Source: Dimorphilus gyrociliatus
Taxonomy: Eukaryota > Animalia > Annelida
Assembly: GCA_904063045.1 (NCBI GenBank)
Contig: CAJFCJ010000013.1
Coordinates: 473,954-537,953, forward strand
Direction of reading: 5' to 3'
DNA length: 64,000 nucleotides
Part shown: positions 1 to 64,000 of the stretch, one piece after another
Layout: the number at the start of each line of letters is the position of its first letter
Position numbering within the stretch: the stretch's first letter is position 1
Translations under genes and position numbers: made by a program
The notes under the pieces: generated by a model
The model's database searches: none
Seen by the model: the letters and a program-made list of their open reading frames with translations, nothing else
What the model was told of the DNA's origin: nothing

Positions 1-80
1 CAAATTATACGTCTTACTTCTTTATTTCATTATTAATAACGCTGTTTATTTAGACTTATTCTCTTTTCTTTTTAAATTAG

Positions 81-1440
81 CCTTACAGAGTGGGCACTTA
101 TTATTTAGCGCCCGGTCCCACCTCACTTGGCCAGGTAGAGAAATAATTGGTGATCAGGTACCCGAGGAGTTACTTTCGCATGGATTACAGGTATTATTTA
201 TTTGTAGTTACTATTTAGACGATTGTAAATTGTTCTATACTACTTTACACGGGTGTACACTTGTACCTGATTTTTCCCTTTTCCCCGTCATTTAAATATC
301 CCTGTAAACATGGTACAGATATAATTATGCATAGGAATCTAGTTAATATTCTACCTATAGAGAGGAGAGAAAGAAAAAAAGAGTGGAAAAGAAAGATTGA
401 GATAGATAAATAGATAGATAGATAGATAGATAGATGGATTGATTAATATTAGATAGATATATAGCATAGATAGAATGGTAAGTATAAAGAGAGAGAGAGA
501 GAGAGAGAAAGAGAGGCAAAAGAAGTAGAAAAAATAGCATCTGTATAAGTAATTAAGTAATGGAGATTAGTTTAAGCCAAAAAAAATGAATGTATATATT
601 TTTTTCAGGGAGAAAATCCCATATGAAAAGTGATATATAGAGTATTTCGTAAAAATAAATGTATAAATTAATACCTTCTATCAAAAATTCATGTATTATT
701 TGAAAGGTTTGTCTTTTAATATCCCACAGATTGATCCTGAAGTCTATGAAAAAGCAGTTGGGACTCTTATGTCTAGTTTAAAAATTAAGTGCCATTTATG
801 CTTTTTCTCAACACCAGCTGCGGCAATATTCTTTATTGTCTGGTTCATATTCTGCCTCACACTAATACCTTTCATAGAAATTAAAGTGATTCTCTACGGA
901 CAGACTAGTAGCGGCCTTGAATACGTACACGGTGCTCTTGTTTGGCTTTGTACACTCACATTATATTTGTTCGTAAGTCACCTCGTCAAAAGACAGGTAA
1001 GATTAACCATTTAGAAAGCTTCCCTTACCAAAATAAGTTCCTTTCTTTACATTCATATATACAATATTCACTGTATATGCAAACATAAATAGACTATATA
1101 TAGTAAATAAAGCATGCAACTTTTCTCTCCCTCTCTGTTATGATTCTTTCTCGAGGTTTCTTTTTTCTTCTTCTTCTTCTTTTGATAGAGTACTCTAAAG
1201 CACTTTACTATTTGTCCTTATACACATTTAATTTATATCCAATACTAACAGATATATACAATATATATATATATATAAAGCACTTGTAGAAATGTTTGTA
1301 TATTTGTTTTATCTTTTCAGCTTCGAAAACAATTAAAAAAGACCATTTCAAGCGTCAATTCAATATTTATCAAACAGAATGTACTTTTGGGTAGTGAGGA
1401 GTTAGGCCTAATAGACTGCAACAAGTATTACGTATCCTTT

Positions 1441-1476
<36 letters not shown>

Positions 1477-3655
1477 TACTAGTAATAATCCCTTATAATG
1501 TTTTTTTACTATCTATAATCTTTTATCTCCGTAACTGCAATTAAAACGGGTAGAGGAGTGAGAGCAGGGTATCTTGATTATAAATTATTAGCTTTACCGT
1601 AGTCTATAATTCTTTGCAGGGCATTATTTTTCGTTTGTTCATCAAGTCTTTTATTAATTAATTCCATTTGCCACGCTTCTGCCCTCATATTACGGCCGAC
1701 TGATGAACATGTAATAGAACTTTTTCTACTATTATCTTCTTCTGGTTTGGTAGCAATTTTTACTGTCTTTTCAATACGAATTGGTGGTTCTTGATCTATT
1801 TTATAGTGTACATCATTTGCATCATCTACGTAATTTTCATGTTCTATTGAGGGTCTTTTATGCAATCTCTCCCTTTTTACTTCTTCTTTTTCTTCTGGGG
1901 ACAAAATATAGTCATTATCACCATCTGTTCTGGACGCAAAGTCCTCATCTCCATCGTCGAATGTTGCTATTTTAACTCTAGTTCGAGAGGGACTAGGCTT
2001 AAAGATATCGTTTTTACCAGGTTGAACCATTCTAGGTACATAGTCAAATACATCAACCTATAGAGTATAAAAAATTAAGTATATTTGCTCGAGAATATTA
2101 AATAGAATACTAACATCGTTCATTTCATCCATCATTCGCTTTTCATATATATCGGGATACAATTTCTTTAGACAATTTTTTCTCAGTCTATTAATAGGTT
2201 GTACTCTTAATGATCGGCTCGGTAGCTTTAATTGGTCACTTTTTTGCTTTTCAATAGTCCATTTAAACATGAGAACTGCATTGGAAAAAAAATCATGTAA
2301 CTGTCCATAAAGTTATTTGTCGATACCATTAGCGGCCATTTTGTTACTATGACAATAGTACAAACAATTAAGCCTAGTTTCGATTTGGGATCTATTTTTT
2401 TTTGGGGGAATATAGAGTAGACGGAATATATAATATATTTCCTAATTATGAAATTCTCTTACCTTTCCTTATCCCATATTTCCATTCCTGCTACTTTCCT
2501 TTTCACTTATCCTGAATACTTTTCAACGCTTAATATCTCTCATAAAAAGAGAATCATACTCATTAGGATTATTTTTCGTTCATTAGAATACAAAAAAGAG
2601 AAAATATTCCTTTTTTCTTGTTAATTAAAATCAAATTTATTCATTCATTCATTCACTACCTACTGACGAATATATAGGGTATTCACTCATTCATTCATTT
2701 ATCCATCCATTTATCCATCCATCCATCCATATATCTATTTGTCTGTCTATCTATCTATCCATACATACATACATACATTCGCACATTCATTACCTGTACC
2801 ATTGTTATATCCTTTTCATAGCTCTTTTTCTTTTCTATACGTTACAAACACTAACAAACCATGTAAACAGGCACAAAAACGAAATACTCTCATATTTTTC
2901 ATTATCATTATTTTTTTCCCTTATATTTTTATCCTCTAATCATTTACTTTTTGCAACGACACTCAGGTTCATAATAAATTTCTTCAGGGTTATTCCAACT
3001 TCTTTTACCGGGACCATTCCAATCAGCTGCCTGTTTCAGGGCTTAAATAGAACAGCTTTATTAAAGCTTAATTATTATTTTTCTCTTTTTTTTTACATAG
3101 AAATAGACTTTATCATTTTTTTAAAATTATAAATTCTTTTCATTCGAGAATAGGCCTACCGAATAATTTAGCTCCAACGCTTGAGGGAGAGCGTAGCCTA
3201 GCATGAATAAGAAAAATTGAATAAATATGTATTATGCAAAAATTTTTCTATTAATAAATGATAATAAGATATTTATTATTAGTTATTTGACAAACTCACT
3301 TCATGTAATGCATTTCGATTTCTTTGACGATATCCTTCAGAATTGTATTAGTTCCATCCTTTTTTAAACTTTCCACCCTTGATTAGGAAAAGATGCCATA
3401 TATGGATAAAAGACATTTACATAATTGAAAATGCACTTTGGTCAAATTTTTTCGTTTTTTTGTATTAAAATTTTTTTTTTTTTGATTTAGGTTTCGTTGG
3501 CGGCTTTCATCTTTCTTTCTCAAATGTAACGAAATAGGGACACTATAAGAGCTTAGAATAATCTTGGAGCTTTATTAATAAAACTTACTTTTTATAATTA
3601 AACGAAAAATGGAATTAATATATTTGAAAGGTATAAAAAATTTCATTTATTCATT

Positions 3656-3695
<40 letters not shown>

Positions 3696-4406
3696 GAGGA
3701 GAGAGGGGGAAGGGAGAAAAAATAAAACAGAGAAAAATAAATGAGATATCCTTTAGAACTTACATTGTACTTGGTCTTATTAAAATTACTAGCCAACAGC
3801 CATATAGATAAATAAGTAATCTTCCATTCATTCTTGAACGAATTAACAGGATCGTTTGACTCTTATCAGTCTAGTGTCTCAACTTTAAAGAAAACCAAAT
3901 CGGGCTGATTTATTATAATAATTTGATGCTAATTGAAAGCCTCTTCTCATTAGCAAATTTTTTTGTTAAATGACAAAAAAATTCTGTCTTTTTCTTTTGT
4001 TTTCCTTAATATCTAATTTAAATAGTTACACTTTTTCTACTACGAAATTGGACCTTGTCTGGTAAGCAATTCTCTTTTCTTGTCAGTTTCTTACTTAAAA
4101 AAAGTTTTTTTTAAGGCTTACTATCAAGAAATACTGTCTAAAAAGCATAACTCTTTCGCCAACCCAACTTTTAACGCGGAAGAAGATCTATCTGCTTCAT
4201 CCTCAATGACAACCTGTCTGTCGGATATTGTTATCAAAGAAGATCTGTCCGAAGAAACGGAAGACAAACTACTATCTTATAGCGCCGAGTACACGAGTCT
4301 ACTGATAAATAGGAACTTTTCATTTGATCACTCAAATTTACATTGTATAGGATTTCCGTGCCTTTGTCAGTTCGCGCAGCATAAAAACAATATTCGATCT
4401 AAATAG
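81..4406 (+). CDS. TMEM268: TMEM268-like membrane protein, 5'-partial; exons ~81-190, 730-997, 1321-1431, 4026-4061, 4116-4406
   Basis: GT-AG exons splice in frame: LQSGHLLF..ELLSHGLQ|IDPEVYEK..two hydrophobic helices..|LRKQLKKTISSVNSIFIKQNVLLG|LHFFYYEIGPCL|..LLSYSAEYTSLL..FPCLCQF. These track recalled human TMEM268 blocks (LHNGQVL, RHRVLLG, LWFVYFDLENC, IPCPCQL). Confidence 0.8.
361..530. repeat. Compound microsatellite (GA)n/(GATA)n in TMEM268 intron
   Basis: Runs of gatagatagata and gagagagaga are directly visible. Confidence 0.9.
1578..2339 (-). CDS. Uncharacterised ~217-aa hydrophilic protein nested antisense in TMEM268 intron 3; exons 2339-2327, 2275-2115, 2057-1578
   Basis: The ATG sits in a caaaATGGcc context, the introns are ~50-57 nt GT-AG with matching phases, and they join ORFs 2058..2270 and 1578..2030 (MAANVLMFKWTIEK..DEMND|VDVFDYVPRMVQPGK..YGKANNL). 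Confidence 0.7.
2640..2780. repeat. Compound tetranucleotide microsatellite (TCAT/TCCA/TCTA/CATA)
   Basis: Tandem tetramers are directly visible. Confidence 0.85.
2944..3831 (-). CDS. DH31: DH31 (calcitonin-family diuretic hormone 31) neuropeptide precursor nested antisense in TMEM268 intron 3; exons 3831-3764, ~3551-3421, 3377-3300, 3197-3160, 3041-2944
   Basis: Exon 1 encodes a signal peptide MNGRLLIYLYGCWLVILIRPST followed by a GTAAGT donor. Exons 3-5 splice in phase to VESLKKDGTNTILKDIVKEIEMHYMK|LRSPSSVGAKLF|ALKQAADWNGP-GKR-SWNNPEEIYYEPECRCKK*. The amidated C-terminus matches the annelid DH31 ending SVGSKLRALKQAADWNGPamide as I recall it. Exon 2 needs a 1-nt correction in an A-run. Confidence 0.85.
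3660..3715. repeat. (GA)n microsatellite in DH31 intron 1
   Basis: About 16 GA units followed by a purine tract. Confidence 0.9.
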
Positions 4407-4532
4407 GAACTTCTTGGAATCTGTATTTCCCATTTATTTAAAGGTAAAATAAAATTCAATTTTTAGTTAAAAAGTATATCAAAGCACATTTTGTTTTAAT
4501 GTCGGGAAATTCAGAAAAAATCTCTCTTCCTT

Positions 4533-5880
4533 TTAAAATAGATAAACGATCAAGAGGAAGGCGGAAATGAAACCGAAGAAAACGTTTACTTTATTTACGG
4601 CTGCAGAATTTACTGCAAAAAAAAAAAGAAAATCATTATACCTAATACATTATTAATTGTATGTAAATAATATACAGAATATATACAAATTAATTGCTAC
4701 CTACCAATAAATTCAATTTTAAAATTAGCTTCTTTCTCCTCATTGTTCTCTAGAACAACCTTTATAGTCATCTTAATCTCACCCTCTAAATCTGCTTCAT
4801 CAGAAAAGCTAATATCACCAGTATAATTACGCGTGCCACTATTATCTTCGATTTTTAAACCAACTCCGTAATTGGTGTTGCCGCAAGTAACGCTATTCTT
4901 ATCGTTTCCCCATATCAAGGCCGTTTCATTGCAATCGATATCTGCAGTTGTGCGGATACTGCACGGTAACGTCACATGTCCTGGCTTAAACGCTTTAATC
5001 GAATAATTTTTACAACTCAAATGAATTTGGGAAGTGATGCCTGCAACATCAGTATTCTGTTCCTCCGAAGGCTCCGTTGTGGCCACAGTTTCTGTTACTT
5101 TTGTTGATTCGATAGCTTTTTCCGTACTTGGAGTTAAGTTACCCTGTTTAGGCTCGACGGTTGATATTTTGCTATCAAGATTCGATTGTGTAGATGATGA
5201 CTCAACTCCAACAGATGAAGTGGTCAAATTTTCTGAAATATCGAATGTTTTTACAGTGACAGTATCCTCCGCAGTGTTGTTGGTTGTGCTGGTAGTGACA
5301 GTATTATCTGCAATAGTATTGGTTGTATTGACAGCGGTCTCATTGATAGAAGTTTTAGAATCTGCCACTGTTGGAGCTTGATTCGTTGTTCTATCATTCG
5401 CTGTTGAATCTTGTAACTTGGAAGTTGTTGTTTGCTTATTATCTTCTTCGGTAGAAGTGGAAATTTTCTTGGAAGTTTGCAAACTAGCTGTACCAGTCGT
5501 TTGCGCTGTTGGTTCTTTTGTGCTCTTATCAGTCTCTGAAGTAGTTGAAGGTGACTTCGTTGTTGAGAGACCTTCTGAAGTAACAGCCGTATTTCCTCCA
5601 ACGGTAGTAGTAGCTTCGGCTGCATCTCCTACAATATTTTAGAATATAGCAATTTATTACAACATATGAAAAATAGAAAAGTCGTTTTCATACCTTTCAC
5701 ATCATCATTGTTTAATTTTGCAGCTGTAGATGTAATTGTAGTTTCTTGACCTGTAAAAAAGACAAGATTGATAGTCACTTCTATAATCATTTTCGCTCTT
5801 AAAAACAATTTACCTGTGACGAATAGCACAGTCATATGACAGAGAACTGCTACAAGAAAACATCTCTTCGACATCATCAT
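4533..5880 (-). CDS. Secreted, predicted GPI-anchored mucin-like protein (~375 aa) with a Cys-containing Ig-like domain; exons 5880-5814, 5750-5694, 5628-4705, 4612-4533
   Basis: Signal peptide MMMSKRCFLVAVLCHMTVLFVTG, ~200-aa Thr/Ser-rich region, 4-Cys beta domain (VTLPCSI..LIWG) and terminal exon VNSAAVNKVNVFFGFISAFLLIVYLF* typical of a GPI signal. All three introns are phase 1 GT-AG. Confidence 0.75.
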
Positions 5881-6481
5881 TGTTAAAGCTTAAGAATTTA
5901 CCGCTTCCTCTGAAACAACACGATGTTCCGAAAAAACGTTTGCAACTGTTTAAATCTATGCTTAACCACCTATAAGAAGACTTTTTATGGAAGCAACTAC
6001 TCAATTTGAGTAAATACTATTCAAAGTTTTCCACGTCGGCAAGTGCAACTCAGTATATGCCTACGTTTTCCCTACAAAAATATCCAACTTGTTTGTGCAT
6101 TTAATATTATGTAGAAAACTCTTATTTATCCTTAAAAGAAACAATATACTATATATATACACAGTATATATATTGTATAGAAGAAATACTAGGAGGAAAA
6201 TAAACGGTCTTGGGTCAAGGGTACCATACTATATATTTATATATCCGAATGTAATATTTATTCAAAAATTGACAATGTTTAATTTTTAAAACATCAAACA
6301 TTATTTTCTAAAAAGCTTTTTATCTTTAATAAGTAAAAAAAAAAAACAAAAAAGAATACTCAAAATTTTAATCAATCAAAGGCAAGACAGTTAGGTGATA
6401 AATTAGCAATAATCATAAGTACTGTCGCTGTTTTGTCTTCAGCTTCAGTTCAAAGTTCTTGGAGAGAACTATGTTTTTCAA

Positions 6482-8316
6482 TTAGGATTTCATTCCGAGG
6501 AACTGTTAGAAGAAGAAAAAAAAAGACGGAATTGTCAAAAGTATAGATTCTTATGTTAGTTAGGAAATGAAAATTAAGAAATTCGTTTAAGTTGACTGAG
6601 GGTTTTAATGTTAGCGTTTATTGGAAATGAACTTTAGTATGTAATTTAGGGGTGGAATTTGCCATCCAACCTTTAATATAAACCCAATAATGACGCTGAA
6701 GAGCATAATCGGTAAGAATAAACCAAATTGACGTCTTGAAGGTCCTTTAGCCATAAGTCTCTCCAAAAATTTCAGCTTCTTATCAGTGTAAGGAGGGTAT
6801 CGGATATCATTCAATTTTTCCATTCCTGAGCAATTCATATGATACAGCGTTAAAAGAAAATAAGTATTCTCTAGAGATTTAATTACCTTGCTTCTTTTCC
6901 AGCACTCCCTTTCTATGGCAGAATGTTTCTAGTGTAAACTTTCCGTGGTAGGCACCACATCCACTTTCTCCAACTCCTCCAAATGGGAGTCCACTTATAC
7001 CTTTTTGGAAAAAGAGATAAAAGATGAAAAGTTTATAAAATTATATATTTAGAAATGCTTACCAGCTTGCATAATAGTATCATTAACGCAAGTTGATCCG
7101 CTGGATGTTTGATTCAAGAATTTTTCTTTGATTGAGCTCTTCTTAGTGAAGACGTACAATGCTAAGGGTTTTTCTCTGCTATTGATAAAGTCTATAGCTG
7201 CATCTTCATCCTTTACAGTTAAAATTGGCAAGACAGGCCCGAAAATTTCTTCTTGCATACACAACATATCGGCAGTTGCATTTTGAATGATTGTTGGGGC
7301 TATGAAACGGCTTTCGACATCAGTTTTACCACCAACGACTATTTTGTCACTGGGAGCGTCGTCAATTAGTCTTTTAATTCTGTCAAAGTTGCGCTTGTTA
7401 ACAATTCGACCGAAGGATTCGCAATGTTGAGGGTCATCTCCGAAAAAGGCGACTAAAGCCTTTTTCAGTTGCCTCACAAGTTCGGGTTGAATTTCTGATG
7501 GGCAAAGAATATAATCGGGAGCGATACAGGTCTGGCCGGTATTGCAGAAGCGACCCCATACAATACGCCTAGCTGAGATATTTAGATCGGATGATGGACA
7601 GACATAGCATGGCGACTTTCCCCCAAGCTCCAAGATTACTGGAGTTAGGTGCTTAGCTGCCGCTGTTGCAACAATTCGCCCAACGGATGTGCTTCCAGTG
7701 TAGAAAATCATATCAAATCTCTCGGAGAGAAGAGCTGTCGTTTCGGTAACGCCTCCTTGCACAATTTGAAAAGTATCATTATCTAAATACTTCCTGCAGA
7801 GTTTCTCAACAACAAAGGCAGTTGCGGGCGAAACTTCAGAGGGTTTCAAGACAACGCAATTTCCTGCAGCAATAGCTCCAACTGCTGGCATAAGAGCTAA
7901 CTGGAAGGGATAGTTCCAAGCTCCCATGATTAGGACGACGCCGAGAGGATCTCTTTGAATGTAAACATTGTCCATAATGAGTTCAATACTTTTAGAAATT
8001 TTTTCCCTCTCCAGCCACTTGTCTAGATTATTAAGATGTTGAATTGCATCATTTCTCACTTGAATAACTTCCATTAAAATGGTTTCTGATTTCGGTTTAC
8101 TTAAATCTTCTTTCATTGCAGCAACTATTTCATCTCTATTTTCATCAACCATCTTAACTATTCCTTCCAATTGACTTCGTCTCCATGATAACGATCGTGT
8201 CTTACCGGTGCCGAATGTTCGACGCAGGTCAGTTATAAGCTAAAAAGTTCAAAAACTATTGCATAAACAGAATTCGCAAATGTGAAATAGCGTTCTACCT
8301 GCTGATAATTGTCCAT
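6482..8316 (-). CDS. ALDH3A2: Fatty aldehyde dehydrogenase (ALDH3 family, C-terminal membrane anchor); exons 8316-8299, 8239-7063, 7000-6887, 6825-~6672, 6502-6482
   Basis: Motifs [24 protein letters not shown] (catalytic Glu), GQTCIAPDY (catalytic Cys), [16 protein letters not shown] and RYPPY, plus a hydrophobic C-terminal tail. Confidence 0.92.
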
Positions 8317-9375
8317 ATTATTTCGATCTTAAATGACTCTTATGATTGGAAGTTTCTAAATTAGCAGTCTTAATTGCTTAACTGATGGTATTATCTTGCC
8401 AATATCCTGTACTATGACCAGTTTCTGGCTACTGCTTATGACCATGAACTTTATTGTCGTATCAATATCTTTTTCCATTAAAATATATTTAATATGAAAT
8501 TTCTTATTTTTGTGCAGGTAGAGGGTAAAACCGAAGATTTTTCTAAATACGAAAATACTTCAGAAAATCCGGCCGATAAAAGGGAGTTTTACACTGTGTT
8601 CTTTAAGATAAAAAATACTCAATCAATAATGATTTAACACATTCAAAAGAAGGCCTATCTGCAAGTACGTATCATTCATATTCCGATAAAAGGACTGATT
8701 GCAAACGTTATCAAACATATTTTCAACATAAATACCACGTAAGTTAACTTGTTCTTTTGAGAAAAAAATTTTTTTGCCGAATTATTGTTATAAAATTTAA
8801 TCTATAGAGTAATTGCAGTTTGATTTATTACGAAGTAATACGCTTTAAAATTCATCTGCTACCTCCGACTTATCGCAAATTATCTTATTAAGTTATTGAA
8901 GTCATCTTGATAAACTTCTGGTACAGTTTTAAATTGTAAGGTTAAGTGTCTAAGAAACTTTTTTAGCTATTTATTTCGAAAAATTTTACTCGTAATGTTG
9001 AAAAATAAATATTAACTTATCAATTTCTTTTTTTTTTAATTGAAATTCTTTTTTTAAAAAAAATTTATCACTATTCAAATGTTGGCAACATTTTATTGAT
9101 TGAAGAAACCCACTTAAAACGATAAAATTTTTAGGCCAATCAATCTACTCTATTTGAACTACGTCTGCCAAACAAATAAATGATCTATAGCTTATGAACA
9201 GATGTTCGTTTTTCACAACTAAAATAAAAAATCAATTCTGACTATTTTGCATATTGTTATAATATCGATTCAAGCCAGTTTTCCATCATTTCGCTAACAG
9301 TGATGAAAATTTACAGCAGGTTCATAACAACGATGAAAGAGATTAAGTAAGCTTACTATAGGAGAAAATAGTGGC

Positions 9376-12300
9376 ATGGATTATCAAGACGACAGTGATT
9401 TAGAGGGCAGTAGCCCCAGTGCTGAGGATATGAAACAAATGATGATTGAAAAAGCTCACGAACTATTCAGTATCTGTGATGTTGAAGAAAAAGGTTTTAT
9501 TACCAAACGAGATATGCAACGTTTGCAGAAAGAACTTCCGCTAAATCCCGAACAATTGGAGGCTGTTTTCGACTCTTTGGATGATGACAAAAACAACTTT
9601 CTAACTTTAGAGGAATTTACGGAGGGTTTCGGTACGTACAATTTTTTTATTTTTAATCTATTTAGATATTTCGCCAAGATAAGCCTAAAGGATTTACCTA
9701 ATTTGTAAATACATTACATTTGAAATTATCCTCTACTATAAAAAAAAATGATGAAGCTTCTTCTTTAAACTACTCTTTATCTATTCTTGTTAATCTATTG
9801 ATAAAGATTTCTAATAAGTTGAATAAGGAAATGATAAAAGCTAATAATTGTTACTGTTTATAGGTCTTTTGTTTTAAAAAATGCGGGATAATTGAATTTT
9901 ACTTATGAATTTTTTTTTGATTTATATTTATGGTGTTTTTTTGTTTTTGTTTCTCTACAGGAAGTTTTTTGGGAATGCCAATGAATAATGAAAAGAAGAA
10001 TTTATCACGTTCTGGGACTGTTACTGAAGCTATGCCGGAGAAGGTTTATGAAGATGAAACTGACAATCTCAACGATGAGGAACAATTTTCAGACTTATTG
10101 CAAAATATGGGTGCAAATTGTGTTGTGGAAGAGTTAGTATCAAAAGATATAAATAAATTAGAAAAGGATACGATTATCTAATAGTATTTAGCACAATTAA
10201 TTCTTATATTATTTATTATTTTTAGTTTCGATACTGTTAGAAATTTATGGATGAACTTGAAAAAGGAAGCTCCAGAATTGTGCGTTAATTTTGAAGATTT
10301 TCTTTATAGAATGTCTAATCAAATGAAACAGAAAGTTAATGATTATCAAAATTTGGAGAATATTCTCCGAACGTAAGTATAATAATAATAATCATAACAA
10401 AAACAAAGACCCTCATCCCACGATTTTATTATTCGCATAAATTCTCAATATCTATATATTTTGATGTGTTTTTCTTTAAATAAAAAAGTAAATCTACTGC
10501 ACATGACGAAGAGGTAAGGCGATTATACGAAGAGATGGAAAATCAGATTAAAACTGAAAGAGAAAGGATTTTAAAAGAGGTACATCGGATATTAAATAAT
10601 GAATCTCTATCTGCCATATACTTATTACATAAAATGTTGTATTTATATAATGTACTATAATATAATACAACAGTATTTCTATTAATTTTTCTAAGTTGTC
10701 TTTCCTTACGTGTTTTTATTGAAACTTCAGGAAAAACTAAAAGAAAAGCAGGTTAGAGATGAAATGGAAAATGAAATTTTGGAAAAAGATCGTCAGTTAC
10801 AAGATCTATTGCTCAAGCACTCAGAGGTACAGCAAAATTTTCAATTTTTTTTAAAACACCAACAATAAATGTTATCTTTTTAAAAATTTCGCTCTTTTTT
10901 AAATCTCCAGATGCAAGATCGTTTGCAGGTGCTAAATAACGAAGACCTTGAAACGAAACAAGAAAATGAAAAGTTACTACAGGTGATAATAGTTGGAATG
11001 ATTTTTAAGATTATTTCTTCCTCCGCTTTAAATGAAAATTTAACCGCTCAACAATTCGTTTTTGTTTTGTTTTGTTAGGAGAAAGAAGAGCTGGAAGAAA
11101 AGCTTATTATCTCGGACGAGCAACTAGAAGAAAGCCGTTCCTACATAAATCAATTGCGATCGCAGCAACGAAAAGAAAAACAAGAAAGAGCAATGTAAGT
11201 TTTAGGACGGTGGGAAACGTCCACTCAAAATGTTCAAAAATTGGCCATAGATAATGTTATCGGAATTGAAGCTCAAACATAAACTTAATTAGTGTGAGCA
11301 AAAACAAAACAGTTTGGTCATTAAAATAGCCAAGTCATTATGATAGTTTTGTCGTAAAAACTAAACACGAAGAGAAGTTAAGAACATTCCCATTCGCATC
11401 CATATGTGTTTGCTTCAAGAGAGGAGTCGCTTTCCACTCGTAGATTCCATTCAGCTACCCTGTACAAATCAAGAACAACGTATTTTCTAATATTGTCTTG
11501 GGTGATAAATTCTTCCGGATTCCTGGAGATGATGTCCAAACTTGGAAAGTCTTCGATGAATACCTGAGCGCTATCGATCCATTTCCATCTGTAAAGGAAA
11601 TTAACATAATAAAAAAGGTGAAGCAGCAACTAATGGAGTTAAAAAAAAAAGTGAATAACTTACGCGTGTCCTTCGGTAATCATACCAATTAAAATTGATA
11701 TGTGATCTGCATTAGTTGGCCATTTCCCTAGGGAAGTTATTTCTAGTCGTAGTTCTTTTACAAAGATGGAAAGTTCTTTTTCGTTGTTGAACTTTATCAA
11801 ACGACCATTTGTTCCATTAGTTTTACATTGTGCAGTAGCATATTTTCTTGATATGGTTTGTTTCATGTTTCGGTCCAGGTTAACTCTTTGACACCATATT
11901 CTATTCGTATTTTCATCTACTCTTCTATACAGCAATTGATTTTCACCATAAACTATTTCAAAAAAAACAATGGCTACGAGAGCCAAAAGCACATAAAAAC
12001 GCATTTTTTTCGATGCAGCTATCTTAGTTGACGAAAGACTGAACTTCTCGTCGCCTTTTTATACTTTTTGAAATTCATCAGTTTGAAAAATGAGTTCTAC
12101 TCAAAAAAAACTTGTTTATGAGTAGATAGATTCGGTAAAAAATCTGTTTTAATTACTGGACAAAAACAAATTTTTAACGCGAATTCTATATATATATATA
12201 TATATATGTATATTTATTATTTAAACTATTATTTAATACTTATTATAATGATATTTTTCCATTTTTTATAAGGGCTGCATTACAAATTAGTGAGGGAATA

Positions 12301-15300
12301 GCATTGGAGAGGGAAAGTTTAGTTAAACAACTAGACCTTTTAAGGTATAAGGAAGCAAAACCTAGTAGTCGCACATCAGCTAAACACGCCGTTTGTTTTT
12401 TTCATAGGGATATGAATAGGAAATTAAGGGACAATCAAGACGAAGAGGCACTTAGACGGGTGAGAACTAGCTACATAACTGTTACATCTCTGTGAAATAT
12501 CGGTTTAATAATCTCTTTTTTTTTTAAATTTAATTTCTGTGGAAAATGGGATTATAAATATTTTTTTTTCTTCTTTTTAAAAGATTCTTAAAAAATTGAT
12601 TAATTCTTAGACATTTAGCGATATTTATATACATATTCACTAATATATTGCAAATATTTTGATCTTTCGAATTAAGCCTATTTTCGTAACATGTACTGTA
12701 TATGTATATAGTAGTATACTGTACAGTAAAAAAAAATAATTTTTTTTAAAAAGAACCTGGTTTCCAACCGTCATCTAAAATTTTTTTTGGGTTTCTTCTA
12801 TTTATAGAGTTAACCCTTTCTCCTCCTTCCTTCCATTCCCCTGATCTTATATATATATAACATTTCCGTACCATTTAATTCTTAAAATAAAAAAAACCCT
12901 AATTAATTTTTTACCAGTAATTAATATCGCTTTAAGCTTTGTATCTATCTGCCTATCTTTTAAAAACGAAGAGAACAACAAATTTTTTTGTATAATCTGC
13001 ATAATTTTTCATTTCAGGATGCTAATTAATTTTATGATTGGTGGAGGGAATATGATGAGTTTTTCATCGGTTTCTTTTATTGTTTTCTTCCTTCTAATTG
13101 ATTAATATTGTCTGAGGCAAGCTTCAATGATTGTCATCTTCAAAATCTAAAAGCAAATAGAAATAACAATTTAATAATTATAATAATTAGAAACAAAACA
13201 AAAAAAAGCAAAAAAATAAAACTAATATAGATTTTAATATGAAAAGAACTAAAAAAAAAACTATATTTTTTTTTTGTTTTTTGCTTTAATTGTTTATTGT
13301 TTTTCACATTTAATAATTTATTTTTTGCACGAAAATGTTTATATCCTTGTGAATGATCGCATAATTGTTTTAATTCCCGTATTTTTCCCAATTTATTTTC
13401 TAATTTCTGACAGTATAACCTTGGAAATCGTATGGTATAATCCATCATCTTTATGCGTTTAGCATGCTCTTTTTGAAAAATTATTAATTTTTCACTATTT
13501 ATAACTTTGTATTTCTTTTTAACTGTATAGTTCTTATTTATTTCCCCGTTTTTAAAAAAATTATTTATGTTTTTGTTGTCTTATCAAAAATTTCATTTTA
13601 AAGAGCAAATAACCAATGAGATAACACAAAATTTTAATCACCTTTTCTTTTGTTTATCTTTTAACTTTTGGAATGAAAGATGAGAAGGAAACGTTTTTTG
13701 TTTTCTTTTTTATTTAGAAGTAAAAACCAACTTTTTTGAATATTTAAAAAAGACTTCCCTTTTTTATAGGACACTTTGCAGCAAGAAATGATAGAGGTAT
13801 ATAATAAAAGAACAGCAAACAATCAAAATATTATATATAATATATAGTCTCCCTTATTTAATGGTTATGTTTGTTTTTCCTATATAATTAATTACTTTCT
13901 TAAAAAAACAACAACGACTACAAACAATTAATGAACAATTTTTCCCTCCTTTTCTTAGAATACTAATTTGGTATTACGTATATTGTTTGTAAATAGTAGA
14001 TAAAAAGTTTGTAAAAAGTTTAGTGTATTTATAGTAAATTAACCTTCTAAATTAACAAAAATTTATGATTTTTACTGAATGAATTGGGATTGATGATTGA
14101 TTATTTTTTATTGTGTTAGTTATACAGGCTTGTTTAGTTATATTTAGTAGATAGATTGTGAGATTACGAAATTAATAATACAGGCAGGCGGTGAGAGACT
14201 AATTTACCAAAGAAGTGAAGGAATGGAAATGGATCCCGATGTAGCTAGACAAAACGGTTCGTCTCCTTATCAAAACTTGAGCGGAAATGAGGAGGAGCCT
14301 ACTGATTCTCAGTCGTCGGCTGCCACCAATAGAAAAGCCTTCCGGCAAAAGAGACAAGGCTCGGTTCTATCCAATTACTTTGAAGCACCCAGCCTGTAAA
14401 TATGAAAAAATGTATACATTATGCAAATTAGATGAGTTTATATTTAACTTCAAATCTAGGCATTCCAAACTTGGAAGTTGTTTCGAGTCGGACGAGGAAG
14501 TTGAATGCGACGAACTACCCTACGATCATTCATTGTCGTAAGTTATTAATAATTTTCTAAATGATAACTGTTTAAATAGTCTATAAATTCTAATGATTTG
14601 TTAAATATTTATCAAATTTCAGTCAAATTTCCGAAGCATCTTCTGGCGGTCGAAACTTAGTCAGGTACGTTTCTATCTCTCTTTCTTCCAATCTCTCTTA
14701 TTTCCCAATGCTTTTTCTTATTATTAAAGAACTCTTTTGATTTCTTAAGAACTGAAAGAGGCATACAAACTTTATGATAAACTAATGAAGATAAATTTGT
14801 ATATAAAATGAAAACACGTATTTCCCTATTATTTCTTCAGAGTTTTTCTGTTCTCCTTTTCGTTATTAGCTCGTAAAGTTTCTTTTTGTCCCTCACTCTC
14901 AAACCGTCAATATCTTTTAGGTTGTTATGGCTGATCTTCTTCACCATCTCTCTTCTTTTTGTTTTTTTCAATAACTTTTATGAATACCTTGTTTTATATT
15001 TTATAAATTGTATACTTTAACAGTTCGGCTCCGATATCTGAAAGAGGTCAACCAATAGGAGCTTACTCTACAGTTGAAAATCAAGAGAGATTACAATCTG
15101 TAATTATGCAAAAAAATATTACTGTTACTTATTATTGTATAATATACTGTAATTTTAGGGTGAATCAATGGCTGCTGTATCAAATATTAACGAACCGGAA
15201 AGAGTATTTAAAGTTGTATTCGTGGGTGATTCTGGCGTTGGTAAAAGTAGCTTTATACATCGTTATTGTCAAGGCGTTTTCAAAGACTCATTTAGCGCAA

Positions 15301-16022
15301 CCATAGGTAATTCTTATTGTTTTAATTAGTAAAATCATGCTAGTGCATATTCATTTATACACATTAACAATTACTTAATACACAGTAATTAAACTAAACT
15401 ATAAAATTTCGTACAGGTGTAGACTTTAGAGTCAAACAACTCTATGTGGATGGGCATCCTGTCGTTTTACAACTATGGGATACCGCTGGACAGGAAAGAT
15501 ATCGTTCCATAACAAAACAATATTTTAGGAAGGCGGATGGAGTTCTCGTTATGTTCGATATTATGAACGAATCCAGTTTTTTGAATATAAGAAACTGGAT
15601 GGAGAGTGTAAAAGATGGGGCGGATGAAGCTGCAGTTATTGTTCTAGTCGGAAATAAGTTGGATTTAGTTGAAAGTGAAACAACTAAAGTAGTCCAGTAT
15701 AAGGAAGGTTCTCGTGTTGCCGAAGTAAGAAAATCTGATATAATATACAAATATTAAATATCTCTATTCCTTTGTGTTTTTGTAGGAATATGATGCTCTA
15801 TTTTACGAAACGAGCGCAAAGTCAGGGGAGAGCATAAACGATACATTTGTTGGAATGGCAAGGTTTAACCTCATTATTCAGCATATACATTTTAAATACG
15901 TTTGAATTTCATTTAATTCTCTTTGAAGACTGCTATTGGAGAGAGAAGATAAACAAATAGAAAAGGCTTTAGATCTCAGTGGAAGCATGCAGAAAAATAA
16001 GGGATGCTGTGGAGCTACTAAA
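9376..16022 (+). CDS. CRACR2A: EF-hand + coiled-coil + Rab GTPase large Rab (CRACR2A/Rab46 family; Rab44/RASEF related), ~18 exons
   Basis: N-terminal EF-hands [39 protein letters not shown], coiled coil [16 protein letters not shown], Rab motifs [22 protein letters not shown] and ETSAK, and C-terminal GCC prenylation motif. Confidence 0.88.
11378..12004 (-). CDS. Secreted divergent C-type lectin-like protein (~183 aa) nested antisense in CRACR2A intron 11195-12272; exons 12004-11664, 11588-11378
   Basis: Signal peptide [28 protein letters not shown] helix, ILIG (WIGL-like), EGHA|WKWID across a 75-nt phase-2 GT-AG intron, and terminal YGCE. Confidence 0.7.
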
Positions 16023-17528
16023 TAAACTACTCTCTCACTTTTTCTCTTCCTCATAGTATTACAACTAATGCTATTGCAATTGTCGCTACTGCTCTTCTAT
16101 CTCTTCGTCTCCTCCCCCTCCTCCTCCTCCTGCGTATACTACCACTACTCTACAGCTAATACTATTGTTACTGCTACTATTATTACAGCTACTTCTACTG
16201 CTGCATTTAGAATCCTCGCCAAGCTTCTTTCTTTATCATGTTTTGAAAAAGAAACACACAAAGAAGCGAAAAGAAAGAACCAAAGTATAGAAAAGTGTCA
16301 CGGTAATGTTTTTTTTGTAATCCGAAGCATGTTGTTGAATCTCCTTAATTACAATCGTTAATTACAACTTACAAATTAGGTTGAGGTGTCAATGTTACCT
16401 TTTAAATCGAAATCATATCCCAATAACTGTTTTATTTTTCTGCTAACCATACTTAACTTTACAAACTCTCTCTTTCTATAACGTAGATGGATACATTCCT
16501 TTATTTCCCTCCATATGCATTCCCCCTCCCTATTTAATATATAGTATGATAGCTGGGATTAATAGCAAAGCAAAAGAAAAAGAATAATAAAATATTTCTT
16601 TTCATGTCCTTTCTGATTGTAATATATTGTTTACAAAGACATAATAACAGATAATAAACATGTATCGTATACTTAAAAAGCAGAAATTTTAATATAAATC
16701 ATCATCGAAAAATAATGTACAAGTGTCTATTAACAACGATTATTAAATTCTCTCCTTCAGCCATTTAATAATCGTGTATTTCCCTTAGAAAGTTTGTGAA
16801 TCAACAGTTATAAAATTGAATCGACTACCCGTCTATTATTTATGTTTTTTAAAGAATCAATCAACTCAATATAGGTTCAAGTCGTTCCCTTGTATCTCCA
16901 GTAATATCTGTTTTTAAAAAAAGAAAAGAATTCTCTTGAAAGCTTTCAATAACGATAATAACAAAAAAATGAGTTATATTTATTCAATTAAAGGAATGTA
17001 TTTAATACTTTTATTTATACTAAATATGTTCTTTCTATAAACTTTCAATTAGATTACAACAAAAGGAATTGCAAGTAGTGTAAAGGAAAAAAAAAGGAAA
17101 AGATTTTATTCACAATTTTTCTAATACTATTTATTCATATTAATTATCGTTTATTTCTTTGCCCTTTTCCTTTTCTCTTTCCTGGAATTTAAAATTGACT
17201 AGAATTGATTCGTTTTTATTTTCGTATATCGAAAAAAATAATAATTGTCTTAGGCTTAATTTCTTTTGATTGCACGCTCTTTTTCGTTTGTTTAAATCAT
17301 CTTATTTTCTTTTAACATCTGCTCTCTTCCATCTCTTTTTTTTTTTTTTTGCTGTTTTGATCATTTTTCAGACAATTTATCATTCTCATCAATATTATCA
17401 CTATCAGCGACTGAAAAGTTGTACCAAGGCAATGTCTTTTCTTAACAAAAAAAAAACAAACAAACAAACAAACAAAAAAAACTCTCTAATTTCCGCCGTT
17501 TTGCTCCTAAAAGCCATCACACTTTTTG

Positions 17529-19440
17529 CTAAGAGGGCAGTGTACCATAGTCGAAGGTTAGTAGGGAGCACTGCTTCGTTTCGAGTACATCTACAACAAA
17601 ACAACAGATATCAATAACAGTGATTATGAAATCTAAAAGAATGGAAAAGGAAAAAAAAAACAATATTAAAAAAAAAAAATAAAGGAAAGTTTGATTTTGT
17701 ATCGTTTCTCTTTGTTATGAAGAAGAGGGAAAAGTGTGAATAATTTTATAATATCCTATATATACCCGAACGTTGATATATTGAATAGTGCAACAATTGA
17801 AGGAGGGGCAAAAATAGATATAGCTATTAAGATGAAGAAAAGATGGATGAAAAATATTAAGATAAAACTGAAACGACATCGAAACGAAGCAGAATAGCAA
17901 TATATAAAGTAAATATATATATATATATATATTTATAAGTGTCGTTTATTTATATATTTATTAAATTTTCACTTACCCGCCACGATTCTATGCCAAGGAA
18001 GTGTTATAAATGTCAGATAGCAATGCAGCGCTAAACTATTCGCTCTGCGACGCTCTTTAAACCAGCCCCAAGCCTGTCCGAAAGACGCTCCCCAAAATCC
18101 CTTTTCGGTTTCCAACTCATCTCGTATCTCGTTTGCCTCGACTTCAGTTATTTTAACGACGCTATCTGTTTCCGATCGTGATTTTCTCATCTTTGAGAAC
18201 ATACTCCAAGATTGTTGAGACGCCGGATCGCTCATACGCCTTTCGCTAAACGAATCAAAATCCTCGTAAGGAAATTGTTCAGTTGTTGGCGTTTGTTCCG
18301 GAGTTTCCGGTCCACAGCCTTTAACTTTTGTAACAGCCATCTCAGCACAACCCTTTCCACTAGGTCCACGCATTTTCATAAACTCTACCCTTTTATGTTT
18401 TTTAAATAGCTTTTGCCAACGGTCAGTAGTCCTAGCATCATAGACTTTCTTTAAGGCTTCGTATCGAATACTACCTAAGAATAGAACGCTTTCAAAGTTA
18501 CTTTTCCTATCTCGGGCTACCAACTCAACACAGACCAATTCGCTATCCCGAATGATTACGTCTGAGAAAGCCTGGGAGGGAAGATAAAAACACATAAAAA
18601 TGAATAATTTATCTAAAAGACCATGATATACGACTTACCTCCTCAAAATTATCCACAGTAAAAAAGATATTAGGATATGTTAATTGTTCTGAAGTACCTT
18701 TAGAATCCATATTTCTTTTGCTAGGAGATGCATAGACCTTTTGGGTGCATTTTTTTAAAATTTGTATCTCATTTTTGCTAGTTCTTGTACAAACAGCGCA
18801 TGTGACAGTATACTCAAACTGTAACATTAAGAATATATATGTATAATAGATTAAACTTTTCAGAATAAACTTACATGCTGCATAATTAAATTCAAATAGA
18901 CAGTTTCTTCCCAGTCTATATTTGTTGCTTCAATATTTGGCAAGTTCTTTGAACTTCTCCTAAACACGTCCACTTCAGTCTATTTATATATATATATGTT
19001 GATATGGTTTTAAAGGTTATATATTTTTATTCTAAAATGTGTATTTATTTTTAATTTTGATATTAAGTATCTTTACCTGATATACATTTATCTTATTCTG
19101 ACTAGGTGTTTTGCGGACGTAAAAAAGCATGTCATCTTTGCTATCATCTTCTTTTACATCTTGAAAATGTGACAAGAACAATTGTGTCCAAAATTGTGGC
19201 CTTGGTACCAAAACACAGTCGATCTCTACAAAAGCGGCGTAATCATCATATGATTAAGATATCAATGTTTACATACACACCTTCAATTTCTAGATCTTCT
19301 CTTATCTTTTGGTTGGCGATCCTCTCCAGAATAATCTGGAGAGAGCTACTATGTTTCATCTCCCATTCTCTCTCAGGAGTTAGCCTATCACAATTCATTG
19401 TGAGAGGACCATCTTCATCCTCGTCGTCGTTCTCCGCCAT
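17529..19440 (-). CDS. KIAA0930: KIAA0930/C22orf9 homolog (DUF2045 family), ~6 exons
   Basis: Motifs DDMLFYVRK, IDWEETVYLNLI, VTCAVCTRT, VYASPSKRNMDSKG, TYPNIFFTVDNFEE, VCVELVA, EFMKMRGPSGKGCAEMAV and TLPWHRI. Confidence 0.88.
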
Positions 19441-19454
19441 TTTATAAATATTAC

Positions 19455-19463
19455 GTCACGTGA
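19455..19463. promoter_or_regulatory. E-box/CLEAR-like GTCACGTGA in the KIAA0930-PGP divergent promoter
   Basis: Palindromic TCACGTGA 15 nt upstream of the KIAA0930 ATG. Confidence 0.4.
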
Positions 19464-19862
19464 TTACTTTCATTTTTAAGTCAGATTCATTCGTCAATCT
19501 AATTAGCAAAATTTCCAAATTTGGTAATATTTTCGCAGAATTTTTCCAACTAGACTGCTGATAATTATATAATATTTCATTTAAAGCGTCATTGTAAAGA
19601 AGATGAATGAAAATGGCGATGTCTGGAACTTTGCAAACGATATAAGTATTATATGACTGGTTCGTGGTCCGATCAAAATAATCTAAAGATAAAATTGAAG
19701 TAATCCACCAAAATTCACTTGCAAACTACGAAACTTCTGACGAGCACTGGTGTGTGAACTGAATTTGGAAGTCATAGCAGACGATCATTTCCGCTCGATA
19801 AAACACATCTCGGGCATTCGAAAACCGTATTAAATCGGTTTTAGGAAATTTATCCGTACACA

Positions 19863-21197
19863 ATGGCTAAGTGTACGGAACTATCTAAGGACAATATTGA
19901 GGAAGCTCTAATTGGGCTTGATACCGTCCTGACTGATTGCGATGGTAGATTACATAATTATCAAAAAAATTGAGTCTTCACGCTTTATGCGTTTTTTCTT
20001 AGGCGTTCTTTGGAATGGTCCAGACGTTATTCCTGGCGCCGTCGAAGCCATAAGAAAGTTGCGCAAAAGAGTAAGTAAAGTCAAGCATAATCTCTAACAA
20101 TTTATACAATTATTTATCAATTATATTACCCATTGTCCTTGAACAATAAAATCAAGAGTTATGAAACGTTGAAAATGATATAATGTATTATATTATTTTG
20201 CCCAATTATTTAATAATCCTTTTATTGCAGAATAAAAAGGTTTACTTTGTAACGAATAATAGTACTAGAACCCGAGATGAATATGCTGAAAAATTGACGA
20301 AGCTTGGATTCGAAGCCGGAAGGGAGGATATAATCTGTTCGGCATACGTTACCGCTCAGTATATAAGACATCAACTTGGTATTCGGGGAAAGATTTTCGT
20401 TGTTGGTAGCTATGGTTTACAGAAAGAATTGAATAATGCAGGATTTGATACCTCTCCAATTGGAGTAAGCAATCTTCAACCATTTTTATTATTTATTAAA
20501 CCCTTTTACATTTTTTTAACAGCCTGATCCATTACAAGATTCGTCTTGCGACTGGACAGATATGCCTTTGGATCCAGATGTAAGTAATCAAACATTTTTC
20601 TCTAAATGAAGATATCTTTGTCAGTATATGATAATAAAAAAAAACACAGATAACGGCGGTCGTTGTTGGCTTCGATCCTCATTTCAGCTATGCTAAGATG
20701 GTGCGAACTTGCGGTCATTTATCTAAAACACAAATACCCCTTATTGCTACGAACGACGATCCGGCTTTACCTGCTAAAAATGATCGCATTGTTCCAGGTA
20801 TTTTGAAATTTAAACAACCTTCTACGTTTTATAATTTTCTACAATACTCTTGTGTATTTTTCTATTATATAAAGGGACTGGAGCCATACTGCATGCAATA
20901 GAAGTCGGAAGTGGTCGTAAAGCATTTGTTTGCGGAAAACCCTATGAACCCATATTGAAAGTTATTATTGAGAGGAAAAACGTAGACCCGTCTAAAGCAC
21001 TTGTTATTGGCGATCGTTTGGAAACTGATATCGCTATGGCTAATTTGAGCAACATGAACTCTCTGCTTGTACTATCTGGTTGTGCCGCTTTAGATGATGT
21101 ATACCAACTGCAAAGCAGCGTTGATGCAAAAGATAAAGGCCTTTTGCCGAGCTTCTACATCAAGTCATTGTCTAGCCTTAATGCTCTCCTCCCCTAA
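19863..21197 (+). CDS. PGP: Phosphoglycolate/glycerol-3-phosphate phosphatase (HAD IIA; PGP/chronophin family), 6 exons
   Basis: HAD motif I DCDG|VLW, VTNNS, IATNDD, GKP and IGDRLETDI. Confidence 0.9.
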
Positions 21198-21390
21198 TCA
21201 AATGGGATTTCGTCCTACTCATTCGTTTTTACAGGAAGTTTGAAAAGGCTAATAAAAAACTAGTTATTCCCTAAAATTTTTTCGGGTAACTTTAACAAAA
21301 ATTATATCGACAAAGATTATAATGAAATGAAAAAAGTTTTTGAAAAACGTTGATGTATAATATGATAGTAGTTCCCTCCCAATTTTATGC

Positions 21391-22975
<1,585 letters not shown>

Positions 22976-23387
22976 CTTCGCGAAATGTTTATTCAATATA
23001 CTAATACACGTTAAATCTATGAAACTAGCCACGTACTATCGCCCGAAAAAGGAATATCTACATACCGCTTGAAATCGATCAAAACTACCAGAACAACCGA
23101 AAAACACAATAAAATTTTTGAAAATCGGATATTAAAAACAGATAAAGAGTAAATATGTTCCCGCTTATTAAATTAATATATAAGAAATAGCCTAATTACT
23201 TTATTTTATAACATTAAAGTAGAGATTAAGAGTTCGATTTAGAGGATTTAGATTATTATTGCTCTAATAAAAGGAGTAACACTGGTTAAAATAATTTTTA
23301 AAGTGTAATTCAAACAAGAGTCCTTTATAGTTAATTTATAAAATATGTAAAGACTATAATAATTTCGAAAATGTGCATTCGGTCAAT

Positions 23388-23440
23388 TGCATGCGGGTTT
23401 TAGTATTCCGATCGACAACGAAGGTAGAGTGCATGCGCAG
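23388..23440. promoter_or_regulatory. NRF1-like GCATGCG elements in the TMED2-MYCBP2 divergent promoter
   Basis: tgcatgcg at 23388-23395 and gtgcatgcgcag at 23429-23440 in a locally GC-richer patch between opposed start codons. Confidence 0.35.
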
Positions 23441-23667
23441 CGATCGAAAAGTTGTCCTAGCTCAGTAGGCTATCTCTATATTCCAACGGAAGTATTAAAG
23501 CTGAGCTTCCGTCGCAGAAGTAGTCGAACATAGACTCAAAACCTTGTGTTTTCTTTTTGAAGAGAATGCAGTTTAAAGATTGCTAATTTTAAGCAGATAA
23601 ATTAGATAATTTTCGCACTCCATTTTAGAAGTGCAAGTATAATAGCAGACTTTGTCCTCAGTGAAAT

Positions 23668-26600
23668 ATGGCTTCATATGATGCTAATTTTTCGGCGGCA
23701 GGATCTAAATTGAATCGTACATTGTTGAATTCTCAACAATTAAGTGAAGCTTTTATGAATGTTTTTCTGGAAAAGCTTTCATCAAGGAGTGCCTCTAAAC
23801 CGTATGCATATTAATAAAATGCAATTGCATATGTCTAAATTGCTCAATAATTTTTCTCATTTTTGTTCAGGAAACAAAACGACTCCCGGCAAGGAAACGT
23901 TCAGGCTCAGGTAATTATTATATTGCATTTTCAATCTCCTTATTAAAAACCTTGAAATTTTTAAATTAGAACCAAAAGAAGACCCCGAAAGAGTCTGATA
24001 TACCGGGCGTTGTAGAAAACTACCTAGTCGTAAATAGTGCTTCTTCATCGTTTTGTGTCTATGCTTTTGTAAGTAATAGCATAAATTTGTGCATCAGAGA
24101 GATAAATAATTATTTATTGCATTTCAGATAAGATATTCAGTTTTGGGTTGTAAACTCCAAAGCAATACCTCAATACTCTCTAATACCCATCAATGCAATG
24201 ATGGAAGAATTTCAATAAATCAAAGTAGTAGCATCAGAGAAACTACATCTCCTAAACTACCTATGGTAATCATAGTCATATAAATATACATTAGGTTATC
24301 AGTAAATTACTTATTTCAGATTATCGAGCTTGGTCTTAGAGAAATACTCATTATAATTACTGAATTGCGTTCAACAAATCCTGCATTATGTAAAAGAACA
24401 CTCGAAGCATTGTTTAACATTTTGTCTAATCGTACACCTGAAAGTATGAGATCTGAACCTTTCTCAATAATGGGTAAATTACTCATGTTTTATTTTGTGC
24501 TCTAATTTTTTTTATACAATTTTTCGTTACACAGAAAATTTGTTTGAAGTTCTACTCGATTTAACTTCTAATAGTGACAAATCAAATGATGATTCTAATA
24601 GTTTATCAGCTTTAGCTTCTTCGTGCCTGTTCGCTCTTGTGCTATGTTGGGGAGAAACTGGTTATATTTTATCTGCAATCAGTTCTATCCTTATGTCGAC
24701 TTCACCTGAGAAAAAAATGAAACTTCCAGAAGTAGCTGTGATAATGAGAAATTCTGTTCTGGCTTACCTTACACAGAAGCACCAGCTCCCTGATTGGTTT
24801 AGATACGGGGTCCCAAAGAGTTGTATGGTCTATAAGAAAATAATATATCGCTTGACATCAGCAGAACATTGCGCTGTATCATCCGACGGAGTCTTCCTTT
24901 ATATTTTCTCACCGAATTTTGGGGCCTATAAAATTGGAACAGGGTGTTCCGGTACCATTGAAGGTTGGATCTATGCATCTAATACAATATATATTTCCGA
25001 AAAAATGATGGGTTGGATAGGAGCTTTTGAAAAGTTTGTGCTATTACAACCTAACAGAAATAAGCGAAGAATAAAAGTATTATGTAAAAATACCTTAACA
25101 GTACTCTCGAAAGTTGATATGTCTTTGGTGACTAACGAAGGACTCTTTTTCTCTGACTCATTTTGCGTCGGTCAAATATCTTCACTAAAAAATGGGGATT
25201 TTATTGTTAGAAAATATATAATTAAAGCTACTGGAGAAGATTCTGTTGTCTTAGTTCCAGATGAAACGAAAGAGCTAAAATTAAAATTAACAATTCAGGG
25301 TCTACACGTATGCGGAAACTTTTGTGAAGAAGGAGACTCCGAAGGAGTGATTAGACCTGTTGCAAATGTAGCTAGTCACGGCTCTATAAAAAATGATATT
25401 TTAGACGTTCAATGTGGTAAAGATTTTCTGTTGGCTTTGACATCTGCTGGAAATGTATATTTTATTGGAAATCCAAATTCTGTAGGAGCTAAAGCACACT
25501 CTGGCGCAATTGCTACGACATGGACACTTTTGCCTCTGCCTAAGGAAGCAACTGGTTTGAAAAGCCTATCAGTTGGAAATGACGGGAATTATGCATTGAT
25601 CTCTTGTCAGAATGGTACTGTGGTATATATCGGAATTGCAAAGCGAGGAGAGGATGGAGACAATTCTTATAGATATTACCGAAGAGGATGTTTTACATAT
25701 AAAAATCTCAAACCAAGAATCATAAAGGGTTTATTGGAAGGAGAATGTATAGTTTCTGTGCAAGCTAACAATGGTATTAGTGCTTTCATAACAGACGAAG
25801 GAAAATTGATATTACTTGGTAGAGAAGCTTCGGATCATACAAGTCGTTTTGGGACGGTGTCGATATTCAAAGACAAAAATATATCTCAGGTAGCTTTGGG
25901 AAAAGCACATACTATTGTTTTAAGTTCAGACGGATCCGTTTATTCTTTTGGTTACAATCATAAAGGTCAGTGTGGTCGTAAGATAAACCGACAAAACATA
26001 AAAAGTGAATCAGGATGTTCTGTAATAAAAAAACAAGAGAGAGTTTCCCTTGGTCCCAATGAAGTAAGAATATGTGATGATGGTAAGTGCTTTTCTTATA
26101 TTTTCTCTGATTAACAGCTTATAAATTGCTCAGGTGAACACAATTTTGTGACTGGCGATTGTATGATATGCACGCTGTGTGGAAATTGCACTGAATATGG
26201 GATGTTTTGTGTACTAACTGGTAACTCTAAACATGTTCCTGGATCGTAAGTAGAAAATTAAAAGGTTTTTAGGCCTTTTTATACTTAATTCTGATAAAAA
26301 TTAGAAAATGTGGTTGCGGAACGGGTGATGCTGGTTGTGCAGACTGTGGTCTATGTAGAATATGTGTAAATGATGTACTACGGACAGAGGAGGAAGGTGA
26401 AGTATTTGTCGGTTAGTAGCATTTTGGACGTTTTAAAATACTATTCTGACATATTTTATCTCTTAGAAAATCGATCTCGTTCACACCGTAAAGCTGGACC
26501 TTATCATAGATCAAAAGATATTAATGATCGTGATCGCCGAGGATTTCAAAAAGGTTTGTATTTAGGCTTATTAGCTCAAAAAATTACCTATAATTTTCTT

Positions 26601-29600
26601 TTGAATAATCAGCATCAGAAAACCGATTACTTTCTGCTCCTTTTGGTGCTTCGAATATTGAAATGGAATATACTAAAACCATTATAGTCCATCCAGACAT
26701 CATATCTATAGATACGAAAGTCAAGCAGGTAGCCTGTGGGCTTTATCACTCAGGGTTGTTATTAGAGACGAAAGAAGTAATGACTTTCGGAGGAAATTCA
26801 ATGGGGCAATTAGGTTTGGGTGACTTAATAAATAGAGACACCCCTACAAAAGCAAGGTAAGGAAATAGAACTTCAATTTTAAATCTTTTATAATCTCATT
26901 CTCACACTTTAGATTACAAAGTGAGATATCGTATCTTTCTACCGGAAATAATCATACCGCTCTCTTGAGTGTCAATGGATGCATCTATACTGCTGGGAGT
27001 AACTCTGTTAATATTCTTACTTTAAGTATTTCATTCTATATAATAAAAATCTATACTTTTTAGAAAGGTCAGCTTGGACGAAAGTTGAACTCAGATAAAA
27101 AATATTCAACTGAATTTCAAAAAATTCCAGGAATAGGTATTGGGATTCTATAGATTAGTAATTTTTTTCTAAACAAAATCTAACTAATTCTTAGGGGATA
27201 ATAATAATACAAAAGCAACAAGAATTAAAGCAAGCTCCGATGCAACTTTTCTTCAAATAGAAGAGTCTCTTATTAATTGCGAAGTTTTAATGCACTGTGA
27301 AGTATTTGCTACCAATACATCAATTGGTAAGATCTTAACAATTTTCATTACATTTCTATAAAATTTCTAATACATTTATATTTTTTAAGGTATAATACCT
27401 CCTATATATGAAGACCAATGTATGATGATGGTAAAAAAGAGCAGCGGAAGATGCCGAATTTTCCGTGGTGAACACCAATTAAATTTAGCGAATAGCACTA
27501 TTTGTGGTGATCCTGTATACGACGTATTGTATACGTGAGTCGGAATATCCTATAATCGGAATGTTCTAATAGATAAATTATTTTTTTTCAGATATAATTG
27601 GAAGAATAAAATTCTTTGCCAATTAAATAGTTTACTATCGGATGACATTTGTAACGAAACAAATTATAGTCTCTTAAATTCTCTAACATGTCCTGAAAGA
27701 TTGCTCAGCTTTAAGAGTGAATCAACAGTTAATGAACATAATGTTGCTTTACTCATTCTTGCATGTATTGATATTACAAGCAGAAGGAGTGATAGTCCTT
27801 CGATAAATGACTCTCCAATAGAATTTCATGATGGAGTTAAAAATGTAACCCGATATTCTAAAGAGGATTATAATGTTGTCGACAGGTTGGTAGCCATTTT
27901 TAGACAAAATGATTGGGGGCTAATGACTATTTTCAATTAGATTTGATCATCATGGTGTTGGCTGGGGATACTCAAATAATGCTGTAGAAGCCATTCGTTT
28001 TATGGCAGATCGAGATATATTACTTGGTGGCTTTGGATTATTTGGTGGAAGAGGAGAATATTTGGCAAGAATAAAGGTTACTCAATTCTGTTTATGAAGT
28101 AGGTCGTGTTTATTTTATGTCAATTAATTCTTATAGCTAATTGAACTTGGTATGGATGGTGGAGAAAATGAAATAAATGGGGAAATCCTTGCCACTGGAA
28201 ATTTCTTATATGAATGTTCTCCACGGTACACTAAAATTTAGTTAAAATTGGTCCAAAAATCATCTTTTTTTGTAACTTCAGATCAAAATTCCCTGCCTTA
28301 TTCGAGGAGCCTGTTTTATGTACCGCAGGGTGCTGGTATGTTGCCGTTGCCTCCATTTCGGGACCAAGTAGTGATTGTGGTTCTTGTGGATATTCATCTG
28401 TAAAGATAAACGAACAAGTTCCGTAAGTTGTCTTATGTTAATATTTAATATAAAGAATGTTAAAAAAATTTTTTATTTTTAATAAACAGAATCAATTTCA
28501 AGTTTAAGAACTCCAAAAAATCAAACAATGGTACAGACGTTAATTCTGGGCAAATACCACAAATATTTTACAAGTTGTACTCAAACTCGAACTCTTGTAA
28601 TGTCGTTAAAGTTTCGTCTTTTGACAGACTTGTAACACCAGAAATTTATGGAAATAATCAAGCTTCAACAATTGCAAGTGGAGACCTCGTTTCCATTGTA
28701 TCATCCAACATAGCAACTCTTACTTCTGATGTATGTAGTTAAATTAGAACAATTATTTTATTAATTTATGAAAACTTTTGCAGCTCTGCATTGAATCTCT
28801 CTTAAAGCTATTGCAGTGGAGTTGGGCAGCATTTTGTTGTAAAGCCCCTGAAATTGCAACTATAAGTGTATGTCAAAAGTAGTAAGATAACTTGAAAATG
28901 TTTATAAAAATTTATTGTAAAAAAATAGGGAATTGGCTATTTAGAAGGAGAAGCAGAACTGCGAAAATTAGTCTTCATTGCATCTTCATCTATTAGATTA
29001 TTATCAAAATATGTTCAAAAGAACTCAAACAAAACATCCGCTCTATCGGATGCTGGTCGCATTTTGCGACGCATTTTGACAGAGAGTACAGCAAGAGTCA
29101 AGTAAGTCAATTACACAGAGTTATTAACAGTAAAATATTTACATAAAAGTTAGAAAAAAATAGTAGTGTGGTTTGATTATTAACACAGATGGTTGCCTTT
29201 TGGAGTAGATGGTTCATTAGGTCCTCTAAAATTACTAACATCATTACTTGATCACTGTCATGATGCTTGGGTGCAATGTTTTTCTTCTTTCTTTCCGACC
29301 CCTCAAAGAATGTGGCATTGCTTGTGTGAACTGCTAGGGTCATTTGATTCGGTATACTGCCTTATTCTTTCTTACTTATGTTACCTATATTTGGACCAAA
29401 GTTTATAATTCTCATCTATTTCTGATCACAGAGACAGGGTGAAAGTGGTTTGGGTAACTCTATTCTGCTTTCTGCTGTTTTCAAAGCCCTATGTGAAGGA
29501 CCTGTACGATTAACCAGTATATTCCCTTTCTATGGAGGATGTGATACTCCTGATATTCAACAGTCGTTATGGCAGAGTGATTCCAGTACTAGTCAGCAAG

Positions 29601-32600
29601 AAGCTCTAAATCTCTCAGATTATGGTCAACATGCTCGGAGCCCACCAGATCTCATGATATCATCTTATTGCTATAGTTTTAAAGAAGTTTTAGACAGGAT
29701 TTTATCAATAGCTTCATATCCAGTTGTTTGCGTAAGTCACAAATCATTCAGTATGTGAATATGTAAAAATAAATACCTATTTACAGTTACTAAAACAAGA
29801 ATCGTGCACATTACCCGATTCTTTAATAGTCAATGCTTGCTCTCTACTACAATGTTTGATGTCTGATTTTGTTATTTCTGCAAATGCTTTACAGGTAAGA
29901 AATCAAAATTATTTTTACATTCCTTTATTAATATTTTTCAAACGTTCTAAAGGATGAAGAAACCGGTGTTAATCCAAAGACTCATCCAGTTCTCATCTCA
30001 CCTAGTCGATTTACCAGAACAAGTATTACTTCATATTGGTCAACAGGTAATGGCAATGCCGAGGCAATCTGCTTTGCCGTAGATAGATCAGGAATCTGCA
30101 TAGCTGGTGCCTGCGTATACGGAGGTATAAATTACACTCTAAAAGAACTATTATAAATCGAATATCATTTTAAGGGGGGTCCTCTAATAATGGTGGTTCG
30201 CAACAATTTGAGTATGAATTGGAACTTCTTGAAGACGTTGATCCTGGTGCAGGAGATAAATGGCAGCTCATAGCCTACAGCACAGGATCTTTTACAAATG
30301 ACGATTGTATAAATGATATTTTTCAAATACGATTTGATAAAATCGTTCTTATCAAAGTAAAATTTTTATATTATCTTTTTCTTATTTTTATTAATTCACT
30401 ATTTTTTTTTTAGGAGAATTTTAAATATGCCCTAAGATTTCGCAATAGAGGTCCTCGAACAGTTCACGGTGACCAAGGTGTTACCCAAGTTCGCTGTCCA
30501 GATAATACAATTTTCTCATTTTCGGCCTGTCCTTTATCCAGCAATGGAACAAATCATATCCGAGGACAAATTCCTCAAATCCTTTATTGTATTTCATCAA
30601 ATGAATCTGATTCTAGAATGCAAAGCTCAAAGCTCATAGCTGAACATAGTGCAAAACGAGATGTAATGAACATTTGCCTTGCAGTTATTACTTTAGCAAA
30701 ATCATTGCTGAGTAAGGCACAAATCTTAACTGGTATAAAATCGTATTTTTAAATATATATGAAATTATCATTTTCTTTTACAGATATCAATCATTTCAAA
30801 AAATTGGCGTCCTTACATTTTTTCAACTCTCTTATGCCAGTTATATTAGCTCATATTGGACCAATAGCTATGAATGATATTCATAATGCAGTTTTTTTAC
30901 TTAATGCTATGAAATGCTTTCTACCAGTTGTAGTGGATTTGAACAAAAGACGAACGTCTCTGGTAAATGGTAATTTACAAGAATCACCCAACAAGAATCG
31001 TGTTGCTGGACCTACTGATACTTCAAATCCATATAAATGTTCAACTATAGTTGAAAGTAGCCATCCTTACAAACCAGCAAGCATTAATCACTACACAGTA
31101 AAGTTTGAAAGCTCTATTAAATGGATGAGTGTTGAATTTGATGAAGAATGTTCAACTGCTCAGCCTGAGGATATATTACGAATATTTATCCCACCAAAAA
31201 AAGACAATTCTCAACCAGTTGAAGTAGGTCAATTCTCCAGTGAAAATGGCTTTCCTCGTGTTGCTTTATTATTTCCTGGAAACGAACTTTGGTTTTGTTT
31301 AAATTCCGTCTCAGAGAAAGCTAAATCTGATCAATCTGATTATTATGGTTTTAAATGTGTTGTTATGGGGTATGATTGCTGTAAAGAAAATGGATTAGCC
31401 CAATTGGAAAACGAATGCTGCTACCTCAGTTCTCTATGTGCATCATCGTTATTATCTAGGCAGTTAGTTCTCCCTCCATCTACAATTGGTGAGCATGATA
31501 CAGATATGAAGAATATAGAAGAACAGGGAAGCATGACTTTCACTGAGCAATGGAAACTACTTAGAGGGGGGCTATCTTTACCTCGACTTCCAACAGCTCA
31601 ACAGGCAATAGAGGGTATATTACCAGCGAGTCAACCATCAAATGAAAATGATTTTCTTCAAGATTTTGTCTCTTGTACTGCCGGAACCTCAGGTGGTCGT
31701 TTGGCTGATTGGCTTCAATCAGAAAGAAGAATAGATCCATCGAAATGCTCTATTATTGTGGTTGGCTCTAACCTTAGGTATAATGTACCCGCCACACTAA
31801 AAGTTATAACAAACGACCAATATGGTCAAAGAGTACTCAAATATGAGGTAAAAGTAGACATTGAAGTACTACCAGTTGGAAATAGCGTTAAATCTCGTCC
31901 AATTGGTCTCTCCGAGCCTGAATTGCACATTCAAAGGCCTCATTACGTTCCTTTCAAACCTATTTTCTGCATAACCTCCAGAAATGTCGTATACCATTCA
32001 ATATCTATGATGAAAGAATATGATGATTATTCTTTCGAAGAACTTCGGTACCTTTTACCAGAAGATACAACGAACAGTGGAGATACTCTGCGTGTGAAGA
32101 AAGTAATTGATGGACTGTATACTTGTCAATGGATTCCTCCAACTCCAGGATGTTACGAGCTGAAGTTGATGATTGATAATAAATCAAATGGAGAAGTACT
32201 ACGAGTGACTGTTGAAGACTCACCGGGTAATCATATTGTATTTGTTAATCCACCTAAGCAAATAAGAAAACCATGCATAAGAGGGCGAATATTTACAGAA
32301 AAGTGTTCAGCTGGTTTGAGGTGAGCTTTCTATATCATAAAAATAATTTGTAAGTTTAACATAAAACTTTCTCTAAGGATTCGATCTCAGCCATCTTTAC
32401 AAGCTGAACAAATTGGAATAGTAAAACCAGCAGGTGTTATTTACTACTTTAATGAAGTAAGCATTTAGTTTAATGAAGTAAAAATATGAAATGTTATATA
32501 TAAATATATTTACATATATTAGTTAATATTTATATTTCTTTCATCTGTTTAGATTTGCAATAATGATGGAGTTTGGGTTAGGTTAACTGCTAAATCAATA

Positions 32601-35600
32601 AACGAATGGTGTCCTGACACGGTAGGACTTAGACGAGATCTCTTACCCGAAGCCTGGGTTCTCCAATATCATGCTCATCTTGAAAGAACATTCCTTTTAC
32701 CGATCAAATCTGTAGAAAATGATCATCCATCACAAAGCAAAGAAAATATTAGAATAATGAGAGTCGATAGGAAATGTCTATTGAAAGTTGAGCCTAGTCG
32801 TGGTGCTCAAAGTGTTGGGGTTTTATATCCCAATGAAACAGTTATAATTATCACTCAGAAGGATCTTCCCGATGGAGAAGTTTGGCTTAAAGTTAAATTT
32901 GAAAAAAAATTAAATAACAGACCTTCAAGTTCTTGGCTATTACTAAAAGATAATCAAAAAATATATGCTTCTGATATATCTGGGGGAGAGAAAAGAATTG
33001 GTGAAACAAATCAAGAAACCGACTCCTTGCCATTGATTCCTTTTGATATAGCATCGCCCAGTTGTAAAAATCCAACAGAAACAACTATTTCAAGGCAAAA
33101 TGAACCTATAGCAAAAGGCCTGAAAGATCTGATAAATGCTGTTGGAGAAAGTCGAGCCAATGGCAACGGTAAAACGCCCCCGAGAACGCCTCCACCGACT
33201 CCCAAAAAAACTCAAGCCAAAAAACGATCTCCCATAGACGATGTATCTCGCAATCGATCCACTAGTCACTCCCCCACGTCATCTCCTTTGTATGTACTAC
33301 GAAAAAAGTCGTCTAATACAACTGATGGATCTTCAAAAATTGAAAAGACTAATTTTTGTAATGCAAGTGATATTTTACTTCCATCTTTGGCTGAATGTGC
33401 TCGAACTGTTTTCGCTGCAATTCTTCTTCATGAGGGAATAGTTCACGATGCTATGACATGCGCTACTTACTTGAAATTTCATACAGACTTGACGAAAACT
33501 GATATTCTTAAACTAAGCAACTTGACAGATCCAGATCATGAAACTGAATACCCAGCAACTTTAAGATATACAGTCGGATTGTGGTCAAAAGTATCTGGTC
33601 ATATTTATAATGTGGTTAAGAACCATCCAGAAAAAGTAATAATACCATGTATTCCTCAATCAAAAGCAGAGACTAGTACCAATGAAAAAGAAACAGTTTG
33701 TGAACTATGCCTTCAAGTGGTTGAAAGACCCCCTTCCTCTCACATGAGGCAAGAACATCCAGGATGCGGAAAACCATGTGGTGGCTTTGGCTTTAATAGC
33801 TCTGGTGTTTATTGTAATGGTTGGTCTGGATCATGTGGTGAAGGTGGTTCAGGAGGTAGTACTTGGTACTTAATGTGCTATCAGTGCTTTGCAAAATATT
33901 TGCGAGATAGAACCGAAAAAATGGACGGTGAAGAAAAGCGTGTCGCAGTAAAACCTATTCCATGCATTTTAGAACAGAAAACTGATTTATCCTTTCAAGA
34001 AGTTATTCGCCGCAATGCAAACTTTTTATTGCAACTTAGTCCCTCATTTTCAGCAGCTACAGACGTTATGGATATGACAGAGGCTTTTATTACTTCAAAT
34101 TTTTCATACGTTGATGCTTCGGCTACTAAATGGCAGGACAAAGGACAAAAATTAGTAAAAGGTTTAAGTCGATCACAATTTGGACCAACCAGCGGATCCT
34201 TGAATGAGATGGAGCCACAAGGGTTTAGGTCTTTAAGATCACCTGCTCAAGAAAAAGCTATAGACTCGTCAAATGACCCTTCTATTCTTCATAGAAGTAT
34301 TTCAGAAGCTACGTCTAATCAAGAAGCTATCAACAAGTCTGGTCGTAAAAGAGCTCAAAGTACTGGAGTTGCGTATTCTTCCAAAGATAAAATTATGATA
34401 CATCAGCCTTCTCCTGCTCTTGTAAAGCTTTTCATGAATTGTCAGGATAACATTGATCATGATCCTGTTGTAATATTTGTGAAGAGTAAGCAAAACGTAG
34501 ATTTATTAGAAATGGCCTGCAAGCAAGCTATTAGAAAGGCTGCTTGTAAAGTTTTTGCTCTTCAGGCCTTCGATTGGCTTTTAAAAATTGCAACACAGTC
34601 TTCGTGCATACATGACGTTCTTTGGTCTTTTATCGCCGCGTTATCACCTATTGGTGAAAATGGAAGCAAACTAACTCCCCCTCCTCCAGGTTCGTTTGCT
34701 GGGAAAAATCCTGTTCGAGACATCGAAATAGCTGGCTTGGCCAGTGGTTGCGTATCAAGATTACTACAACGTTTTCTGCAGGATGTTGCTGATCTCATTA
34801 CTCATCTATCACCGTCTTCATCAATTCAGATGATGGCTATTAGATGTTTTTCAATCGATTTCTATCAGCAGGATCATGCATTCCTCCACAAGTGTCGTAT
34901 TTTCAACAGAATTGATGAAATTTTGTCCAAGTCTGAAAGTTTAGGGGATCTACAGAATTGGAGACATCACGATGCTCATCATAACTCTTACGTATCTAAC
35001 TTTATTGAACTGAAGATTGAAAGTATAACCGTCTCAAGTAGACCAGCGATGTTATCCAGTCTTACAGATAATAGCACAGAAACTTTTTGGGAAAGCGGTG
35101 AAGAGGACAAGAACAAAGCTGTAAAGACAATTATTGTATTTTCCGAATCAAAAATTAATAGAGCTCTCATATACGTTGATAATGTTAAGGATAACTGTAA
35201 CAGATTGGCTCAGGCAACTTTCTATGGCAATTTCTCTCAATCAAATATTGAAAAAATGCTTTCAACTGAAGTGGATAACAAATTTAGTGGTTGGATAGCT
35301 GCAAATATATTACCCCCTTGCACGTCCGTTAAGATTGATCTAAAAAGTGTTGATGCAACAGTAAGAATTAGACAAGTGAAAATTTTAACGGAGCAAGTTA
35401 TGACCGATATCACGTCCTCTAGTATGATAAGTCTGCAGCAAAACTTGTGTGAGAATGAAACACTGAAGATATTTAGACAGCTGACATCTCAGGTTCTTGG
35501 TCAATTATTTAAAGAAAAGCATTCTGGAGACGACTCTATTGATTTAAGAGATCATATGCTGGGTATCCTTTTCTCCCGACCCAAATTGAGCCAGATGCAA

Positions 35601-37565
35601 CAGGAAATTTGTGCTCACATTATGAGATCAATACGCAAAGAAACTGAAAAATTGAACTGCGATACGTACTGCAACGAACTAATCTCAATGCTGTTGGCTT
35701 TAAGCAGTTCCATGGTTGGCAGAGCTTATCTATCCCAACAACACAACTTGATTCACGATCTTCTTTTATTATTTCATGGATTTTCTGGAAGGGTTCAGAA
35801 ACAAATATTAAAGCTCTTAAAGCGCGTCTTCTATCTTCTGACTCCTAAAGCTTTTGCTGAAGTTATAAAAATCAGAGAGTTGCCTCCTGATGATTTTACC
35901 AGCTTGTTAGCTTCAGAAAATCTTCTTTCTCAAGCGCCTAAACTACTAGACTGTCTGCTTTCGATCGTGGCAAAGTCTTTAAAAGTCCAATATCGAGTTA
36001 AAGGACAAGGACAAAGGATGGCGGCTAAATTTGTGTCTTTCCAGGAATGTGTCGAAATATCTGATCATGAATGGTGGTTGAAAGGACACTCTGATCCGTC
36101 ATTAAGTAAAGAAACGATTATATTCATTGAGAATCTCGCAAAAGGTGCCATAACTGAAGAATGGGCGAGAATAACAAATGCTTGTTTAGCGCAGTCAACC
36201 TTAGCTCTAATGACCGCAACTGAAACTGATAGGAACCATGAAGACTATATGAAATCATCGACATTTTGGTTGGCACTTGCTGCTTTATCAATTTTACAAC
36301 AAGAACATGCAGCTAAATTGACATCGTCGGCGAATAGAAAAACGGCTTGCGATAATCATGACGACGGAGAAACAAGAGCCATTTTAGAATGCAATACCTG
36401 CGGCTACTTGTGTGCCGATTGCGACAGATTCTTACACATGAGTAGAAAGTCTCGATCTCATTTGCGAAATGTTTTCAAAGAAGAAAAGGAATCAATTCGA
36501 GTTGATTTACACGAAGGCTGTAGACGAATAAAACTATTCTGGCTAATGGCAACCGCAGATTCTTCCACAGGCAATGTTATATTGGAATTTCGACAACATA
36601 ATTTGTCAACATCGGGCGTTTGTAGGTTTTGCTCGAGCCCCGCAGCTATGTCATCGGCAGTTGGAAATGTATGTGACGATCAGGATTGCAAGAGACATGC
36701 AGAAACAGCATGTACGAAACAGCTAATTTGTGGTCATATGTGTCAAGGTGTAGCGGAAGAACTTGACTGTCCGCCGTGTCTCAGCGGTTGTGGTGGCTCA
36801 AAACTCAAGCAAGATGGCGATGACATGTGCATGATTTGCTTTAGTGAGCCATTGTCGGCAGCTCCAGTTTTACATTTAGAATGTGGTCATGTATTTCACT
36901 TTCATTGCTGTGAGGAGGTCTTAAGAAAGCGTTGGATCGGACCAAGAGTAACTTTTGGATTCATTCTCTGTCCAATTTGTAAACGACGAATCAACCATCC
37001 GAAATTGCTACCATTGACAAAACCAATAATTGAACTTTACCAAGATGTTGAACGTAAAGCGCTGATGCGATTAGATTATGAAGGTTTCGATAAAAAGGAA
37101 ATGAATGATACTAAAGATGTAGCCATATTTGCTATGAACAGATACGCTTATTACGTATGTTCTAAGTGTGAAAAGGCTTATTTTGGAGGTGAAGCTCGAT
37201 GTGATGAAGCATTACATCTTAACGACGATTTTAACCCTGAAGAACTAGTCTGTGGAGCCTGCTCTGACGTAGCGATGGCTCAAATGTGTCCTCGTCATGG
37301 CTCTGATTATTTAGAATATAAATGTAGATATTGTTGTAGCGTTGCAGTATTCTTCTGCTTTGGGACAACCCACTTTTGCAATATGTGCCACGAAGATTTT
37401 CAAAGATTAACAGGTATATCGAAAGAGTTGTTAGCCAAATGTCCTGCTGGTCCGAAATCTATTCAATTGGATGGAACCGATTGTCCGCTTAAAGTAGAAC
37501 ATCCCCCTACTGGTCAAGAATATGCCCTAGGCTGTGGTATTTGCAGAAATGCTCATACATTTTAA
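23668..37565 (+). CDS. MYCBP2: PHR-family RING-Cys-relay E3 ligase (MYCBP2/Highwire/RPM-1)
   Basis: RCC1-like repeats (VALGKAHT, GYNHKGQCG), two PHR domains (SKKSNNGTDVNSGQIPQI; LSSNGTNHIRGQIPQI), DOC/APC10-like TETFWESGEED, B-box, RING-H2 (CMICF..CGHVFHFHC..CPIC) and tandem-cysteine domain with both relay cysteines (EARC, FFCFG), ending CRNAHTF. Confidence 0.97.
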
Positions 37566-37814
37566 GGGATCAAAAACGTTTAAAAAATTGTAATATATCG
37601 GTTCTTAAAGAAAAATAAATTCTATACGAACTTAAACAGTTTATTATTATAATCACTCACTCACTTATAAATTACCCATAAATTACTCTATAAATGTTAG
37701 AGAAAAGCTCTATATGTATACATTTATGAACAAACAAATTTATAATTAACAAGTTAAAAAGAAATATAAAGACCAAGAGCAGTTCTACCCATTCCTTTAT
37801 CTGTTAAACTATCT

Positions 37815-40448
37815 TCAGTCGTCAGGTAATGGAATATCTGGTATAATAACCCCATCCGCCAATTCACTACCCGATGAAAGATTTCTGAAAATAAACGTAC
37901 ATGAATAACATTTCTATATTTGCGAAAAGTTCAATTTACATACCCATCATTTACATAACCTCTTCCTGCTTTATCTTTTCCGTATCGCCTATCTCTTTCG
38001 ACATCAGATTCATCATTATCATTAGAATTTGAGGATCGACATCGCCGTCTATGGGAAGTTTTGTTATAACTTTTAGAACGGCTTCTTGATCCACTGCTTG
38101 AACTACTACTGGATCTGCCTCTGGATCTCTTCCATGATCTTCGTCGAGACCGGCTGTTTGATCTGGAGGAGGGTCTTCGTCTAGATATACTTCTCGATCG
38201 ACTCCGTTTTCTTTCAGATGATCTGGAATTGTAATTTTTATTGTTTCTCGATAAATTTGGTGATCTTGATTTGCGCCTGCTTTGATATCGATCTTTTGAA
38301 CGGTCTATCGATCTACTTTTGTCAGTTGATCTTCTTGAAATTCTTCCTCTCTGTCTTCCGCTGTCCAATGAATGACTCCTTGATCTCCTTGAGGTAAACG
38401 GTGATCGTCTTCGCTCAAACTCTCTGGAGCGATTTCTTTCTCGTGACCTACCATATCGATAACGGCGATCATTACCACGATTTTTACTTCTAGATCTCGA
38501 TCTACTTTCTGATCTTGAAGCTTTACGTCTATCATCACGATCCTGTCTCTCCCTGGAGGAATTTTTATTCGACATTCTAGAAGTGTAACGTCTTTCAGCA
38601 TTTTCGGATGGAACTCCAGTAGATATTTTCTTTGCTTGCTGGCTGTCAAGGCTTCGTGATCTGCTCCTCTCCCTTTTCTTCTTGGGGGATTCGGACCTGT
38701 TTTTATCCGATCGAACGGTTTTCTCCGGTTGCGGTTTACAGTCATCAGAGTGATGTTTTGGGGATTGAGATCTATCTCTGTCAGAGAATAATCTTCTCGA
38801 GGGAGATGCTTCATGTTTTTTTGAAGTTGATCCTCTACTTTCTGAGCGACTACTCCGAGAATGGGACGACGATGAATTATCTCTAAACCTATCCATCTTA
38901 TCACTATATCGTCCAGATTGTCTTTCCGATACCTTTCGATCAGGCGATCTATCATTTTCTGATTGCCTCCGGCGATCTCGCCAACGGTTCGGAGATCTTG
39001 ATCGCCTAGAACCATTTCTGCTACGATCATTTCGAGGAGCAGGTTGACGCCTCGGCTCGGTTTTCCATCTGAGATCATCGCTCGGTCTAGACTCATTTCT
39101 GCTTGGGCTATGTGTATTATATTTTCGAATCTCTCTTTTCCAATATGGTGGAGTTTGACTTCTAGATCTGGATGATCTTCTATAGCGTAATACTCCGTGG
39201 CCTTTAACAACTGTCCCATCACGATTGCATCTTCGCGGGCGTAGAACAGTATCTTTATTCAATTTTTTTTCAGACGTTTCATTTTTATCATCTCTATCTC
39301 TTAGGAAATTCGTCGATCCCCCATCAGGTATTTCTTCAGGTCGAACAGTAGAAAAATGCTGATTATCCTCGTCGTCTTTCTCCGACTCTTCGGATTCATC
39401 ACTTTCATCTTTATCCTTCTTCTTTTTCTTTTTCTTCTTCTTCTTTTTCTCTTTCTTTTCCTTTTTCTTCTTCTTCTTCTCTTTTTCTTTTTCCTTGCAT
39501 TTATCTTTCTTTTTTTTTTTCTCTATTTAATTCAAAAGTCAACAGCGGAAAATGTTAGAAAATAATATTAAAAACAAACAAATGCACTAATTAAAGTTTA
39601 AAATATTTACATACTTTCTTTTATTTCCCCACAGTCCGCTACAGTAACGTTAACCAAAGGTTTATCTTTACTATCTGTTTCCACGCCCTCAATTAGTTTA
39701 ACAACTTTTTCACCTTCGATAACTCGTCCAAAGACAACGTGTTTTCTAATAAGATCAATTAACTAAGGTTAATGATTAAATTAGCATTTACTAAAAATGA
39801 CCTACCCATTCAAGTGTGGAGTTGGCACAGTGGTTCTATGAAAGAGTAAAAGGAGAAAAAAAGATGAGTTTATTGAGATTCAAACAATACCAGAATTTAT
39901 TAAATATTACATGAAAAATTGAGATCCATTCGTATCTTTTCCTTTATTCGCCATACAAAGTAAATAAGGTTGGTCTAACCTCTCCGAAAGATCTTCATCT
40001 GAAAATAATATTAAAATACAGACTTTTCAGATAATAAGATAATGCTGTTAGAACAACCTTCGAAAGTTCCACCGTATATTGATTCACCACCAGTTCCATT
40101 CATATTTCCGAAATCTCCACCCTGGATCATAAAATCTTTTATAACGCGGTGAAAAATGCATCCTTTGTAATGTAATGGTTTTTGAAATCTTCGACTAAAT
40201 CCAGAGTCCCCTACAAATGAAAAATATTATTCTAATGTTACATTCTTCAGAAGGGATATCTGATTACCATTACAAAGCGCCATAAAATTTTCTACTGTCT
40301 TAGGGCATCTCTTGGCATCCAGTTCAATTACTATGCGACCAACTGTTATTGAAATTCGATTAATATACAGTATAATAGAAAGGTTTAGTTATTTACGTTT
40401 ATCATTGCCAGCAGTTATATCCAAAAAAGCTTTTGGCTTTTCAATCAT
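37815..40448 (-). CDS. PPIG: Cyclophilin G-type PPIase with poly-Lys and long RS domain
   Basis: Motifs [35 protein letters not shown] and PHLNG..HVVFG, a K/E-rich linker and an RS-rich exon (ORF 37931..39262). A short final exon probably ends at 37815. Confidence 0.92.
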
Positions 40449-41161
40449 CTTGATAAAATTTAATAAAATTATATTTTATTAAAATTTGGGTATATTTGTT
40501 TTACGTTAACTTTAAACAAATTGCCCTTCAATTTTCTATTATTCTCCAAATATAAAACTTATATTAGAAGATTAACTATCAACATCGTAGAAGTAAACTA
40601 CAAAATTTTGAAGCGGTGCCACAAGCAGAGCGAAAATATGCGCAGGAATAAGTGTCTATATCCGGTTTTTAACTTCCGCCAAGCTGACTCGCACAGAATA
40701 GTTTTCAAAAAAAATAATTAAATAAATGGGTACTAATTATAAAAATAAAATTTATAAAAATATAAAAAATATAATAACTATAAATATAATAAATTTTTTA
40801 ATTTATACTAAATAAGAAAGACTAAAAATGTTTGTGTCTACATATTACTACATTTGTTGCCTAGTAATCCCTCCACTAAATAAGTAAAAGTAAATTTAAT
40901 TGAAAATCTAAAGTTATAATCTATAAGAGACTTTTGATTTACTGGATACTTTTCTTTTCTCCTAAATGTCTACTGTATCAAGAGTGTCTATAACTTACTG
41001 ATAGTCTTTTGTATATTATTTTCAAAATAATAACAATCGTGCAGTATCAAGCAAACAACTATAATTAAATTAATAATATCTGCAGTTTTATTATTAATAT
41101 ATTAATATAAAAATGATCTTGTTGAGTTTTGATTAGATTAAGAAATTTTTTTCCAATATTT

Positions 41162-44100
41162 TCATTTACTATCCGCTGAGAAATTAACTTTTTTTTGCTT
41201 TTCCTCAGTTATAGTATCACCCTGATTTCTTTCATTTTCCTCTTTTGCCGCTCTCTCCTGTCTAGAATCACAAACCAATTGTAGACAAGTAGCTAAATCA
41301 GTCGGTTCGAGCTCATTTTTATCTGTTTTTAATGAAGGAAATATTGAATAATGTATCATAAATACATCAACATTTATTATTACTAAAATGAATGAAACAC
41401 GGAGAATTAAATGGTTTATTAAGAAAAAAAATCATGTTCTTTTCTTTTCTAAATGTAATTTTATATTTTTAGTTTTTTGTTCCTGTCCATTTATTAATAA
41501 CCTTTAAGGCTTCTTCTTCAGTAGTCAATCTTTCAAGGACTTCGGTCGAAAGATTTACTTCCTCTTGTCCTATTACCTTTACATAAACCTTTGCTAAGGG
41601 AACTAATTTAGATTCAATAAGAGTAATATTTGCATTCTTTAAAATTTTTTTTGGTGGAGTAGTGTAAAGCTGAATTTCAAATTTCCCAGCAATGCATTTA
41701 GTTATGAAATTATAAACTGAATCTAAGCTCTCGGAAGGTTTAAAACAAGCTTGTAGAATTAAGCGATTAGAAAAGACAAATCGAATTATTGCTCTTTCAT
41801 ATATAGAAAATCTAGAATTCATCACTTCTTGTCTAAACTTTTGAGTTAGCAGTGGCTGGTTATAAGCATTTTCCACTGATGCCCGTAAAGCTTCCATCAT
41901 TTTTCTAACGTCATTGACAGTAACTTCGAAAAATTCGTCCGATTCTTCCAGTGGTTTAAAATCCGGAGCTTCAGCGGAATTGTATAACTTGGTTTCTCTA
42001 TCTAATAATTCGTCCACTACGCTACTCTCCTTATTATCAAGTTTAGCTACTGTAGGCTCACGTGCAACCGTAGTAGCATCCTCATCCATTTTAGGCTTTT
42101 TTTGCACTGGATCTGAAGTTATTTCTGATTCTGATGACTGTCTACTAGTATCCACTAATACTTGGGAATTTTCTGCAGTTAAGTAACGGATAATTGCCCT
42201 GCCTCCAAATAGGCCTAAATTTCGAAGTTGGGTCTTCTTAAGGGTCTCTTTACCAGCTATTCTCTCGGTTATATAGAGACAAACGTGATCTGAATCTTGA
42301 GTTTGTGCGAATACTCGTCTTACATCGTCCGTTGTTTTAGCTAAGCTTTCCTCTAGAATGTCCCATAAAGTCTTCTCAGGCCCGTGCTCTTGAATAGTTC
42401 GACTACCATCTTGAAATTGTATTGCTACCATAACTGGTTCTTCCTTTCTTTCTCCATCTGATTCAACTAGTTCCAACTTTGAGCGGTTGGGCAATCCGGA
42501 ATATCGAAATGATAATGTCAGATCAAGTTTCTTCTTTCCGTGCTTCAGTATATATTGACTGGGAGGTACAAATTTTTGCTTTAAACAAACTTCTTCCAGA
42601 ACTTGAAGCATTGAGCTTTTTGCAGTTACTTTTACTCTTTGCCAACGCCCATTCGGGCAGACGATTTCAACAAATGTTGACATTACTGATAAGATACTTT
42701 TTGGGAAATATTTGTAGATATGTTCCTTCAGAGTTAGTTACAGATACAAAAAGAAACTCAATGTTTTCCGTTGACAACCTCTTTAGCAAAATATGGACAC
42801 TTACATAGCGGATTGGTATTCGATAGAGAAAACTACCGGAAACGCGACTGAATGTTTTGTGATTTTTTTGCGCGAAAATGTCATATGTTTTAAATACTAA
42901 TAACTTGCCTATAACAGCCCAAGCTTCTACACCATCAATAATAGGATTCATCCAAGTTGATCTTCTCTTTCCAGCAAAGCCAGTGCTTGGTGGCGGGTAT
43001 AGCTCAAAAAGTATTTCCACTATTTCATGCTTTTTGAACAGTGTTGTTGGCGTTAGATTTTTACCTATATTGAAAAAAAATTGATATTAGATATTTTTGT
43101 TTGACTAATTAACAAACAGTTATCATATCAATATTTACCTCGATATATAAAATCCAAGGCCTCTCTAACCTCAGGCAGCGATGGATATAAGTGACACTCT
43201 TTTAAAAAGTCCATTAATGAGCCTAACTCAATTTCTCCATTGAATTGGAGTTTATCAAAAGTTTGTTCATACTCTGTATAAAACAGAAATATATAGAAAT
43301 CATTAGGATAAAAGGCAGCTAATTAAAAAAATTATCAACTTCTTTTAGCATCCATGAAACGATCAACCTCGGATAGATTGAAAGGGGTTTTGGGCCTTTC
43401 AATACCATGACGCACTTGAATTCGACGGACTAGAGCTTTATACTGAGAAGTGAATTTTGACCAATCACTTGCATGACTTTGGCATTTTCTTCTTAATTTT
43501 TCCATATTACGTCTTAAAAGGAAACCTCTAACGGTACTTTGAATTTTTGTAGCTCTTTTATTGTATTCTTTAACATCTAAATGTTTTGGTGGATTGAAAG
43601 CGCTGCAGGCAAATATCCAAGTTAAATTGCATATAATTCAAGACAACTGAATTTAAATAAATCTTACTCGTATACTTCAACATGTGGCCCAATCCTAGAA
43701 AGTTTATCCTTCTTTGATTGATTTTCATTTAAAAGCGCTTTTTTAGTATTTTCTACTTTAAATTGCCGTAACTTTTTCTTCTCTTCAAGCCATTGTTGAT
43801 ACTCTCCCTCCCAATCGGATTGATCATGATCCGAGTTTCGATTGTTTATACCTTTTAATCGCTGTTTATGTGCATAATATTCTCTGTACGGAAATGTAAT
43901 TATTACAATTCTTATTGTAAACTATACAAAGAGTAGATACTAACTTTTCAGAATTAACTTGCGCCAATCTAGCATCCTCTCGTTTCATTCTAAATTCTCT
44001 TCTTAAATATAAATACCTTGATCTTGTAACATAACCACGGAAGATTCGTTGTATATCAACAGCTGCTTTGTGTCTTCTCGTTTGTTCATTAGCCAAACGC

Positions 44101-47100
44101 TCCTCGTTGACGTTATTAACTATTAAATAGTGAGCGATTGGCCGGCCAGAACATTTTTTCGAGCTCACTATTGATGATTTTGATTTTATAGTTGATGAAG
44201 ATAATGGGCGTTCCCCTCTTGAAGATGCCGAGTTCATTCTATTGACGGAATGTTGCCTTTCGGTTAGCTGCAAGCTTTCTGCCCTTGCAATTAGTTGTTT
44301 TTCGTCCATATCAAATTTTGCTGTTGGTACTTTTATTGAATTATAAACATCCTGTTGAGTGCTCCAATTTTCAGATGAATTATGAATTTTAAGGTAAGAT
44401 CCTGAATGACTCCTGTAGAGCTGTCCCTTAGATTTTGGAGTTCTATAAACTACATCAGAAGTTGTTGGCCTTGGCATGAAGCGCATCACATGAATACCTG
44501 GTGGAATTTCCCCAGGCTGTACAATCTTTCTTTGATCAGGCTTGGGGGAGGAATACTGTTTGGGTGTTGATCGTCTAAGCGTAGAACCCATTCGAACCTT
44601 CTTGTTGAGATTTGATTTTTTATTACCGGAACCAACAATTTCCAACCTCTCCTGTCTTGGTAACGGAAGTTTATCGGAAGGATTCATAGGTTGTCTCATT
44701 TTTCCTGGTTTCTTCAAACATCCTCCTCTCGTAACCTGATAATTATTCAAATCGGGATAAGGGCTTTTCGACTCAATTTTAGGAGAGGGATTTGGAAGGG
44801 GATTATGATCAAATTTTACGTGTTCACTGCCCAATTCCAAAGTAATTTCTTCTTTTAACTTTTCCGTCTCTTCCATAATTTCATTCGCTTCCTCCTCTTT
44901 CCACTCAGCCGTCTTTTGTTATGTAAATATTTTGTAAAGAATGTAGTAAAAGAATATGGTAAATTCTGTGTACCTCATAATTGTCATGCCATTGTTGATC
45001 ATTCGTTACTACAAAGTGATCTGTGGAATTCGGTACATTCATAACCGAATCGTGTCCTCTGTGAGAACAGTGATAATCACAACAGATAGAATGAATGAGA
45101 AGATAAATGCTAAAGAAAAAAACAAGAATAAATGGGGTACAAACCTCTCCTCTTGAGTGTTAATTGTTCTGGCACTTGGCAACCTGTCACCAACTGACAA
45201 AAAATGATAGATTAAGAAAGGATATACTAGATAAGTTAATACAAAAGTAAGAAAAATCTATTATACCCAACATAGACTTTGGGGCGCAAAATGATACGAA
45301 TTCCGTATGTTGAGGAGGTTGATTATCAATTTTTTTCATTTCCTATTTTTTACAAATTTATTTACTATTCGATTTTTCTATTGTCAATAAATAATTAATT
45401 TCGATATTTTTCTTACATGATATCCAAAATCAGAGTACTTTATCCTTTTCCTTCTCTTTTTGGACTTTTTTCCTAAACGTTGACTTGTTAGTAAAGTTTT
45501 AGAGATATTATCTTCAATAATAGTTGTTGTATGACTAGCGGCTTGACTCATCCTTTTATTCTTGCGGCTTGGCTGTGGATTATTTAAAATTAATAAAAAA
45601 TTTTCATATCTCCTTATCTTTTTCGTAATAATGAATGTGGACTATTTTAACGAGTAAAAAACATCATTATAAGCAGAAGAAAATATATGTATGAGAAGAG
45701 AAAAAATTTCTTTACCAGACTTTCTAATTCAAAGTTCAAGGCCTTCCGTCTTTCGGTAATATCCTTATTTAGCGAAGTTTGAAAGTATTAGTAAGTTTGT
45801 AAGAAAGATAGGAAGATGCTTTTTCATTAGAAAAACTCACATCATCTCTCGTCCAACGCTCCCGTGGTGTAGTGGGAGGCACTCTAGGTCGAATACTTCC
45901 TGTTGTACTACCCTGGCTCCTAAGAGATTTTCGTTCTTCGTCCAATTTTCTTACATAAGTATGATTTTCGAAACCTCTCTGAGAGCCTGATTTTATTGTA
46001 AATTTTCCAGATGAGGTATCCGGTGTTATTATTCCTCTCCAATCAACATAAATATCACCATCATTGCCGGAGATAGCTCCCGTACGATTGAAACTATCGA
46101 TGTTGGATTCTCTGTAAATTTGATAAAGTAGTTTTTTTTTTAGATACCAGAGTTTAATTTTGAAAATGTTTGCACTTTATGGAATAAAATAGGAAATTTT
46201 GTAAAATTAAAAAATATTTAAAAAAACAAAGTAATAATGGAAAAAAAAACAAAGTAAAATACAAAAAATAATATCATAATTAACTCGAAAATGCAATCGA
46301 AATAATAAAAAAATAAATGAAGATGGAGAATTTTTTCAAGGTATTTCTCAAATTTATTTTTGCACTCTCAATAACTTACGATCTTTCAAACGCGACCATT
46401 TTTTTTATCTTCTTTTTCATCCTACACTCATAATTTATACTTAATTAAACCGAATTCCAAAATAAACATAGCATAAAAGATTTTAATTTGTCACCTACCT
46501 ATCTGGTTCTGGTGTACAATGAGGTGGAATAGGATCCGATGAACTCATAGGACGACTACAAGAATTACTACTCTCTGATTTTGTCTCGTCTTTAATTGGA
46601 ATTTTCTCCAAAAGCGGCATATGGGAGTTTTCTCCCGCCATATCCTCTCCAACAGAATCAACAAGATTAACAACAGTTTTCAATTTAATACAATTTGAAG
46701 AATTATCTTTCTTTTCTATCTCACTACAAAAGTACACATTTCCATTATGATTATCATAATAAATAAAGGAGTCATTTTTATAATTAACCTTTTATTCACT
46801 GATTTATTAGCCGATAATAATCGATTTCGATCGTTTTTTCTTTGTGGAAAATAATTTTCAGTTTGAATTAAAAATTCAGTCAAAGGTTTCGATACTAATT
46901 CTCTTCCGGCTGGTTGGATATCATCTATATTCAATAATTGATTTAATAATAAATTAAAGAATTGAATAATTGATTAAATACTTTTAGTTGGTTGTACAGA
47001 AGCAAAATAGTTAATAACATCGCTAGTATACTCTTCATTCCTTATAAAACCGTCTGTATTTGGCTTTTGTAATTCGTCTACAGATTGTTAATTGATTATA

Positions 47101-48835
47101 TGTTGTTTTTATGGATTTAATATCAATTGTCAATACCTAAAATTTGCATATTTATATCCATATCTTTAACAACTCTTTCTAGTTTATTCATTTGAGCGGA
47201 TTTTCTTTCACTTGCGCTAAGAGGTCTTCCACTGGCGTCCGAAGCTGTGAAGTGTAACGGATATTTATTGACGAATAATGAATTAACTTAAAAGCTAAAA
47301 ATATTTTAAATAACGGAGAAAAAAAATACAAAAATAATATTCATTTCTTCCGTTTTAATCTATTGTGATAAAACAGATATTTATGAAAAAAGTCTAGCGG
47401 AAAGAGAAGAGATAAAGATTGAAGAAGATTTATTAGAGAAACGCTAAAATACAACTTTTTCAAACATTTCTTACCGTCTAAGCCGGAGAATGTTACTCTT
47501 TTTACTTTTATAAAACAATTCAAAGTTATTAGATGAAAATAAAAAGGGGGAAAATCGGTTATATAAAATTAATTTATTTTGACAAACAATGTAAACTTTT
47601 TTTTTTGTTAGTAAAAACTTTATTGTTGTTAACATTACAAGTAAAAATAAAGTAAAACGTACCTTTTGTTTTTGAGATTTGTTTATGTGTTTCGTTTCTC
47701 ATTGCGTCCATCTCTGATATTTGACGAGCAAGCGGGTTGACTAGATGGGAAAGCGGTAATATTGGCCTCTTTACCAATTCAACTTCTTGTCTATCATCTA
47801 TCCTCTCGGAATTAATAGAAGATCTTTTATATTCCGCAGTGCTCGGCCTCGATTCTTGTTTTATGAAAGATGAATTTTCTGAATTTGTCTATAAAATAAA
47901 GTAAACAATTATAGCGAATAAAACTATAAAATAGATAACAAACCGCAATTGTTGAAGCGGATTGAGGTCTACTAAGCCGTAAATCTTCCAGAAGAGCTTC
48001 GGGAGATGTTTTAAAGAGAAAAGAAGTTTTAGATTTTGAGTCATTCTCAGTCGTGACCTTATCTCTACCAAAACGCTAAAAAATCAAATACAAAGAGAGT
48101 GAAAAAAAAACTTATTAGGTTCTCCAATCTTCTATTTGGCAGATAAATATTACCGGTTTGGCGTAAAGAACGTGCCTATTCCCCAAATACCAGCCATATA
48201 TTTTTCTAAAGTTTGATATTTGCAGTTTGTGCTCTAATCTGTTTCCGAGTAAAGAAAAATCATTAATATTAATAATCTAGGGTGCTAAAGACTATAGATC
48301 CATTTAAAGATTTCATAGCAGAGTTATTTAAACCTATTAAAAGATTAGTAATAAAGACGAAAGCTTTCGACAAAAGGGAGAATATCTATTGATTGTATTG
48401 TTTAGTTGTGTTGTTATTTGTTTGAATCTTGAAAGATTAGAGATTAGCAAAGTATTTCTTAAGGAAGATTACTTACCCTAGAGTCTCCAGCATCATTCTG
48501 ATGAGCATATAATAGAAGTTACTATCATGATGTAGTTGATCACTTTGTAGGAAAAGTTATATAAATTAGTTTTAACAACTTTCTACAGCATAATTTATTT
48601 ACATTGAATCCTTTGGTGTGCCTGTCAAGTGCGCAAGTTCTATTTCTCTAAAATGCTGGTTTATTTCTGCATGCAATTCTTTAAATTCTTTAATTTTCAT
48701 TAGCTAAACGTGTTTAAATTATGAATATACAATGCTAGTGTAAAAGAAGAAAAAGACTACTTTGCACGGTTCCAATCTCTTCAATCCCCGGCTGATTGTA
48801 TTTATTCTATCCAAAACAGATGGTGGAGCGGGCAT
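41162..48835 (-). CDS. IQCM: IQCM-like IQ-motif protein with long N-terminal extension, many exons; final intron is GC-AG (42908-41323)
   Basis: IQ motif IQRIFRGYVTR. Blocks DWRGI, RRIQVRHG..NLSEVDRFMD, ECHLYPS, KHEIVEILFELYPP, STWMNPIIDGVE and LQLVCDSRQER match recalled human IQCM blocks in order. Continuity of all 5' exons into one gene is inferred from manual phase matching. Confidence 0.72.
41469..42683 (-). CDS. ASPSCR1: TUG/ASPL (tether containing UBX domain for GLUT4), single exon, 404 aa
   Basis: N-terminal UBL (PNGRWQRVKV..LSFRYSGLPNRSKLELV), second UBL, FFEVTVNDVRK and extended UBX (IRFVFSNRLILQACFKPSE..YTTPP..LVP). Confidence 0.92.
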   Translation of the reverse strand: MSTFVEIVCPNGRWQRVKVTAKSSMLQVLEEVCLKQKFVPPSQYILKHGKKKLDLTLSFRYSGLPNRSKLELVESDGERKEEPVMVAIQFQDGSRTIQEHGPEKTLWDILEESLAKTTDDVRRVFAQTQDSDHVCLYITERIAGKETLKKTQLRNLGLFGGRAIIRYLTAENSQVLVDTSRQSSESEITSDPVQKKPKMDEDATTVAREPTVAKLDNKESSVVDELLDRETKLYNSAEAPDFKPLEESDEFFEVTVNDVRKMMEALRASVENAYNQPLLTQKFRQEVMNSRFSIYERAIIRFVFSNRLILQACFKPSESLDSVYNFITKCIAGKFEIQLYTTPPKKILKNANITLIESKLVPLAKVYVKVIGQEEVNLSTEVLERLTTEEEALKVINKWTGTKN

Positions 48836-48970
48836 TTTAGTTGACAAAAAAATATATTAATTTTCATATATTGATTGTCAAAACTCTTTTAATGTGTTAT
48901 TCAAAAAAACAGCTCTTCAAAGTAAAAACACTCCACACTGCTCTATTCGGTTTGCCCGCCATTTTGATTT

Positions 48971-48984
48971 GTTGTTATGGAAAT
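48971..48984. promoter_or_regulatory. X-box (RFX)-like GTTGTTATGGAAAT upstream of the IQCM-like gene
   Basis: Near-match to the GTHNYY-AT-RRNAAC X-box consensus, ~140 nt upstream of the ATG at 48835. Confidence 0.4.
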
Positions 48985-49531
48985 AGCAGTTGTCATACTT
49001 CCGGATAAAATTGTATTCTCTTCGATAAAAGTTTATTTAGTCTCTAGTATTTGACAATGTACAACCCTAAAATTTTCCAGACTAATGTACGATGATTTAG
49101 AAGGAAACTTCCGGTTAATTCCCGCCCTTAGAACAGTGATAACATTGATAAAGTTATCTCTTCCTTTTAAACATTTTCATTCATCAAATATAATTGTTCA
49201 AACCCTATCTAAACTAATTTTGTATGCCCTATTGCATAGATAATAGTCTTATCTTCAACTTTCTTTTGACATAAAATAAATACAAGTGAGAATTAGCTAC
49301 CGAAAATTCTTTATTTATTTATGATTATCTAAAGAATAAATAGTGTATTGTTGAGAAAGGACGAATAAAAGAATATAAAGGTAATTTTTATTCATTTATT
49401 TATAATTTATTAATTTATAGATGAAAAAAATGAGCAATTGGAAAGAGTCTTGGTAGAAGTTTTTAATTAGTAGTTGTAGAATATTCAACACAACAATTAG
49501 AAAAAGAAGCTTTCAAGTAGATAACGCTAAG

Positions 49532-52500
49532 TCAACATACTGAAATTAAAAGAAACTTAACAAAAGTGTAACAAAATAAATTAATTTTAGCTTACCTCCT
49601 GTAAAGGCATTGTTGGTTCGTCATTTTCGTTTTTGTTCGCTTCAAAACATTCTATAATGGAACATATTATTAGAAATTGGTAATTTTCTTTTTTCGACAA
49701 CTAATAATGTAATAAACCCTAAAACGTAGAAATAAAATAGAAAATAAATCTCACCGAATGCTATTTGAAGCTTGATCAAACAGTGAGCATAGCTGGAGAA
49801 ATAAATACGCCCTTTTTCGTCCGCAAATTTCTTAACAATATCCTCATATACCCGATTACTTAGGCAATAACCTATATAAATATTTCATTGTATATATGTA
49901 TATATATAGTAAATAACTGTATTTAAAAACTTACCACTTGATTGCAACGCTTCCCTTAATTCGTAATTATCAAAATAGTCGCTCTTATCAATATCGAATT
50001 TATCAAAGTTTGTCTAAATTTTTCAAACAACAATTATTAACGAATAATACCTTTTATTCATTATATTTATAGACTTTATTACCTTCCAATTGTCTAAAAG
50101 TACCCATAATTCTTGGAATTCGTTGATATTTAACGTCCAATTGCTGTCCGTCTGGTTTAAAGTGTTAAAGGTTAATCTTTAACTAAATTGTTTAACGTTT
50201 TAACTTACGTCTTTCAAAGCGATTAAGGATTTACAAATCTCAGTATCAAAATCTGGCATTTTCTTGTCTAATTAACAAAATATTTAAAGATAATTTACAA
50301 TAATTACAGATAAGATAACGACGTACGTTTAACAAAAGTTTTGTTGAGTAGTTTCTTAAGTTCAAAAGCGTCAATTTGGTCATCGTCTTGAGCATATTTC
50401 TTGAATTCGGCTTCGGCCTGGCGCCTAACGGCTGCTGTTAGTGGTCCAGATACATCTGGAGAAGAAAATGACGTTGTTGGCATATCGGATGGTCTGAAAG
50501 GGAATAAAATTTTATTTAAAAAAAAACGACTAATTAAATACGAACTTCACACTTGACGGTTTTTCAGAAAAGACTCTTAAAAGGAATTTCCTTTCTTGAT
50601 TAGGTTCGAATGTTGACGGAATAACAATATATTCTCCTGGTTCTAATAAATGCCTTTGACAAACATCTCTTAAATTTATATAGGACGACGTAACAACAGG
50701 CCTATTGTTTGAAAAAAAATCCTTTTTCAACGTTCCACAATAATCCGGTGCCTAGATAAAAGGTAATTTGTTATAATACGAATAAATAATCAATATTTAT
50801 AAAATACTACCTTGAATATTTCATATCCTATAGTTATATTACCTCCAGTCTCGTTTGACTGTTTTGAATTACATATTTGAGTTAACGAAACGATAATTGT
50901 TCCTAATTCGTCGTCATCGTCAGCATCCTCCACTTGAATTCGAAATTGGGGATTTATATGATAAGTTTCTAATAATGAAAAAGCATTAAATGACTTTTAT
51001 TAAGAATTATATGAAAATTATCTAAAGTTTACTTTTAAAATTCCTACATCCTCCGGCCGAAACTCCTTTCTTCCAGGCAGAATGTATAGAAACTGAGTTC
51101 CATTTCATTTTTTCATTAGTATCCATTATATCACCAATATTCCAGTGACAGATTTCTAATCGTTCAAAGTTAGAAATGAAATCCTTGTAAGACATCCAAA
51201 ATTCCCCATCGGCTTCAAAGGTAAGACCCAATTCCTGCCTTTGACGGGGTTCAATGGAGTTCCATTGACGTGATTGATCGCTCCATTCACCTTTCCATTC
51301 GAACTCATTGCCCCATGGATTTCGAATTCTAACCAAGTTAAGATTACCATCTGAACTTTCAAGCTAAACGAGTTTACAGTTATACGAAAACGGCTAATAA
51401 ATTGGCTTAGAGGATAAACATACCTGTTTAACATCAGTAATCGAATAGGCATGTCCCTTTAACAAACCGTTTTCCAATTTTTCCTCAACAACATCAGGAT
51501 TTGCCTTTTTTGATTAAAATAGATATATTAGATATATTTTATTAGTCATAAATAATGTTAACAAACATCTATTGAACAGCCGAGTAAAGATCCGTGTTCA
51601 ATTGATTTGAACATTATGTAGAACAAGTCATCTGGTATTTTAGACTTGAGATTGAATCTTTCAACGACTCCTCCTGTAAGATCGGTCATTGCATCGCTAC
51701 TCTGACCTCCAGTTAACGATTCGTAACAGCCGTATATCCTGTTAAAAAATAACATAATCATTCGTATAAGGGCTTTACATGGATGAAAGATTTTACTTGG
51801 CAAAAGCCTTTTCTACGAGAGCTGACCAAAATTCATCTTCGGATGATGAATGCATGTAAATCAATCTATTCTGATAAACAGGTAATTTATCATCAACGCA
51901 AATTTCTACCCATTTACCATATTGCCAAACATTAAAACGGAATATTCCTGAATAGTTGGAATGGAAATTTTGATTGGGAGGAACAACTCTATCGAAAAGA
52001 CTCCTCTGATTCGCCACACTTGAAAGCGCTGCCAGAAGCCAACAATCTCCGAGAGAGCCTTGCTTCACATCGAATCTTGATACTCCTTCAGAGATAAAGC
52101 GTGGATCTCTACATAATTCTCTTGGTCTTTTCCACTCCAAGTGTCTACCGGAACCTGAATGATATAGTGAATCTGCTGTAGGAGGAAAACTTGCGTCTCT
52201 CCACAATTCATTGTTTTTATGGCAATCATTCTTCAAAACTTTAAAATTTTGCTCACTTTCATTTGATCTTTTCTTTGATTGTTTCTTCTTATCATTCTTC
52301 CTTTTTTTACGCCTTTTTCTATCATCTTCGGCGTCTTCTTCCGAATCGCTTAAACCAAATAGCTTTCTAAGGAAAGATGGTAATTGTTGTTCATGACATT
52401 CTTCTTTCTGTATTGGGTCATTCATTGCTATTGAACGTTTAACTTCAGGTACTTTTTCGAATCTAACGCTTCTTTCATCGTTTTTGGAAGACAGTAATCT

Positions 52501-53731
52501 GTTAGAAGTTGGTTTTTTAGGTGTTGCTGACTTTAAATTAAGTTCTTGGATAATTCGTTCAGCATTTTCTACTCCCCAGAAGTTAATCTGTGTTCCTGAT
52601 TTATTGACAAATTTCATTGTAGGCTTACTATCTTCTAACACTTGTTTAGAATGATCAGTTCTCGTTTCAAGCTCATCCTCATTTTTTTTTGGATCAAAAC
52701 GGCTCAATCTATTAGATAAGGATGGTTTTTGAAGAGGTAGATTGTCGGACTTTTTAGGTTCCAAGAGAGGTGAATCTGGCTTTCTATAAGTTCGGGGAGT
52801 TTTCAAGAGTACGTCTGTGGACAATGATGGGCGGGGAGACTGACTTCTGTAAGATGTATTACTATATCTTGACCTTATGTCATCCAAATCGGTTAAAAAC
52901 TCTGAAGATTCTTCAACATCTTCAAACTTTTCATCGTATCTCTTTTCATTTTCCTTTGGTCCTTCCCAAACAACTGGAGGCTCGTAGTGACTATCGTACC
53001 TTTGACTGAAACGAGAATCATGAGACAGACGAGCTGGTAAATCTTGATATTCATCCTTTCTAGATAAAAAATAGTTATCTTCATCGCTACCGAAGTCGAC
53101 CATCGTTGGAGTGAAAGTGCTACTTCGCATTGACGGCATTTGATATTTTGGTCTGGAACTTTGTGCAAAATAATAATCTAACTCCGAATCGAAAGAGTCG
53201 ACATCGTCATTATCCGTGTGAGAAATTTCAGAAGAATATAGATTACTCGATTCTTCAATATCATCTAACTCTTCATCGTCCATCCTTTGAACTACAAAAG
53301 TCTTCATACTAATTTTACTTACTTCGCTGGAGATTCTTTAAAAAAATACAAATAAATGGAAATATTATAAATTGAAGTCTTTCAAATTATTAATTTTCTT
53401 ACTTATGTAAAGCAACAGCTTTAATTGTTCGCTCCCCTGGTTTTAACGTGAATCTACCTTTATATTGGAATGTTACTCCCCTTCCGGGAGTTGTTGATAA
53501 CGGGTCGGGAATTGATTCGTCGGTCGTAAAAAACATTCGACATTGCGGAGTGTCTGTAAAAATAATTCATAAAGTGTAAATTATATAGAAGAGAAAGGAA
53601 TATAATTAAAACCTATTACCAGTTGAAATATCTATATATGTTGCATTTGTTATGCAAGTTGGATCTCCTATCGCATCAGGAGTCAATGCAACAATCCTAG
53701 GTGCAGACGGTCTTCTGCCAATACCTGGCAT
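49532..53731 (-). CDS. Calpain (CysPc-C2-like-penta-EF) with N-terminal Fn3-associated/CHB_HEX_C-type domain and long disordered linker
   Basis: Catalytic triad intact: QGSLGDCW, GHAYSIT and RIRNPWG. Also SAGGCRN, NPQFRI, PSTFEP and penta-EF exons ending FLLISVC*. First exons encode FFTTDESIP..FQYKGRFTLKPGERTIKAVA. Confidence 0.9.
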
Positions 53732-53790
53732 CTTGAGGATTCAACAAAATAATACAATCCTTTCTTAGTATGATAAAATCTGTTTACAGA

Positions 53791-53804
53791 GTTGCTAAGG
53801 AATG
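53791..53804. promoter_or_regulatory. X-box (RFX)-like GTTGCTAAGGAATG upstream of the calpain
   Basis: Strong GTTGCT half-site 60 nt upstream of the ATG; second half is degenerate. Confidence 0.4.
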
Positions 53805-54176
53805 CGATGGCACTACCAGTTTTCTAAAGAAAAAAATTCTTCCCATATGATTTTAAAGGTTTTCTTTTTCCACCCAAAATAAAACTTTAATAAAATGGAA
53901 AATTGTATTTTATTAAATGAATATATTAATATATTTGTAATAGACTTCATGATATACTTATTTTAATAATTCCTCTTTGAATAGTATAACTAATAAGCAT
54001 TGTTTTACTCATTTAAATTGTTAGCTAATAAAGATATAACATTATTAGAAATTTTTATAACAAAAGCATGTATGGAATTTTTCACTAATTGTATTTAGCA
54101 CAAGTTTTCTATTAATAGTTTTTTTGAAAGCATTAAAAATTGATTGGTCACTTTCGAAAGCAAAGTAATAAGAATT

Positions 54177-54192
54177 ACAATAGGTGGCGCTG
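54177..54192 (+). promoter_or_regulatory. CTCF-like motif ACAATAGGTGGCGCTG between calpain and SETD1
   Basis: The core AGGTGGCGC matches the CTCF consensus and is an isolated GC island in very AT-rich intergenic DNA. Confidence 0.45.
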
Positions 54193-54538
54193 GTTGAAAT
54201 ATAAAATATTTTGTAATTCAGATGTCACTATATCATATTTAAAGTTCTCAAATTATTTTTAAAAAAATTTTCGTATATTAAATAAATTACTAAATATTGC
54301 TGATTGTATAAATTTCGTGAAAATCCACTCTAATTTTTTTTTATTTTTCAAAACAAGAATGATGGGATACAAAATGGCCGTTACGAAAAGTGAACCAAAC
54401 TGCTAAACTATATTTGAAGGAAGTTTTTGTCAGTTTCTAGCGATATTATCGTTAGATTTCTGATAGAAAATCTAACGGAATTAGTTTGCAATCTATAATA
54501 TAGCTAAATCACCAAAGTATATGGCAGAACCTTAAATC

Positions 54539-57500
54539 ATGGCAAATGCCGATTACAGAGTCAATGCTCTATGCCCAATTGACCCGCGCATGGATCCACG
54601 ACGTTATAATGAAGCATACAGAGGTAAGAAAAACGTAAAAGATGGAAAATATGACATAAATGTTGAATTTTGCCTCAGGTCGTGAAGGTGCAAACGTGCA
54701 GCGCCCTAAGAAAGAAGACTTTATATCTTTTAAGCTAATAAAAGACCCTTTTATTCATAAATGCGAAGCTAAAGTTTATCGCTACGACGGGAAACCTATA
54801 GAAGTATGTTATACTCTTACAAATTTTAAACTTGGAAAAAGCAACTAACCTTTTAATTCAATTACAGAACCAACCACATGTCGAAGTAAAAGATCCAAGG
54901 AAACGTCTAGATTACCTAGATAGGAAATTGGCCTTCGCTCAACTTGATGTACTTCTCCCCGTACCAATGCTAAAAGTATTTTGACCAAAACTAAATATCT
55001 GAAAAATATTAATCAACGTAAACTTTTTAAATAGGAGGATGACTGCTATGTAGGCCCTTTGCTCAGGAGAGAAGTTACTATCGTCAATCTGAATAATAAC
55101 ATTGACTTAAAATTCCTGAACAATATGGCCCGAGATTATAAGATTTTGAATTCAAAAATATACTTTCATCCTAATACAGGAAAACATCTTGGAATTGCCA
55201 AGGTAAGCGAAAGTAAATAAATGAGAATAGTTTGTTTACATTTAAGTTAAAATATTACAGATTGCATTCTCATTACTTTGTGAAGCTCAGGATTTTGTAG
55301 AAAAATTTGATGGAAAACCCCAAATGGGTCTAAAAATCCACGTATTTTTTGACCCTAAAGGTATAAATGTCAGTCATCTATTATTTAAATTCTAACCTCG
55401 ATTATTTTTCTTTCTTTAGGGAAAACTAGACAAAATTTAATTGTGGAAAAAATTAACGAAGTACATCAACCAGCAACAGCTGCCCCTGTTAAAGAAGCAA
55501 AGACCTCCCCTCTTAATACTTCCCGCGATCATTCTCTCGAGAGAAAAACATCCCAAACAAAGGATGTACAACAGCAATCAACTCGAGATCCAAGATCTTC
55601 TAGGTCTAGCACTGATACTCTTCAAGAGGATAACTTTTCCTATCGGGACTCATACAGATACTACGAACGTGATAGGCGAGATACCAGACGATATAACTAT
55701 GATAACAGAAGAAGAGAGAAGTACAATAGAGGCGACAATTACTATCGAGATGATTCAGCTAGCCACAAAAGAAATTATCATAGAAACGACTCTATTAAAG
55801 AGCAAATTGAACAGCCACCACCCCCGGCTGAAAATGCAGTTGAGCCCGATAAAGATATTGAAATGGATCAAGCCGAACCATACACAGGTTATAATGGTCA
55901 AGAAGGCATAGAAGACGGAGAGCTTGAAGACGACGAAAGGACAGCCAGTCTTGATACCAGAATAAATATGCTTTTGGGTGTTGATCACGAAGAACCTGAA
56001 AATGGTGAAGCTTGTCACTTAAATATTGATCAACCCGCCGTTGAAGAGGAAGTGCTAACTACCTTTGAAGAATCTCAAACCAACGACCAACAACTTGAAT
56101 TGCCAGAAAGCTGTGATAAGACAAATGATAATGATGATAGAATGAGCCTGTCGAGCATTTCAAACGGAGACGAAAAGATTGAATTGAATGACGCGTGCTT
56201 AGACGGGGTAATGCCATTTTTTTCATTTTCTCTTGAAATAATTTTCTAAACAATAATCATTCTATATAGGAGAATAGAAGTGTTTCTCTTTGGGAACACG
56301 AGAGGCAGAAGCAAATTATGAAGAATGCTCTAGAAGGTACAACTAATCATCTTCGAGACGTGCTGTATACCGATGTCTTTCGAAAATCAATACAAGTATT
56401 CGGATTTGATGTTTTTGAAGAATGGTTTGAAAAGTCTAAAAAAGCAGCGAAAGTAAGATTAAAATTGCGTGTCTTTTCCTCTCTCTCATTTTCTATCAAA
56501 TATTCCAAATAGAAACCAGATATAGAAAACGATCAGAAAACTGTTGAATCGACAAATAAAACAGAGAGCGATACTGAAAAACATGATACGGAAAAGCCAA
56601 TAACAACACCTCAAATTCTTACCAGTGAAAATCTTTTTGAAAATATCGGTAGTGGAGGTTTCCTCGGTTTACGAGCTGGTATGCCAAAAATGAGATCATT
56701 TAAAGTTCCAGTAAGTAAATCAAATTTTCGTTGAAACTTAAAATTAAATATATTGCTTTTACCAGAAAAAACCAAGAGCTCCGTCTCCAACTGTAACACA
56801 GCCAAACTCGAGAAAGTCACCATCAGGTACAGTTGTTTTTTTATTACACTGAATTTAAATTAACTAAATGATTAATTTTTTTCAGAGAACTCAGAAGATG
56901 ATGACGTGAGTGATGAAGATTTTGTGACCAATAATCAAAAGAAACCACCAAAACGACGGGAGAAAATACGGTATAGTTCTTCTTCCCTGTCGGAGGAGAG
57001 TGAATCCTCGTCTAGTATCAGTAGTGACGAAGGACCAAATGGCACACCTATTGCTTCCGATTTCGATGCAAAGTCCACCGGCTCCGAAGTTGATTTAGAC
57101 GCAGAAATTGATATCAACAAAATACGGTAGGTACAAAAAGAGGAAACAATTCTTTCACGTTTGTTCGTGATTTGATCAGTGGTCAACTTAAAAGGAAAGG
57201 TTCGGTCGATGCGAAGGAAGAAGAGGGATGGCAATCACCTGTTTTTAGTTCATCTCGACAGGAAAAACTATCATCTAATCGAGGGAGGGGAAGAGGAAGA
57301 AAGACTAACCGACGGTAATATTGCTCAATTTTCGTTACGATAAGCCAACAATATAGTCTTATTTCCAGAGATTCCTCTCGAATCGACGAACCAATACCTG
57401 AATTTAACTTAAAGAAGGAACCACAAACACCTGAATTTGATATTCCTGACAATAAATCATTTTCTGAAAGGGACGCCGTCCTTACCTTACTCCAAATAAG

Positions 57501-58964
57501 TAAGAGTGGTGGTGGGACAATAAAGCAGGATGATAATTTCAATTCCACTGCTCAATCCGTTACTGCAGAACATAACTATTTTAATTCAACACCTCCACAA
57601 AAAAAACATACAGGAATATTGCCAACTTTCACTGATATCGTTGAGAAGGAACCTGTAGATAAAAAACTCGAAGAAATAAACGACTTCTTGGCGGCTGTTC
57701 TTCACGATCATTGTTATGTTTTACAAAGCACAGTAAGTCAATATATACTCCACTCTTATTAGTCACTGTTAATCTTTTTTTAATTACACCAGCCAGCAAA
57801 ATCACCTGGAAAGACACAATTGCAGTCTCCGCCCCCTACATCTAAGTCAAAGAAGATATTGTCATCTATTTCTGCTCAAGTTCCTGCCAAGAAGCAGAAA
57901 AGAATGCCCAAATCAAAGCCAAAAGCGGTTAGGTCAATTAACTTTAGCAGGAGGAATGAAAGTGAAGAACAAAAAGTGCTCAGTAACATATATGCTGACG
58001 GTATGGACAGCGAAGATATAAAACTATTAAAAATAGCTTACGACCAAATGGTTGTATCTGGTGATCACAAAGAGGTTCTTGAAGGAACTCATTGGGCTGA
58101 AACTCCAGCAACAATTGATCCACAATTTAATAAATCTAGAAAGCGTGGTGCTAAGATTGGACTTAGTGCCAGAACACAACCAGTCAGTATTTTTAAAGAA
58201 GCGCGTAAGAAGAAACAGGCTGATATAACTCAGCAATTGTCTTTCAGAGGTTTACGTAGCGTAAGTACTCTCTATTTTCCGAAATAAACAAAACAGTCTA
58301 TATTGTACTTTTTATACAGGTCTCTGATAATCGATTAAACACCATAGAACGCGATAGCCGAGCCAATCCTGTTCAATCTAGAGAAGCTCGTCTTGAGAAT
58401 CGAAGGCATCTAAATGCGATCGGAGAGTATGATTTCGATTCGGATTTGTTCAAATTTAATCAGCTTAAGGTGATGCATTTTTTTTGCATTTATAATACTG
58501 TTAAAAATACTCATTGGAAACAATGATTACAGACGAGAAGGAAACGCTTAAGATTCGATAAATCAAGTATTCATTGCTGGGGTCTATTTGCCGATGAACC
58601 CATTCAAGCTGAAGAAATGATTATTGAATATATTGGAGAGGCAATTAGATCGTCCATTGCCGACTTCCGTGAAAAGAAATATGCTCGCGAAGGTATAGGA
58701 TCAAGCTACTTATTTCGTTTGGATTCTGAAATGGTTGTAGATGCGACGAAGAAAGGAAACTTTGCGAGATTTATCAACCATTCGTGTAATCCGAATTGTT
58801 ATGCTAAAGTAGTAACAGTTGAGAGCTCAAAAAAAATAGTCATTTATTCCAAGAGAAATATCGATATTGGAGAAGAGATCACTTACGACTATAAATTTCC
58901 CTACGATGATGACAAAATTAAATGCCATTGTGGATCCGCGCAATGCCGTGGTTTTCTAAATTAG
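54539..58964 (+). CDS. SETD1: Set1/COMPASS H3K4 methyltransferase
   Basis: N-terminal FKLIKDP..KVYRYDG, RRM, N-SET with Win-like SARTQP and [12 protein letters not shown] domain ([36 protein letters not shown]) and post-[16 protein letters not shown]. Confidence 0.95.
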
Positions 58965-59407
58965 ATCTTGAACTTGGGAGCGAAATACTCTGCATAAAAT
59001 TTGTTCAAATATAAATTTGTTGCTTTTAGCAGTCTCCTTAATTTAAAATTCCGTTTTTTCTTTTGTATTACTTGTAATTATTGTATGGCAAACGGTTGCC
59101 ATGCAAAAAATTTGTACATTTGTATGAAAATACAATGTTATTTGAAACCTTTATTTGGATTGTCTACATGAAAATGCAGATTTCGTCCCAACAGCAGCTT
59201 CTATTTAACAATATTTTAAAAAGTACACAATATATAAAAGGAATGATAAACGCTTAGGTCTTTGATTCGATCGAGAGCTACAAAATTTTAACGAAAAATA
59301 ACCAAAATATTTCGATACATTCCAAAATATTTAGATAAATATTAATAAATTTTCCATAAATAATCTTCAGTGAAATTACCAAATATTTAATTCATTATAA
59401 CCTACAT

Positions 59408-60350
<943 letters not shown>

Positions 60351-60470
60351 GATTTTTGTACTCTTTCCAGAAGATTAATTATTTCAATAAATCGGACAAG
60401 TACGAGTTGTTCTTTTAGTTTTTTTTTGGATGGGTATAGCTAACTACTGAGAGGTAGGCTAAATTTTCAT

Positions 60471-60520
60471 GAGTCACGTGAGGGTACATCTAACTTTACC
60501 AAGTTATTATTCCGGAAGTG
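60471..60520. promoter_or_regulatory. E-box GTCACGTG and ETS site CCGGAAGTG upstream of ARL1
   Basis: Exact motifs at 60473-60480 and 60512-60520, ~125-170 nt upstream of the ATG. Confidence 0.4.
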
Positions 60521-61697
60521 AATTTAGAGAGTTGAAAACAAAACTTTCAAAAATATAAACAGCAAAATAACCATTAAAGATCAATAATATAGATCTTTCT
60601 ATTAAATTATTAGTATAAGAATCCAATTTTATATTATAACTACTCAGTAATCTCCAAAAAAATCTTTGATCTTGTATTTAACGTCAATAATTAAGGAATT
60701 ATAGTTAAAATAGTCATTAAAAATTAGTTGAACTCCCAAAAGTCCATAATTCGGTCGTCCAAAGTAGAATTTAGTTTAGGTAATAGTTAAATTAACATTT
60801 TTACGCGCATTTACATGCACAAAATCATAGAATAGAGGGGACACTATCGCCAATTTTACTAAAAAAAACTGGGTCAAAACTGAGAAACTGTAACAACAAT
60901 AAATTATACTTTTCTATGAATTAAATATTTATCTCGTATATGAATTATCATACTTATCAAATGTACATCTTCCCTTAAAATATAATAACGTTATTAGATC
61001 AAATTAAATACTAAAGAGTTGTTTTATTAACATTAAACCTCTTGTATTTATAATAGAAGGTAGAGGATTCATAATATTTGAAGGAATTATAATTCACGTT
61101 ATGAAATATGATTAATTAACTTAAAAATCTGTTCCTATTTTTCAACGGAGATTAATTCCGAAGAACTTTCCCTAATCTCAATGATCTAACAGTTGGAATT
61201 TGGTCCAGCTGTGAACAGATTTGATTTCTTTAATGAAAAATGTATTAATTCTTTATTATATTTTCATAATTATTTGGATTATTATATTTTTAATTAATTT
61301 TTGCGTTACATTAAGCCTATTTGTTATTCTATTTTTGGCAACTGCTAAGCACTCCCTCGATTTTTTAGGTCGGGCAAACAACTTTTTGGGCTCTCTGCTG
61401 GCGCTTTTTTGAGTAGAATAACAAGATTTTTTCAATAGATTATTAGTGCATCAATTGAGTTTTAACACCTAATTAGCTCTCAGTCGAAAATGTATAAAAA
61501 GGACGCTTGACTATAGACGTTCACAAAGCGTTCTCAACTACAGCAGTCGATTTCAACCCAGCTTCTCAAGTTTTTTGAAGAAAAGTAGAAAATTCAGTAT
61601 GTATATTTTTTTTCTATTTCAAAATAGAAATTTCTTATTTTTAAAAAGATTATCTATTAAGAGGTTAATCTAATATCTATAATAATTTATAGGCAAT

Positions 61698-64000
61698 ATG
61701 CCGAGCTTCAATAGTGACTCATCAAATTCGGAAAAATCATTTGAAGAAATACCATTAACTCCGCTAGGAACCAACTCCGGAGAAGGTGAGTTGAAAATTT
61801 TTCAATATAAACGTATTTAATAATTTATTATTTAAATAGATACCGATACTGACCGACAAAGTGTCGTAAGTAAGTAACGACTATCTAATTTATTAGGCTC
61901 TCTTTTATGTTTAATATTATTTTACAAGATGAGGAAAACGTAAGGAGCGCTTTCCCTAATATAGCCAAATCAGGTACCGAACGAAAGAGTACGTATATCT
62001 AATTATTGTTAAATTGATATTCATAATTATGATTTTTAAAAAGAGTACGATTGGATTGAATTAACCACCATGAAAATCCTATCGCCCAATAACAGTATGT
62101 ACTTGTATAAAGAATCGTAAATTTCACTACTCATCATTGTCTTGTTGTTGAGTCTTGTATAATTGACGAACAATATTATTACTCTCTCTTTTTTTCAGAC
62201 GAAGACATTCCCACTGAAGAGATGGAACAGCTATCAATGGTTGAAAATCATTTTTCGAACGATGACCAAAATAGCTCAGGTATGTTAGATACCAGTCATT
62301 TTCATAATAATTTAAAATATCTCAATTGATTTAAGGTGGTACGGAACCAAGTAGACATAATGTATCCAATACATTAGAAAGTATTAATGACAACGAGAGT
62401 ACCTCTCATTCAAGTAAGAAAAAAAATATTAAAAAGGTAATTGTCTATTTCAAATCTCGTTTTGTCATTTACAACAGTAAACGGAGCAATGGGAAACACA
62501 CCATTGGCTGGAATGGTTGAAGGTGGCGCGAGCCTAACCGCGGGTTTGGGAAACGTATCGTTGGAAAGTATTTTTGCTGCGGCGGAACTTGAAAATAATA
62601 AAAAAGGTATGATTTAAAAACAATACAATTAATGGGTTAATATTCTCAATTCCTATTTGCTACAGTAAATTTCGAGTTAAAGTTAAACAGAAGAAATAAT
62701 ACTAAAAGAGAATTTAAAAGTAAAAGTAAACACTCTGGTAAATATATAAAATAATTGAGTAAACTTTTAAAACTCAATTGGCTTTTTTAGACGCTGCACC
62801 ATGTCCAGGCATGCAAACACTCTCCTTAGATAATACTCCGGGACAAGGTAAAAAAAATTATTGAGTAATAGTAACTTTTAATCAATATTTAATTTTCAAG
62901 GTGACGCTAATTCATCCATGAGCAGTGCCGCAAATTCAGGTAAGAACGGTAAAATTTCAATTGTACCTTTTTAATCTGTAATTCGTCGTAGGCCGGAGTT
63001 CGGTTTCATGGGATGATACTGATGTTTCATCAAACCGAGTAGACGAAAGACAAACGACATTTAGCTTCGATACAAGTGACGACGAACGGATGACTCTGCC
63101 TAATAAAAACTATTTGTTTTCACCGGCGCCATCAACGACATTAAAACGTAACCCAGTTTTCATTGGTGCTCAAGAAAATGTGTCTCCATTAACCGAGAGT
63201 ATTGTATGTCAACGTAATAGAGTAAAATCAAACGTGAATGAAAATGATATGAACCAAAATGGCGAAAGTGTGAACAGTGATACTGAAAACACAAATCAGG
63301 AAAATAAAAATGTTAATGAAAATACGGAAAATACTTCCGTGTCCATTGAGCAAAATTCTGACGGAAATAACGACCATACTCGTGATGATAATAGTAATGG
63401 AGCATCCGACAATTCGACTGGATTTACCTTTGCTATAGCAACAGTAAGATTTCGCCATAAAAATGCACAAAATAAGAATCGTTCAAGGAAAGTTTTAAAA
63501 TTATGTAAAGATCACATTAAAAACGAGCAAAAACCAGATGAATCTTGCGCAAAGAGGTTCAAACGATCTACTTGCTCAGTCGATAATGATGACCAAAATA
63601 CAAATATAGATTCGAACGATAACATGGAGTATACCCATGCTATGGCTGCTATTGATACCCAACCAAATAGGTTTAAGCACAATTCAAACCAAAATGGTGA
63701 AGATGAATCAACAAACGACTTAAAAACTAGTATGGAATATACCCATGCTATGGCTGCTATCGATAACCATCCAAATAGGATCAAGCGAAATTTGAACAAG
63801 CCCGACAAACATGAACCAAAGGCTTTTTCAAGAAAGGACTTAAATTCCAATATGGAGTATACCCATGCTATGGCTGCTATCGATACTACGCATCCAAACA
63901 ACGTCCAACAAAATTCTAACCGAACTTCATACAAACAAAAATCAAGAGCAAATACCGAATACACTCACGTTGTGATAGCAAATGATACTTTGCAATATTG
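61698..64000 (+). CDS. Disordered acidic protein with MEYT(HAMAAID) repeats, possibly KNL1/Spc105-like; 3'-partial
   Basis: Ten short exons splice in phase to a long open exon starting at 62992 that runs off the window without a stop, so it is missing from the ORF track. Confidence 0.65.
63624..63971 (+). repeat. Coding repeats ATGGA(G/A)TATACCCATGCTATGGCTGCTAT(T/C)GAT x3 plus a degenerate fourth copy
   Basis: Units start at 63624, 63732, 63852 and 63954, all in the same frame. Confidence 0.95.

Follow-up and report, generated by a model that had tools for sequence, protein, structure and literature searches.

We identify a spliced minus-strand gene in the window (the whole 64-kb stretch of DNA analysed here) as DH31-like 2 of Dimorphilus (formerly Dinophilus) gyrociliatus and, with a probability of about 60%, read it as an expressed four-exon paralogue of canonical DH31 that is processed as in the scheme proposed below. 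The precursor itself is already known. It was published as Locus_13284.0_Transcript_1 in Supplementary file 5 of Martín-Durán et al. 2021 (PMC7854359), and the sequence was reused by Thiel et al. 2021 (PMC8557429); all 93 residues agree with our spliced product, which makes the two the same molecule. Those reports come without a gene-model identifier, a locus, an exon structure, an orthologue or an account of how the N-terminus arose. What is new here is the layout and intron phases shared with DH31-like 1, a shortening of exon 3 by 12 codons, a syntenic orthologue under selection and the antisense nesting of the gene. Because the precursor is in the literature, the main value of the result is curatorial: the published gene models of a reference annelid genome lack a real, expressed and conserved neuropeptide gene.

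The locus has no gene call in the public annotation GCA_904063045.1, and DH31-like 2 is in neither the public gene models nor the genome-guided transcript list. A word-indexed protein search with the 93-residue query returned no candidate and no self-hit, so that collection lacks the protein and the search is uninformative on relatives; an exhaustive HMMER search with the 32-residue product of exon 4, a query too short to inform, found two repetitive unrelated proteins only. AADWNGP retrieved no paper from the full-text literature, in which supplements are not indexed; the sequence is present in supplements. An earlier sequence-only reading of this DNA had called the gene hidden, a description that fits the genome annotation and the protein database and fails for the literature. 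The annotation gap is likely due to micro-exons combined with joint assembly with a neighbouring longer open reading frame (ORF).

The coding sequence runs from 3831 to 2944 in four minus-strand exons, and every intron is GT..AG (Table 1). At fewer than 45 codons apiece, the exons do not appear as ORFs. The sequence-only reading had proposed just such a minus-strand spliced gene with exons too short for the ORF track, and in this it was right; it had counted five exons, whereas the coding sequence needs four, and no minus-strand intron was seen in 3832-4060 for a fifth. RNA contigs from an independent public run, X1, which is not labelled RNA yet contains spliced contigs, omit exactly 3042-3159, 3198-3299 and 3378-3763, with ends reading CT..AC on the plus strand. 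The junctions 3300/3197 and 3160/3041, on which the earlier reading had staked its case in advance, are thus both spliced in these contigs, as is 3764/3377 between exons 1 and 2. About 58 nt of intron 1 immediately upstream of exon 2 are kept in a diverged relative (L002; Logan SRR23372228, SRR23372216 and SRR31984834; 80% ALDH identity), to which we return below.

Table 1. Features of the DH31-like 2 locus in window coordinates (amino acid, aa, identities are to the relative)
Feature	Position	Strand	Details
Host transmembrane exon	727-996	+	94% aa identity
Host intron	997-1320	+	joint 993->1318, GT..AG (cut +3)
Host exon	1321-1431	+	86% aa identity
DgyrCDS9363, second nested gene	1578-2339	-	217 aa; 100% match to NCBI DgyrCDS9363
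DgyrCDS9363 intron	2058-2114	-	57 nt; joint 2054->2112 (cut +3)
Probable 3' UTR	2620-2943	-	(GGAT)n-type repeat; first AATAAA starts at 2641 (poly(A)-signal scan)
Stop codon TAA	2944-2946	-	
Coding exon 4	2944-3041	-	98 nt; (A)LKQAADWNGP, GKR, tail, stop
G-K-R	3001-3009	-	predicted amidation donor and dibasic cleavage site
Intron 3	3042-3159	-	118 nt, phase 1; joint 3041->3160, CT..AC on + strand
Coding exon 3	3160-3197	-	38 nt; (K)LRSPSSVGAKLF(A); R codon of KLR at 3191-3193
Intron 2	3198-3299	-	102 nt, phase 2; joint 3196->3299 (cut +1), CT..AC on + strand
Coding exon 2	3300-3377	-	78 nt; (M)VESLKKDGTNTILKDIVKEIEMHYM(K); dibasic KK at 3359-3364
Intron 1	3378-3763	-	386 nt, phase 2; joint 3376->3763 (cut +1), CT..AC on + strand; contains a (CT)n microsatellite
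Coding exon 1	3764-3831	-	68 nt; ATG at 3831, donor GTAAGT at 3763; MNGRLLIYLYGCWLVILIRPST plus two bases of Met23, signal-peptide region; ends in phase 2
Host micro-exon	4026-4061	+	100% aa identity
Host last exon, including stop	4116-4406	+	87.5% aa identity; joint 4060->4115, GT..AG (cut +1)

RNA contig coverage goes on past the probable 3' UTR: record 2 is unbroken from 3377 to ~1450 and carries DgyrCDS9363 together with exons 2-4 of DH31-like 2. This record (1652 nt) fits 3377-3300 + 3197-3160 + 3041-2115 + 2057-~1450 exactly, and the sum 78+38+414 = 530 agrees with the record offset at 2627, so both ORFs are joined on the contig; at this locus the annotation pipeline retained DgyrCDS9363 alone. 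Such observations would suit an arrangement in which the DH31-like 2 ORF is not an independent gene but shares a longer mRNA with DgyrCDS9363, as its upstream cistron or as a translated uORF. We regard that as improbable: one contig over two genes does not prove a single transcript, an AATAAA lies 303 nt past the DH31-like 2 stop (and ~70 nt past it in the relative), the D. gyrociliatus genome paper describes neither operons nor trans-splicing, and the 3' UTR region has diverged between the two species whereas both ORFs are conserved. DgyrCDS9363 has a homologue at the matching place in the relative, and Atlas and Pfam searches assigned it no known domain.

In both species, exons of a weakly TMEM268-like gene flank DH31-like 2 and DgyrCDS9363, which lie antisense to it. 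The first reading had placed the neuropeptide gene antisense in a TMEM268 intron; the layout stands, with flanking plus-strand exons conserved in the relative, but the name is less secure, given weak matches to DUF4481. The last host exon aligns with positions 222-292 of 293 of Pfam DUF4481 (PF14800) at E 7e-4 and 19 bits, short of the cut-off (25), and the transmembrane exon has an Atlas match (score 0.82) to a cluster 40% of whose members carry PF14800, which is a lead only. The remaining host exons gave no PF14800 match, nor was any read seen that crosses the large intron of the host gene.

By sequence, gene structure and identity with the published precursor, the product belongs to the DH31/calcitonin family, as had been proposed. 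Pairwise BLASTP gives E values of 2.5e-12 to Capitella, 1.4e-11 to Platynereis and 6e-7 to DH31-like 1, and the Platynereis DH31 precursor, searched by tblastn against the 64-kb window, matches exon 4 only (3042-2983, E 2e-5). The spliced product continues through ...SVGAKLFALKQAADWNGP-GKR into the tail SWNNPEEIYYEPECRCKK, and its C-terminal half carries the conserved pattern [SG].KL.AL..A.....GP. Residues 62-72 (ALKQAADWNGP) match those of Platynereis and Capitella DH31 exactly, and SVG[SA]KL.ALKQAADWNGPG is identical at 17 of 19 positions to Platynereis dumerilii DH31 (Conzelmann et al. 2013, PMC3890597), whose supplement file 7 contains the ...SVGSKLRALKQAADWNGPGRKRR that the sequence-only reading had given for it. 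The Pro-amide end typical of DH31, DWNGP-G-KR (residues 68-75), is shared with the relative, Platynereis and Capitella. The stretch from KK to GKR is free of Cys, both Cys residues after the signal peptide lying in the post-GKR tail; the peptide thus has no N-terminal Cys-Cys ring, the feature that separates calcitonin-type from DH31-type peptides, unlike the calcitonin-like precursors of D. gyrociliatus, which have TC..C.

DH31-like 2 has the upstream amphipathic spacer and the acidic tail in common with Platynereis DH31 and Capitella teleta ELU08670.1, and the difference lies between these parts. The Platynereis and Capitella precursors continue from KRR or KKKRR into [IF]DAGYGSRY... and a 31-mer, whereas DH31-like 2 is without that segment: a dibasic site followed by xD[AM]G[YF]GSR[FYN] in a peptide of ~31 residues is not found, and MAFFT and BLAST alignments open a gap of 11-15 residues over the motif.

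Comparison with the canonical paralogue DH31-like 1 (DgyrCDS13595 / DgyrP15681) explains the absence of the segment. Each of the two genes has four coding exons and introns in phases 2,2,1 (80/75/74/44 nt in DH31-like 1 and 68/78/38/98 nt in DH31-like 2). In both, the last intron falls within the Ala codon of KL[MF]/ALK (KLM/ALKH in DH31-like 1; KLF/ALKQ, at intron 3, in DH31-like 2), a phase-2 intron sits at the place of intron 2, and the order is signal peptide, amphipathic spacer, a basic site opening exon 3 and a ...GP-G-basic end. This gene structure, shared with an undisputed DH31 gene, shows common descent. Exon 3, however, is exactly 36 nt (12 codons) shorter, (K)LRSPSSVGAKLF(A) against (M)TKRRLDMGYGNRFDLAASIGSKLM(A) in DH31-like 1. 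With this shortening the xDxGYGxR[FY] N-terminus is gone and KRR is degraded to KLR, whereas DH31-like 1 retains KRR and the canonical 31-mer LDMGYGNRFDLAASIGSKLMALKHANDLSGP-amide; the C-terminus of DH31-like 2 is nearer that of other annelids than is that of DH31-like 1, and it bears an 18-residue Cys-containing tail. With the motif absent, exon 3 shortened and KRR changed to KLR, the mature peptide is not a canonical DH31, in line with the proposal of a remodelled DH31 lacking the GYG segment. Neither intron 2 nor the rest of the window holds a relic of the lost GYGSR segment by six-frame reading or tblastn, so a simple acceptor shift that left the old sequence intronic is not supported. The published remark of a 'strongly extended N-terminus' can therefore be recast as a specific, testable in-frame loss of 12 codons, through which a formerly separate amphipathic spacer helix is probably now fused to a truncated DH31.

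Read directly, the precursor begins with MNGR, a 14-residue hydrophobic core LLIYLYGCWLVILI and RPSTM, a pattern kept in the relative. Its landmarks are KK at residues 28-29, KLR at 49-51 and AADWNGP-G-KR at 66-75, the last a site that the sequence-only reading had also seen; K-L-R is a poor convertase site. In the scheme we propose, the signal peptide would route the prepropeptide into the secretory pathway, cleavage would occur at the conserved KK and after GKR (73-75), and Gly73 would be converted to a C-terminal amide. The main predicted product is a 43-residue DGTNT...AADWNGP-amide, the length given earlier for a cut after KK. Its N-terminal half would not be the canonical xDxGYGSR[FY] activation motif, while its C-terminal half, the conserved annelid DH31 sequence, would dock onto the extracellular domain of a class-B receptor by analogy with the calcitonin family, whose vertebrate pharmacology is the source of this docking model. 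Signal-peptide cleavage, the choice of basic sites, amidation and receptor binding are all inferred.

In the relative, an orthologue with exons of 65/78/38/98 nt, exon 3 thus likewise 38 nt, occupies the syntenic site and retains KK, KLR, GKR and the CxC of the tail. Nei-Gojobori comparison of the two gives pS 0.62, pN 0.115 and an overall omega of ~0.10, falling to 0.04 for the N-terminal segment (residues 30-51) and 0.03 for the DH31-like segment. Exon 2 carries a strictly conserved amphipathic segment: TNTILKDIVKEIEMHY is identical at all 16 positions despite synonymous changes, and the N-terminal segment keeps 20 of 22 residues, against 17 of 21 in the DH31-like part. By these estimates the gene is under strong purifying selection. 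Exact transcript identity and an omega of ~0.1 led us to reject chance-ORF and pseudogene readings. A decaying DH31 duplicate, transcribed but yielding no functional peptide, might be suspected from the loss of the canonical N-terminal motif and dibasic site and from the gaps in the public gene models and genome-guided transcript list; it is extremely improbable when frame, splice sites and processing sites are intact in two species at nearly saturated synonymous sites and omega ~0.1, with ALKQAADWNGP unchanged against distant annelids.

Conservation of the N-terminal segment equals or exceeds that of the DH31-like part, which favours a place for it in a bioactive product. Since other calcitonin/DH31 precursors conserve their amphipathic spacer helices too, this is no proof that the segment stays attached. 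KLR may still be cut as a monobasic site, in which case two products would arise from the gene: SPSSVGAKLFALKQAADWNGP-NH2, a DH31 amide of 21 residues truncated at its N-terminus (the sequence-only reading had counted 22), and a second, helical peptide that would read DGTNTILKDIVKEIEMHYMKL once trimmed. KLR forms the first codons of exon 3, where DH31-like 1 has KRR, it pairs with KKR of Capitella in the BLASTP alignment, and K, L, R and a His at P6 are all kept in the relative; a basic residue at P6 is one context that permits monobasic cleavage. Even so, we hold this to be possible but on the whole unlikely, as P2 and P4 lack a basic residue and leave a weak convertase context, the strongly conserved helical segment fits one long peptide equally well, and the published annotation of DH31-like 2 presumed an extended N-terminus.

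Strong purifying selection has kept the gene without the motif and dibasic site in two species or more. For the two-domain binding model of calcitonin/DH31-type peptides, DH31-like 2 is thus a handy natural experiment, in an animal that is small and tractable. Platynereis DH31, the only DH31 deorphanised, activates a class-B DH31 receptor at nanomolar concentrations (PMC8557429). If the receptor-binding part is kept and the activating N-terminus lost, antagonist or biased-ligand action would follow. One could thus imagine DH31-like 2 as a gene-encoded, maintained 'headless' DH31 that would work against DH31-like 1 as an endogenous competitive antagonist or biased ligand of the DH31 class-B receptor, or that would serve the rhodopsin-type 'DH31 receptor 2' lineage as its dedicated ligand; this is a speculative reading to which we give little weight. 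We know of no description of a natural gene-encoded antagonist of class-B GPCRs. Parallels are N-terminally truncated calcitonin-family peptides such as CGRP(8-37) and salmon calcitonin(8-32), fragments of laboratory or proteolytic origin that act as competitive antagonists. Like them, DH31-like 2 is predicted to keep the receptor-binding C-terminal half and to lack the activating N-terminus; unlike them, it owes its truncation to the gene sequence itself and may carry a new helix at the N-terminus.

The minus-strand gene at window 2944-3831 is DH31-like 2: its spliced open reading frame of 282 nt encodes a 93-aa protein that is identical by string comparison, in all 93 residues, to the published D. 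gyrociliatus precursor of that name, which appears in supplementary files of both Martín-Durán et al. 2021 (PMC7854359) and Thiel et al. 2021 (PMC8557429). The precursor is already known from the literature; its published-list entry has no DgyrP gene-model id and no Trinity id of the genome-guided kind, the public annotation GCA_904063045.1 is without a gene call at the matching position (L001, the annotated stretch covering the locus, 4509-5396), and the searched protein collection holds no copy of the 93-aa product. The gene that the sequence-only reading described as hidden is therefore hidden from the annotation and not from the literature. Its coordinates, amidation site and tail peptide hold when the spliced frame is read on the minus strand, but the five proposed exons are four coding exons, inconspicuous in the ORF list because all are shorter than 45 codons. 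The observation is confirmed, and the DH31-family reading is supported.

Splicing evidence comes from contigs of one public sequencing run, compared with window 400-6000; because these contigs carry splice joints, the run behaves as RNA. Three joints on the minus strand, reading CT..AC in plus-strand orientation, coincide exactly with the predicted DH31-like 2 introns, and they include both junctions (3300/3197 and 3160/3041) whose absence had been set beforehand as the refutation. Bin depths agree with spliced coverage, intron 3 being nearly empty. Contig record 2 (1652 nt) consists of 3377-3300, 3197-3160, 3041-2115 and 2057 to about 1450, and 78+38+414 = 530 equals its offset, so exons 2-4 are joined to the neighboring gene DgyrCDS9363. 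This joining may reflect read-through or overlap; single molecules cannot be told from contigs. The DH31-like 2 stop is followed 303 nt later by an AATAAA. Co-assembly with a longer ORF would plausibly explain why an ORF-picking annotation kept DgyrCDS9363 only.

Features in and around the DH31-like 2 locus (window coordinates)
Feature	Position	Strand	Details
DH31-like 2 exon 1	ATG at 3831	-	68 nt; GTAAGT donor at end
DH31-like 2 exon 2	3377-3300	-	78 nt; AG/GT borders
DH31-like 2 exon 3	3197-3160	-	38 nt; AG/GT borders
DH31-like 2 exon 4	3041-2944	-	98 nt; TAA at end
DH31-like 2 RNA joints	3042-3159, 3198-3299, 3378-3763	-	skipped in RNA contigs
Host-gene exons	727-996, 1321-1431, 4026-4061, 4116-4406	+	RNA joints, conservation; 94, 86, 100 and 87.5% aa identity in relative, respectively
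Host-gene RNA joints	997-1320, 4062-4115	+	removed
DgyrCDS9363	1578-2339	-	217 aa; nested antisense in same host intron
Annotated 350-aa protein	4697-5877	-	long Thr/Ser-rich region, Cys-containing C-terminal domain
(CT)n microsatellite	3650-3740		intron 1; not conserved in relative
(GGAT)n/(GATA)n-type repeats	2644-2830		probable 3' UTR; not conserved in relative
Conserved intron 1 segment	3378-3435	-	~58 nt immediately upstream of exon 2; 81% identical to relative

DH31-like 2 and DgyrCDS9363 lie antisense between exons of a plus-strand host gene. At about 2.6 kb the host intron that would hold them is very large against the genome's median of 66 bp (PMC7854359). In a diverged related species the host exons likewise flank, on the opposite strand, the DH31-like 2 orthologue and the DgyrCDS9363 homologue, so the antisense nesting of two genes is conserved. 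The earlier placement inside a TMEM268 intron is supported as to layout; the name itself is a weak label, taken from a DUF4481 match below threshold in the final host exon (19 bits, cut-off 25) and a weak Atlas lead from the transmembrane exon. No junction 1431->4026 was seen in the RNA contigs, and the site abuts a masked repeat. Host exons 727-1431 and 4026-4406 are absent from the called genes of GCA_904063045.1, whose nearest plus-strand model (169 aa) stops about 180 bp before the window start; the public host model is probably truncated. Another contig runs from DH31-like 2 exon 1 through 4061 into plus-strand-spliced host exons, carrying both the minus-strand intron 3378-3763 and the plus-strand intron 4062-4115, as expected when a strand-blind assembler meets overlapping antisense RNAs. 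This points to overlapping antisense transcripts across 3764-4061, in which the 5' region of DH31-like 2 would face either the host micro-exon (4026-4061) or host pre-mRNA that is still unspliced.

The ORF adjoining DH31-like 2 is 100% identical to NCBI DgyrCDS9363 (CAJFCJ010000013.1, GCA_904063045.1), which gives independent confirmation of D. gyrociliatus as the organism, and has no match in Pfam or Atlas; it is 45% identical overall to the relative's 158-aa homologue, with which it shares a strongly conserved C-terminus (...GRNMRAEAWQMELINKRL...IIDYGKANNL). The 350-aa protein has no Pfam match, reaches just 37% identity with the relative across its C-terminal part and shows by far the highest contig depth within 400-6000.

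We threaded the protein of the canonical paralogue, DH31-like 1 (DgyrCDS13595), onto its own locus. Coding exons measure 80/75/74/44 nt in DH31-like 1 versus 68/78/38/98 nt in DH31-like 2, intron phases are 2, 2, 1 in both, and the third intron splits the same Ala codon (KLM|ALKH and KLF|ALKQ). Exon 3, encoding (M)TKRRLDMGYGNRFDLAASIGSKLM(A) in DH31-like 1 and (K)LRSPSSVGAKLF(A) in DH31-like 2, lacks exactly 36 nt (12 codons) in the latter; as this is the sole structural difference within the peptide region, KLR occupies the position homologous to KRR, the cleavage site. The codons lost, already noticed as an absent GYG-type segment, are the xDxGYGxR[FY] N-terminus, a motif conserved across brachiopods, nemerteans and annelids in an alignment of sequences from published supplements; intron 2 holds no relic of them. 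By this comparison the peptide is truncated in evolutionary terms, appearing extended only because the preceding dibasic site decayed. DH31-like 1 spans 893 bp (L005, its locus, 3001-3893) versus 888 bp for DH31-like 2, and both first introns are long (443 and 386 nt) against the genome median.

The relative's contigs were reached through P0004, its DgyrCDS9363 homologue, in Logan assemblies; gene order is the same and the two ALDH proteins are 80% identical. Its syntenic DH31-like 2 orthologue is intact (exons 65/78/38/98 nt, canonical splice sites, same phases) and encodes 92 aa with KK, KLR, GKR and the CxC tail retained. By Nei-Gojobori, pS is 0.62 (near saturation) versus pN 0.115, giving an omega of about 0.10, which indicates strong purifying selection; with an intact orthologue, this excludes a decaying pseudogene. 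The exon 3 shortening predates the split of the two species. Segment D[GE]TNTILKDIVKEIEMHY[ML]KLR is identical at 20/22 positions (omega 0.04), including 16 consecutive unchanged residues despite several synonymous substitutions, and the DH31-like 21-residue segment at 17/21 (omega 0.03). The conserved ~58 nt of intron 1 may serve splicing or regulation; the rest of that intron is unalignable.

New here are the locus, exon structure and RNA-supported junctions of DH31-like 2, its absence from the public annotation, the exon-3 deletion reading of its N-terminus, a conserved orthologue under purifying selection and antisense nesting conserved in the relative.

The DH31-like 2 precursor is of the secretory type, and its KK, KLR and GKR sites are conserved. 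Direct reading gives MNGR, then a hydrophobic core of 14 residues, and later ...VESLKK, DGTNTILKDIVKEIEMHYMKLR, SPSSVGAKLFALKQAADWNGP, GKR and the tail SWNNPEEIYYEPECRCKK. The signal peptide would be removed, the precursor cut at KK and after GKR, and Pro72 amidated. The predicted product is most likely a 43-mer amide (probability about 0.6), favored because K-L-R suits convertases poorly and because the helical segment is constrained at least as much as the DH31-like part. Cleavage at KLR, yielding a separate helical peptide and a 21-mer (not the 22-mer proposed earlier), is the main rival and a distinctly less probable one.

By analogy with calcitonin-family pharmacology, a ligand that keeps the binding half and lacks the canonical activating end could antagonize the DH31 receptor, act on it as a biased ligand, or work instead through the rhodopsin-type DH31 receptor 2 lineage (discussed in PMC8557429), though each of these is speculative and improbable. 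The C-terminal DH31 half is identical to that of distant annelids; in Platynereis the precursor ends ...KRR-IDAGYGSRYAAGASVGSKLRALKQAADWNGP-GRKRR (supplement file 7, Conzelmann et al. 2013, PMC3890597), matching the ending given by the sequence-only reading.

Follow-up and report, generated by a model that had tools for sequence, protein, structure and literature searches.

An intronless TUG/ASPSCR1 gene nested on the same strand within the last intron of an IQCM-family gene in Dimorphilus gyrociliatus

The closest described systems are the nested genes of Drosophila, 71% of which lie antisense to their hosts; those on the host strand are mostly single-exon genes (PMC3814207). In Drosophila melanogaster, a single exon is found in 72.5% of same-strand nested genes versus 37.4% of opposite-strand ones, a bias that has been put down to selection against mis-splicing (Lee and Chang 2013, PMC3814207). 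The locus described here had been singled out by an earlier reading of its sequence (the original prediction), which called same-strand nesting the rarer arrangement. Its nested gene, TUG/ASPSCR1, is like the same-strand nested genes of Drosophila in being short, intronless, protein-coding and wholly contained in a host intron. However, most nested genes of Drosophila are recent duplicates that evolve fast and show an enrichment for testis expression, whereas D. gyrociliatus has no other copy of TUG, an old and conserved gene of housekeeping type. Unlike the Drosophila cases, the IQCM-TUG pair has also persisted in lineages that have reached saturation at synonymous sites.

Orphan retrogenes offer a further comparison; as reportedly set out by Ciomborowska et al. 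in 2013, they are retrocopies that have replaced their intron-bearing parent. TUG shares with them a single intronless copy, a multi-exon structure in other phyla, an absent parent and a new location. It differs in that retroposition is something we infer, with no surviving poly(A) tract or target-site duplication and no known donor locus. We know of no function described for the IQCM family, to which the host gene belongs. In the D. gyrociliatus genome itself, the median intron is 66 bp, most ancestral introns are retained, and both operons and trans-splicing are absent (PMC7854359).

We analyzed a window of D. gyrociliatus DNA (the whole stretch of 64,000 nucleotides, GCA_904063045.1 CAJFCJ010000013.1:473954-537953). 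One minus-strand stretch of this window very probably carries two independent protein-coding genes, an IQCM-family host and TUG nested in its last intron. The pair is a well-documented new example of a known gene layout, not a new mechanism.

The IQCM-family host gene

RNA evidence came from the sole public run that contains the stretch (run X1), whose spliced contigs show 0 letters differing from the window. The library type of this run is unrecorded, and assembled contigs do not reveal where transcripts start or end, which strand they come from or whether minor isoforms exist. The host contig is 2,632 nt long and runs from 46113 to 41116 through eleven joints. Ten of these skip 61-143 nt and, after adjustment of ambiguous cuts, have minus-strand ends of GT..AG; the remaining one spans TUG. 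When the contig is joined by a local script, a single frame of 861 codons crosses the joints, open at its 5' end and closed by a TAA stop at 41164-41162. The features of the host are as follows.

46501-48703, minus strand: upstream part of the host, based on homology and one loose contig end
42909-46113, minus strand: host exons within the RNA contig before the last intron, separated by introns of 61-143 nt, all GT-AG, with joints from run X1
46113-45841, 45763-45716, 45572-45417, 45342-45267, 45193-45145 and 45058-44974, minus strand: 5' set of host exons
44912-43945, minus strand: exon with the first IQ motif (Pfam)
43883-43668, minus strand: exon between the IQ exons
43602-43340, minus strand: exon with the second IQ motif (Pfam), 87 aa
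43273-43139 and 43064-42909, minus strand: exons preceding the last intron; e11 ends at 42909
42903-42908, minus strand: non-canonical 5' splice site of the last intron, ATAG/GCAAGT, with GC (42908-42907) at +1/+2 and the rest matching the consensus
41323-42908, minus strand: last intron, 1,586 nt, phase 1, enclosing the whole TUG transcription unit; RNA joint 41322/42909
41116-41322, minus strand: last exon (e12), coding at 41322-41165 (D/KNELEPTDLATCLQLVCDSRQER...ADSK), stop at 41164-41162, remainder 3' UTR
41087-41092, minus strand: candidate host poly(A) signal AATAAA, inside a block (AATAAAACTGCAGA) that is identical in the related worm L002 described below

The host extends beyond its contig. 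The loose contig end at 46113 maps to 46501-46528, placing the start of the next exon near 46528-46501 with a 387-nt intron between them. The N-terminal parts of homologous proteins from Tubulanus, Ruditapes, Lingula and Lottia match at 48703-48476 and 48222-48154 (tblastn). The ORF list starts the host at an ATG at 44876, but its frame continues open beyond this point in the upstream direction, and homology reaches approximately 48.7 kb; the predicted start of the host is near 48.7-48.8 kb rather than at this ATG.

A Pfam scan of each host exon returned IQ motifs only and no family name. The PF00612 score is 19.2 bits in exon 44912-43945, just below the cut-off of 20.3, and 22.7 bits, above that cut-off, in exon 43602-43340. 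Family identity was instead sought through homology searches, which were run exon by exon, the joined frame being examined by local script alone. In a search of 1.84 billion representatives, the 87-aa exon matches proteins of Tubulanus, Ruditapes, Lingula and Lottia near their C termini (E values of 5e-15 to 8e-10), and these lophotrochozoan homologues of the host are 1,431-1,767 aa long. The same exon matches "IQ domain-containing protein M" of Suncus and Ctenodactylus (P0176 and P0177) with an E value of 3e-4 among 1.84 billion proteins.

These matches extend along the gene. The long homologues match the window collinearly from 48703 down to 42907 (tblastn), and Ctenodactylus IQCM is likewise collinear on e8, e9-e10 and e11, with a summed E value of 6e-20. 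The e9-e10 and e11 pieces are common to both mammalian proteins and the longer relatives. Together, the exon matches to mammalian IQCM and the collinear long lophotrochozoan proteins support the assignment of the host to the IQCM family, the name that the original prediction had given it. Over their last ~250 residues, the mammalian and long invertebrate forms of IQCM are homologous to and collinear with the host, sharing with it an IQ motif, a helical region, NPI(I/V)DG and a C-terminal (C/V)xxLVxxSxxER motif. The Dimorphilus host, at least 861 aa long, has the long N-terminal part found in other lophotrochozoans, whereas mammalian IQCM, at 470-540 aa, is without it. A second subgroup of IQCM-like proteins bears a VWA domain and includes Lamellibrachia P0106 and Mytilus P0087.

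Splicing across TUG and the last host exon

On the minus strand, the host exon that precedes TUG ends ...GCT TGG GCT GTT ATA G/GCAAGT, with 42909 as its final base. The acceptor reads ...TTAAAAACAG/AT AAA AAT GAG, its AG lying at 41324-41323 and the exon resuming at 41322; the wider context ahead of 41322 is ...AAAAACAG/AT AAA AAT.... The host contig joins 41322 to 42909 directly, skipping 1,586 bases whose ends are CT..GC on the plus strand and hence GC..AG on the minus strand. The donor (AG/GCAAGT) otherwise follows a strong donor consensus, the acceptor is CAG/, and both are used in RNA, as expected of a GC-AG intron.

This exact junction, with its GC donor at 42908 and acceptor at 41323, had been proposed before any RNA was consulted. 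The joint is far beyond chance, because it was predicted from the sequence alone, is in frame and reaches an exon that is conserved across other phyla. The outcome named as contrary to the proposal was that host RNA would end at 42670-42900 and that the far exon would never be spliced on; the RNA contig carries the 42909/41322 joint. Read through in phase 1, the joint yields D-KNELEPTDLATCLQLVCDSRQER...ADSK and a stop as the C-terminal reading of the host.

The last exon codes for only ~52 aa and was not found when thirteen homologues were compared with the window by tblastn at E values up to 1. Its homology needed Smith-Waterman alignment with shuffles and a profile-profile comparison. After a common NPIIDG(V/Q)EA block, the homologues continue ...G-SEFVEPAPLxxCAKLVIxSKRER..., and the exon beyond TUG continues D-KNELEPTDLATCLQLVCDSRQER. 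Smith-Waterman scores of the last exon against lophotrochozoan and starfish homologue tails are 47-72, compared with about 24-31 +/- 5 for shuffles. An hhalign comparison between the profile of the e12 exons of three worms and that of ten homologue tails gave a probability of 91.6% and an E value of 8e-7 in the expected register, and e12 is 75% identical in the relative L002. These comparisons indicate that the exon beyond TUG encodes the conserved C terminus of the IQCM family (~52-53 residues), in agreement with the alignment to the IQCM C terminus in the original prediction.

The nested TUG gene and its counterparts in related worms

The last host intron contains the following features of TUG.

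41469-42683, minus strand: coding sequence of TUG/ASPSCR1 (UBXD9), 404 aa in a single exon, uninterrupted from ATG to TAA
41485-42768, minus strand: TUG RNA contig, 1,285 nt, unspliced and collinear with the genome, one base unaligned
42769-42908, minus strand: putative TUG promoter region, 140 nt from the host donor to the first base of the TUG contig
41420-41415 and 41378-41373, minus strand: two AATAAA sequences, candidate TUG poly(A) signals, 91 and 49 nt upstream of the host acceptor

The coordinates and the RNA contigs agree that the 1,586-nt intron wholly encloses the 404-aa open reading frame, as originally predicted, and the distance from the host donor to the TUG ATG, foreseen as approximately 225 nt, measures 225 nt. 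The TUG contig (42768-41485) sits within the intron at 41323-42908 and carries neither a joint to host exons nor a leader sequence. By depth arithmetic on run X1, contig coverage is absent over 42769-42908 and 41323-41457, and the depth in the bin 42728-42921 is fully accounted for by the host contig plus the TUG contig.

TUG/ASPSCR1 is a UBX-domain cofactor of the p97/VCP ATPase, and the cleavage site of mammalian TUG is the di-glycine that ends its second UBL. The Dimorphilus protein has the domain order of mammalian TUG/ASPSCR1/UBXD9, consisting of an N-terminal TUG-UBL1, a second UBL with LGL-x-GG and a C-terminal UBX with YTTPPK. TUG-UBL1 (PF11470) is matched over its full profile at aa 8-72 (E value of 5.4e-24, 84.5 bits versus a cut-off of 23.3), and UBX (PF00789) is matched at aa 304-366 (27 bits versus a cut-off of 21). 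The YTTPPK loop of the UBX domain is invariant among six aligned proteins. At the end of the second UBL lies the conserved di-glycine of LGLFGG, with LRNLGLFGGRAIIRY present, and L156, G157, L158, G161, A163, I165 and R166 are invariant (alignment A1). Proteins named "tether containing UBX domain for GLUT4" from Lingula, oysters, abalones and Saccoglossus are 42-47% identical over the domains. From its domain homology, Dimorphilus TUG would be expected to bind p97/VCP. It is shorter than its counterparts, at 404 aa: the proteins of its two nearest relatives have 485-497 aa, and those of most animals have 550-640 aa. The central linker is largely absent, and the gene is intronless and inside another gene. 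A search for another, intron-bearing ASPSCR1 copy, which had been suggested as a check, covered the whole 77.9-Mb assembly in six frames and found the nested copy alone.

The TUG proteins nearest to this one, at 61-66% identity, are encoded on contigs of Logan assemblies (L002 and L004, names also used here for the lineages). The 29.7-kb genomic contig L002 contains host exons e3-e11 at 81-2734, TUG at 2952-4445 and e12 at 4580-4735, all on one strand. Its TUG is intronless and encodes 497 aa, and its flanking genes are syntenic with those of the window, including a 1,602-aa neighbor that is 88% identical. A 1.76-kb contig from a third lineage, L004, contains an intronless TUG followed 118 nt on by e12. 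The presence of a same-strand, intronless TUG within IQCM, as first read from the D. gyrociliatus sequence, is thus borne out both by RNA and by its recurrence in L002.

The donor of L002 lies at the same place and is a canonical G/GTAAGC. Since this relative has the same layout with a canonical donor, the GC donor is not needed for nesting and is a later change specific to D. gyrociliatus. The suggestion that a weak GC donor acts as a switch finds no support, as the relative nests TUG with a G/GTAAGC donor. Among the three lineages, TUG has a pS of 0.72-0.83, which is saturated, and a pN of 0.20-0.23. These values point to deep divergence of the lineages and to purifying selection on TUG. Dating by dS was rejected because synonymous sites are saturated.

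Short blocks in the putative promoter region are shared with the relative (alignment A2): an E2F-like TTTTCGCGC at 42878-42870, TCCGG at 42840-42836, TATCGAAT and AGTGTCCAT. The E2F-like block (TTTSGCGC), upstream of the TUG contig start, is conserved in L002. An ETS-like CCGGAA had been proposed near 42836, and the motif is indeed present at 42836-42841 on the plus strand, but the relative does not conserve its GGAA core. At the other end of the gene, the relatives each have one AATAAA, located 50 nt ahead of the host acceptor.

Transcription, origin and meaning of the nested layout

Transcription of the host passes through TUG, and splicing from 42908 to 41323, as carried in the RNA contig, removes TUG and adds the conserved C terminus. 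TUG, which has an unspliced RNA contig of its own, would be transcribed from its own start inside the intron, at 42768 or slightly upstream of it, under a putative intronic promoter, and its transcripts would end at the AATAAA signals 49-91 nt before the host acceptor. Being intronless, TUG would give the host no competing splice sites, which is the usual condition for tolerated same-strand nesting and agrees with the Drosophila pattern (PMC3814207). The last host intron is 1,586 nt long because it houses a complete single-exon gene.

The transcripts can be read in other ways. The frame past the host donor stays open for 80 codons (GKLLVF...NIC and a stop, to 42667), and one tblastn alignment of mammalian IQCM extended into it, as would suit tandem genes in which the IQCM-like gene ends before TUG by way of this read-through frame and 41162-41322 is not part of the host. 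We give this arrangement almost no credence: the RNA contig joins 42909 to 41322, no contig covers 42769-42908, the relative's read-through stops after three codons (GKL and a stop), and e12 is conserved and aligns with the C terminus of the family. The read-through C terminus itself was rejected, since its Smith-Waterman scores are at chance level against all 13 homologue tails. Alternatively, TUG may have no promoter of its own and may be made from the primary transcript of the host, either in an operon-like manner or from the excised or retained intron. Such a source would accord with the gap of only 140 nt between the host donor and the beginning of the TUG contig and with the inability of contigs to prove a transcription start. 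It is nevertheless highly improbable, given a TUG contig with no host-exon joint or leader and only one unaligned base, zero coverage over 42769-42908, and upstream blocks, the E2F-like site included, that are shared with the relative. The published genome analysis also reports no spliced leaders or operons (PMC7854359).

The host intron is older than its contents. A phase-1 intron with no gene inside interrupts the same codon in Lottia (273 nt) and in the annelid Lamellibrachia (480 nt), indicating that the intron predates the insertion of TUG; the Lingula IQCM locus, whose 3' end is missing, was left out of this comparison. TUG has 0 introns here and in the two relatives, versus at least 15 in Crassostrea virginica, the one mollusc that forms the comparison outside the group and from which the timing and mode of intron loss are drawn. 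The Crassostrea gene has at least 16 coding blocks spread over 7.5 kb and lies between an ERCC6-like gene and CCDC33, away from IQCM. We consider it probable that an ancestor of these dinophilid worms gained an mRNA-derived TUG copy by insertion into the pre-existing phase-1 IQCM intron and that the intron-bearing parent copy was lost. Retroposition is favored because all introns are gone at once, the location is new, the unit is compact and mRNA-like, and no second copy exists. Of the two origins that the original prediction had offered, retroposition and intron loss, the former, into an ancestral intron, is the better fit to the empty intron of Lottia and Lamellibrachia and to an oyster TUG that is intron-rich and located elsewhere.

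The competing origin, in which introns were lost singly or by cDNA recombination at the old locus before a DNA-level rearrangement carried the gene into the IQCM intron, is unlikely but deserves some weight. Neither a poly(A) remnant nor target-site duplications were seen around 41323-41468 or 42684-42908, and D. gyrociliatus has lost some introns overall (PMC7854359). However, the missing scars are not decisive, as they would be expected to have decayed with synonymous sites saturated. The genome as a whole retains most ancestral introns (PMC7854359), and the surrounding host keeps many short introns as well as the ancestral one, whereas all of the at least 15 oyster-type TUG introns are gone together. 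The insert is also a tight unit resembling an mRNA copy, made up of at least 85 nt of 5' UTR, a coding sequence and a short 3' end. These points favor retroposition into the ancestral intron.

A more speculative proposal, which we regard as improbable, is that the pairing of IQCM and TUG is functional and not just tolerated. Poly(A) cleavage of TUG would compete with splicing of the last host intron, the GC donor would have retuned the balance, and many of the rare long introns would house same-strand intronless genes. A TUG AATAAA is kept 49-91 nt upstream of the last host 3' splice site in the three deeply diverged lineages. If the proposal is true, the output of full-length IQCM would be coupled to the strength with which the TUG poly(A) signal is used, and the T-to-C change that created the GC donor in D. 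gyrociliatus would have shifted the balance between cleavage and splicing.

At this locus, RNA supports same-strand nesting of an ancient conserved gene that has no other copy in the genome, in a layout that has survived long divergence. Nesting explains an intron 24 times the median length in a genome whose median intron is 66 bp. Such loci carry a risk for annotation: the last exon of the host is easily missed, and IQCM and TUG are easily fused or truncated. The arrangement also illustrates compaction, with a whole gene accommodated within 1.6 kb and a candidate promoter of ~140 nt, and it offers a small natural system for how the polymerase ignores an internal poly(A) signal.

Transcript structure around the host gene

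Two features of the window outside the nested TUG/ASPSCR1 gene:

46114-46500, minus strand: second unusually long intron (387 nt) of the host IQCM-like gene, inferred from a loose contig end
40400-40638, plus strand: end, at 40638, of the 14.9-kb RNA contig of the convergent gene 3' of the host

The 387-nt intron was deduced from the loose end of an RNA contig, which maps to 46501-46528, and compares with 61 to 143 nt for neighboring host introns. At 43557 and 45415, two assembled contigs of the public RNA run X1 depart from the window sequence, each with 255 unmatched letters; possible explanations are alternative isoforms, chimerism of the contigs, or repeats.

On the opposite strand, a 1,602-amino-acid open reading frame (32757-37565) belongs to the convergent gene, and its counterpart in the genomic contig of a relative is 88% identical and carries RING and SH3-like matches. 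Only about 450 nt separate the RNA contig end at 40638 from the candidate poly(A) signal of the host.

Length of the TUG protein

The Dimorphilus TUG protein (41469-42683) comprises 404 amino acids, compared with 485 and 497 in its two nearest relatives and 550 to 680 in other animals, and in the alignment the absent segment corresponds to the central linker that connects the second UBL to the UBX region. The short linker is consistent with gene-level streamlining, the genome being compact.

The third-lineage contig L004 runs unspliced (positions 1-1764) from about 100 nt 5' of the TUG start codon, past an AATAAA, into the host last exon. If its source run is RNA, L004 would represent TUG or host pre-mRNA read-through; if DNA, it carries no such meaning.

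A second IQCM-like subgroup

The Lamellibrachia protein P0106 (locus L008) and the Mytilus protein P0087 form a second IQCM-like subgroup, which differs in its C-terminal tail (…D(F/I)xxCL(K/R)xV…) and whose Lamellibrachia member has an N-terminal VWA domain. This subgroup suggests that IQCM is a family with paralogues in lophotrochozoans.

Follow-up and report, generated by a model that had tools for sequence, protein, structure and literature searches.

Calpains are defined by the attachments to their protease core, which decide where and when cutting occurs, and a survey of calpain architectures describes 24 partner domains in 41 arrangements, among which Fn3_assoc/CHB_HEX_C_1 is not listed (PMC3563603). 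The PEF calpains, reported from animals alone, respond to activation by calcium with N-terminal autolysis (PMC5650170). These classical forms usually carry a short N-terminal anchor, and the nearest to the protein described here are the invertebrate CalpA/CalpB-type and calpain-9-like enzymes. An accessory module placed before the catalytic CysPc domain, as in the present case, is likewise found in PalB/CAPN7 (MIT), SOL/CAPN15 (zinc fingers) and TML/DEK1 (membrane spans); however, in all of these the modules are other than Fn3_assoc/CHB_HEX_C_1, and the head considered here sits on a PEF calpain.

The second system that has to be kept in mind is DZANK1, a ciliary protein with zinc ribbons and ankyrin repeats that localises to basal bodies and microtubules, and whose link to NINL and dynein was mapped, outside the N-terminal domain, to the ZNF_RBZ zinc ribbons at residues 244-317 (PMC4617706). 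In the model of a June 2026 preprint, a DZANK1 dimer, with a globular dimeric density, sits beside LC8 on the A-tubule of the transition-zone doublets, and binding of LC8 by DZANK1 has been reported; none of the sources on DZANK1 assigns a contact with tubulin, or any other contact, to its N-terminal domain. The same Pfam families, Fn3_assoc and CHB_HEX_C_1, also include domains of bacterial glycosidases and surface proteins, where they are extracellular accessory modules, whereas the protein treated below is an intracellular-type protease.

Within the window (the whole stretch of 64,000 nucleotides that was analysed), a minus-strand gene of 15 exons, with its ATG at 53731 and its stop codon at 49513-49515, encodes a protein of 1107 residues in which a head, a linker and a calpain follow one another. 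Its parts are the following, where X2 is a public RNA run and L001 a related locus, both taken up below:

53732..53784, minus strand: 5′ untranslated region of 53 nt; the X2 contig reaches 53784, and the upstream translation has in-frame stops
53620..53731, minus strand: exon 1, which from the ATG on has 37 codons (residues 1-37) and one further base, with the first strands of the head; joint 53553/53620 present in the transcript
53403..53553, minus strand: exon 2, residues 38-88, core of the Fn3_assoc/CHB_HEX_C_1-type head, homologous to DZANK1 residues 38-86
53335-51796, minus strand: exon 3, 1540 nt, which includes the putative end of the head, the linker and the catalytic Cys
53290..53335, minus strand: start of exon 3, residues 88-103, putative last strand or strands of the head, nearly identical in L001
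52204..53289, minus strand: linker, residues 104-465 (about 360 residues), acidic and rich in serine; Pfam recognises no family in it
52555..52599, minus strand: linker island SGTQINFWGVENAER, residues 334-348, identical in both species
52267..52320, minus strand: polybasic patch of the linker, residues 427-444, a K/R-rich patch retained in L001
51033..52203, minus strand: CysPc, spanning, together with the introns, the end of exon 3 to exon 6; triad Cys 519, His 676 and Asn 700
50546..50968, minus strand: C2-like domain III, exons 7-8, Calpain_III at 5.6e-09 and 1.4e-17, profile positions 20-137
49513..50493, minus strand: PEF (penta-EF-hand) domain and stop, exons 9-15, EF-hand_6 at E=7.6e-05 on exon 12

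The body of this protein is, to judge from its domains, a complete classical calpain of the calcium-activated type, and its activity is predicted. Peptidase_C2 of Pfam is recognised on exons 3, 4 and 6 (4.6e-54 for the exon-3 translation, 5.6e-13 and 2.5e-27), the Cys-His-Asn triad stands in the usual motifs, and three PEF calpains (P0011, P0038 and P0018) align with it at 40-43% identity from about residue 430-450 onwards, ending only a few residues short of the C-terminus. The CysPc domain is ~50% identical to named calpain-A/B proteins, the nearest named calpains coming from many phyla. Thus, the Pfam matches, the end-to-end alignment with PEF calpains and the triad residues bear out the preliminary description, which had read the downstream exons as an intact CysPc-C2L-PEF calpain. 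Triad, C2L and PEF are shared with the classical PEF calpains; what sets the present protein apart from them is that, in the place of their usual short N-terminal anchor, it has an extension of 465 residues that includes the head.

Whether such an extension belongs to the same gene as the protease is a matter that the transcripts decide. Two public runs, X1 and X2, were compared with positions 48800-54300 (5501 letters), and it has to be considered that their contigs give splice joints, neither RNA levels nor true transcript starts. In run X2, a single spliced contig of 3383 nt, with zero mismatches, joins all 15 exons across 14 introns, from 53784 to ~6 nt beyond the stop codon; its 14 gaps are CT..AC on the plus strand, that is, GT..AG for a minus-strand gene, and they include the joints 53553/53620 and 53335/53403. 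The first two introns, GT..AG as well, are of 66 and 67 nt and lie in phases 1 and 2. The untranslated 53 nt with their in-frame stops make 53731 the first usable ATG, and no extension of the frame further upstream is left. The joined translation of the three spliced 5′ exons agrees exactly with the one that had been quoted at first, and the claim that these exons and the calpain form one transcript is established by the mismatch-free contig that spans all the joints. The fusion of head and calpain is therefore real, and it is one expressed gene, beside whose head-bearing RNA a head-less isoform with an internal start may exist. By eye, the N-terminus of the protein has no obvious signal peptide.

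The other run, X1, is a coral metatranscriptome, and it contains short spliced pieces of the calpain gene that are 95-100% identical, so that either the animal of the window or one very closely related to it lives with corals. A second contig of X2 overlaps only the conserved calpain stretch 51189-51228, where the depth is doubled in that bin, and its flanks are unlike on both sides; it is probably the transcript of a paralogous calpain.

The surroundings of the gene are those of a very compact animal genome, with a gene every 4-5 kb and 33% G+C in the window, and calpain introns (49513-53784) of 52-103 nt, 14/14 of them GT..AG. Divergent from the calpain, at 54539-58964 on the plus strand, lies a SET-domain gene (its SET/post-SET end at 58617-58964), the two starts being ~750 nt apart; beyond it, at 59408-60144 on the minus strand, there are small exons of an ARF/ARL-type small GTPase with the motifs GLDGAGKTT and WDLGGQ. 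Several kb downstream of the calpain and on the same strand, at 43866-44876, an ORF of 336 residues bears an IQ-type motif, IQRIFRGY, near its end.

The head itself, a small domain that would be rich in beta strands, occupies residues 1-103, roughly 100 residues at the very N-terminus, and its family assignment depends above all on exon 2. The Pfam scan of the head ran exon by exon, exon 2 being about two thirds of the domain, and its 49-residue peptide scores 17.2 bits (E=0.0055) with Fn3_assoc (PF13287) and 16.9 bits with CHB_HEX_C_1 (PF13290), the corresponding exon of L001 reaching 22.2 bits (E=1.5e-4) and 20.5 bits; all of these exon-2 scores lie below the Pfam gathering cut-offs, which are 23 bits for Fn3_assoc and 22 bits for CHB_HEX_C_1. 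Exon 2 spans positions 8-45 of the 59 of the first profile and 18-56 of the 67 of the second, and as it covers only part of either, the remainder of the domain would be found in exon 1 and the first ~15 codons of exon 3. Exon 1 alone has no match in Pfam, the ESM Atlas or the PDB, nor has exon 2 in NCBIfam. In a feature search of the ESM Atlas, the clusters nearest to exon 2 all belong to the Fn3_assoc/CHB_HEX_C_1 families, with a top score of 0.90 and 173 shared features; these nearest clusters include the bacterial domains mentioned above.

The likeness to DZANK1 comes from a different direction. When a profile made from exon 2 of the two species was run against 177,635 distinct PDB sequences, one match appeared, DZANK1 residues 38-86 (11xu chain G1), with E=0.41, which is weak as an open search, although, since DZANK1 had been named before any search, it amounts to about 2e-6 for a preset target. 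No bacterial PDB chain was matched by this profile, whereas DZANK1 was; the two-species profile was needed for this, as phmmer with the single exon-2 peptide gave two chance-level matches only against the PDB. Residues 38-86 of DZANK1 themselves score 44.8 bits with Fn3_assoc, over profile positions 7-45, and they pair with residues 39-87 of the head at about 35-39% identity over 49 residues; the Smith-Waterman score of head against DZANK1 is 66, while shuffled sequences give 22.7 ± 4.2 and 0/5000 of them reach 66. The head thus stands at an equal distance from the first methionine and covers the same Pfam profile positions in both proteins. The parallel with the DZANK1 N-terminus that had been noticed in the preliminary description is in this way upheld by the PDB profile match, by the 44.8-bit score and by an alignment that surpasses its shuffles, and the data support homology of the head with the N-terminal domain of DZANK1, as a domain of the Fn3_assoc/CHB_HEX_C_1 kind.

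What is shared with DZANK1 is, as far as the domain content tells, a domain and not orthology. The scanned downstream pieces match only calpain and EF-hand families in Pfam, with no ZNF_RBZ and no ankyrin repeats, and the idea that the gene is a DZANK1 ortholog is ruled out in the absence of zinc ribbons and ankyrin repeats, the remainder of the present protein being a calpain, with an alignment to PEF calpains from residue 428 onwards.

An independent view of the same gene is offered by a second species. Among the best 150 of 5594 matches from 1.84 billion cluster representatives, the sole close relative of the exon-3 ORF is P0001, with 68% identity, and its contig, L001, is a 15.5-kb stretch from a related species that is syntenic with the window: there, too, a divergent SET-domain gene lies upstream of the calpain, and the same three 5′ exons are present with the same splice phases, exon 1 being 78% identical. 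The head is 83.5% identical between the two loci, with a dN/dS of 0.086; the linker (residues 104-475 compared) is 66.6% identical, with 0.109; and the N-half of CysPc is 72% identical, with 0.128, the dS between window and L001 being 1.3-2.2 and that of the head ~1.3. The dN/dS of the head marks it as coding and as strongly constrained, no less so than the N-half of CysPc, and chance is excluded by the fact that L001 has both head exons, in the same phases and at that identity. The possibility that the X2 contig is a chimera of the transcripts of two genes is ruled out by this same constraint, by the conserved splice phases, by the uninterrupted frame and by the shared exon 3; the end of the head most probably shares its exon with the linker and with the catalytic Cys, which speaks against an accidental joining of two genes.

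In the data reached by the protein searches, the head-calpain is found in these two species only. Two candidates for a deeper ortholog were rejected, P0002, which sits in a large, unrelated genome, and P0032, whose N-terminus is unrelated and of low complexity. The full-length protein of 1107 residues is absent among the matches of either protein search, a junction pattern of the spliced protein had no match in metagenome contigs, and the scan for related loci with exon 2 gave 599 pattern matches with 0 confirmed.

The search for the head in other calpains had the same outcome. Neither Fn3_assoc nor CHB_HEX_C_1 is found at E<=0.05 in any of the calpains with long N-extensions (0/43), neither PF13287 nor PF13290 appears among the best 120 matches of the word search, which for the query used covers proteins of 282-898 residues, and a profile of the head, compared with 268 fetched proteins, nearly all of them calpains, matches only P0001. 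In the literature, no paper naming both calpain and Fn3_assoc was found, and the three papers that name DZANK1 and calpain together carry titles on unrelated topics. The architecture, which the preliminary description did not recognise among animal calpains, is accordingly absent from the calpains examined and from this literature, in a census that is partial; within such a census, the combination of a DZANK1-type head with a PEF calpain is supported as a new one.

Between the head and the protease lies the part of the molecule that is most particular to this lineage. The preliminary description had a linker of ~350 residues running in frame to the calpain, and about 360 residues are indeed found before CysPc. 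Only 25.5% of them are hydrophobic; the sole Pfam match on the exon-3 translation is Peptidase_C2; the ESM Atlas gives no look-alike, at low recognition; neither the PDB nor DZANK1 has a detectable match; and the linker has no homolog in these searches besides P0001. Nevertheless, DSFDSELDYYFAQSS, DLDDIRSRYSNTSY, SGTQINFWGVENAER and the polybasic patch form islands whose sequence is the same, or almost the same, in the two species, so that the linker would be lineage-specific and mostly unstructured, yet no bland spacer. In SGTQINFWGVENAER, an SGTQI sequence with a TQ core has a loose, putative likeness to the TQT-type anchor for LC8, the dynein light chain.

If these elements are put together, the gene would have to be understood as a classical calpain to which an N-terminal head and a linker have been added, the head probably serving, by docking or by self-association, to fix the location of the protease. 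The head would form a folded module that sets the place of the enzyme in the cell, and the conserved islands of the linker may bind further partners. As classical calpains trim their own N-termini, calcium could release or inactivate the head-calpain: its arrival would bring about autolysis at the N-terminus, by which the enzyme would either be cut free of its anchor or switched off.

As to where such a place might be, DZANK1 suggests one answer, and the tethering of the protease to cilia or centrosomes by the head, an analogy with this protein, is speculation. According to it, the head would attach the protease to microtubules of cilia or centrioles, at the transition zone or basal body, and calcium-triggered proteolysis would occur at the ciliary base. 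The homology of the head with the DZANK1 N-terminus, the presence of DZANK1 at basal bodies and on microtubules, its modelled dimer on the transition-zone A-tubule next to LC8, and the conserved SGTQI island with its presumed likeness to an LC8 anchor would all agree with this; however, the NINL-binding ZNF_RBZ domains are absent from the head-calpain, no source has the N-terminal domain of DZANK1 touching tubulin, and the linker is without detectable likeness to DZANK1, so that on balance we consider this location rather unlikely. A wider version of the same idea, in which the head is a portable address label that brings several calcium effectors, calpain included, to the doublets of the ciliary base, where they would make up a local station of calcium response, also seems to us improbable.

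A further alternative is that the head controls activity and not location, as a dimerising or autoinhibitory module that replaces the pairing of PEF domains or adds to it. The modelling of DZANK1 as a dimer, with its globular dimeric density, would fit such a role, as would the regulation of classical calpains by their N-termini and by autolysis (PMC5650170), and the head is more tightly constrained than the N-half of the catalytic domain. Against it, the dimerisation of DZANK1 is not pinned on a given domain, and the ~360 residues that separate head and CysPc make a better tether than a lid, which leaves this alternative improbable in our opinion. Finally, it is very improbable that the head-bearing RNA is minor or aberrant and that the working calpain begins within exon 3, with the head adding nothing, for although contigs are silent on levels and starts, and exon 3 does contain in-frame methionines (e.g., residue 98), the head keeps a dN/dS of 0.086 at a dS of about 1.3, the splice phases are maintained in the second species, the frame is unbroken, the end of the domain shares its exon with the linker and CysPc, and the sole transcript contig across the region includes the head.

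For the calpain family, a conserved DZANK1-type head on a classical calcium-sensing calpain would be a new attachment, and for DZANK1, a protein now placed on the microtubules of the transition zone, the head-calpain offers a handle on the N-terminal domain. Should the head be no more than an addition peculiar to this lineage, the known calpain architectures would gain one modest item; if, as in the preferred reading, the head is a docking module, it would provide a simple test system for the DZANK1-type domain, and could link calcium-triggered proteolysis to a defined site of the cell.
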